Shown: positions 1 through 4,059 of the stretch, piece by piece
Numbering within the stretch: position 1 is the stretch's first letter
Layout: the number at the start of each line of letters is the position of its first letter
Notes under the pieces: model-generated
What the model was told of the DNA's origin: nothing
Databases searched by the model: none
Seen by the model: only the letters and a program-made list of their open reading frames with translations
Position numbers and translations under genes: made by a program
IMG/VR virus record: IMGVR_UViG_2671180770_000009
Direction: 5' to 3' (one strand)
Length of the DNA: 4,059 nucleotides
Source of the DNA: a virus
Lineage: Duplodnaviria; Heunggongvirae; Uroviricota; Caudoviricetes

Positions 1-86
1 TAACCATCATCGAGATCTGCCACATTACGCTCCTGTTCGGCAAAGTTACCTCTGCCGAAGTTGAGTATTTTTGCTGTATTTGTCAT
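1..86 (-). CDS. O: Replication initiation protein O-like, N-terminal 28 codons only (gene continues beyond the window start)
   Basis: Reverse-complement of 1..86 translates from ATG (86..84) as MTNTAKILNFGRGNFAEQERNVADLDDG, which matches my recollection of the lambda O N-terminus almost residue for residue. AGGAG Shine-Dalgarno (complement of 92..96) sits 5 nt upstream. It follows cII on the same strand as in lambda. Too short to appear in the ORF track. Confidence 0.8.
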   Translation of the reverse strand, partial: MTNTAKILNFGRGNFAEQERNVADLDDG

Positions 87-89
87 AAT
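61..89 (+). promoter_or_regulatory. pO-like promoter for the oop-like antisense RNA
   Basis: TTGAGT (61..66), 17-bp spacer, CATAAT (84..89) on the plus strand, placed just upstream of the oop-like transcript and overlapping the O start codon on the other strand. Hexamer match only; no transcript data. Confidence 0.4.
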
Positions 90-95
90 GACTCC

Positions 96-172
96 TGTAG
101 ATTGATCCAGTAATTCCCTCAGAATTGCATATCAATTTGCTTAGAGTCCCCGGCGGCCACCGGGGATTTTTT
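96..172 (+). ncRNA. oop: OOP-like antisense small RNA, antisense to the 3' end of cII
   Basis: Plus-strand segment gtagattgatccagtaat...ctcagaa resembles the lambda oop RNA as I recall it, and ends in a GC-rich hairpin plus T-run inside the cII 3' coding end. Position and antisense orientation relative to cII and O match lambda oop. The 5' end is estimated from the putative -10. Confidence 0.55.
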
Positions 173-415
173 CTTTGTGATTTCATCAAGCGCATACTTA
201 AAAGCCCTGCTAATCGGACTGATGTCTGATGCCATTCCGAAAGCACACAAGACCGAAGCAATAAATCTCCAGTCCGTTCTGCTTATCTTCGATTCATGAC
301 AGCCAATCATCTTTGCCAGACCGCGCTGGGTAAGCGTTGACAGGTTGATGAGTAAATCAGTTTCAGCGCGATCAATTTCTCGCTGTGATAGTTTGCTGTA
401 ACTTGTTTGTTCCAT
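119..415 (-). CDS. cII: CII-like transcriptional activator (lysogeny establishment)
   Basis: 98-aa ORF. C-terminal KKKSPVAAGDSKQIDMQF closely parallels the lambda CII C-terminus KKRPAATERSEQIQMEF as I recall it, and length is similar to lambda CII (97 aa). Gene order cro-cII-O is conserved, and the region upstream of the ATG (ggaaatcttaagaaATG) resembles the lambda cII translation initiation region. Confidence 0.85.
   Translation of the reverse strand: MEQTSYSKLSQREIDRAETDLLINLSTLTQRGLAKMIGCHESKISRTDWRFIASVLCAFGMASDISPISRAFKYALDEITKKKSPVAAGDSKQIDMQF
147..175 (+). terminator. Rho-independent terminator of the oop-like RNA
   Basis: Stem tccccgg (147..153) / ccgggga (160..166), 6-nt loop, followed by TTTTTTCTTT (167..176). 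The T-run is on the plus strand only, so it does not terminate cII transcription. Confidence 0.6.
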
Positions 416-425
416 TTCTTAAGAT
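393..425 (+). promoter_or_regulatory. pRE-like CII-dependent promoter (TTGC-N6-TTGT direct repeat plus -10)
   Basis: TTGC (393..396), 6 nt, TTGT (403..406) lies within cII codons 3-7 on the opposite strand, and TAAGAT (420..425) follows at the 17-bp spacing expected if the repeats flank the -35 position. Geometry mirrors lambda pRE, which sits at the cII 5' end and fires antisense through cro toward cI. Confidence 0.4.
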
Positions 426-500
426 TTCCAATAGTGAATAGCTAGTTGAAAGGTATGCGTGGAAACGCATATGGCCTTAGTTGGTCAGATATATTGGGAC

Positions 501-546
501 TCGCTTTGTCAGCGACGTAGGACGAATGTCCATTGTGAAAAGAGCG
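501..546 (-). promoter_or_regulatory. nutR site: boxA (546..538) and boxB hairpin (515..501)
   Basis: On the minus strand, CGCTCTTTT (boxA consensus CGCTCTTTA) lies immediately after the cro stop. 22 nt downstream is TCGCTGACAAAGCGA, a 5-bp stem with a GACAA loop, the same loop as P22 boxB GCGCUGACAAAGCGC. Position between cro and cII matches nutR. Confidence 0.6.
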
Positions 547-553
547 GTGTTAC

Positions 554-787
554 TTATGCAGCCGATGCTCTACGCGATACGAACACTAGGTTTTCCTTTT
601 TCACAGGTTTATAACCCGTGAAATTACGAGTAGCTTCTTCGATTGCATTCGCTTTATCAGGGGAAGCTCTTCGAAATCCATATGCAATCTGGTCAAGATA
701 GCCAACTGAAGTTTTCGCTAATGCGGCGAGTCGCTTCCATTCCTCACTAGAAGCCTCTTTTCGCCAGCGTAGTAGTTCATTACTCAT
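554..787 (-). CDS. cro: Cro-like HTH DNA-binding regulator
   Basis: 77-aa ORF transcribed divergently from the CI-like gene, with a GGAGG Shine-Dalgarno (complement of 793..797) 5 nt before the ATG. A helix-turn-helix-like segment (LAALAKTSVGYLDQIAYG) is present. No similarity to lambda or P22 Cro that I can recall, so the call rests on position and HTH. Confidence 0.7.
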   Translation of the reverse strand: MSNELLRWRKEASSEEWKRLAALAKTSVGYLDQIAYGFRRASPDKANAIEEATRNFTGYKPVKKENLVFVSRRASAA

Positions 788-900
788 TAGTGCCTCCGTT
801 TATCACACAGAACAACTTTACCATTTTGATAAACAATCCGCAATGTAAGTTTATCATATTGCGTATTTATCCATTTGCTAAATAGAGGGAAAATTGTGAG
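788..900. promoter_or_regulatory. Divergent OR/pR/pRM-type control region between cro and cI
   Basis: 113-bp AT-rich intergenic region carrying three 17-bp operator-like sites that start with TTTATC (799..815, 817..833, 850..866). Possible pR on the minus strand: -35 TTGCGG (843..838), 17-bp spacer, -10 TAAAGT (820..815), overlapped by sites 1 and 2. I could not pin down a pRM; cI has its own SD (AGAGGGA 884..890). Confidence 0.6.
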
Positions 901-1605
901 ATGGAAAACAAAGATATTCGCAAATCGAATCTGGCGTTTTTGCTAGATGAGCATAAAAAAATCGCGGGTAACACTAATGCAAGCTTTGCCGATAAGCTTG
1001 GGGTTAGCCCTTCTCAACTCACGCAAGTCTCCGGTGAAAAAAGCACTCGAAACATAGGGGATAAACTAGCAAGAAAATTTGAAGCCGCGCTTGGGTTACC
1101 TAATGGGTGGCTTGATTTGGTACATGATGTAACACCAATTGCATCATGCTCAGATTCTTTAACTTTTGTCGGTCAGGTAAGAAAAGGGTTAGTGCGCGTG
1201 GTTGGTGAGGCAATTCTTGGTGTTGATGGTGCCATCGAGATGACCGAAGAGCGCGATGGGTGGCTCAAAATTTATAGCGATGATCCAGATGCCTTTGGTC
1301 TTCGTGTGAAAGGAGACAGCATGTGGCCCAGAATAAAATCAGGAGAATATGTACTCATTGAGCCTAACACCAAAGTATTCCCGGGTGATGAGGTGTTTGT
1401 CAGAACCGTTGAAGGACACAACATGATTAAGGTTCTTGGCTATGACAGAGATGGAGAATACCAATTTACAAGCATTAACCAGGATCACAGGCCTATAACG
1501 TTGCCTTATCATCAAGTAGCAAAGGTGGAGTATGTAGCTGGTATTCTGAAGCAATCTCGCCATCTGGATGACATCGAGGCAAGGGAGTGGCTGAAAAGTT
1601 CGTGA
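901..1605 (+). CDS. cI: CI-like prophage repressor (N-terminal HTH_XRE domain, C-terminal S24/LexA-type peptidase domain)
   Basis: 234-aa ORF. N-terminal HTH (NASFADKLGVSPSQLTQV). The C-terminal domain carries the S24 catalytic serine motif GDSM (Ser139) and a downstream lysine (MIKVLG, Lys177), and FGLRVKGDSM aligns with LexA FLLRVSGMSM. Divergent from cro with operators between. Confidence 0.9.
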   Translation: MENKDIRKSNLAFLLDEHKKIAGNTNASFADKLGVSPSQLTQVSGEKSTRNIGDKLARKFEAALGLPNGWLDLVHDVTPIASCSDSLTFVGQVRKGLVRVVGEAILGVDGAIEMTEERDGWLKIYSDDPDAFGLRVKGDSMWPRIKSGEYVLIEPNTKVFPGDEVFVRTVEGHNMIKVLGYDRDGEYQFTSINQDHRPITLPYHQVAKVEYVAGILKQSRHLDDIEAREWLKSS

Positions 1606-1665
1606 CTTCATCGTCACATAGCTGGTAACCAGTGGCCAGAAGAAACGTTTGGGTGAGGAGGATAG

Positions 1666-2007
1666 ATGGCGTTCACTGACCTTGAATATCAAGCGGTCAA
1701 AAAAGAAGTTCACCAATTCATTGAAAGCATAAGGCCGCCTGAACATATCCGCAATGAACTGGATATTGTTTATAGCATCAATGACCAAACGATAGATATC
1801 GGCGAACAGCGCCCCGTGTGGCAGGGCAACCCAGGTGAAACAAACATCCTGCCATCAGCAAGAATCAAGTACATACGTTCTCTGGATAGATGGAAAATCT
1901 ATTGGATGCGGAAGGATATGAAATGGCATCAGTACAGTACTGAACTTTCGCTGACTGATGCGCTTGAGCTTGTGCGTGCTGACCCGGATTGCTGCTTCTT
2001 CGGATGA
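1666..2007 (+). CDS. DUF3024-like small protein (function unknown), first gene of the accessory cassette
   Basis: 113-aa ORF with a strong Shine-Dalgarno GAGGAGG (1653..1659) 6 nt before the ATG. It contains a WKIYW motif and a C-terminal CCFFG; from memory this matches Pfam DUF3024 (conserved WKI motif), which needs an HMM search to confirm. No terminator between the cI stop (1605) and this gene. Confidence 0.8.
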   Translation: MAFTDLEYQAVKKEVHQFIESIRPPEHIRNELDIVYSINDQTIDIGEQRPVWQGNPGETNILPSARIKYIRSLDRWKIYWMRKDMKWHQYSTELSLTDALELVRADPDCCFFG

Positions 2008-2077
2008 GTGAAGAGACGTTTGGATGATGGATGATCGCAGAGATGCTCGTAGAGCATACAGCGATGCAGGAGAATTT

Positions 2078-2512
2078 ATGGCACTTAATTTAGAAAGAAT
2101 ATCTTTTATAACCCCATTTGATAGCAGCGAAGAACCCAACCAACCGACGCTTAATTTTACATGCAATGAATTTCCTGCGCGGCTATCAATTGATTTCAGG
2201 GTTGGTATGATCGGGTTGAAACCAAATTCAAGATATAATTTGGGTATTATGGTAATCCCCGCGCACCTAATTATAAAAAAAGGTGAGGAAATTCAATTCC
2301 CTGACGGCTCTTCGGAATCAGTTTCACTTTTCATCGATACGAAAGATAGCCATTTTGAAACAGGGGTTGGCGGACAGGTAATAGTAACATTGAAAGAAAT
2401 TAGGGTCCCAGCTAAAGGGCTGTATAGTGTTATAGGGATATTGCAAGATAATGAAGACCCTAAAAATGAACTTCATAAAAATGAATCATTTTTCACCGTA
2501 GAGCTATTATGA
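2078..2512 (+). CDS. Hypothetical protein (about 144 aa, no recognisable domain), accessory cassette gene 2
   Basis: Open frame 2024..2512. Preferred start is ATG 2078 because AGGAG (2068..2072) sits 5 nt upstream; the ATG doublet at 2024/2027 has only a weak SD. Visibly AT-richer than the flanking phage core genes. Predicted soluble, no obvious TM segment. Its stop TGA overlaps the next ATG (ATGA at 2509..2512). Confidence 0.65.
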   Translation: MALNLERISFITPFDSSEEPNQPTLNFTCNEFPARLSIDFRVGMIGLKPNSRYNLGIMVIPAHLIIKKGEEIQFPDGSSESVSLFIDTKDSHFETGVGGQVIVTLKEIRVPAKGLYSVIGILQDNEDPKNELHKNESFFTVELL

Positions 2513-2661
2513 GTGACGACAGTAATTTAAATAATCATGGAAAGCAAGACGCCAACATATCTGAAAGCCGGAGGTTGAAGGTTGTTGGCGGTTCCGATTT
2601 TGAGGCTGAATTTGATAATTCTCCCACCAAGGTGCAAAATAATTACATAAAACCGCCATAA
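2509..2661 (+). CDS. Small hydrophilic ORF (50 aa), translationally coupled to the upstream gene
   Basis: ATG 2509 overlaps the upstream stop as ATGA. It translates as MSDDSNLNNHGKQDANISESRRLKVVGGSDFEAEFDNSPTKVQNNYIKPP and stops at TAA 2659..2661, 12 nt before the next gene's start. Not in the ORF track, presumably because of a length cutoff. No independent SD, so coding status is uncertain. Confidence 0.35.
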   Translation: MSDDSNLNNHGKQDANISESRRLKVVGGSDFEAEFDNSPTKVQNNYIKPP

Positions 2662-2673
2662 ACGGAGGAAGAA

Positions 2674-3129
2674 GTGGGAACGATCAGCAGAGAGGAACTT
2701 GATGCTCGCTTAGCTGCTAATAAAGCAGAGATGGAGTCTATTGCTTCTTCCATTAGGGCTGACATGGCTCTATCTCGTGAAAGCGTTAATGTCCAATTTG
2801 CATCACTTAATGCAGCCATAAGCTCTCTATCGTCCAAGATCGATGGAAAGATGGATAGCGCTGCTGGCGATATAAAAGCAATTAATGGGAGATTCGAAGG
2901 AATTCAAGGACAAATAACAGGGGTTAATACCGCAATTAGTGGTGTTCAGTCGGGTATTTCTATACGATTAGCCATTTTTAGTGTCATTATCGCTGTAATA
3001 GTTGCGATTCCCGGGCTGGTATCAGCTTTAAAGTCAGACCACGCACCTTTGCAACAGCCTTCCACTTTGCAAGCGCCGCCACAAAATACCCAGCCAACAG
3101 ACAACAAAAAAATCACTCCCCAGCATTAA
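2674..3129 (+). CDS. Tail-anchored coiled-coil membrane protein (single C-terminal TM helix, Pro/Gln-rich tail), accessory cassette gene 4
   Basis: 151-aa ORF from GTG 2674 (the first start codon after the in-frame stop at 2659..2661), with a strong SD GGAGG (2664..2668) 5 nt upstream. N-terminal about 95 aa are Ala/Ser/Ile-rich with a heptad-like pattern. A hydrophobic helix RLAIFSVIIAVIVAIPGLVSAL (about nt 2965..3030) is followed by a polar tail PLQQPSTLQAPPQNTQPTDNKKITPQH. Followed by an intrinsic terminator. Confidence 0.75.
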   Translation: MGTISREELDARLAANKAEMESIASSIRADMALSRESVNVQFASLNAAISSLSSKIDGKMDSAAGDIKAINGRFEGIQGQITGVNTAISGVQSGISIRLAIFSVIIAVIVAIPGLVSALKSDHAPLQQPSTLQAPPQNTQPTDNKKITPQH

Positions 3130-3137
3130 CGCATTAA

Positions 3138-3163
3138 CCCGGCCTCAGCGCCGGGTTTTCTTT
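3138..3163 (+). terminator. Rho-independent terminator ending the cI-cassette operon (t_imm analogue)
   Basis: Stem cccggc (3138..3143) / gccggg (3150..3155), 6-nt loop ctcagc, followed by TTTTCTTT (3156..3163), 9 nt after the stop of the membrane-protein gene. Confidence 0.7.
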
Positions 3164-3339
3164 GCCTCACGATCCCCACACCTAAAAACACATAACCAAT
3201 TGTATTTGTTGAAAAATAAATAGATACAACTTGCTAAACAACGCAATCCAGATCTCCCTCAAATCTCTTTATTTATCCTGTCGAATTCCTACAACAAAAT
3301 AAAACACCATAAGAATCAATACGATATTTGAAAACCAAG

Positions 3340-3395
3340 AGAATTTATCATTTTGCTATTGCCATTAATTTATCATTCCGATAAAGCTCACCCAT
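3340..3395 (+). promoter_or_regulatory. OL/pL-like operator-promoter region
   Basis: Perfect 17-bp palindrome TTTATCATTCCGATAAA (3369..3385) and related site TTTATCATTTTGCTATT (3344..3360) share the TTTATC half-site with the OR sites. Candidate pL: -35 TTGCCA (3359..3364) with -10 GATAAA/ATAAAG (3380..3386) at 15-16 bp spacing, overlapped by the palindrome. About 65-70 nt upstream of the nutL boxB, as expected for pL. Confidence 0.4.
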
Positions 3396-3455
3396 CAGCA
3401 GGACGCACTACTCACCAGGGCGGTGAATATACAACGATTCGAATATGAATCTACG

Positions 3456-3470
3456 GCGCTGACAAAGCGC
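3456..3470 (+). promoter_or_regulatory. nutL boxB RNA hairpin (P22-type)
   Basis: GCGCTGACAAAGCGC is a perfect 5-bp stem with a GACAA pentaloop, identical to the P22 boxB sequence as I recall it. It lies 166 nt upstream of the N-like gene start, on the same strand. No convincing boxA (CGCTCTT-like) in the preceding 80 nt. Confidence 0.65.
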
Positions 3471-3635
3471 AATAACCAAAGTGAACTTTGGGGTGTGGTG
3501 AAGGGTTCATGGACGGGAATATGTCGCACGTAAAGCGGCGAGGCCTGCGGGACTATTGCCGAATTGAAGTAGGCCGAAACAGGTCGAAATGGGTCTCCCA
3601 CCTACCACACCACCAAAGTTCATCAGGAGGTCTAT

Positions 3636-3974
3636 ATGACACGCAGAACTCAGTTCAAAGGCAATTCACGTTCTCGTCGTCGTGAGCGTTTAAAGGTAAA
3701 GGCATTAGCTAACGGCGTACTGGCCCGCGAAGAAGCAATAAGTTCAGAAGTATTACACCGCCCTACTCTAAGCAGAGCGCAGATTCAGGCTAAAGGTACT
3801 CACGAAACGCCTGAGCGTATAGAAGACGCTAAGCCAATTAAGTTCATGGCACAGGACGTGATCTGGCAACAGAAAGAATACAGACGCAATCTGGAGCGAG
3901 CGGCCATTGTGTACGCGAATGAGTTTGGACATAAGCAACCAGAAACTGGTGTATGTCTTGGCTTTGTTGAATAA
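3636..3974 (+). CDS. N: N-like transcription antitermination protein (arginine-rich motif)
   Basis: 112-aa ORF with SD AGGAGG (3625..3630) 5 nt before the ATG. N-terminal arginine-rich motif TRRTQFKGNSRSRRRERLK resembles the P22 gp24 ARM (GNAKTRRHERRRK, from memory). Position downstream of OL/pL/nutL on the cI strand matches lambda N. Confidence 0.75.
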   Translation: MTRRTQFKGNSRSRRRERLKVKALANGVLAREEAISSEVLHRPTLSRAQIQAKGTHETPERIEDAKPIKFMAQDVIWQQKEYRRNLERAAIVYANEFGHKQPETGVCLGFVE

Positions 3975-4059
3975 ATCGAACTTTTGCTGAGTTGAAGGAT
4001 CAGATCACGCATCCTCCCGACAACACAGACCATTCCGTGGCAAAGCAAAAGTTCAGAAT
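3975..4059 (+). other. Conserved N-distal region, resembling the lambda sequence downstream of N (tL1 neighbourhood)
   Basis: ttgaaggatcagatcacgcatcctcccgacaac...ccgtggcaaagcaaaagttca is nearly identical, from memory, to a lambda segment found downstream of N in pL-based vectors. Recollection only, not verified by alignment. Confidence 0.35.

Follow-up and report, generated by a model that had tools for sequence, protein, structure and literature searches.

In lambda, OOP RNA pairs with the cII-O messenger, which leads to cleavage by RNase III, less CII and a preference for lytic growth (PMC5869508, PMC2327240, PMC12197685; these papers cite Krinke and Wulff 1987, 1990 and Krinke et al. 1991 for the mechanism). 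An earlier note on a 4,059-nt stretch of viral DNA (IMGVR_UViG_2671180770_000009, hereafter the window) had pointed to an oop-like RNA overlapping the 3′ end of cII at 96-175. The question raised by this locus is whether the similarity reflects a genuine antisense RNA unit or comes merely from the genes and junctions that share the same DNA. Our analysis indicates that positions 61-173 on the plus strand very probably form a pO-oop-tO unit of the 933W/BP-4795-type cII-O junction with a presumably lambda-like antisense action. The oop allele of the 933W/Stx type is already known and is not new.

The prophage surrounding the cII-O junction

The window comes from a lambdoid prophage of E. coli and comprises its immunity and early-regulatory region; the coordinates of the features are collected in Table 1. 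Positions 1-3959 are present in 12 complete E. coli genomes with identities of up to 99.6%, the best of which annotates a CII family regulator, a LexA-family repressor and a DUF3024 protein. The first 420 bases are 98-99% identical to the Stx phages BP-4795, PA28 and 933W, but coverage of the whole window by any single phage record is 61% at most. The cII-O junction is thus of the 933W type and stands beside a different immunity region.

The truncated O gene (translated from the minus strand as MTNTAKILNFGRGNFAEQERNVADLDDG / MTNTAKILNFGRGNF...) is 98-100% identical to lambda O at the DNA level. The CII protein is 33% identical to lambda CII (E 5e-9), and its gene carries the annotation CII in 933W, BP-4795 and E. 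coli 14EC047. Within the first cII codons, on the strand toward cro/cI, a TTGC-N6-TTGT sequence at 393-406 aligns with the CII-binding repeat TTGC-N6-TTGC of lambda pRE; in a scan for this repeat, the count was not above chance.

Besides cI and N, the plus strand holds four accessory ORFs. The place downstream of cI that is occupied by rexA/rexB in lambda is taken here by the DUF3024 gene and three unnamed ORFs, and the ORFs at 1666-3129 are candidate lysogen-expressed accessory or exclusion genes. The window closes with the end of an IS5-family element whose terminal repeat (GGCTTTGTTGAATAAATC) is IS903-like; this multicopy element occurs on both chromosomes and plasmids, at as many as 47 sites in one E. 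coli genome. This element breaks the antiterminator gene N near its 3′ end at position 3960, and the homology to related prophages ends at 3959. In the closest complete genome, E. coli 14EC047, O is annotated as frameshifted (locus L122, 2215-3086, next to the left end of the window). The IS element in N and the frameshifted O in the nearest genome together suggest that the prophage is decaying or damaged.

Table 1. Coordinates of the features in the window and identity to lambda by segment.
Feature	Position	Strand	Details
Replication gene O, 5′ end, first 28 codons	1-86	minus	Runs off the window; start codon is the complement of 84-86
O coding segment	1-60		98% identity to lambda
pO promoter	61-89	plus	-35 TTGAGT at 61-66, 17-nt spacer, TGn-extended -10 CATAAT at 84-89
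pO segment	61-96		100% identity to lambda
33-bp pO/oop-5′ conserved sequence	79-111	plus	Matches the reverse complement of ACTGGATCaATCcACAGGAGTaATTATGaCAAA at 31/33
LexA-box-like sequence CTGTAGATTGATCCAG	95-110	plus	CTGT-N8-ACAG with 1 mismatch; covers the start site of oop
oop RNA gene, about 77 nt	97-173	plus	Ends assigned by homology to lambda oop 38675-38599
Predicted stem-loop I	97-140	plus	Pairs 97-106/131-140 and inner 110-116/122-128
Non-coding 5′ part of oop	97-118		82% identity to lambda
oop overlapping cII	119-146		71% identity to lambda
oop overlapping cII	147-175		69% identity to lambda
tO intrinsic terminator	143-173	plus	Stem 143-153/160-170, loop 154-159, T-run 167-172
cII, 98 aa	119-415	minus	From the ORF list; putative antisense RNA target
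Rest of cII	176-295		25-28% identity to lambda (random)
cro-like gene	554-787	minus	From the ORF list
cI	901-1605	plus	From the ORF list
DUF3024 gene	1666-2007	plus
Unnamed ORFs	2024-2512, 2509-2661, 2674-3129	plus	ORF 2674-3129 has a hydrophobic segment
N	3636-3974	plus	From the ORF list
End of IS5-family element	3960-4059

Promoter, RNA fold and terminator of the oop unit

The pO promoter was found by a consensus scan, which returned six promoter-like sites in the window against 8.4 expected from shuffled sequence. Because the site count is below the shuffled expectation, we rejected the scan as statistical support. The assignment of pO therefore rests on its identity to lambda pO, as a consensus match alone proves nothing. 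The -10 element of lambda pO was defined by mutation, the pO- mutation being the last base of the hexamer (PMC3985674). This base corresponds to the last T of CATAAT here, which confirms the hexamer assignment. The geometry can be read directly from the DNA: the promoter sits within the first codons and the ribosome-binding region of O, its -10 hexamer includes the complement of the O start codon, and it reads away from O. The candidate promoter TTGAGT-N17-CATAAT noted before is thus base for base the mapped lambda promoter, but it lies upstream of, and outside, the interval 96-175 to which it had been ascribed.

Judged by homology, transcription would start at G97 and the 3′ end would fall at about position 173; for the transcribed part, the limits proposed earlier were right within 1-2 nt. 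The RNA is complementary to the last 55 nt of cII (119-173), the same overlap as in lambda (PMC3349717). The fold prediction that had been suggested as a check gave two hairpins at -32.6 kcal/mol for 97-173, with the minimum-free-energy structure identical to the centroid. The z score was -6.3, and none of 200 dinucleotide shuffles was equally stable. The fold is strand-specific. The minus strand folds at -21.0 kcal/mol (z = -1.8), 11.6 kcal/mol weaker, and lambda oop has a similar asymmetry (-28.5 vs -18.5 kcal/mol); it arises because several G-U pairs in the helices turn into C-A mismatches on the other strand. We rejected the alternative that the hairpin serves the cII mRNA on account of the weaker fold of the minus strand.

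The tO terminator is the strongest terminator-like site that the scan returned in the window, with 11 pairs, six of them G-C, followed by TTTTTTCTTT. It is located in the cII codons for K-S-P-V-A-A-G-D-S, and its T-run is the Lys-Lys codon pair. The strong intrinsic terminator that the earlier note had placed inside the last cII codons is therefore present as described. We also considered whether tO could end the cII-O transcript and rejected this, since on the minus strand the A/T run precedes the hairpin instead of following it.

A search of IMG/VR with the 18-mer TGTCATAATGACTCCTGT, which covers the -10 hexamer of pO together with the ribosome-binding site of O, gave 120 loci, 116 of them with enough flanking sequence. 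These 116 viral contigs yielded 28 distinct full-length oop alleles and three short (62-63 nt) alleles of the P22-C1 type. In every allele, a hairpin and a T-run lie antisense to the tail codons of a cII-like gene, even though the cII tails come from different families (...KKRPAATERSEQIQMEF, ...KKKSPVAAGDSKQIDMQF, ...KKKCPVAPEHSDQITMEF and the P22-C1-like ...KEKAPKNGEFFEA). At one locus (L004, IMGVR_UViG_2778261069_000001), the 18-mer at 129-146 is followed by unrelated sequence without an oop-like hairpin or terminator.

In the alignment of the 28 full-length alleles, the terminator helix was 98.7% paired, as compared with 39-48% in controls with the partner slid by 1-3 columns, and RNAalifold independently found the identical helix. 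Both-sided changes occurred at three terminator pairs, CG to UA in 11 sequences, GC to CG in 10 and GC to AU in two, although the alleles represent about four terminator types, so that the independent compensatory events are few. These changes replace CII residues: lambda encodes RPAATER (CGC CCG GCG GCA ACC GAG CGT) where the window encodes SPVAAGD (TCC CCG GTG GCC GCC GGG GAC). As read from the aligned sequences, the CII protein has changed in a manner that preserved the RNA helix.

The 5′ half of the RNA behaved differently from the terminator. Stem-loop I, whose CCUCA loop bears the complement of the cII stop codon (119-121), has a predicted stability of -15.0 kcal/mol on its own (z = -4.7) and is the most stable among the 28 alleles. 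However, neither in the register of the window nor in that of lambda, each tested separately, did the 28-allele alignment contain a compensatory pair in stem I, and the RNAalifold consensus fold omitted stem I and kept only the terminator. A 5′ hairpin is predicted in every allele, with a median z score of -1.9, many being no stabler than shuffled sequence, and in differing registers. Stem I is accordingly a predicted structure, not backed by covariation.

The start site of oop coincides with the LexA-box-like sequence. The window contains three CTGT-N8-ACAG-like matches against 1.1 expected. All 115 oop-bearing loci have an identical 3′ half of the sequence at the start site (GATCCAGT), and this holds even for the short P22-type alleles, which diverge immediately past it. 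A LexA site within lambda oop-pO has been cited, the exact bases being uncertain (PMC5869508).

Relatives of the element and the composite junction

The position, promoter, length, terminator and cII overlap of the element support its assignment, at the level of sequence, as an ortholog of lambda oop. Lambda OOP (38599-38675, complement) shares with it the promoter, the length of about 77 nt, the start relative to the O codon and the extent of the cII overlap; it likewise folds into two hairpins, and its Rho-independent terminator lies within codons of the cII tail. The two differ in detail. In lambda stem I, the same 3′ arm pairs with a 5′ arm shifted by 4 nt, and the element in the window gains an inner 7-bp helix (-15.0 vs -11.3 kcal/mol). 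In the terminator, two pairs are flipped or exchanged, and the loop has 6 nt compared with 4 nt in lambda.

The oop sequences of 933W and BP-4795 (phi-4795) are the same allele, sharing 75 of 76 RNA bases, all of pO and tO and the same cII type. The single difference is A99 in the window, a G in both phages; in stem I, it replaces a G-U pair by A-U (-32.6 vs -31.2 kcal/mol). Unlike in 933W and BP-4795, the allele here adjoins a different cI/cro immunity region with an IS-interrupted N. OOP-BTP1 and P22-type oop RNAs follow the same logic at the same position, as short RNAs antisense to the 3′ end of c1, a cII-like gene. They are shorter, with an unrelated terminator sequence and without the long stem I, and the first 15 nt of oop recur in the alleles of about 62 nt whose tails are P22-C1-like.

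Such elements have been recorded before. The alignment of Hayes et al. 2012 covers pO-oop in 23 lambdoid phages, 933W and phi-4795 among them (PMC3349717 Fig. S1/S2), oop-like sequences were reported in the cII-O regions of Stx phages (PMC5488031), and OOP is listed for "lambda and Stx phages" (PMC12197685). An OOP transcript was observed by transcriptomics in the Salmonella prophage BTP1 (PMC7067206). Our literature search returned no direct transcript evidence for oop in Stx phages or for the 933W-type allele. Neither RefSeq lambda, nor the records of 933W and BP-4795, nor the PGAP-annotated E. coli genome annotates oop. The Rfam scan (E threshold 1) gave three sub-threshold, irrelevant hits in the window, none of them at 61-175; this negative says nothing about the element, because Rfam 15 has no oop model and the lambda control was hitless as well.

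Next to the divergent immunity module, the cII-O junction had been interpreted in the earlier note as a mosaic block inherited from a lambda-like ancestor. We aligned the window to the complementary strand of lambda 38354-38789 and calculated the identity by segment. Over 97-175, the alignment to lambda oop had 73% identity without gaps, 21 of 79 bases being different. The alignment is gap-free over 1-180, and the similarity stops at 180, right after tO, although the CII proteins are homologous. When the whole window was compared with lambda 33000-41000 by sensitive blastn, the matches were limited to 1-180 (the O start, pO and the complete oop), an unrelated block of 122 bp at 3135-3256 and two short, weak hits of 27 and 34 bp. 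The interpretation thus stands insofar as 1-180 is, for this lambda interval, the only extended lambda-like DNA besides the 122-bp block, but the block is not uniform. It is a composite: positions 1-98 are about 99% lambda, and 99-180 are an older, diverged (about 70%) allele travelling with the 933W-type cII. The abrupt end of the lambda similarity after tO could mark a recombination breakpoint rather than selection on oop. The block at 3135-3256 is 89% identical to lambda 35710-35827 (the end of rexB, upstream of oL), and a strong terminator-like hairpin lies within it at 3136-3157. It has the look of a second conserved junction, bordering the accessory genes.

Across pO and the 5′ end of oop runs a 33-bp sequence that is highly conserved in lambdoid phages and was proposed as a mosaic boundary sequence (PMC3349717); both mismatches in the window fall at positions marked as variable there. 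Recombination also reaches into the RNA itself. When the types of the 5′ arm and the 3′ arm, and those of the loop and the 3′ arm, were compared among the IMG/VR loci (L002-L121), all four combinations occurred, which places crossovers inside the 77-nt oop. The recombinants L088 and L005 combine a lambda-type 5′ arm with a 933W-type 3′ arm and fold at -23 to -24 kcal/mol, as opposed to -28 to -33 kcal/mol for the parental types. Their arms still pair, albeit more weakly, owing to GAT motifs repeated in the 5′ arm.

Proposed antisense action and competing explanations

By analogy with lambda, we envisage the following course of events in the host. RNA polymerase would start at pO, make an RNA from about G97 and stop at the hairpin and T-run of tO. 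Its sequence is a perfect complement of the cII-O messenger, beginning just past the ribosome-binding site of O and reaching through the final 17 codons of cII, and the resulting duplex would be cut by RNase III. Levels of cII mRNA and CII protein would then fall, and the decision would tilt to lysis. In addition, the firing of pO against pR would dampen rightward transcription into the origin. In lambda, pO activity lowers transcription from the convergent pR, efficient replication depends on this activity, and polyadenylation destabilises OOP (PMC3985674). The physiological weight of OOP is modest even in lambda, where CII was little affected by it after SOS induction (PMC2327240).

The convergent arrangement of pO and pR leads to the strongest competing explanation, that pO is selected as a DNA element, tuning replication from the origin by interference with pR, and that the short RNA is largely a by-product. 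The promoter is the most conserved part of the unit, fully identical to lambda compared with about 70% for the RNA body, and positional conservation within the RNA is confined to the terminator helix and does not extend to stem I. Moreover, the lambda pO- mutation increased pR read-through and impaired replication, and a raised level of oop RNA left plasmid copy number unchanged (PMC3985674). On the other hand, CII activities in lambda are suppressed when OOP is provided in trans (PMC5869508). Across five different cII tail families, the terminator invariably lies at a place that makes the RNA overlap the end of cII, although a plain stop signal could fit into the 32-nt intergenic gap. The two roles are also not mutually exclusive. 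We consider it possible, though on the whole doubtful, that pO as a DNA element is the main selected function.

The state of the prophage leads to another explanation, namely that oop has stayed intact as a relic while the prophage decays and at present plays no part in its host. The IS5-family element in N and the frameshift annotated for O in the closest genome fit such a view, and the element may be intact but idle here. However, the unit is real and intact, carrying no disabling change and differing by 1 nt from viable phages, 933W and BP-4795, and in lambda lysogens pO is active independently of N. We regard a mere relic as unlikely, and this explanation bears on the present use of the element, not on its identity.

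It is highly improbable that the likeness to oop is a side effect of coding (the O start and a C-terminal degradation tag of CII) combined with a recombination linker, with no functional RNA: the CII tail is indeed better conserved than the rest of the protein (10 of 20 residues vs about 28%), the T-run doubles as lysine codons, and crossovers inside oop as well as the proposed 33-bp boundary (PMC3349717) speak for recombination, but the compensatory double changes keep the helix yet alter amino acids, the G-U pairs and the energy difference favour the oop strand, the non-coding positions 97-118 are conserved, and the promoter is identical to a mapped active one. The similarity to lambda oop is accordingly not limited to what the coding of cII and O would impose, with the compensatory, CII-altering changes and the strand-specific fold arguing against coding constraint alone.

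The antisense unit remains our preferred reading, and the fold of its 933W-type allele invites one further suggestion. This allele locks nearly the whole 5′ two-thirds of the RNA into a 17-bp, register-shifted hairpin, which could alter the speed of pairing with cII mRNA, or polyadenylation and degradation, and with it the lysis/lysogeny set-point; separately, the invariant 15 nt at the 5′ end may serve mainly as a LexA operator and recombination linker. We offer these ideas as speculative and judge them to be rather improbable.

As a discovery, the element carries little weight, since oop is among the oldest known antisense RNAs; its value lies in annotation. Given the unannotated records and the lack of an Rfam model, oop is systematically missed in prophage annotation, and the 28 full-length variants with their conserved terminator helix would be enough to seed a model of oop. 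The survey further documents crossovers within this gene of 77 nt, which lies where the immunity and replication modules meet. If the speculation on the stable, register-shifted hairpin were true, the hairpin could give Stx-type phages another lysis/lysogeny set-point.

Follow-up and report, generated by a model that had tools for sequence, protein, structure and literature searches.

Lambda carries the two-gene rexA-rexB set between its cI repressor gene and the OL/pL region; RexB is a polytopic membrane protein, and RexA is about twice the size of the 144-aa protein (gene 2) considered here. The Stk kinase of phage 933W aborts infection by HK97. In P22 and lambda, SieB reportedly has an in-frame internal product, the truncated Esc, that modulates the full-length protein, an observation attributed to Ranade and Poteete in 1993; the sieB gene is located beyond N and not in the cI operon. 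Mycobacteriophage Sbash is said to carry a repressor-linked pair of one cytoplasmic and one membrane protein, gp30/gp31, that is called Rex-like without sequence similarity. The cI-N interval is described as a mosaic hotspot housing RexAB and BstA in PMC8585504 and PMC7067206, both of which cite Degnan 2007, and the precedents for this slot are RexAB, BstA, 933W Stk and 434 Hex (PMC8585504, PMC7067206, PMC3564112). The preliminary description of the present locus, which called the slot a known home of exclusion systems, is in line with that published hotspot.

We analyzed a window of 4,059 nucleotides, the whole of contig CYAV01000142.1. It belongs to a lambdoid prophage of BP-4795-type immunity, whose cI-pL (rexAB) slot holds a three-gene cassette. 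Positions 1-1656 are 98.6-98.9% identical to BP-4795 and AU5Stx1 by blastn, and the repressor (901..1605, + strand) is of the BP-4795/AU5Stx1 immunity type, with an HTH domain and an S24 peptidase domain (Pfam Peptidase_S24, 3.8e-16). Operator-like repeats of one type flank the region, at 817-833 and 866-882 on the OR side and, as TTTATCATT-NN-GATAAA on the + strand, at 3344-3360 and 3369-3385 on the OL side (7 matches, 0.36 expected). The repressor operon ends in an intrinsic terminator at 3136..3165 (+ strand), a hairpin at 3136-3157 with an 8-bp stem of which 6 pairs are GC, followed by a T run, and its position is that of Timm in HK542 (EF120458) and tM in 933W (AF125520), both annotated as terminators. 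Like lambda rexAB, the cassette lies between cI and OL/pL, on the cI strand, with the immunity terminator at its end. In HK542 and HK244, two of these genes are bounded by cI on one side and by OL and the annotated Timm terminator on the other, which bears out the assignment to the rexAB slot. Downstream, the N antiterminator gene (3636..3958, + strand; phrog_271, 9.5e-27) retains about 108 of 127 codons, as read from comparison with the intact N of locus L001, BP-4795 and AU5Stx1. It is interrupted by the end of an IS5-family insertion sequence (3958..4059, no strand assigned), with which the contig ends; this segment matches perfectly at 6920 places annotated "IS5 family transposase", and from its terminal repeat we take the element to be IS903-like. 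The N::IS junction is absent from the complete E. coli genomes searched, and an Rfam search of the region returned nothing meaningful.

The preliminary description counted four genes behind cI, with ORFs of 113, 144, 50 and 151 aa at 1666-2007, 2078-2512, 2509-2661 and 2674-3129, and gaps of 60, 70, -4 and 12 nt. The gaps and the shared + strand hold; the gene count does not. The 50-aa and 151-aa ORFs lie in one frame and form a single 206-aa gene (gene 3), split by a premature TAA at 2659..2661 (+ strand) in which one C-to-T change at 2659 converts Gln51 (CAA) to a stop. In E. coli 2013C-3342, which differs from the window at 2 of 1565 bases, the same DNA has CAA and hence a single 206-aa CDS (WP_001278657.1). 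The stop at codon 51 is likewise a single-base difference from L001, the intact 206-aa CDS is present in L001 and 20 IMG/VR loci, and the phrog_5820 profile (200 positions) covers both the 50-aa and the 151-aa ORF. Because one nonsense change splits gene 3, the cassette has three genes, not four. The 50-aa ORF that had been described as coupled by an ATGA overlap does have that overlap, at 2509-2512, but it is the 5' part of gene 3. Adjacent members of phrog_5893 and phrog_5820 with a 4-nt ATGA overlap are thus present in the window, as in the HK542c105/c104-type pair, whereas the intact membrane protein of 200-222 aa is lost to the TAA at codon 51. Among the 51 complete E. coli genomes that bear the pair, the best match to the window reaches at most 99.8%. 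The full-length isoform of gene 3 is abolished here, and the window copy is at best partly functional because of this stop and the IS in N. Four other E. coli genomes carry gene 3 lesions (IS1 insertion, 1-nt indel or internal deletion) with gene 2 intact; given the gene lengths, the chance that four events would be confined to gene 3 is about 0.12, which is not statistically significant. Locus L073 was considered as a second split allele and rejected, its interruption being a scaffold gap of Ns with no mutation.

On sequence comparison, the three genes belong to two independent accessory modules (morons) inserted in the repressor operon: module A (gene 1) and module B (genes 2 and 3). The C-terminal half of cI, from 1152, is common to 933W cI, and the window is 97.8% identical to 933W over 1152-2046 and 98.1% identical to HK542 over 2009-3256. 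Gene 1 corresponds to 933W L0084, which is also the first gene after the repressor of a terminator-closed operon, with 98% identity that includes the post-cI leader. The 933W operon reads cI-L0084-L0083-stk-L0081-tM, and the window has the HK542-type pair in place of L0083, Stk and L0081. Genes 2 and 3 correspond to c105 and c104 of HK542 and HK244 (EF120458, EF120457, JQ086373), which are 98% identical in DNA, in the same order and in the place of rexA-rexB; in HK542, however, the pair comes straight after a lambda-immunity cI, DUF3024 is missing, and c104 is intact at 206 aa. The parts are therefore annotated hypothetical genes of 933W and HK542 rather than the undescribed composition that had been suggested. 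In the records, c105 and c104 are "hypothetical protein", and the literature searched reports no function for them; a literature search for the accessions of the cassette proteins found no mention in any paper.

The module boundaries are marked by two relics derived from the 3' end of a lambda-type cI gene. The first, at 1630..1656 on the + strand (CAGTGGCCAGAAGAAACGTTTGGGTGA, encoding QWPEETFG*), follows the real cI stop and aligns to both the cI end of HK542 and the post-cI sequence of 933W. The second copy, at 2009..2046 on the + strand, contains GAAGAGACGTTTGGATGA at 2010-2027 and forms the junction between the modules. It is common to 933W, where it follows L0084, and to HK542, where it is the cI end, and the blastn matches overlap across it: the 933W match stops at 2046 and the HK542 match begins at 2009. 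Several of the repressors that partner the pair elsewhere terminate in QWPEETFG. We propose that these relics served as recombination linkers joining two morons.

The preliminary description took the ORFs as one set, and a single integrated four-gene anti-phage system, inherited and working as a unit, would account for the co-oriented, tightly spaced ORFs under one terminator and for a three-gene arrangement that 18 complete E. coli genomes share with about 13 IMG/VR contigs. We consider such a system highly improbable. Two of its four ORFs are one gene broken by a point mutation, the junction between DUF3024 and the pair is a recombination linker, and the two modules are distributed independently in genomes and phages. 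Some part of the cassette is matched in 849 records; of 5426 complete E. coli genomes, 51 have the pair and 18 the whole cassette. The DUF3024 gene occurs in 144 phage records, alone or with other cargo. In 933W-type phages and in Erwinia, Rahnella and Kluyvera it is not accompanied by the pair; the DUF3024/153-aa/kinase/47-aa set of 933W is found again in Erwinia, away from a repressor. Conversely, HK542 and most other loci have the pair but no DUF3024 gene, and gene 3 is found in only HK542 and HK244 among phage records.

Gene 1 (1666..2007, + strand, 113 aa) is preceded by the Shine-Dalgarno (SD) sequence GAGGAGG at 1655-1661, and shares 98% DNA identity with 933W L0084 and with many Stx phages. 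Its description as DUF3024-like is correct: it matches Pfam DUF3024 (PF11225) at 2.4e-31, with 108.7 bits against a gathering cut-off of 24.9, and residues 4-113 align to profile positions 2-112, a full-length match. It also matches phrog_3467 (4.5e-67) and, end to end, PADLOC PDC-S43 (7.2e-42; residues 1-113 on profile positions 1-115). According to the source preprint, PDC-S43 is one of 145 PADLOC phage defence candidates, with candidate status only, picked because BREX, DISARM or type I RM loci contain homologues of them. It is a single-gene candidate and covers gene 1 alone. The AF2 model of the DUF3024 protein (pLDDT 89) has an alpha-beta5-alpha sandwich fold with no close solved relative and only weak, non-specific structural matches; a Foldseek search against viral predicted structures gave nothing at E < 1e-3. 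The module A product, a single small non-enzymatic alpha/beta protein, would most likely work by binding another protein. In the 933W-type set, the DUF3024 protein may be functionally tied to Stk, a tie that would not apply to the window cassette.

Gene 2 (2078..2512, + strand, 144 aa) has an AGGAG SD just before ATG 2078; an alternative start at ATG 2024, giving a 162-aa call, is less likely. Although it had been described as an orphan, it is the orthologue of HK542c105 and a member of phrog_5893 (2.1e-50) and of a small Enterobacterales family. It is predicted to be a cytoplasmic Ig/FN3-like beta-sandwich, from a model of moderate confidence built on nine sequences (pLDDT 70.7). A profile search of 1.84 billion representatives returned just 23 matches, and those to giant adhesins were rejected as functional homologues because they reflect Ig-repeat similarity only. 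Neither gene 2 nor gene 3 has an informative match in Pfam, NCBIfam or PADLOC, with none in PADLOC even at E up to 1. PDB sequence and profile searches with the cassette proteins gave nothing significant, and the DUF3024 and gene 2 proteins show no enzymatic domain and no match to a known defence family. The cassette had also been called AT-richer than the core genes; this is true of gene 2 (GC 0.375) but not of the rest, with DUF3024 at 0.459, GC-richer than cI at 0.445, and gene 3 at 0.433. Beta-sandwiches and coiled coils are generic folds, compatible with many functions.

Gene 3 (2509..3129, + strand; phrog_5820, 7.1e-61) is the orthologue of HK542c104 and, at its ATG, overlaps the end of gene 2 by 4 nt. 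As proposed earlier, it encodes a tail-anchored coiled-coil membrane protein, with one strong hydrophobic segment after about 90 residues of heptad repeats. The coiled coil (2698..2958, + strand, residues about 64-150) runs straight into a single C-terminal transmembrane helix (2962..3030, + strand, residues about 152-174) that is present in all homologues and has a 19-residue Kyte-Doolittle maximum of 2.71 at residues 154-172, centered on residue 163. Homologues differ by indels of 7 residues, consistent with the heptad register. The helix is followed by a 32-residue Pro/Gln-rich tail, and most homologues have a PIIIQVP motif after the helix, which the E. coli allele of the window lacks. Only weak coiled-coil-type matches were found, to Baculo_PEP_C (20.6 bits against a cut-off of 38), SmhB and MakE.

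With a soluble and a membrane protein side by side, the pairing noted in the preliminary description is real for genes 2 and 3. The cassette thus resembles RexA/RexB in its slot, in its presumed cI transcription and in its soluble-plus-membrane two-gene set, but genes 1-3 have no sequence similarity to RexA or RexB (no match to Pfam, NCBIfam or PADLOC Rex models), as had been claimed, and the gene 3 product, with one hydrophobic segment near its C terminus, is not a polytopic effector. No PADLOC or Pfam match to BstA was found, and the gene sizes and number differ. The Sbash pair compares with module B by analogy only, since its proteins and host phylum are unrelated.

Of the complete gene 3 loci inspected, all but L054 have a small partner gene upstream; an ORF walk at L054 found none. 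The gene 2-type partner is present at 31 IMG/VR loci, with the 4-nt overlap in all 31. About 10 loci have a partner family of roughly 97 aa instead; the idea that these are shortened gene 2 homologues was rejected, as BLASTP found nothing and hhalign gave a probability of 0.2%. A third context comprises four loci (L053-L056), three of which have a called partner of 112 or 120 aa with no Pfam or profile match. At the protein level, gene 3 partners thus represent three or more families, of which two are unrelated to each other. A profile search of genome contigs with gene 3 returned a single locus, the peptide patterns it uses being restrictive. The repressor directly ahead of the pair is an HTH(+S24) protein that varies widely in type, with lambda cI, 933W cI, BP-4795 cI and RacR-like repressors among the examples, in Escherichia, Klebsiella, Enterobacter, Citrobacter, Phytobacter, Cedecea, Yersinia and Pectobacterium. 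This linkage is not absolute: a few family members, at the Xenorhabdus locus L022 and at loci L058 and L061, are at other moron sites. For all three genes, pN is 0.10-0.43 against a saturated pS of 0.58-0.88, and pN/pS of the DUF3024 gene is well below 1, indicating purifying selection on all three families.

Gene 3 also has a candidate internal start. An internal ribosome-binding site at 2664..2676 (+ strand; GGAGG at 2664-2668, a 5-nt spacer and GTG 2674) sits where the variable N-terminal region meets the conserved domain. An in-frame ATG or GTG occurs 2-4 codons before the SREEL motif at all 15 distinct homologous loci, and at 11 of the 15 it is preceded by an SD core of 4 nt or more, compared with 4 of 934 background in-frame codons. 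GTG 2674 could start a putative short isoform of 151 aa (2674-3129). The linker is acidic and purine-rich, and an SD-like sequence could partly reflect this composition. A promoter-like site upstream of the start (2612-2640) matches 9 of 12 positions, but sites of this kind occur in the window no more often than in shuffled sequence. The arrangement recalls SieB/Esc in its conserved in-frame internal start, here for a putative isoform, and differs from it in location, gene 3 being in the cI operon; no Pfam match to SieB was found at E up to 0.1.

These observations bear on whether the cassette in this genome is simply the decaying, inactive cargo of a dead prophage. The nonsense codon in gene 3, the N gene cut by an IS5-family element and the broken gene 3 alleles of further genomes fit such decay, which we nevertheless judge improbable. 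The gene families are under purifying selection, cI, cro, cII, the DUF3024 gene and gene 2 are all intact in the window, and expression of the repressor operon needs no N. Moreover, because the stop sits 4 codons before the conserved start with its strong SD, production of the conserved 151-aa part may continue.

Co-transcription of the cassette with cI is plausible, since the genes are on the same strand with short gaps, have annotated terminator equivalents in related phages, and show no predicted terminator before 3136. As the preliminary description stated, there are 0 terminator-like sites on the + strand from the cI stop (1605) to 3136, and the closing terminator it proposed is the hairpin and T run found there. 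In 933W and HK542, annotation places the end of the pRM/pM transcript at the corresponding terminators. In 933W, stk is co-transcribed with cI (PMC3564112), and in Phi24B transcriptomics the levels of cI, DUF3024 and stk change together.

Taken together, we favor a reading with two linked morons in which module B, a translationally coupled pair, would be a two-component device of the Rex type, for exclusion or abortive infection, made in the lysogen from the repressor promoter, and we hold this reading as a whole at a little under even confidence. The soluble small protein would be an exchangeable specificity or sensor subunit that docks on the variable N-terminal region of gene 3; docking is suggested because the N-terminal type of gene 3 changes with the partner type. 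The membrane protein would be the constant effector, oligomerizing through its coiled coil and perturbing the inner membrane once triggered. The N-terminally truncated isoform from the internal start might modulate the full-length protein, as Esc does SieB.

Alternatively, the pair could act at DNA entry, with the membrane protein blocking injection or an inner-membrane channel. HK97 gp15, T4 Imm and P22 SieA are genome-entry blockers, and prophage-expressed inner-membrane proteins of this kind are known to exclude; the periplasmic PIIIQVP motif is kept in most homologues. The partner and the bulk of the gene 3 protein are cytoplasmic, however, the E. coli allele in the window is without the motif, and a swappable cytoplasmic partner suits intracellular sensing better, so that we regard exclusion at entry as unlikely. 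Roles outside defence are also rather unlikely: DUF3024 as a Hex-like modulator of repressor cleavage or SOS/RecA, and the pair in membrane or stress functions (ElaB/YqjD-like) or lysis timing. Gene 1 has no Pfam match to Hex-like families, and gene 3 has no Pfam family match to DUF883/ElaB/YqjD, holin or XhlA, with sub-threshold coiled-coil similarity only. The structural matches are weak and non-specific, the PADLOC curators saw DUF3024 homologues embedded in defence systems, and the fast swapping of partner families resembles an arms-race pattern. Under the Rex-like reading, genes 2 and 3 are a plausible phage-exclusion candidate pair that is broken in the window copy. That they represent an Enterobacterales-wide two-component exclusion family in the rexAB slot, with a constant effector, interchangeable sensors and self-regulation by a truncated isoform, is a more doubtful extension.

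The value of the locus is that of a lead to a new defence candidate, and the pair is testable in standard E. coli genetics because the isolated phage HK542 has an intact version replacing rexAB. Of all prophage genes, those in the repressor operon are the ones reliably expressed in the lysogen, and the cI-N interval is a recognized reservoir of exclusion systems. The comparison gives the anatomy of one such occupant, whose conserved membrane protein combines with exchangeable partners and probably has a second isoform, and the relics of the cI 3' end suggest how linkers of this kind may allow cargo to be shuffled between immunity types, including those of Shiga-toxin phages.

The window is the whole contig CYAV01000142.1 of assembly GCA_001277695.1 and represents a lambdoid prophage immunity region. 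It contains cII (119-415, minus strand), a 77-aa ORF at the cro position (554-787, minus strand) and a repressor with HTH and S24 domains (901-1605, plus strand), 3' of which follow accessory genes, a terminator, operator-like repeats and the N gene, starting at 3636. The cro-position ORF has no Pfam match; Cro is annotated at the same place in the Stx1 phages BP-4795 and AU5Stx1, to which window 1-1656 and 3132-3959 are 98-99% identical. Since such phages carry different cargo or nearly none between cI and pL, this slot is variable inside one immunity type. Operator-like repeats of the type TTTATCATT-NN-GATAAA lie at both OR and OL (817-833, 866-882, 3344-3360 and 3369-3385; 7 matches found vs 0.36 expected) and are presumably bound by the repressor of this immunity type. 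On the plus strand, a promoter-like site (61-89; TTGAGT, 17 nt, CATAAT, with TG upstream) is followed by a strong terminator hairpin (143-170) and T run, both antisense to the cII 3' end. This region (61-180) resembles the lambda oop antisense RNA in layout and size (~80 nt), and it has no match in Rfam. Just 5' of the N start, a long-range plus-strand stem (3481-3500 with 3603-3622; MFE -62.3 kcal/mol, z = -3.9) is reminiscent of the RNase III-processed lambda N leader.

The preliminary description had counted four genes between cI and OL/pL. Its four ORFs, with gaps of 60, 70, -4 and 12 nt, were correctly placed, as were the terminator at 3136-3157 and the lack of a predicted one after cI. 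However, ORF3 (2509-2661, 50 aa) and ORF4 (2674-3129, 151 aa) share a frame, with a single TAA between them. Over 1565 bases, E. coli 2013C-3342 differs from the window at two positions, one of which is 2659, where it has C rather than T (CAA, Gln); in that genome PGAP annotates one 206-aa protein across ORF3 and ORF4. PHROG family 5820 (200 positions) aligns to ORF3 with positions 1-56 and to ORF4 with 63-199, and the gene is intact in 20/20 near-identical IMG/VR loci. Thus, the cassette consists of three genes, namely a DUF3024 gene (gene 1, 1666-2007), gene 2 (2078-2512, 144 aa) and gene 3 (2509-3129), the third with a nonsense mutation at codon 51. The cassette had also been called AT-richer than the core genes, which is true of gene 2 (GC 0.375) but not of DUF3024 (0.459) or gene 3 (0.433), compared with 0.445 for cI.

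Comparison with phage genomes reveals a mosaic cassette built from two modules. Phage 933W shares 97.8% identity with window 1152-2046, which covers the C-terminal half of cI, the leader and DUF3024; in that phage DUF3024 (L0084) precedes L0083, stk, L0081 and the tM terminator. Phage HK542 shares 98.1% identity with window 2009-3256. Its genes c105 and c104 are flanked by a lambda-type cI on one side and by the annotated Timm terminator and OL operators on the other, the same place that rexA-rexB occupy in lambda. The two matches overlap at 2009-2046. This segment is a relic of a lambda-type cI 3' end (GAAGA(A/G)ACGTTTGG(G/A)TGA, encoding ...QWPEETFG-stop), as is 1630-1656 just 3' of the cI stop, and the same linker lies 3' of cI in HK542 and 933W. 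Two copies of this short linker bracket the DUF3024 gene, which explains why this gene can come and go between the repressor and the downstream genes; the linker is probably a "boundary sequence" for recombination, by which cargo is shuffled among immunity types. DUF3024 (module A) and the gene 2-gene 3 pair (module B) are independently distributed. The pair is present in 51/5426 complete E. coli genomes and accompanies DUF3024 in 18 complete genomes; any part of the cassette is matched in 849 E. coli records. Among 50,697 phage records, DUF3024 occurs in 144, mostly Stx phages, and gene 3 in HK542 and HK244 only. The earlier proposal that the closely spaced ORFs form one integrated four-gene system is contradicted.

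Gene 2 most likely starts at ATG 2078, which is preceded by an AGGAG SD; homologues are 143-144 aa long and the PHROG profile begins at residue 3. Its family is small, with 23 of 1.84 billion representatives at E up to 1e-3, and the protein has neither a signal peptide nor a hydrophobic segment. The gene 3 protein comprises an N-terminal region (~55 residues) of low conservation, then a conserved stretch opening with SREEL, ~90 residues of canonical heptads up to the membrane (with 7-residue indels among homologues), one hydrophobic helix (residues 152-174) and a short Pro/Gln-rich tail, which in most homologues bears a PIIIQVP motif that is absent from the E. coli allele. Because it lacks a signal peptide and has a 150-residue N-terminal part, the simplest reading is a tail-anchored, N-in topology. 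Non-synonymous differences are far below saturated synonymous differences in all three genes of the cassette, a purifying pattern indicating that the families are functional.

The gene 2 and gene 3 homologues of Enterobacter, Citrobacter, Phytobacter, Klebsiella and Cedecea overlap by 4 nt and are preceded, at a distance of ~55-220 nt, by a prophage repressor; cro/YdaS-type genes lie opposite. Using a gene 3 profile, we found 43 complete loci in IMG/VR. The partner is of the gene 2 type in 31 of the 43 and belongs to a distinct ~97-aa family in ~10, a type also seen behind repressors in Yersinia and Pectobacterium loci. Four loci (L053-L056) form a third context: three of them have a called partner of 112 or 120 aa, and L054 has no partner ORF called upstream of gene 3. 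A relationship between the ~97-aa family and gene 2 was rejected (profile comparison probability 0.2%), and the 112-aa partner matches neither Pfam nor the gene 2-type or ~97-aa profiles. All 10 representative ORFs upstream encode repressors with an HTH or HTH+S24 architecture; these are of clearly distinct types and, by sequence, include lambda cI, 933W cI and RacR-like proteins. A few gene 3 loci are found at other moron sites (L058 and L061; Xenorhabdus, beside a tape-measure gene). The N-terminal region of gene 3 varies together with the partner type, and we therefore propose it as the docking site for the partner. In one IMG/VR prophage (L060, 1502-2147), the repressor is separated from the partner-gene 3 pair by genes for two small, hydrophobic products of 160 and 59 aa, an example of additional cargo stacked in this operon.

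In 15/15 distinct loci, SREEL is preceded at a distance of 2-4 codons by an in-frame ATG or GTG, and in 11 of the 15 this codon has an SD core of at least 4 nt before it, vs 4/934 other in-frame codons of the N-terminal regions. On the plus strand of the window, GGAGG (2664-2668) is followed after 5 nt by GTG 2674, and the "151-aa ORF" is exactly the putative short isoform of gene 3. The frame upstream remains open in all loci, and coupling with the partner through ATGA is conserved, indicating that the long form is real too. P22/lambda SieB/Esc and dual-start holins have a resembling arrangement. The window TAA lies 4 codons before the internal start and would remove only the long isoform. 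Within the N-terminal region, a weak sigma-70-like match (2612-2640, plus strand; TTGATA, 17 nt, CAAAAT; 9/12 positions) is located ~30 nt 5' of the SD and GTG of the internal start; the window is not enriched for sites of this kind. By analogy with pLit for rexB, this putative promoter could give the short isoform its own transcript.

The N gene (3636-3958) is cut after ~108/127 codons by the terminal-repeat end of an IS5-family element (3958-4059), which we take to be IS903-like, and the prophage is probably N-defective. The contig ends at this element within N, probably because the IS is repeated in the genome. The N::IS junction is in no complete E. coli genome, and identity to the window does not exceed 99.8% in any of the 51 complete E. 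coli genomes that carry the pair. Lesions disrupt gene 3 in the E. coli genomes CP063473 (L069), CP148426 (L070) and CP027459 (L071), namely an IS1 insertion near nt 350-363, a 1-nt indel and an internal deletion of ~nt 26-330. All lesions in these other E. coli genomes fall in gene 3 and leave gene 2 intact, a pattern that may hint at a costly membrane effector and, with few events, is not statistically significant. A second split gene 3 allele, from a metagenome, was rejected as a scaffold gap.

The gene 1 protein belongs over its full length to Pfam DUF3024 and phrog_3467 and matches the PADLOC PDC-S43 candidate model end to end. The 145 PDC systems became candidates because homologues of theirs lie within BREX, DISARM or type I RM loci (source preprint). 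We read the confident AlphaFold model of the gene 1 protein (helix, five-stranded sheet, helix; pLDDT 89) as that of a small module that binds proteins and has no enzymatic site. DUF3024 follows repressors with differing cargo in 933W and in Kluyvera, the latter with an MqsA-like gene, and stands alone adjoining tail-fibre genes in Rahnella. Erwinia aphidicola (L019, 4001-6130) carries DUF3024, a 153-aa protein, a Ser/Thr/Tyr kinase and a 47-aa ORF beside tail genes, which is the L0084-L0083-stk-L0081 set of 933W but away from any repressor; both tail-side loci are downstream of dinI genes. DUF3024 may have a functional link with the Stk abortive-infection module. Its role could be defence or, as for 434 Hex, tuning of induction; a part in prophage maintenance or host physiology is a further possibility for the cassette, above all for DUF3024. 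About 51 Stx2 phage records (AP000363 of VT2-Sakai, 10557-10858, and the like) match DUF3024 residues 12-112 only, at 83% identity in two pieces with no gene annotated, possibly a frameshifted remnant.

Context, architecture and evolution together make a lysogen-expressed two-component membrane device of the Rex kind the best-supported reading of module B. The small soluble partner would be an exchangeable specificity subunit, docking on the N-terminal region of the gene 3 protein, which would serve as the constant coiled-coil membrane effector, and the short isoform would possibly regulate the module itself. Exclusion by blocking injection is the closest alternative to this Rex-like device. 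Already known were the slot, the concept of exclusion genes linked to a repressor, and the sequences (933W, HK542). This analysis newly adds the corrected gene structure, the mosaic junctions, a pattern of partner swapping and an internal start that is conserved. Module B is a directly testable lead, in an isolated phage.

Follow-up and report, generated by a model that had tools for sequence, protein, structure and literature searches.

A gene pair at the rexAB position of prophage repressor operons and its possible role in superinfection exclusion

The repressor operon of a lambdoid prophage raised the question of whether an AT-rich open reading frame within it, which had been flagged as an orphan of ambiguous start with no recognizable domain, is a genuine gene and, if it is, what function it may serve. 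The window (that is, the whole stretch of 4,059 nucleotides that was analysed, taken from IMG/VR record IMGVR_UViG_2671180770_000009) is the immunity region of a lambdoid (Stx-phage-like) Escherichia coli prophage, the features of which are listed in Table 1. The frame in question, denoted here as gene A, is followed directly by a second gene, denoted B. A scan of the + strand from cI to position 3136 found no terminator-like site, and a promoter scan returned none before A and one weak + strand match inside B (2612-2640), with a count of matches not above that of shuffled sequences. We infer that A and B are transcribed with cI in the repressor unit. At the terminator that closes this unit, the alignment with lambda and HK244 regains identity; the HK244 annotation names Timm at this site, and the DNA 3' of the window's terminator is the same as that of the lambda Timm region.

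Two further observations concern the window as a whole. A scan with Rfam over its entire length returned nothing credible. The gene at the cro position lacks a Pfam match and has a weak PHROG match only (phrog_35, E=4e-7); it is annotated by PGAP as a hypothetical protein in strain 2013C-3342.

Table 1. Features of the window, numbered from its first nucleotide
Feature	Position	Strand	Product	Remarks
cII	119-415	-		
cro-like gene	554-787	-	77 aa	
cI-type repressor gene	901-1605	+	HTH + Peptidase_S24	Pfam, PHROG; Opens the operon in which A lies
DUF3024 gene	1666-2007	+	PADLOC candidate PDC-S43	Pfam E=2e-31; PADLOC E=7e-42
In-frame extension upstream of A (ATG 2024/2027)	2024-2077	+		Open in the E. 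coli variants read; not conserved
Shine-Dalgarno AGGAG	2068-2072	+		Five bases 5' of ATG 2078; read from the sequence
Gene A	2078-2512	+	144 aa	Stop codon 2510-2512; concluded extent of the flagged gene
Gene B (phrog_5820)	2509-3129	+	206 aa in relatives	Start overlaps the stop of A (ATGA); interrupted in the window
Premature stop TAA in B	2659-2661	+		CAA (Gln51) in relatives; C-to-T relative to L001 and L002
Possible restart ORF of B (GTG 2674)	2674-3129	+	151 aa	SD-like GGAGG at 2664-2668; putatively expressed
Intrinsic terminator closing the repressor operon	3136-3157, T-tract to 3167	+		Terminator scan; equals Timm of lambda/HK244
N antiterminator gene	3636-3974	+		

Extent, family and predicted fold of gene A

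The open frame extends on the + strand from 2024 to 2512 (162 codons) and opens with two ATG codons, at 2024 and 2027. Both this doublet and the AGGAG motif ahead of ATG 2078, each of which had been pointed out in the original prediction, are present in the sequence. The GC content of A is 0.375 when counted from 2078 (0.384 from 2024), compared to 0.43-0.47 for cII, cro, cI, DUF3024, B and N, and A is hence, as had been proposed, the most AT-rich gene in the window, within which the intergenic stretch 3200-3400 alone exceeds it in AT content.

Homologues that are 63-79% identical to A, from Enterobacter, Citrobacter and metagenomes, are 143-144 aa in length and align from Met19 of the long open frame; the 18-codon extension is missing in all of them. 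In two loci (L007 and L008), in-frame stop codons occur 4-5 codons 5' of the initiating Met of A, while in a third (L003) the sequence 5' of its start is unrelated, and in E. coli LS45 the stop codon of a different repressor overlaps the ATGATG stretch. The 144-aa form is annotated both by PGAP (strain LS45) and in GenBank (HK244, HK542); RefSeq holds the two forms side by side, with the 162-aa form found in, for example, strain 2013C-3342. Given the lengths of the homologues, the upstream stops and unrelated sequence, the overlap in LS45 and the 144-aa annotations, we conclude that A starts at ATG 2078, the start that had already been preferred for its better Shine-Dalgarno motif and a product of about 144 aa. 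The 18-codon extension would then be an artefact of longest-ORF calling that most likely lies outside the translated part of A, and annotations beginning at 2024 are to be corrected to 2078.

Comparison of A with the homologues of 63-79% identity gave pS values of 0.77-0.88, which are near saturation, together with pN values of 0.10-0.25; for three diverged alleles, the values are 0.77-0.84 and 0.10-0.22, respectively. Conservation of the frame and purifying selection had been named earlier as the means by which the gene should be judged, and both were found: the frame is open in the homologues of 63-79% identity and pN is far below pS, consistent with a gene under purifying selection. The notion that A is a chance open frame in AT-rich DNA would draw on its base composition and its lack of a domain match. 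It is already refuted by the conservation of the homologues, in which frame and length are kept across 25-79% identity, and by the excess of pS over pN; the confident prediction of a fold for the protein, described below, also argues against it. As judged by these comparisons, A is a genuine, conserved and uncharacterised gene, and the first of a two-gene cassette.

No family of Pfam, NCBIfam or PADLOC was matched by A, in keeping with the earlier failure to recognize a domain. With PADLOC-DB 2.0.0, A and five of its relatives gave no credible match, a single match at E=0.013 being returned for one relative. The description of A as an orphan could not be sustained. It is a full-length match to phrog_5893 (E=3.3e-50), with residues 21-161 of the 162-aa ORF aligned to positions 1-136 of the 140 in the profile, and this family, with its sister phrog_5881, is found in several genera of the Enterobacterales. 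All 26 aligned relatives match phrog_5893 and 19 of the 26 match phrog_5881; both entries are of unknown function and thus name the family of A without explaining it. The protein encoded in the window is 100% identical to those of phages HK244 and HK542 (HK24405, ABO40680, and AFH20417), and a search of the accessible literature found no paper mentioning HK24405 or HK24404, their protein accessions or the PHROG identifiers.

When 1.84 billion representative proteins were searched with the A profile, 31 matches were obtained at E<=1e-3; some 17 of the proteins matched are small (140-153 aa) and align over their full length. The sources of the family are prophages of E. coli, Enterobacter, Citrobacter, Klebsiella, Phytobacter and Photorhabdus. 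A is present in 51 of 5426 complete E. coli genomes and in 32 IMG/VR contigs, in addition to HK244 and HK542; a profile scan of genome contigs with a narrow alignment of A confirmed no loci. phrog_5893 is a small family of Enterobacterales prophages.

The 144-aa product of A is soluble and cytosolic, with neither a signal peptide nor a transmembrane (TM) segment. Modelling with AlphaFold2, based on an alignment of 26 sequences, produced a model built of eight strands without any helix (mean pLDDT 85.8, pTM 0.80), which bears out the earlier impression, gained from the alternation of hydrophobic and polar stretches, that the protein is beta-rich. The predicted fold is an all-beta sandwich of two sheets that can be superposed on Ig-like domains. 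It appears to be a generic Ig-like sandwich, of the same class as adhesin repeat domains, the Ig-like domains of GH2 enzymes, arrestin/Spo0M-like proteins and Pycsar AGS-C, and as such the model gives no clue to a ligand. Sequence searches of the PDB with the A profile, as with B, returned matches at chance level only.

The long proteins matched by the A profile are giant He_PIG/Big_9/PKD Ig-repeat proteins, a likeness at the level of sequence to bacterial Ig-like repeats; in P0010 (4194 aa), matches to the A-family profile occur in 22 stretches of approximately 46 aa (E=1e-41). The identity of A as an adhesin fragment was considered and ruled out, the matches in long proteins being short (approximately 46 aa), located in repeated Ig domains (He_PIG, Big_9) and indicative of a likeness at the level of fold only.

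Gene B and its interruption in the window

The region 3' of A had been read as two separate entities, at 2509-2661 and 2674-3129. Alignment to the intact E. coli loci L001 and L002 revealed that the two ORFs are instead one gene of 206 codons broken by a nonsense codon. The profile of phrog_5820 (length 200) agrees with this assignment, its start matching the 50-aa ORF and its remainder the 151-aa ORF, and the annotation of the window is to be corrected such that its two downstream ORFs become one broken gene. When this stretch of B was compared with 51 complete E. coli genomes, none matched at 100% and the best at 99.7%, and hence the nonsense codon is seen in none of them. In all other loci B is open wherever the contig allows, with the exception of L049 and L050.

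Read from its N- to its C-terminus, intact B is composed of an N-terminal region of approximately 55 aa, a "SREELDARLAANKAE" (SREEL) helix, heptads in which every seventh residue is Gly, a hydrophobic segment and a tail. The hydrophobic segment, situated near the C-terminus, is the single strongly hydrophobic one of the protein, and beyond it lies a tail of 5-43 residues rich in Pro, Gln and Ala; the B proteins of Photorhabdus, L014 and L055 have just 5-7 residues past the TM segment. With this layout, B is a tail-anchored protein of the inner membrane, the long coiled coil of which presumably lies in the cytoplasm. As for the window, a product restarted at GTG 2674 could be made, in which the coiled coil and TM segment would be retained and the variable N-terminal region would be lost. 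The A-B module of the window is thus probably either inactive or left with an N-terminally truncated B that would be unable to bind A.

Searches of Pfam, NCBIfam and PADLOC with B and its relatives returned nothing other than coiled-coil noise (PADLOC E of approximately 5e-5 to 0.05). Among the PHROGs, B matches phrog_5820, of unknown function, together with weak coiled-coil matches, none of which is annotated as superinfection exclusion.

Some variation in the length of B was also observed. The number of Gly heptads in the coiled coil varies among lineages; two Citrobacter B proteins (L003 6429-6998 and L004 6232-6765; 189 and 177 aa, respectively) differ in the (Ala-Pro)n repeat of the tail and are otherwise identical; and in Photorhabdus B is shortened to 108-175 aa.

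Pairing of A with B and exchange of partners

A B-type gene is located directly 3' of A in every locus examined (approximately 55), including those of relatives that are just 25-35% identical, and in most of these loci the stop codon of A and the start codon of B overlap as ATGA; the pair is probably translationally coupled. The original prediction had spoken of a cassette and had proposed pull-downs of A with the DUF3024-like and membrane proteins. The membrane protein gene is present at every locus, whereas DUF3024 occurs in approximately 15 of 46 A-carrying loci, in the company of several repressor types, and a three-gene cassette of DUF3024, A and B was ruled out by its absence from about two thirds of the loci. 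As B is present in all loci and DUF3024 is facultative, the conserved unit is composed of A and B. In phage 933W, the neighbours of DUF3024 appear to be cI on one side and a RuvC-like gene with stk on the other (ST933Wp22-25 in locus-tag order; PMC10789677).

Searches based on B recovered more families than those based on A. B proteins from prophages of Enterobacter, Yersinia and Pectobacterium share 45-67% identity with E. coli B over their C-terminal two thirds, and their N-terminal 55-95 aa are replaced together with the abutting upstream gene. The alternative upstream partners are a 120-aa CxxC...CxxC protein (Enterobacter) and two proteins of 97 and 99 aa; the A profile matches none of the three. 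Klebsiella oxytoca presents a more graded divergence, with A 31% identical, the N-terminus of B 21% and the rest of B 61%. The simplest reading of these alignments is that the small partner and the N-terminus of B would constitute a cognate, exchangeable unit mounted on a constant core of coiled coil and membrane anchor. Since the N-terminus of B changes along with each partner, the comparison suggests that A may be a swappable specificity subunit, with contact between A and B deduced from their co-replacement in a few lineages. We infer, again from few lineages, that such a layout would be that of a membrane effector held in common and fitted with a variable sensor or adaptor.

A broader proposal can be made from the same alignments, one that we consider possible and rather doubtful. 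It holds that A-B would be one variant of an undescribed class of modular repressor-operon systems in Enterobacterales prophages, in which a phrog_5820 core is combined with at least four sequence-unlike cytosolic partners, each with its own docking N-terminus, to form a plug-and-play sensor/effector exclusion system in the rexAB slot.

Loci in which the B core is combined with alternative partners include L056 (4639-5621), L058/L059 (4695-5699) and L060 (4683-5780). At three of the four loci read, B with its alternative partner follows the repressor; in L058 it adjoins a DinI gene instead.

Position in the repressor operon and possible function

With the exception of the Photorhabdus lineage and two short contigs, A-B is found directly 3' of the prophage repressor gene and on the same strand. 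At least ten length classes of repressor precede it, comprising both S24-type and short HTH-type proteins, and by this distribution the pair moves as a cassette among prophages of many immunity types. The genomes of HK244 and HK542, reportedly deposited by Degnan et al. in 2007, are instructive in that both have lambda immunity: their DNA is nearly identical to that of lambda up to and including cI and becomes so again at Timm, and A-B stands exactly where lambda has rexA-rexB. On the basis of these alignments, A-B is an allelic alternative to rexAB.

Given this position, together with the apparent modularity of the pair, the reading we favour, albeit tentatively and at a probability of roughly 0.45, is that A-B is a superinfection-exclusion or abortive-infection pair, Rex-like and yet non-homologous to Rex, in which A would confer specificity as an exchangeable subunit and B would act in the membrane as effector or anchor. 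The pair would be expressed in the lysogen from the repressor operon. A, which could be a sensor-type component in line with the sensor or effector role suggested earlier, would be docked on B through the variable N-terminus of the latter and would recognize a cue from an incoming phage. The coiled-coil/TM part of B, as the common effector or anchor, would then either block entry of the genome at the inner membrane or perturb the membrane once released.

RexAB was the first abortive-infection system to be described and was found in the cI-N interval; T4 rII is among the phages that it excludes, by membrane depolarisation, and its mechanism is not settled. Lambda rexAB occupies exactly the position of A-B, in the repressor transcription unit that runs from cI to Timm, and likewise consists of a gene for a soluble protein followed by one for a membrane protein. 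The likeness does not extend to sequence or architecture. Alignment of RexA with the 26-sequence profile of A by hhalign gave a probability of 0.5% (E=0.12), and BLASTP of RexB against B produced no alignment at E<=100. RexA has 279 aa, compared to the predicted Ig-like sandwich of 144 aa that is A, while RexB, a polytopic membrane protein of 144 aa, differs from B with its one C-terminal TM segment and coiled coil. The operon and slot shared with rexAB would also be compatible with A-B modulating the lysis-lysogeny switch or prophage induction, as has been reported for lambda RexA, independently of exclusion; a preprint reports that RexA and RexB assist the transition to lytic growth (bioRxiv 10.1101/2021.04.19.439022). 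We regard this as very unlikely: A is unlike RexA, with the hhalign probability of 0.5% noted above, and has no nucleic-acid-binding features, and the at least ten length classes of repressor alongside the pair argue against a repressor-specific partner.

Other cargo is also found directly 3' of repressor genes, presumably sharing their promoters, as with BstA, stk of 933W and DUF3024/PDC-S43. None of these is homologous to A-B, and BstA and Stk are single proteins with recognizable domains, whereas A-B is a pair without a recognizable catalytic or DNA-binding domain. HK97 gp15, T4 Imm and P22 SieA are small superinfection-exclusion proteins of the inner membrane that act singly. They resemble B in being encoded by phages or prophages, anchored in the membrane and found at moron positions; B differs in having a soluble partner gene at every locus. 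Neither A nor B has homology to characterised defence proteins as searched with PADLOC 2.0.0, Pfam, NCBIfam and PDB sequences. Two further systems that were considered, HepS (PMC13043305) and Tai (PMC11364771), are unrelated to A-B.

Repressor operons also carry lysogenic-conversion genes that are unrelated to defence and consequently, the rex-slot position is circumstantial as evidence for exclusion. A-B might instead be a conversion factor acting on the host envelope, with a role in stress tolerance, remodelling of the surface or periplasm, or colonisation. Its position in the repressor operon, and thus expression in the lysogen, would suit this role, as would its occurrence mainly in gut and pathogenic Enterobacterales and the Pro/Gln/Ala-rich tail of B, which is predicted to be periplasmic and is variable in repeat number. 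However, this tail is missing from B of Photorhabdus, L014 and L055 and hence is not the conserved part of the protein, and the swapping of unrelated cytosolic partners resembles a change of specificity more than a housekeeping role in the envelope. A function of this kind is therefore judged to be unlikely.

The Photorhabdus lineage presents a counterpoint to the proposal of exclusion, as its A-B pairs (L012/L013 6001-6952; L051/L052 6001-6751) are located inside contractile-tail/baseplate clusters with no repressor adjoining. This location would favour an accessory protein of the virion or tail (for example an Ig-like factor for decoration or assembly) that lies near cI by chance in lambdoid phages, and Ig-like domains are indeed common on phage structural proteins. 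Nevertheless, a virion role is considered highly improbable: the lambdoid pair belongs to the repressor transcription unit, 5' of Timm, and this unit is expressed in lysogeny rather than late, its partner B is predicted to be membrane-anchored, and tail-gene clusters are also known sites of moron insertion, as exemplified by HK97 gp15. In L012 and L013, the cluster containing A-B adjoins a T6SS locus.

Returning to exclusion by a membrane effector, disruptions of B were found in five of the 51 A-carrying complete genomes of E. coli, namely three IS1 insertions and two in-frame deletions of residues 13-113. In one of the two such loci read, IS1 is inserted within B (L050 1501-2610) and in the other the deletion is present (L049 1476-1790); A is intact in both. 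These disruptions, together with the nonsense codon of the window, would fit a costly membrane effector and could also represent ordinary prophage decay. That they are found in B, and not in A, would also be in accord with a toxin-antitoxin (TA)-like pair for addiction or stabilisation, in which B would be a membrane-active toxin and A its upstream neutraliser, with any defence as an optional side-effect. The arrangement of a small upstream gene with a 4-nt overlap with its downstream neighbour, and the joint replacement of A and the N-terminus of B, as for a cognate binding pair, are likewise consistent with such a proposal. Against it, the all-beta Ig-like sandwich predicted for A is neither a DNA-binding nor a known antitoxin fold, no TA or PADLOC family was matched and, to our knowledge, tail-anchored coiled-coil proteins of 160-260 aa do not constitute a known class of toxins. 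Of the features that characterize type II systems, neither a DNA-binding antitoxin (HTH, RHH or AbrB) nor a known toxin family was found, the overlapping two-gene layout being the only one that fits. An addiction pair thus seems improbable to us; as many TA pairs work as abortive-infection systems, this explanation overlaps with that of an exclusion pair.

Should A-B prove to be an exclusion module, it would represent a non-homologous allelic alternative to RexAB and would add a system that is undetected by PADLOC 2.0.0. The coupling of a soluble sensor to a membrane effector would then become testable in a new and simpler system. The pair is small (144 + 206 aa) and genetically tractable, and the natural partner-swap variants point to A and the first approximately 55 residues of B as the determinant of specificity.

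Mosaic diversity is reported to have a hotspot in the cI-N interval, where two abortive-infection systems, RexAB and BstA, are located (PMC8585504, citing Degnan et al. 2007). Phages BP-4795 and AU5Stx1 have the cI allele of the window (98.5-98.6% DNA identity) and other cargo between cI and N: in BP-4795 (L062 1942-3283, ORF22-20) there are three unrelated ORFs, and in AU5Stx1 (L063 1806-2694) the slot is almost empty.

Follow-up and report, generated by a model that had tools for sequence, protein, structure and literature searches.

The window, that is, the whole stretch of 4,059 nucleotides that was analysed, corresponds to the immunity region of a lambdoid prophage, with cII and cro, then cI, a DUF3024 gene, orf144, a membrane gene, a terminator, pL and N. 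The DUF3024 gene matches the PADLOC candidate model PDC-S43, and no RNA family was found in the window with Rfam. The genes and signals around the membrane gene are:

901-1605, plus strand: cI-type repressor (HTH and Peptidase_S24; PF00717, E = 3.8e-16; phrog_4), first gene of the operon
2078-2512, plus strand: partner gene orf144 (phrog_5893), coding a cytoplasmic all-beta Ig-like sandwich protein of 144 aa
2509-3129, plus strand: ancestral 206-codon membrane gene (phrog_5820 family), broken here by an in-frame TAA at codon 51
2509-2661, plus strand: N-terminal extension of this gene, which stands alone here as an ORF of 50 aa; its ATG and the orf144 stop overlap (ATGA)
2659-2661, plus strand: premature stop TAA, which is CAA (Gln51) in intact relatives
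2664-2676, plus strand: internal translation-initiation region (GGAGG, spacer of 5 nt, GTG), providing the start of the following ORF
2674-3129, plus strand: ORF of 151 codons with a GTG start; it spans the core that the family conserves, from the head helix through the heptad rod and TM helix to the periplasmic tail
3136-3165, plus strand: intrinsic terminator equivalent to lambda Timm (stem of 8 pairs, 6 of them G-C, then a T tract), which ends the cI operon

The terminator is annotated as Timm in the HK542 record (EF120458), and a consensus scan found no other terminator-like site on the plus strand between cI and 3136; therefore, the genes lying in between should be co-transcribed with the repressor in the lysogen. 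Moreover, the ATGA overlap between the extension and orf144 indicates translational coupling. Orf144 and the membrane gene thus form a translationally coupled two-gene cassette at the rexA-rexB position; the initial annotation was right about the genomic slot, since both genes follow the repressor in the cI operon and precede a Timm-type terminator, as rexA-rexB do in lambda. A 162-codon call for orf144, starting at 2024, is an over-extension, a point that also matters for genome annotation.

The 151-codon ORF is the distal part of a 206-codon gene interrupted by a nonsense mutation. The ORFs at 2509-2661 and 2674-3129 lie in one frame, with a single TAA as the sole separator, and match consecutive parts of phrog_5820, a phage protein family with no assigned function: the 50-aa ORF covers profile positions 1-56 (E = 5.6e-07) and the 151-aa ORF positions 63-199 (E = 7.1e-61), the latter match arguing that it is no chance ORF. 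In phage HK542 and in Escherichia coli 2013C-3342 the interrupted codon is CAA, the window differing by a C to T change at position 2659, and the gene is a single CDS of 621 bp for 206 aa; the intact single protein of 206 aa is also found in 99.9%-identical E. coli prophages. The shared frame, the consecutive matches and the intact CDS together identify the ORF as a distal fragment. Thus, of the gene first proposed here, the coordinates 2674-3129 and the GTG codon stand, but the true gene starts at 2509 and is cut by the TAA; likewise, the ORF does directly follow a small ORF, but the latter is the N-terminus of the same gene. The premature stop, the identity of the small ORF and the true partner, orf144, had been overlooked. 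As a whole, the structural part of our interpretation, i.e. an interrupted 206-codon gene in the rex slot, coding a tail-anchored coiled coil, is nearly certain.

The Q51* nonsense allele is inherited. It is found on at least eight contigs, whose exact 50-aa product is recorded as WP_244588940.1 and CTT80647.1, and GCA_001277695.1 is among the strains that carry it; a sequencing error was ruled out, since several assemblies and sequencing runs show the allele. It is common to the five contigs retrieved, which show 0-2 other SNPs with respect to the window, and in the four that cover the rest of the frame (L046, L047, L048 and L050) no frameshift or further stop follows the TAA; the fifth, L049, ends 24 codons into the frame downstream of it. 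For annotation purposes, WP_244588940.1 and the adjoining 151-aa call should be read as the two parts of a single interrupted gene. The allele was located on short draft contigs only and was not found in IMG/VR; among complete genomes, the best full-length matches have the two-gene cassette annotated as uninterrupted, and the junction between N and an IS element, present in the window, was found in no complete genome of the collection searched. In this lineage, the CAA to TAA change at codon 51 severs the N-terminal extension from the remaining protein. The membrane gene shows four independent types of lesion: the Q51* stop, a frameshift of +1, disruption by an inserted IS1 and loss of codons 13-113 through an in-frame deletion; conversely, orf144 is intact in the window and its homolog WP_001207141.1 is annotated as intact in all three genomes examined. 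Such repeated inactivation, sparing the partner, would fit a cost of the membrane gene, the bias of the lesions being not significant (four out of four events in a gene that represents 59% of the cassette, p about 0.1).

Similarity to HK542 extends in the window from about 2009 to 3250, the end of the query, and covers both genes; therefore, orf144 and the membrane gene are shared as one block. At least four different repressors precede this block; in two loci (L038 and L040) it is a moron on the opposite strand, beside tape-measure and tail genes. Apart from these two, no virion context was seen, and no lysis gene (holin, endolysin or spanin) adjoins the gene in the loci examined, where the neighbors are repressors, cro/cII, N and partner genes; a lysis-cassette context, part of what the initial annotation named as speaking against its proposal, is not that of the immunity-region loci, nor is a virion-gene context. 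The family comprises about 100-250 clusters at 50% identity and all identified members belong to Enterobacterales; a scan of species-representative genomes revealed one Xenorhabdus locus only.

The intact protein is composed of a disordered N-terminal extension of about 55 residues, a conserved head helix, a rod of heptads whose length varies, a TM helix and a short Pro/Gln tail. The segments of interest are:

2569-2622, plus strand: constrained 18-residue motif RRLKVVGGSDFEAEFDNS in the N-terminal extension (residues 21-38), candidate docking peptide for the upstream partner
2689-2925, plus strand: long cytoplasmic alpha-helix/coiled coil (residues 61-139 of 206), holding the conserved head SREEL..ANKAE..
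2842-2967, plus strand: Gly-rich heptad repeats DGKMDSA / AGDIKAI / NGRFEGI / QGQITGV / NTAISGV / QSGISIR
2968-3024, plus strand: single transmembrane helix LAIFSVIIAVIVAIPGLVS (Kyte-Doolittle; AF2 helix)
3025-3126, plus strand: Pro/Gln-rich C-terminal tail of 34 residues, presumed periplasmic

The three architectural elements described in the initial annotation, i.e. a long helical or coiled-coil region, a single C-terminal TM helix and a Pro/Gln-rich tail of about 30 residues, are all borne out by the analysis. The AF2 monomer of the 206-aa protein consists only of helix, TM helix and disorder (pTM 0.23), with one long helix at residues 61-139 (pLDDT 80-88 across residues 61-110), the TM helix at 149-173 and then a disordered tail; the hydrophobic periodicity peaks at 3.5 residues, corresponding to heptads. 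On the Kyte-Doolittle scale (19-residue mean), only LAIFSVIIAVIVAIPGLVS exceeds 1.6, with a value of 2.71, and the scan of the protein revealed no N-terminal hydrophobic segment; the TM helix occupies residues 154-172 and is followed by a 34-residue tail that contains six Pro and six Gln. The protein is thus bitopic and C-tail-anchored, with its bulk in the cytoplasm according to the orientation that we infer. The family alignment shows invariant columns in the long helix. The heptad region gains or loses entire 7-residue units among homologs, and additional repeats, of the NAKIDGIDKSL type, are found there in wider relatives. The tail of most relatives contains a hydrophobic strand motif, QP(I/V)(I/V)I(Q/Y)VP, which is degenerate in this E. 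coli type (QPSTLQAP).

The N-terminal extension is variable and co-varies with three unrelated upstream partner genes: type A goes with orf144, type B with a CxxC..CxxC protein (phrog_4293) and type C with proteins of 92-102 aa. Type-B partners have zinc-ribbon-like CxxC..CxxC motifs, their matches to Zn-ribbon Pfam families being sub-threshold; the fold of orf144 is a generic Ig-like sandwich, which gives no functional lead, and neither this type-A partner nor the membrane protein showed a DNA-binding or enzymatic domain. The 18-residue motif is present only where an orf144-type partner lies upstream. Between the E. coli and Klebsiella copies, dN/dS is 0.03 for this motif, indicating that the extension is translated, whereas the segments on either side reach about 1.1 and 0.84. 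A change of partner among the three unrelated families is accompanied by a change of extension type; the extension therefore probably serves as an adaptor to the upstream partner.

The conserved core of the family begins at the start codon of the 151-codon ORF. The GTG start with a strong SD reported in the initial annotation was found again: GGAGG at 2664-2668 lies 5 nt before the GTG at 2674 and its duplex with the anti-SD has an energy of -9.5 kcal/mol, among the strongest of the gene. In 10 of 11 diverse loci a Met or GTG codon occurs at this position, with an SD in the top 10% or so of in-frame codon positions, while the annotated 5' starts mostly have none; where the residue is Val, the equivalent codon is GTG in all five DNAs. 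Several family cluster representatives begin at this Met, and in one locus (P0016) the gene caller chose the internal start although a long ORF is open upstream. As a caveat, Glu-rich coding (GAG GAA) can imitate an SD, so that part of this signal could reflect a preference at the protein level. An internal start, with its SD and ATG or GTG, thus appears to be conserved at the boundary between extension and core, and intact genes should produce a long and a short isoform, the latter likely nested in the former; this proposal and the adaptor role of the extension, taken jointly, are probable. As for the window, it is well supported that it could still make the short isoform of 151 aa and not the long one, and this product may be real because its GTG and SD are those of the family-wide internal start. 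A sigma-70-like site (9/12 match) lies at 2612-2640, just 5' of the internal SD; as a promoter for the short isoform it was given no weight, the scan yielding one site versus 4.4 in shuffled sequence.

The gene was initially likened to XhlA, holin-associated proteins and RexB, a resemblance that found no backing in profile searches. In Pfam the protein of the window has no match to XhlA (PF10779) at E <= 1, and PF10779 is absent among the 25 most-matched families listed for 29 family members; holin families, RexB and SieB gave no match in scans of the protein and 28 relatives, and no RexB-type match was found in Pfam, PHROGs or PADLOC. Homology to all these proteins was rejected, since the protein, three distant homologs and the 29 members matched only sub-threshold coiled-coil families. 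Among them, Baculo_PEP_C (PF04513) scores 20.6 bits in the window protein versus a gathering threshold of 38 bits and is weakly matched by 26 of the 29 members (best E 6.9e-08; highest value 33.4 bits where bit scores are shown); these matches are read as a compositional similarity between coiled coils. DUF1640 (PF07798) scores 13 bits in the window protein, 23.5 in the distant relative L043 and 34.7 in P0150, a distant representative that narrowly exceeds the cut-off of 33.5, and gives weak, mostly sub-threshold matches in 9 of the 29 members; a remote link to CCDC90-like/DUF1640 proteins, which have the same architecture of a coiled coil with a C-terminal TM, is possible, but the similarity may again be compositional. 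To our knowledge, these proteins have no established function in bacteria. A sequence-profile search of PDB sequences matched only trimeric viral coiled coils and similar proteins, at E >= 0.004, and was uninformative. In PADLOC-DB v2 no match was found for the 151-aa, 50-aa and orf144 proteins, and no meaningful one for partners of type B and C or distant homologs. Literature searches on HK542/HK244, the accessions, the phrog ids and rex-slot defence, including the DefensePredictor supplements, revealed no work on either protein. HK542 itself is reportedly mentioned in a preprint of 2026 on OLD.

A close counterpart by layout is lambda RexA/RexB. The slot in the cI operon, between repressor and Timm terminator, is the same, as is the presence of two adjacent genes, for a cytoplasmic and then an inner-membrane protein; the gene order is that of RexAB-type systems, with two genes associated with the repressor, upstream of the immunity terminator. 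Within the lambda-type immunity regions of HK542 and HK244, the present cassette physically takes the place of rexAB; in HK542 it consists of HK542c105 and c104 (JQ086373, 26069-27120). Conversely, it has no sequence similarity to RexA or RexB: a single TM helix with a long cytoplasmic coiled coil is found instead of the compact, multi-pass RexB, a 4-TM protein, and the partner is a 144-aa Ig-like sandwich rather than a RexA-like DNA-binding protein. With XhlA and holin-associated proteins the gross layout is shared, with a coiled coil at the N-terminus and a TM helix at the C-terminus; these differ in their profiles, and the present gene lies beside repressors and never, in the loci examined, beside holin, endolysin or spanin genes. 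In the P22/lambda prophage exclusion gene SieB, an in-frame internal start leads to a shorter protein, Esc, which inhibits the long one (PMC3224144, citing Ranade & Poteete 1993); nested in-frame isoforms have precedents in both exclusion and lysis genes, SieB/Esc and S/S' (PMC3224144). The present family resembles SieB/Esc in having a conserved internal SD and start at a domain boundary; however, it lacks a SieB match in Pfam, its two isoforms are predicted only, and SieB is found in the pL operon whereas this cassette is in the cI operon. In the related prophage L002 a separate gene in the pL operon is annotated as "superinfection exclusion protein". A similar layout occurs in defence pairs next to the repressor in mycobacteriophage and Gordonia prophages, whose membrane components are multi-pass; the hosts are unrelated and no sequence relationship is expected. 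The Sbash gp30/31, Butters gp30/31 and CarolAnn systems are reported to combine, close to the immunity genes, a cytoplasmic with a membrane protein, expressed from the prophage, and to provide heterotypic defence (PMC7542560, PMC6426606).

From its place in the rexAB slot, the cassette is a reasonable anti-phage candidate, and the abortive-infection or superinfection-exclusion function of the initial annotation is likewise a proposal from context. Because of the genomic context, our best reading as a whole, including its mechanism, is that of a Rex-like phage-exclusion module with a sensor and a membrane effector, although we hold it only tentatively. The small cytoplasmic partner, docked on the N-terminal peptide of the membrane protein, would sense an infection cue and act through this peptide on that protein, whose oligomerization through the coiled coil would gather the TM helices and compromise the inner membrane, so that infection would be aborted; the nested short isoform may tune or antagonize the long one, as Esc does with SieB and S107 with S105. 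The Q51* mutation would uncouple the effector from the sensor and would most likely have cost the gene its function, or detoxified it, in a prophage undergoing decay. Against this reading, no homology to characterized defence, exclusion or lysis proteins was found in Pfam, PADLOC and PDB sequences, and the tail motif of most relatives fits an envelope-directed block of injection at least as well as a pore.

Such a block is indeed the action of several exclusion proteins, P22 SieA, T4 Imm and HK97 gp15, which interfere with genome ejection or channel formation, and HK97 gp15, on which Cumby et al. reportedly worked in 2012, is a single-pass membrane moron. In the present family, the tail and/or the TM helix could act in this way at the envelope, with the partner as a stabilizer or regulator; a single-pass inner-membrane protein expressed from a prophage, the strand motif conserved in the periplasmic tail of distant relatives and the moron copies beside tape-measure and tail genes would all agree. 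However, the known injection blockers act alone, without a co-varying cytoplasmic partner, most of this protein is a large conserved cytoplasmic rod, and the motif is degenerate in the E. coli/HK542 type itself. Exclusion at the envelope seems rather unlikely. A similarly low probability is assigned to a function other than defence, i.e. lysogenic conversion affecting host envelope or stress physiology (ElaB/YqjD class), or a bias on prophage induction. Cargo unrelated to defence also occurs at immunity-region and moron positions, no homology to defence families was found in PADLOC, and RexA/RexB are reported to assist the lysogenic-to-lytic transition; conversely, the swapping of partner and adaptor together with a linker dN/dS of about 1 is a typical arms-race pattern, and orf144 and the membrane protein lack a detectable DNA-binding or enzymatic domain.

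A further explanation applies solely to the copy in the window, whatever the intact ones do: the gene could be a pseudogene in a degrading prophage, its 151-codon ORF having no stable product. Besides the premature TAA itself, an IS903-family element cuts short the N antiterminator gene of this contig at about 3960, the nonsense lineage shows an additional nonsynonymous change in the tail (3043 G/A), and frameshift, IS1 and deletion alleles of the gene occur in other genomes. However, the TAA lies 12 nt before an intact, strong and family-conserved SD and GTG, a geometry that favors re-initiation, and the downstream frame has no other lesion in the four contigs covering it; a pseudogene is a serious possibility, though less likely than not.

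The Rex-like reading can be extended to a previously unrecognised, modular two-gene exclusion family of Enterobacterales prophages, in which swappable sensors (Ig-like sandwich, zinc-ribbon-like and about 95-aa types) would dock on a matching N-terminal peptide of the effector and the short isoform would set the trigger threshold, much as in SieB/Esc, Q51* being a natural "uncoupled" mutant; this extension is speculative and, at present, on the unlikely side. Lambdoid immunity regions are classic sites of prophage exclusion genes such as rexAB, and phage HK542 is a sequenced, named isolate with an intact cassette replacing rexAB, which makes the Rex-like reading directly testable. Should the cassette prove to act in defence, its effector, a coiled-coil rod anchored by one TM helix near the C-terminus, would be an unusual one, and the system would provide both a clean example of sensor/adaptor module swapping and, after SieB/Esc, a second case of control by nested isoforms.

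A single E. coli draft contig, CYAV01000142.1 (GCA_001277695.1), makes up the whole of the window's 4059 bases. Its content is a lambdoid prophage immunity region, with the map reversed with respect to the usual lambda orientation:

119-415, minus strand: cII (PF05269)
554-787, minus strand: cro-like gene
901-1605, plus strand: cI (Peptidase_S24)
1666-2007, plus strand: DUF3024 gene (PF11225, E = 2.4e-31), directly 3' of cI
2078-2512, plus strand: orf144, the partner gene
2509-3129, plus strand: the gene under study
3136-3165: intrinsic terminator
between the terminator and the N-type antiterminator gene: pL/nutL region
3636-3974: N-type antiterminator gene

Equivalent features, including pRM, operators, Timm and pL, are annotated in the records of phage HK542; therefore the gene under study occupies lambda's rexA-rexB position, in line with the slot noted in the initial annotation. 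The lysis-cassette context considered there as a counter-indication was looked for and is absent, and a scan of the window found no other terminator-like site on the plus strand between cI and 3136. For the 77-aa product of the cro-like gene, Pfam gives no match and PHROGs only weak ones, to transcriptional repressors (phrog_35, E = 4e-07). The DUF3024 gene, which hits the candidate defence model PDC-S43 of PADLOC (E = 7e-42) and directly follows cI also in 933W and other Stx phages, is missing from HK542 and is therefore a module separate from the cassette formed by orf144 and the gene under study. The contig closes, at 3960-4059, with about 100 bases from the end of an IS903-family (IS5 family) element, matched by thousands of plasmid records; at ~3960 it truncates the N antiterminator gene, taking the place of the last 19 codons. 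The N ORF of the window has 112 aa, ending ..GFVE; in a related prophage (L002) N is intact, with 127 aa ending ..AAGYRKSKQLTAR.

The membrane protein had been described as a complete ORF at 2674-3129. The features described are genuine, but the gene was delimited incorrectly and this copy is interrupted, since the small ORF at 2509-2661 lies in the same frame, parted from it by a lone TAA. Of the 200 positions of PHROG family 5820, 1-56 match the small ORF and 63-199 the 151-aa ORF, and HK542 and E. coli 2013C-3342 have a single 621-bp CDS (206 aa) at the equivalent place. Over window positions 1600-3250 (1651 bases) the latter genome shows 99.9% identity; at position 2659 HK542 and 2013C-3342 both carry C and the window T, converting CAA (Gln51) into TAA. 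A read error is ruled out, as identical 50-aa products are recorded for at least 8 short contigs belonging to several assemblies and runs; the five TAA-allele contigs retrieved show 0-2 other differences from the window. It is a rare allele: hundreds of contigs are on record with the intact 206-aa form. Of 5426 complete E. coli genomes, 51 have the cassette. At position 3043 three other TAA-allele contigs have A and the window G, which puts Thr in place of Ala in the periplasmic tail, indicating that the interrupted gene has gone on accumulating change within the lineage. The window's allele has probably lost function or become uncoupled, in a prophage undergoing decay. Independent lesions in the same gene were observed in the complete E. 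coli genomes L056 (732-1410), L057 (732-1841) and L058 (732-1046): in one allele the frame shifts by +1 after nt 330, in another IS1 has inserted after nt 363 (two strains), and a third has lost codons 13-113 in frame (two strains). In all three genomes inspected the partner gene 5' of it carries an intact annotation.

As initially described, the GTG at 2674 has a strong SD (GGAGG, 5-nt spacer, anti-SD duplex energy -9.5 kcal/mol), the N-terminal region is helical (hydrophobic periodicity 3.5 residues; the AF2 model gives a long helix, a TM helix and a disordered tail), one hydrophobic segment (Kyte-Doolittle 19-residue mean 2.71) and none elsewhere forms the C-terminal TM helix, and the 34-residue tail holds 6 Pro and 6 Gln. 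A word-indexed search returned 28 clusters, whose matches with an organism name are all from Enterobacterales, and an exhaustive profile search 248 cluster representatives at E <= 1e-3, of which 106 reach E <= 1e-10. The conserved core of the family starts exactly at this GTG and comprises Met or Val, the motif (I/V)(S/T)REEL..ANKAE..EMAxxRE, a heptad rod whose length varies in whole 7-residue units (with extra repeats in wider relatives), GINTAISGIQSG, the TM helix and the Pro/Gln tail. The extension 5' of it has 45-100 residues and does not align family-wide.

In 11 diverse loci the boundary codon between extension and core is ATG or GTG, and in 10 of them its upstream SD energy lies within about the top 10% of the gene's in-frame codon positions; most of the annotated 5' starts lack an SD and instead adjoin or overlap the preceding gene. 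Val at the boundary is encoded by GTG in five of five DNAs, Klebsiella included, and synonymous sites between the Klebsiella and E. coli copies are saturated. For the family member P0016 a gene caller took the internal ATG (AGGAGG, -10.3 kcal/mol), even though the long frame stays open for 64 more codons. The long frame is genuine all the same: every locus keeps it open, and for codons 21-38 (RRLKVVGGSDFEAEFDNS) the comparison of E. coli with Klebsiella gives dN/dS = 0.03, with flanking linkers near 1. One gene with a long and a short product is the simplest reading; isoforms nested in this way have been documented in SieB/Esc and S105/S107 (PMC3224144). The TAA of the window sits 12 nt before the intact SD and GTG; therefore the long form would be lost and the short form, the protein initially described, still able to initiate. 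A sigma-70-like site (2612-2640, plus strand; TTGATA, 17 nt, CAAAAT; 9/12) lies within the extension coding region just 5' of this SD/GTG, a position reminiscent of pLit within lambda rexA; the statistics lend the site no support, because shuffled sequence contains more such sites.

At every locus examined a small gene precedes the membrane-protein gene, abutting or overlapping it. Extensions of type A, with the RRLKVVGGSDFEAEFDNS motif, occur only with orf144/phrog_5893 (E. coli, Klebsiella, Cedecea and others); type B (LRAVPNCGSGIDKxDLYPN) is paired with a CxxC..CxxC protein of ~100-130 aa (phrog_4293) and type C with proteins of ~92-102 aa. That extension and partner types vary together is the chief reason to regard the extension as a probable adaptor for the partner. 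All orf144 homologues have 143-144 aa, so the 162-codon call (2024-2512, plus strand) is over-extended; they begin at the equivalent of ATG 2078, preceded by GGAG. The AF2 model of orf144 (pLDDT 69.7) is a seven-stranded sandwich resembling generic Ig/Fn3 domains and uncharacterised phage proteins. The cassette behaves as one unit; similarity to HK542 extends from ~2009 to 3250 (query end), and the cassette is found behind lambda-type, 933W-type and other repressors and, at two loci (IMG/VR prophage contigs L038, 4486-5489, and L040, 4485-5495), as an opposite-strand moron among tail genes. There a type C partner and a homologue lie next to the tape-measure gene, with small lipoprotein and membrane ORFs alongside, in what looks like a moron cluster.

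The architecture and slot on which the initial interpretation relied hold, and its family analogies fail: Pfam scans of the protein and its relatives gave no profile match to XhlA, holins, RexB or SieB. Baculo_PEP_C and CCDC90-like matches are sub-threshold, one distant representative excepted; PADLOC models match neither cassette gene, PDB sequences give only weak trimeric coiled coils, and nothing was found in the literature on the cassette proteins.

The cassette is a candidate prophage-borne phage-exclusion module with a membrane effector, because of its repressor-linked expression, moron-like mobility, pairing of a cytoplasmic partner with a membrane protein, arms-race-like module swapping and fast-evolving linkers. 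A Rex-like abortive mechanism is favoured: the partner would sense a cue, the coiled coil would then oligomerise, and membrane damage would follow. Most members carry in the tail a hydrophobic strand motif, QP(I/V)(I/V)IxVP, degenerated in the E. coli/HK542 type; the less favoured rivals are a block of injection using this conserved periplasmic motif and a non-defence role in lysogenic conversion. The family represents an uncharacterised candidate exclusion cassette that is accessible to experiment.

Follow-up and report, generated by a model that had tools for sequence, protein, structure and literature searches.

Introduction

The stem in the N leader of phage lambda, on the transcript that starts at promoter pL, is an established substrate of RNase III. 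Its processing was reportedly mapped by Steege in 1987, and the regulatory role of that processing is said to have been described by Kameyama in 1991 and by Wilson in 1997, 2002 and 2004.

In lambda, RNase III positively regulates N expression (PMC9032294), and rnc70, a mutant enzyme that is defective in cleavage but competent in binding, still affects N regulation (PMC8708148). The N protein, together with Nus factors at NutL, represses N translation over approximately 200 nt of 'highly structured' RNA (PMC5725501). Steege (1987) is the source that PMC5371410 cites for the mapping of N-leader processing.

Other systems are instructive for comparison. In the ribosomal RNA (rrn) operons of Escherichia coli, boxC lies in the 5' strand of the leader-trailer helix that is cut by RNase III, boxA and boxC are 18-19 nt apart, and the antitermination complex has been proposed to hold boxC until the trailer emerges (PMC10250234). 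The RNase III sites of lambda cIII, lambda sib and the T7 early region likewise consist of approximately two turns of double-stranded RNA within an mRNA and control translation or stability. RNase P of E. coli cleaves hairpin-like phage RNAs, the phi80-induced M3 RNA among them (PMC5499578), and is strongly inhibited when the 5' leader of a substrate pairs with its RCCA end (PMC10731613).

Here, we describe an inverted repeat in the N leader of a lambdoid phage and compare it with these systems.

The locus

The stretch of DNA analysed (4,059 nt; hereafter 'the window') is a lambdoid immunity region that reads in the same direction as the lambda leftward strand. Its features are as follows.

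119-415, minus strand: cII-like gene
554-787, minus strand: cro-like gene
901-1605, plus strand: LexA/S24-type repressor gene (Pfam)
1666-3129: four accessory ORFs, after the repressor gene and before the terminator that precedes pL
3136-3157: terminator upstream of the pL region
3394, plus strand: inferred 5' end of the pL transcript, ATCAGCAGGACGCAC, identical to the lambda pL RNA start
3404-3412, plus strand: nutL boxA-like CGCACTACT, the putative nutL boxA of HK106, in which this sequence is identical
3436-3451, plus strand: spacer hairpin GATTC-GAATAT-GAATC in the boxA-boxB interval, predicted in every fold
3456-3470, plus strand: nutL boxB GCGCT-GACAA-AGCGC, following the HK106 annotation; a hairpin in all folds
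3476-3481, plus strand: segment 1, an upstream copy of the 3'-arm CCAAAG, five bases past boxB
3481-3500, plus strand: 5' arm of the long-range helix, comprising base helix CTTTGG (3486-3491) and upper GGTGTGGTG with a boxC-like GGUGUGG
3501-3602, plus strand: type-A cargo (102 nt), with a hairpin at 3504-3554 and, towards the 3' side, two small ones
3603-3623, plus strand: 3' arm of the long-range helix, comprising TACCACACC, bulged A3612, CCAAAGTTCA and U3623
3625-3630, plus strand: N Shine-Dalgarno sequence (SD) AGGAGG, read directly from the sequence
3636-3959, plus strand: N gene of the H-19B/933W/HK97 type, starting with ATG 3636 and truncated at its 3' end

The record of HK106 annotates the base equivalent to window position 3394 (position 605 of locus L001; L numbers are our handles for the loci compared) as the 5' end of the pL transcript. 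The boxB of P22 nutL is the same as that of the window. The spacer hairpin is probably the counterpart of the 'reducer' dyad of H-19B, reportedly described by Neely and Friedman in 2000.

The four accessory ORFs occupy the position of lambda rexAB; one of them is annotated as DUF3024 in RefSeq genomes, and the product of 2674-3129 is hydrophobic over a stretch close to the C terminus and has no more than a weak Pfam match. No intrinsic terminator (a GC-rich hairpin followed by a U run) was found between 3158 and 3937, and a terminator reading of the repeat was rejected on this ground.

N is 99-100% identical to its counterparts in 933W and HK97, with a weak match to Pfam N_peptide. The gene is cut off by the end of an IS903B-like element (IS5 family; GGCTTTGTTGAATAAATCG..., 3960-4059): matches to intact prophages and E. 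coli genomes end at 3959, and the N frame enters the insertion sequence and stops at 3974. Read from this junction, N of the source DNA is probably defective owing to the insertion.

A long-range helix next to the N Shine-Dalgarno sequence

The original prediction placed the arms of a long-range inverted repeat at 3484-3499 and 3604-3620, as a stem of about 16 bp with one bulge that closes a domain of about 100 nt and ends 4 nt before the N SD. The repeat is real and, in part, larger than that: positions 3481-3500 pair with 3603-3623 in 20 pairs, two of them G.U, so that the single bulge stands while the arms had been drawn too short. Its parts, from the outside inwards, are listed below.

3481 and 3623, plus strand: outermost pair, G3481.U3623
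3482-3491 with 3613-3622, plus strand: lower helix, TGAACTTTGG / CCAAAGTTCA
3612, plus strand: bulged A in the 3' arm
3492-3500 with 3603-3611, plus strand: upper helix, GGTGTGGTG / TACCACACC

The helix encloses 102 nt (3501-3602). The distance from the end of the 3' arm to AGGAGG is 1-2 nt rather than 4. The order of boxB, helix, SD and ATG in the pL transcript is that of the lambda-type position.

Chance does not readily account for such a pairing. Among 500 dinucleotide shuffles of the leader (3393-3635), the best long-range stem had 11.1 +/- 1.4 pairs on average and 18 at most, and none reached 20. The fold z-scores were -4.2 for 3440-3640 (the interval for which a structure prediction had been suggested), -4.0 for 3393-3640 and -4.7 for 3481-3623, and the helix dominates both the minimum-free-energy (MFE) and the centroid folds of all three intervals. 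The inverted repeat is an RNA structure of the N leader that abuts the N SD.

Relationship to the lambda N-leader stem

In the N leader of lambda, the corresponding segment between boxB and the N SD is GGCTTTGGGGTGTGTG...CACACACCACCAAAGCT, which folds alike; CTTTGGGGTGTG / CACACCACCAAAG are common to both phages. The likeness extends to the transcript, the position, the base helix CUUUGG / CCAAAG and the bulged A, to a nearly identical upper helix (GGUGUG.. / ..CACACC), to the spacing from boxB and SD, which is similar, and to an upstream complementary copy that lambda has too. The interior of approximately 102 nt is, in contrast, unrelated in sequence to that of lambda, and the nut site and N protein of the window are of H-19B/933W/HK97 specificity. 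Judged by sequence and position, the helix is a homologue of the lambda stem that RNase III processes. The element had been thought analogous to that of lambda but differently built; this description has to be revised, since the two elements have a homologous base and the difference is confined to the interior. Cleavage and regulation are known from lambda and would be shared by the window phage.

The P22 leader has GGUUUGG-ACUGGCG ... CGCCAGU-A-CCAAAGCC, and its gene 24 protein is unrelated in sequence.

Conservation and covariation

We gathered approximately 306 N loci, representing four specificities, from phage entries in GenBank, from IMG/VR and from species-representative genomes; a scan of one genome per species for N relatives contributed 4 loci, which were useful ones. 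The base helix, a one-base purine bulge and the upper helix are found together in 249 of these approximately 306 loci, and helix-bearing leaders occur in lambda, H-19B/933W/HK97, epsilon34, P22, phi80 and Klebsiella/Enterobacter prophages. Detection by the outermost predicted pair was dropped because extra predicted outer pairs confounded it. The anchored detection used instead requires the base helix and three upper pairs and is biased at those positions; the covariation on which we rely is that of the four outer flanking pairs and upper pairs 4-8, which lie outside the detection rule.

Because the interiors are not alignable, fixed-length segments of the 5' and 3' arms were joined by an artificial AAAA linker in an alignment (A2) of 43 distinct rows. 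In these 43 distinct arm pairs, 88.5% of cells are paired, as against 36-45% when the 3' partner is slid, and both sides have changed in 15 of the 20 pairs; none of 500 shuffles matches the observed values. The covariation expected of homologous N leaders is thus present, with compensatory changes in three-quarters of the pairs among approximately 250 leaders. G.U cells outnumber A.C cells by 28 to 0 in the outer 15 pairs and by 35 to 7 in 18 pairs, and the constraint therefore acts on the plus-strand RNA, that is, the N mRNA, and not on the DNA or an antisense transcript. With 20 pairs, the helix forms approximately two turns of conserved, covariation-supported double-stranded RNA, as expected of a lambda-type element.

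Spacing is conserved as well. In 75 of 86 distinct leaders, boxB and the base helix are separated by 15 or 18 nt, and CCAAAG and the SD by 6-9 nt, while the length of the interior varies between 38 and 216 nt; in 56 of the 86, the SD begins exactly 6 nt past CCAAAG. The same layout is found in phi80, PA2, Enterobacter prophages and Klebsiella prophages, the N identity of the last being only 50%, while most phi80-type N genes are without the element.

UUUGG/CCAAA and the bulged purine are near-invariant, which exceeds the loose requirements of RNase III and hints at an additional constraint on the core, for example another factor or a requirement of cargo exchange. The bulged core is not obligatory, because locus L239 and 21 similar loci with lambda-type N (22 loci) have an unbulged perfect stem, GCTTTGAGTAGCGCG/CGCGTTACTCAAAGC, and L164 has a short hairpin only, TTTGGTGGTGG/CCACCACCAAA, with a small ORF inserted ahead of it within the N leader.

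A competing local hairpin

The upstream copy of CCAAAG (3476-3481) can pair with CTTTGG (3486-3491) over a TGAA loop. The resulting local hairpin is part of the MFE and centroid structures of the nascent leader before the 3' arm is included, and the long-range helix supplants it in the full leader. It is present in 76 of the 86 distinct leaders, which come from only a few flank lineages, and is shared by the lambda, H-19B/epsilon34 and P22 lineages and by the leaders that hold the tRNA-like cargo described below; phi80 and Klebsiella leaders do not have it. The hairpin covaries (CCAAAC/GTTTGG in P22; CCGAAG/CTTCGG in L320), and in P22, L320, L316 and L323 the long-range base helix is mismatched while the local hairpin is perfect. 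The two compensatory events, in P22 and L320, are suggestive only.

Exchangeable interiors

The interiors enclosed by the helix, here called cargo, form at least 17 clusters that are unrelated to one another and measure 27-216 nt. The module of the window (3487-3618) recurs at 91-97% identity in phi80, PA2 and Louie, where the flanks are unrelated or lambda-like. Chimeras are found: Louie combines lambda flanks with type-A cargo, as do L284 and L311, and L286 combines lambda flanks with type-E cargo. In type A, compensatory changes occur in the closing helix, and the hairpin at 3504-3554 has 15 one-sided changes that are compatible with pairing and 0 that break a pair. Of 5,426 complete E. coli genomes, 499 (approximately 9%) carry the module, at a median of one copy per genome and unannotated throughout.

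The core helix and its spacings are constant while the insert has been replaced repeatedly, a pattern that argues for regulation by the geometry rather than by the insert.

Rfam scans found no match in 3394-3640 (E up to 10) and, in the other cargo types (21 related loci; E up to 1), nothing but a sub-threshold tmRNA match in L213. Several cargos deserve separate mention. Type E is 216 nt long, GC-rich and composed of multiple hairpins; it occurs with H-19B-type and lambda-type flanks (L041, L051, L054, L059, L068 and L084, at approximately 1050-1185 of each, and L286), and Rfam and tRNA scans of it are without match. In L058, types E and A stand in tandem (776-1000 and 1053-1181), each followed by an SD and the first N codons, an arrangement that by its sequence looks like the outcome of unequal crossing-over. 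L213 (43-135 and 258-421), like L058, has two complete stem-plus-cargo units in tandem with differing cargos; the second unit is unnecessary for bringing nutL near the ribosome-binding site.

The motif [G/A]TGAA[G/T] stands just above the 5' arm in unrelated cargos (types A and E, clusters 1, 2, 3, 6, 11 and 15, and Klebsiella; TGAAG at 3499-3503 of the window) and could reflect shared ancestry at an exchange boundary or a functional internal-loop motif. The cargo of L214 (cluster 10) contains AGCTAGTTGGTGAGGTAATGGCTCACCAAGGCGACGA, which presumably resembles a stretch of 16S rRNA, although an Rfam scan gave no small-subunit rRNA match.

In PA2 (L092) and PA2-like phages, the nutL region resembles that of phi80 and the type-A module (701-832) is present, but no N gene follows. 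Downstream, in regions 889-964 and 989-1076 of L092, lie an isrK-family RNA (58.7 bits) and a C4 antisense RNA (77.1 bits), the latter an immunity RNA module in the style of P1/P7.

tRNA-like cargo

In L213 (55-125), L108 (1141-1216) and nine contigs (L316-L324), the stem wraps a 71-nt tRNA-like RNA in which an acceptor helix of 7 bp, a GG-containing D loop and a reduced anticodon arm are combined with the canonical T arm CUGG-UUCGAUU-CCAG. ARAGORN calls it a tRNA, and the predicted cloverleaf is stacked on the base helix. The sequence of its acceptor helix, discriminator A and CCA is that of the window upper helix, A3612 and the start of CCAAAG, and the acceptor stem has a compensatory change between contexts (G2-C71 / A2-U71). 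This unit always lies directly 5' of an SD and a gene for a protein with an Arg/Lys-rich N terminus. Cargo of cluster 3 ends in a perfect T arm, GATGG-TTCGACT-CCATC, that adjoins the 3' strand.

In the window, an acceptor-like arrangement is likewise present: GGTGTGG (3492-3498) pairs with CCACACC (3605-3611), followed by A3612 and CCA (3613-3615), the CCA being paired with 3489-3491. Inside the type-A cargo, the nearest candidate for a T arm is a 4-bp stem with a 7-nt loop, UGGG-UCUCCCA-CCUA, in which there is no T-loop motif, and ARAGORN and the Rfam tRNA and tmRNA models are negative. A tRNA-like nature of the window cargo itself is not supported, given the absent T loop and the absent model match.

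Alternative readings

That tRNA-like cargos share the stem suggests another enzymology, in which the stem would mimic a tRNA acceptor (GGUGUGG/CCACACC as acceptor, the bulged purine as discriminator and the first three bases of CCAAAG as the CCA end) and be processed mainly by RNase P and tRNA 3'-end enzymes, not RNase III. Phage substrates of RNase P (M3, P1/P7 C4 and P4 CI RNAs) and the tRNA-like domains of tmRNA and related RNAs have in common with the element a helix that starts with G-C and a purine-CCA, and some cargos are clearly tRNA-like with a T arm. The canonical T arm, ARAGORN call and cloverleaf of the 71-nt cargo and the T arm of cluster 3 that abuts the 3' strand speak for this reading; 41 of the 43 arm pairs retain G(+1)-C(72), the bulge is always a purine, and phi80, which induces the M3 RNA that RNase P cuts, has a type-A module. 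Yet the lambda stem is a substrate of RNase III, N(-1) is G and not U, and the 'CCA' is CCU or CCC in L316, L320, L321 and L323. The window, being of type A, differs from the RNase P substrates and tRNA-like domains in that its cargo has no T-loop sequence and no match to tRNA, tmRNA or Rfam models, and in that its RCCA is paired with the leader (C3613 and C3614 with G3491 and G3490) instead of single-stranded next to an unpaired leader, a pairing of the kind that strongly inhibits RNase P (PMC10731613). We regard this reading as unlikely. The same low weight goes to the idea that the stem is purely a translational operator or insulator that occludes or positions the ribosome-binding site and protects the 5' region of the mRNA, with no nuclease involved. 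The conserved distance of 1-2 nt between helix and SD fits such a role, as does the finding with rnc70 in lambda that binding can suffice, without cutting, to affect N regulation (PMC8708148), but it would be left unexplained why the double-stranded RNA is regular, spans approximately two turns and is conserved at its central core, as befits an RNase III substrate, and RNase III does act on the lambda leader (PMC9032294, PMC5371410).

Readings at the level of DNA or protein fare far worse. The inverted repeats bound a module of approximately 130 bp that recurs between unrelated flanks and in the 499 E. coli genomes, as would a MITE-like element with terminal inverted repeats that had inserted in the N leader; against this, target-site duplications or direct repeats are absent and the flanks continue the inverted repeat, the median is one copy per genome, and a single site has accommodated 17 or more different interiors. 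The arms, moreover, covary in the manner of RNA, the outer 15 pairs containing G.U cells and none of A.C, and each locus examined individually (outside the E. coli genome set) is in a pL-type leader or directly 5' of an N-like gene. We consider an insertion of this kind very improbable and rejected it on these grounds. Equally remote, and rejected because there is no sign of coding, is a small protein from the ORF at 3488-3685 (plus strand) or that at 3395-3601 (minus strand). ORFs of 65 and 68 codons do exist, and two phage records annotate a 44-codon 'hypothetical protein' at the position; however, neither ORF has a Pfam match, the plus-strand ORF begins at a TTG codon without a recognisable SD before it, stops or a frameshift shorten it to 14-44 codons in relatives that share the interior (phi80, PA2, Louie, L039 and L069), 12 of 15 amino-acid-level differences between its variants are nonsynonymous, and the other interior types are unrelated in sequence and have lengths that are not multiples of three. 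The minus-strand ORF runs antisense to the leader through nutL and pL and is absent from other interior types, although it stays open inside the element in the variants examined. Both ORFs had been suspected of being artefacts of the structured RNA; this view is reasonable. The plus-strand ORF, which is clearly not conserved, is best read as a by-product of that structure, and the minus-strand ORF likewise has no positive support.

Proposed function

Homology, conserved geometry and covariation together make the lambda mechanism the best explanation of the element. We think it probable that the 20-bp helix of the pL transcript, which bounds a domain of 102 nt lying between nutL and the N ribosome-binding site, works by a lambda-like mechanism. 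By analogy, the intact helix would end 1-2 nt from the SD and fold out the intervening RNA, so that a complex of N and Nus factors on nutL would stand approximately 15 nt away from one of the helix strands, and the SD approximately 6 nt away from the other. The proximity of nutL to the ribosome-binding site would hinder the entry of ribosomes, and N would thereby repress its own translation. RNase III would bind or cut near the centre of the helix, in the conserved core CUUUGG|GG / CC-A-CCAAAG; a cut would separate nutL from the N coding RNA, and translation of N would rise. If cutting raises N translation, N synthesis would follow the cellular level of RNase III. The interior would be dispensable cargo that is looped out and released after the cut.

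The local hairpins at the RNase III sites of lambda cIII, lambda sib and the T7 early region differ from this long-range helix with its exchangeable insert and its coupling to nut. A closer parallel for its folding is the boxB-boxA-boxC array of E. coli rrn, in which a GU-rich boxC strand (rrn UCUGUGUGGG; window GGGGUGUGGU) likewise stands at a fixed short distance and pairs with a distant 3' strand around a looped cargo to form an RNase III substrate (PMC10250234); the rrn cargo, however, is 16S rRNA, as against varied RNA of 27-216 nt, and the window element stands directly before the ribosome-binding site of an mRNA. From the boxC-like 5' arm and its fixed distance from boxB, we infer that formation of the helix is probably assisted in the manner of the rRNA leader-trailer helix. 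The transcription complex bound at nut would keep the boxC-like 5' arm at a set distance while the 3' arm has yet to appear; meanwhile, the 5' arm would be covered by the local hairpin with the upstream CCAAAG copy. Assisted folding would account for the tolerance of any cargo.

A more tentative proposal, to which we assign a rather low probability, is that the base helix and bulged purine form a portable processing cassette before N-like antiterminators that excises functional phage small RNAs, of at least 17 cargo types including tRNA-like ones, under the control of the nut complex and of a gate of alternative pairing among three segments. Were this so, the excised RNAs would carry tRNA-like G1...C72-purine-CC ends, and the unplaced phi80-induced M3 RNA, an RNase P substrate, would be one candidate; it is possible that the type-A module of phi80 is that RNA.

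Literature

Searches of the literature for RNase III together with 933W, H-19B, HK97 and phi80 returned no description of the element outside lambda, and a text search for 'N leader' had no matches. A string search with the sequence of the element matched one paper, on a 933W mouse model, in which it is probably a primer, and the text of a preprint on the Pas sRNA does not contain the N leader. The EHEC prophage sRNAs AgvB and AsxR were considered as relatives and rejected, as they lie downstream of PR' and are unrelated. Apparently undescribed in the searchable literature are the core common to the lambda, P22, phi80, H-19B, epsilon34 and Klebsiella types, the turnover of cargo, the tRNA-like cargo and the competing hairpin; parts of this may have been noted in older papers, such as comparisons of the N regions of lambda, phage 21 and P22.

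Implications

The fixed geometry with its changing cargo is a natural experiment, and it opens the possibility that the inserts are cut out as small RNAs. In lambdoid development N acts as the first switch, and the Shiga-toxin phages 933W and H-19B carry exactly this leader. If the stem works as that of lambda does, N synthesis, prophage induction and toxin release would be tied to RNase III and, through it, to the growth state of the cell.
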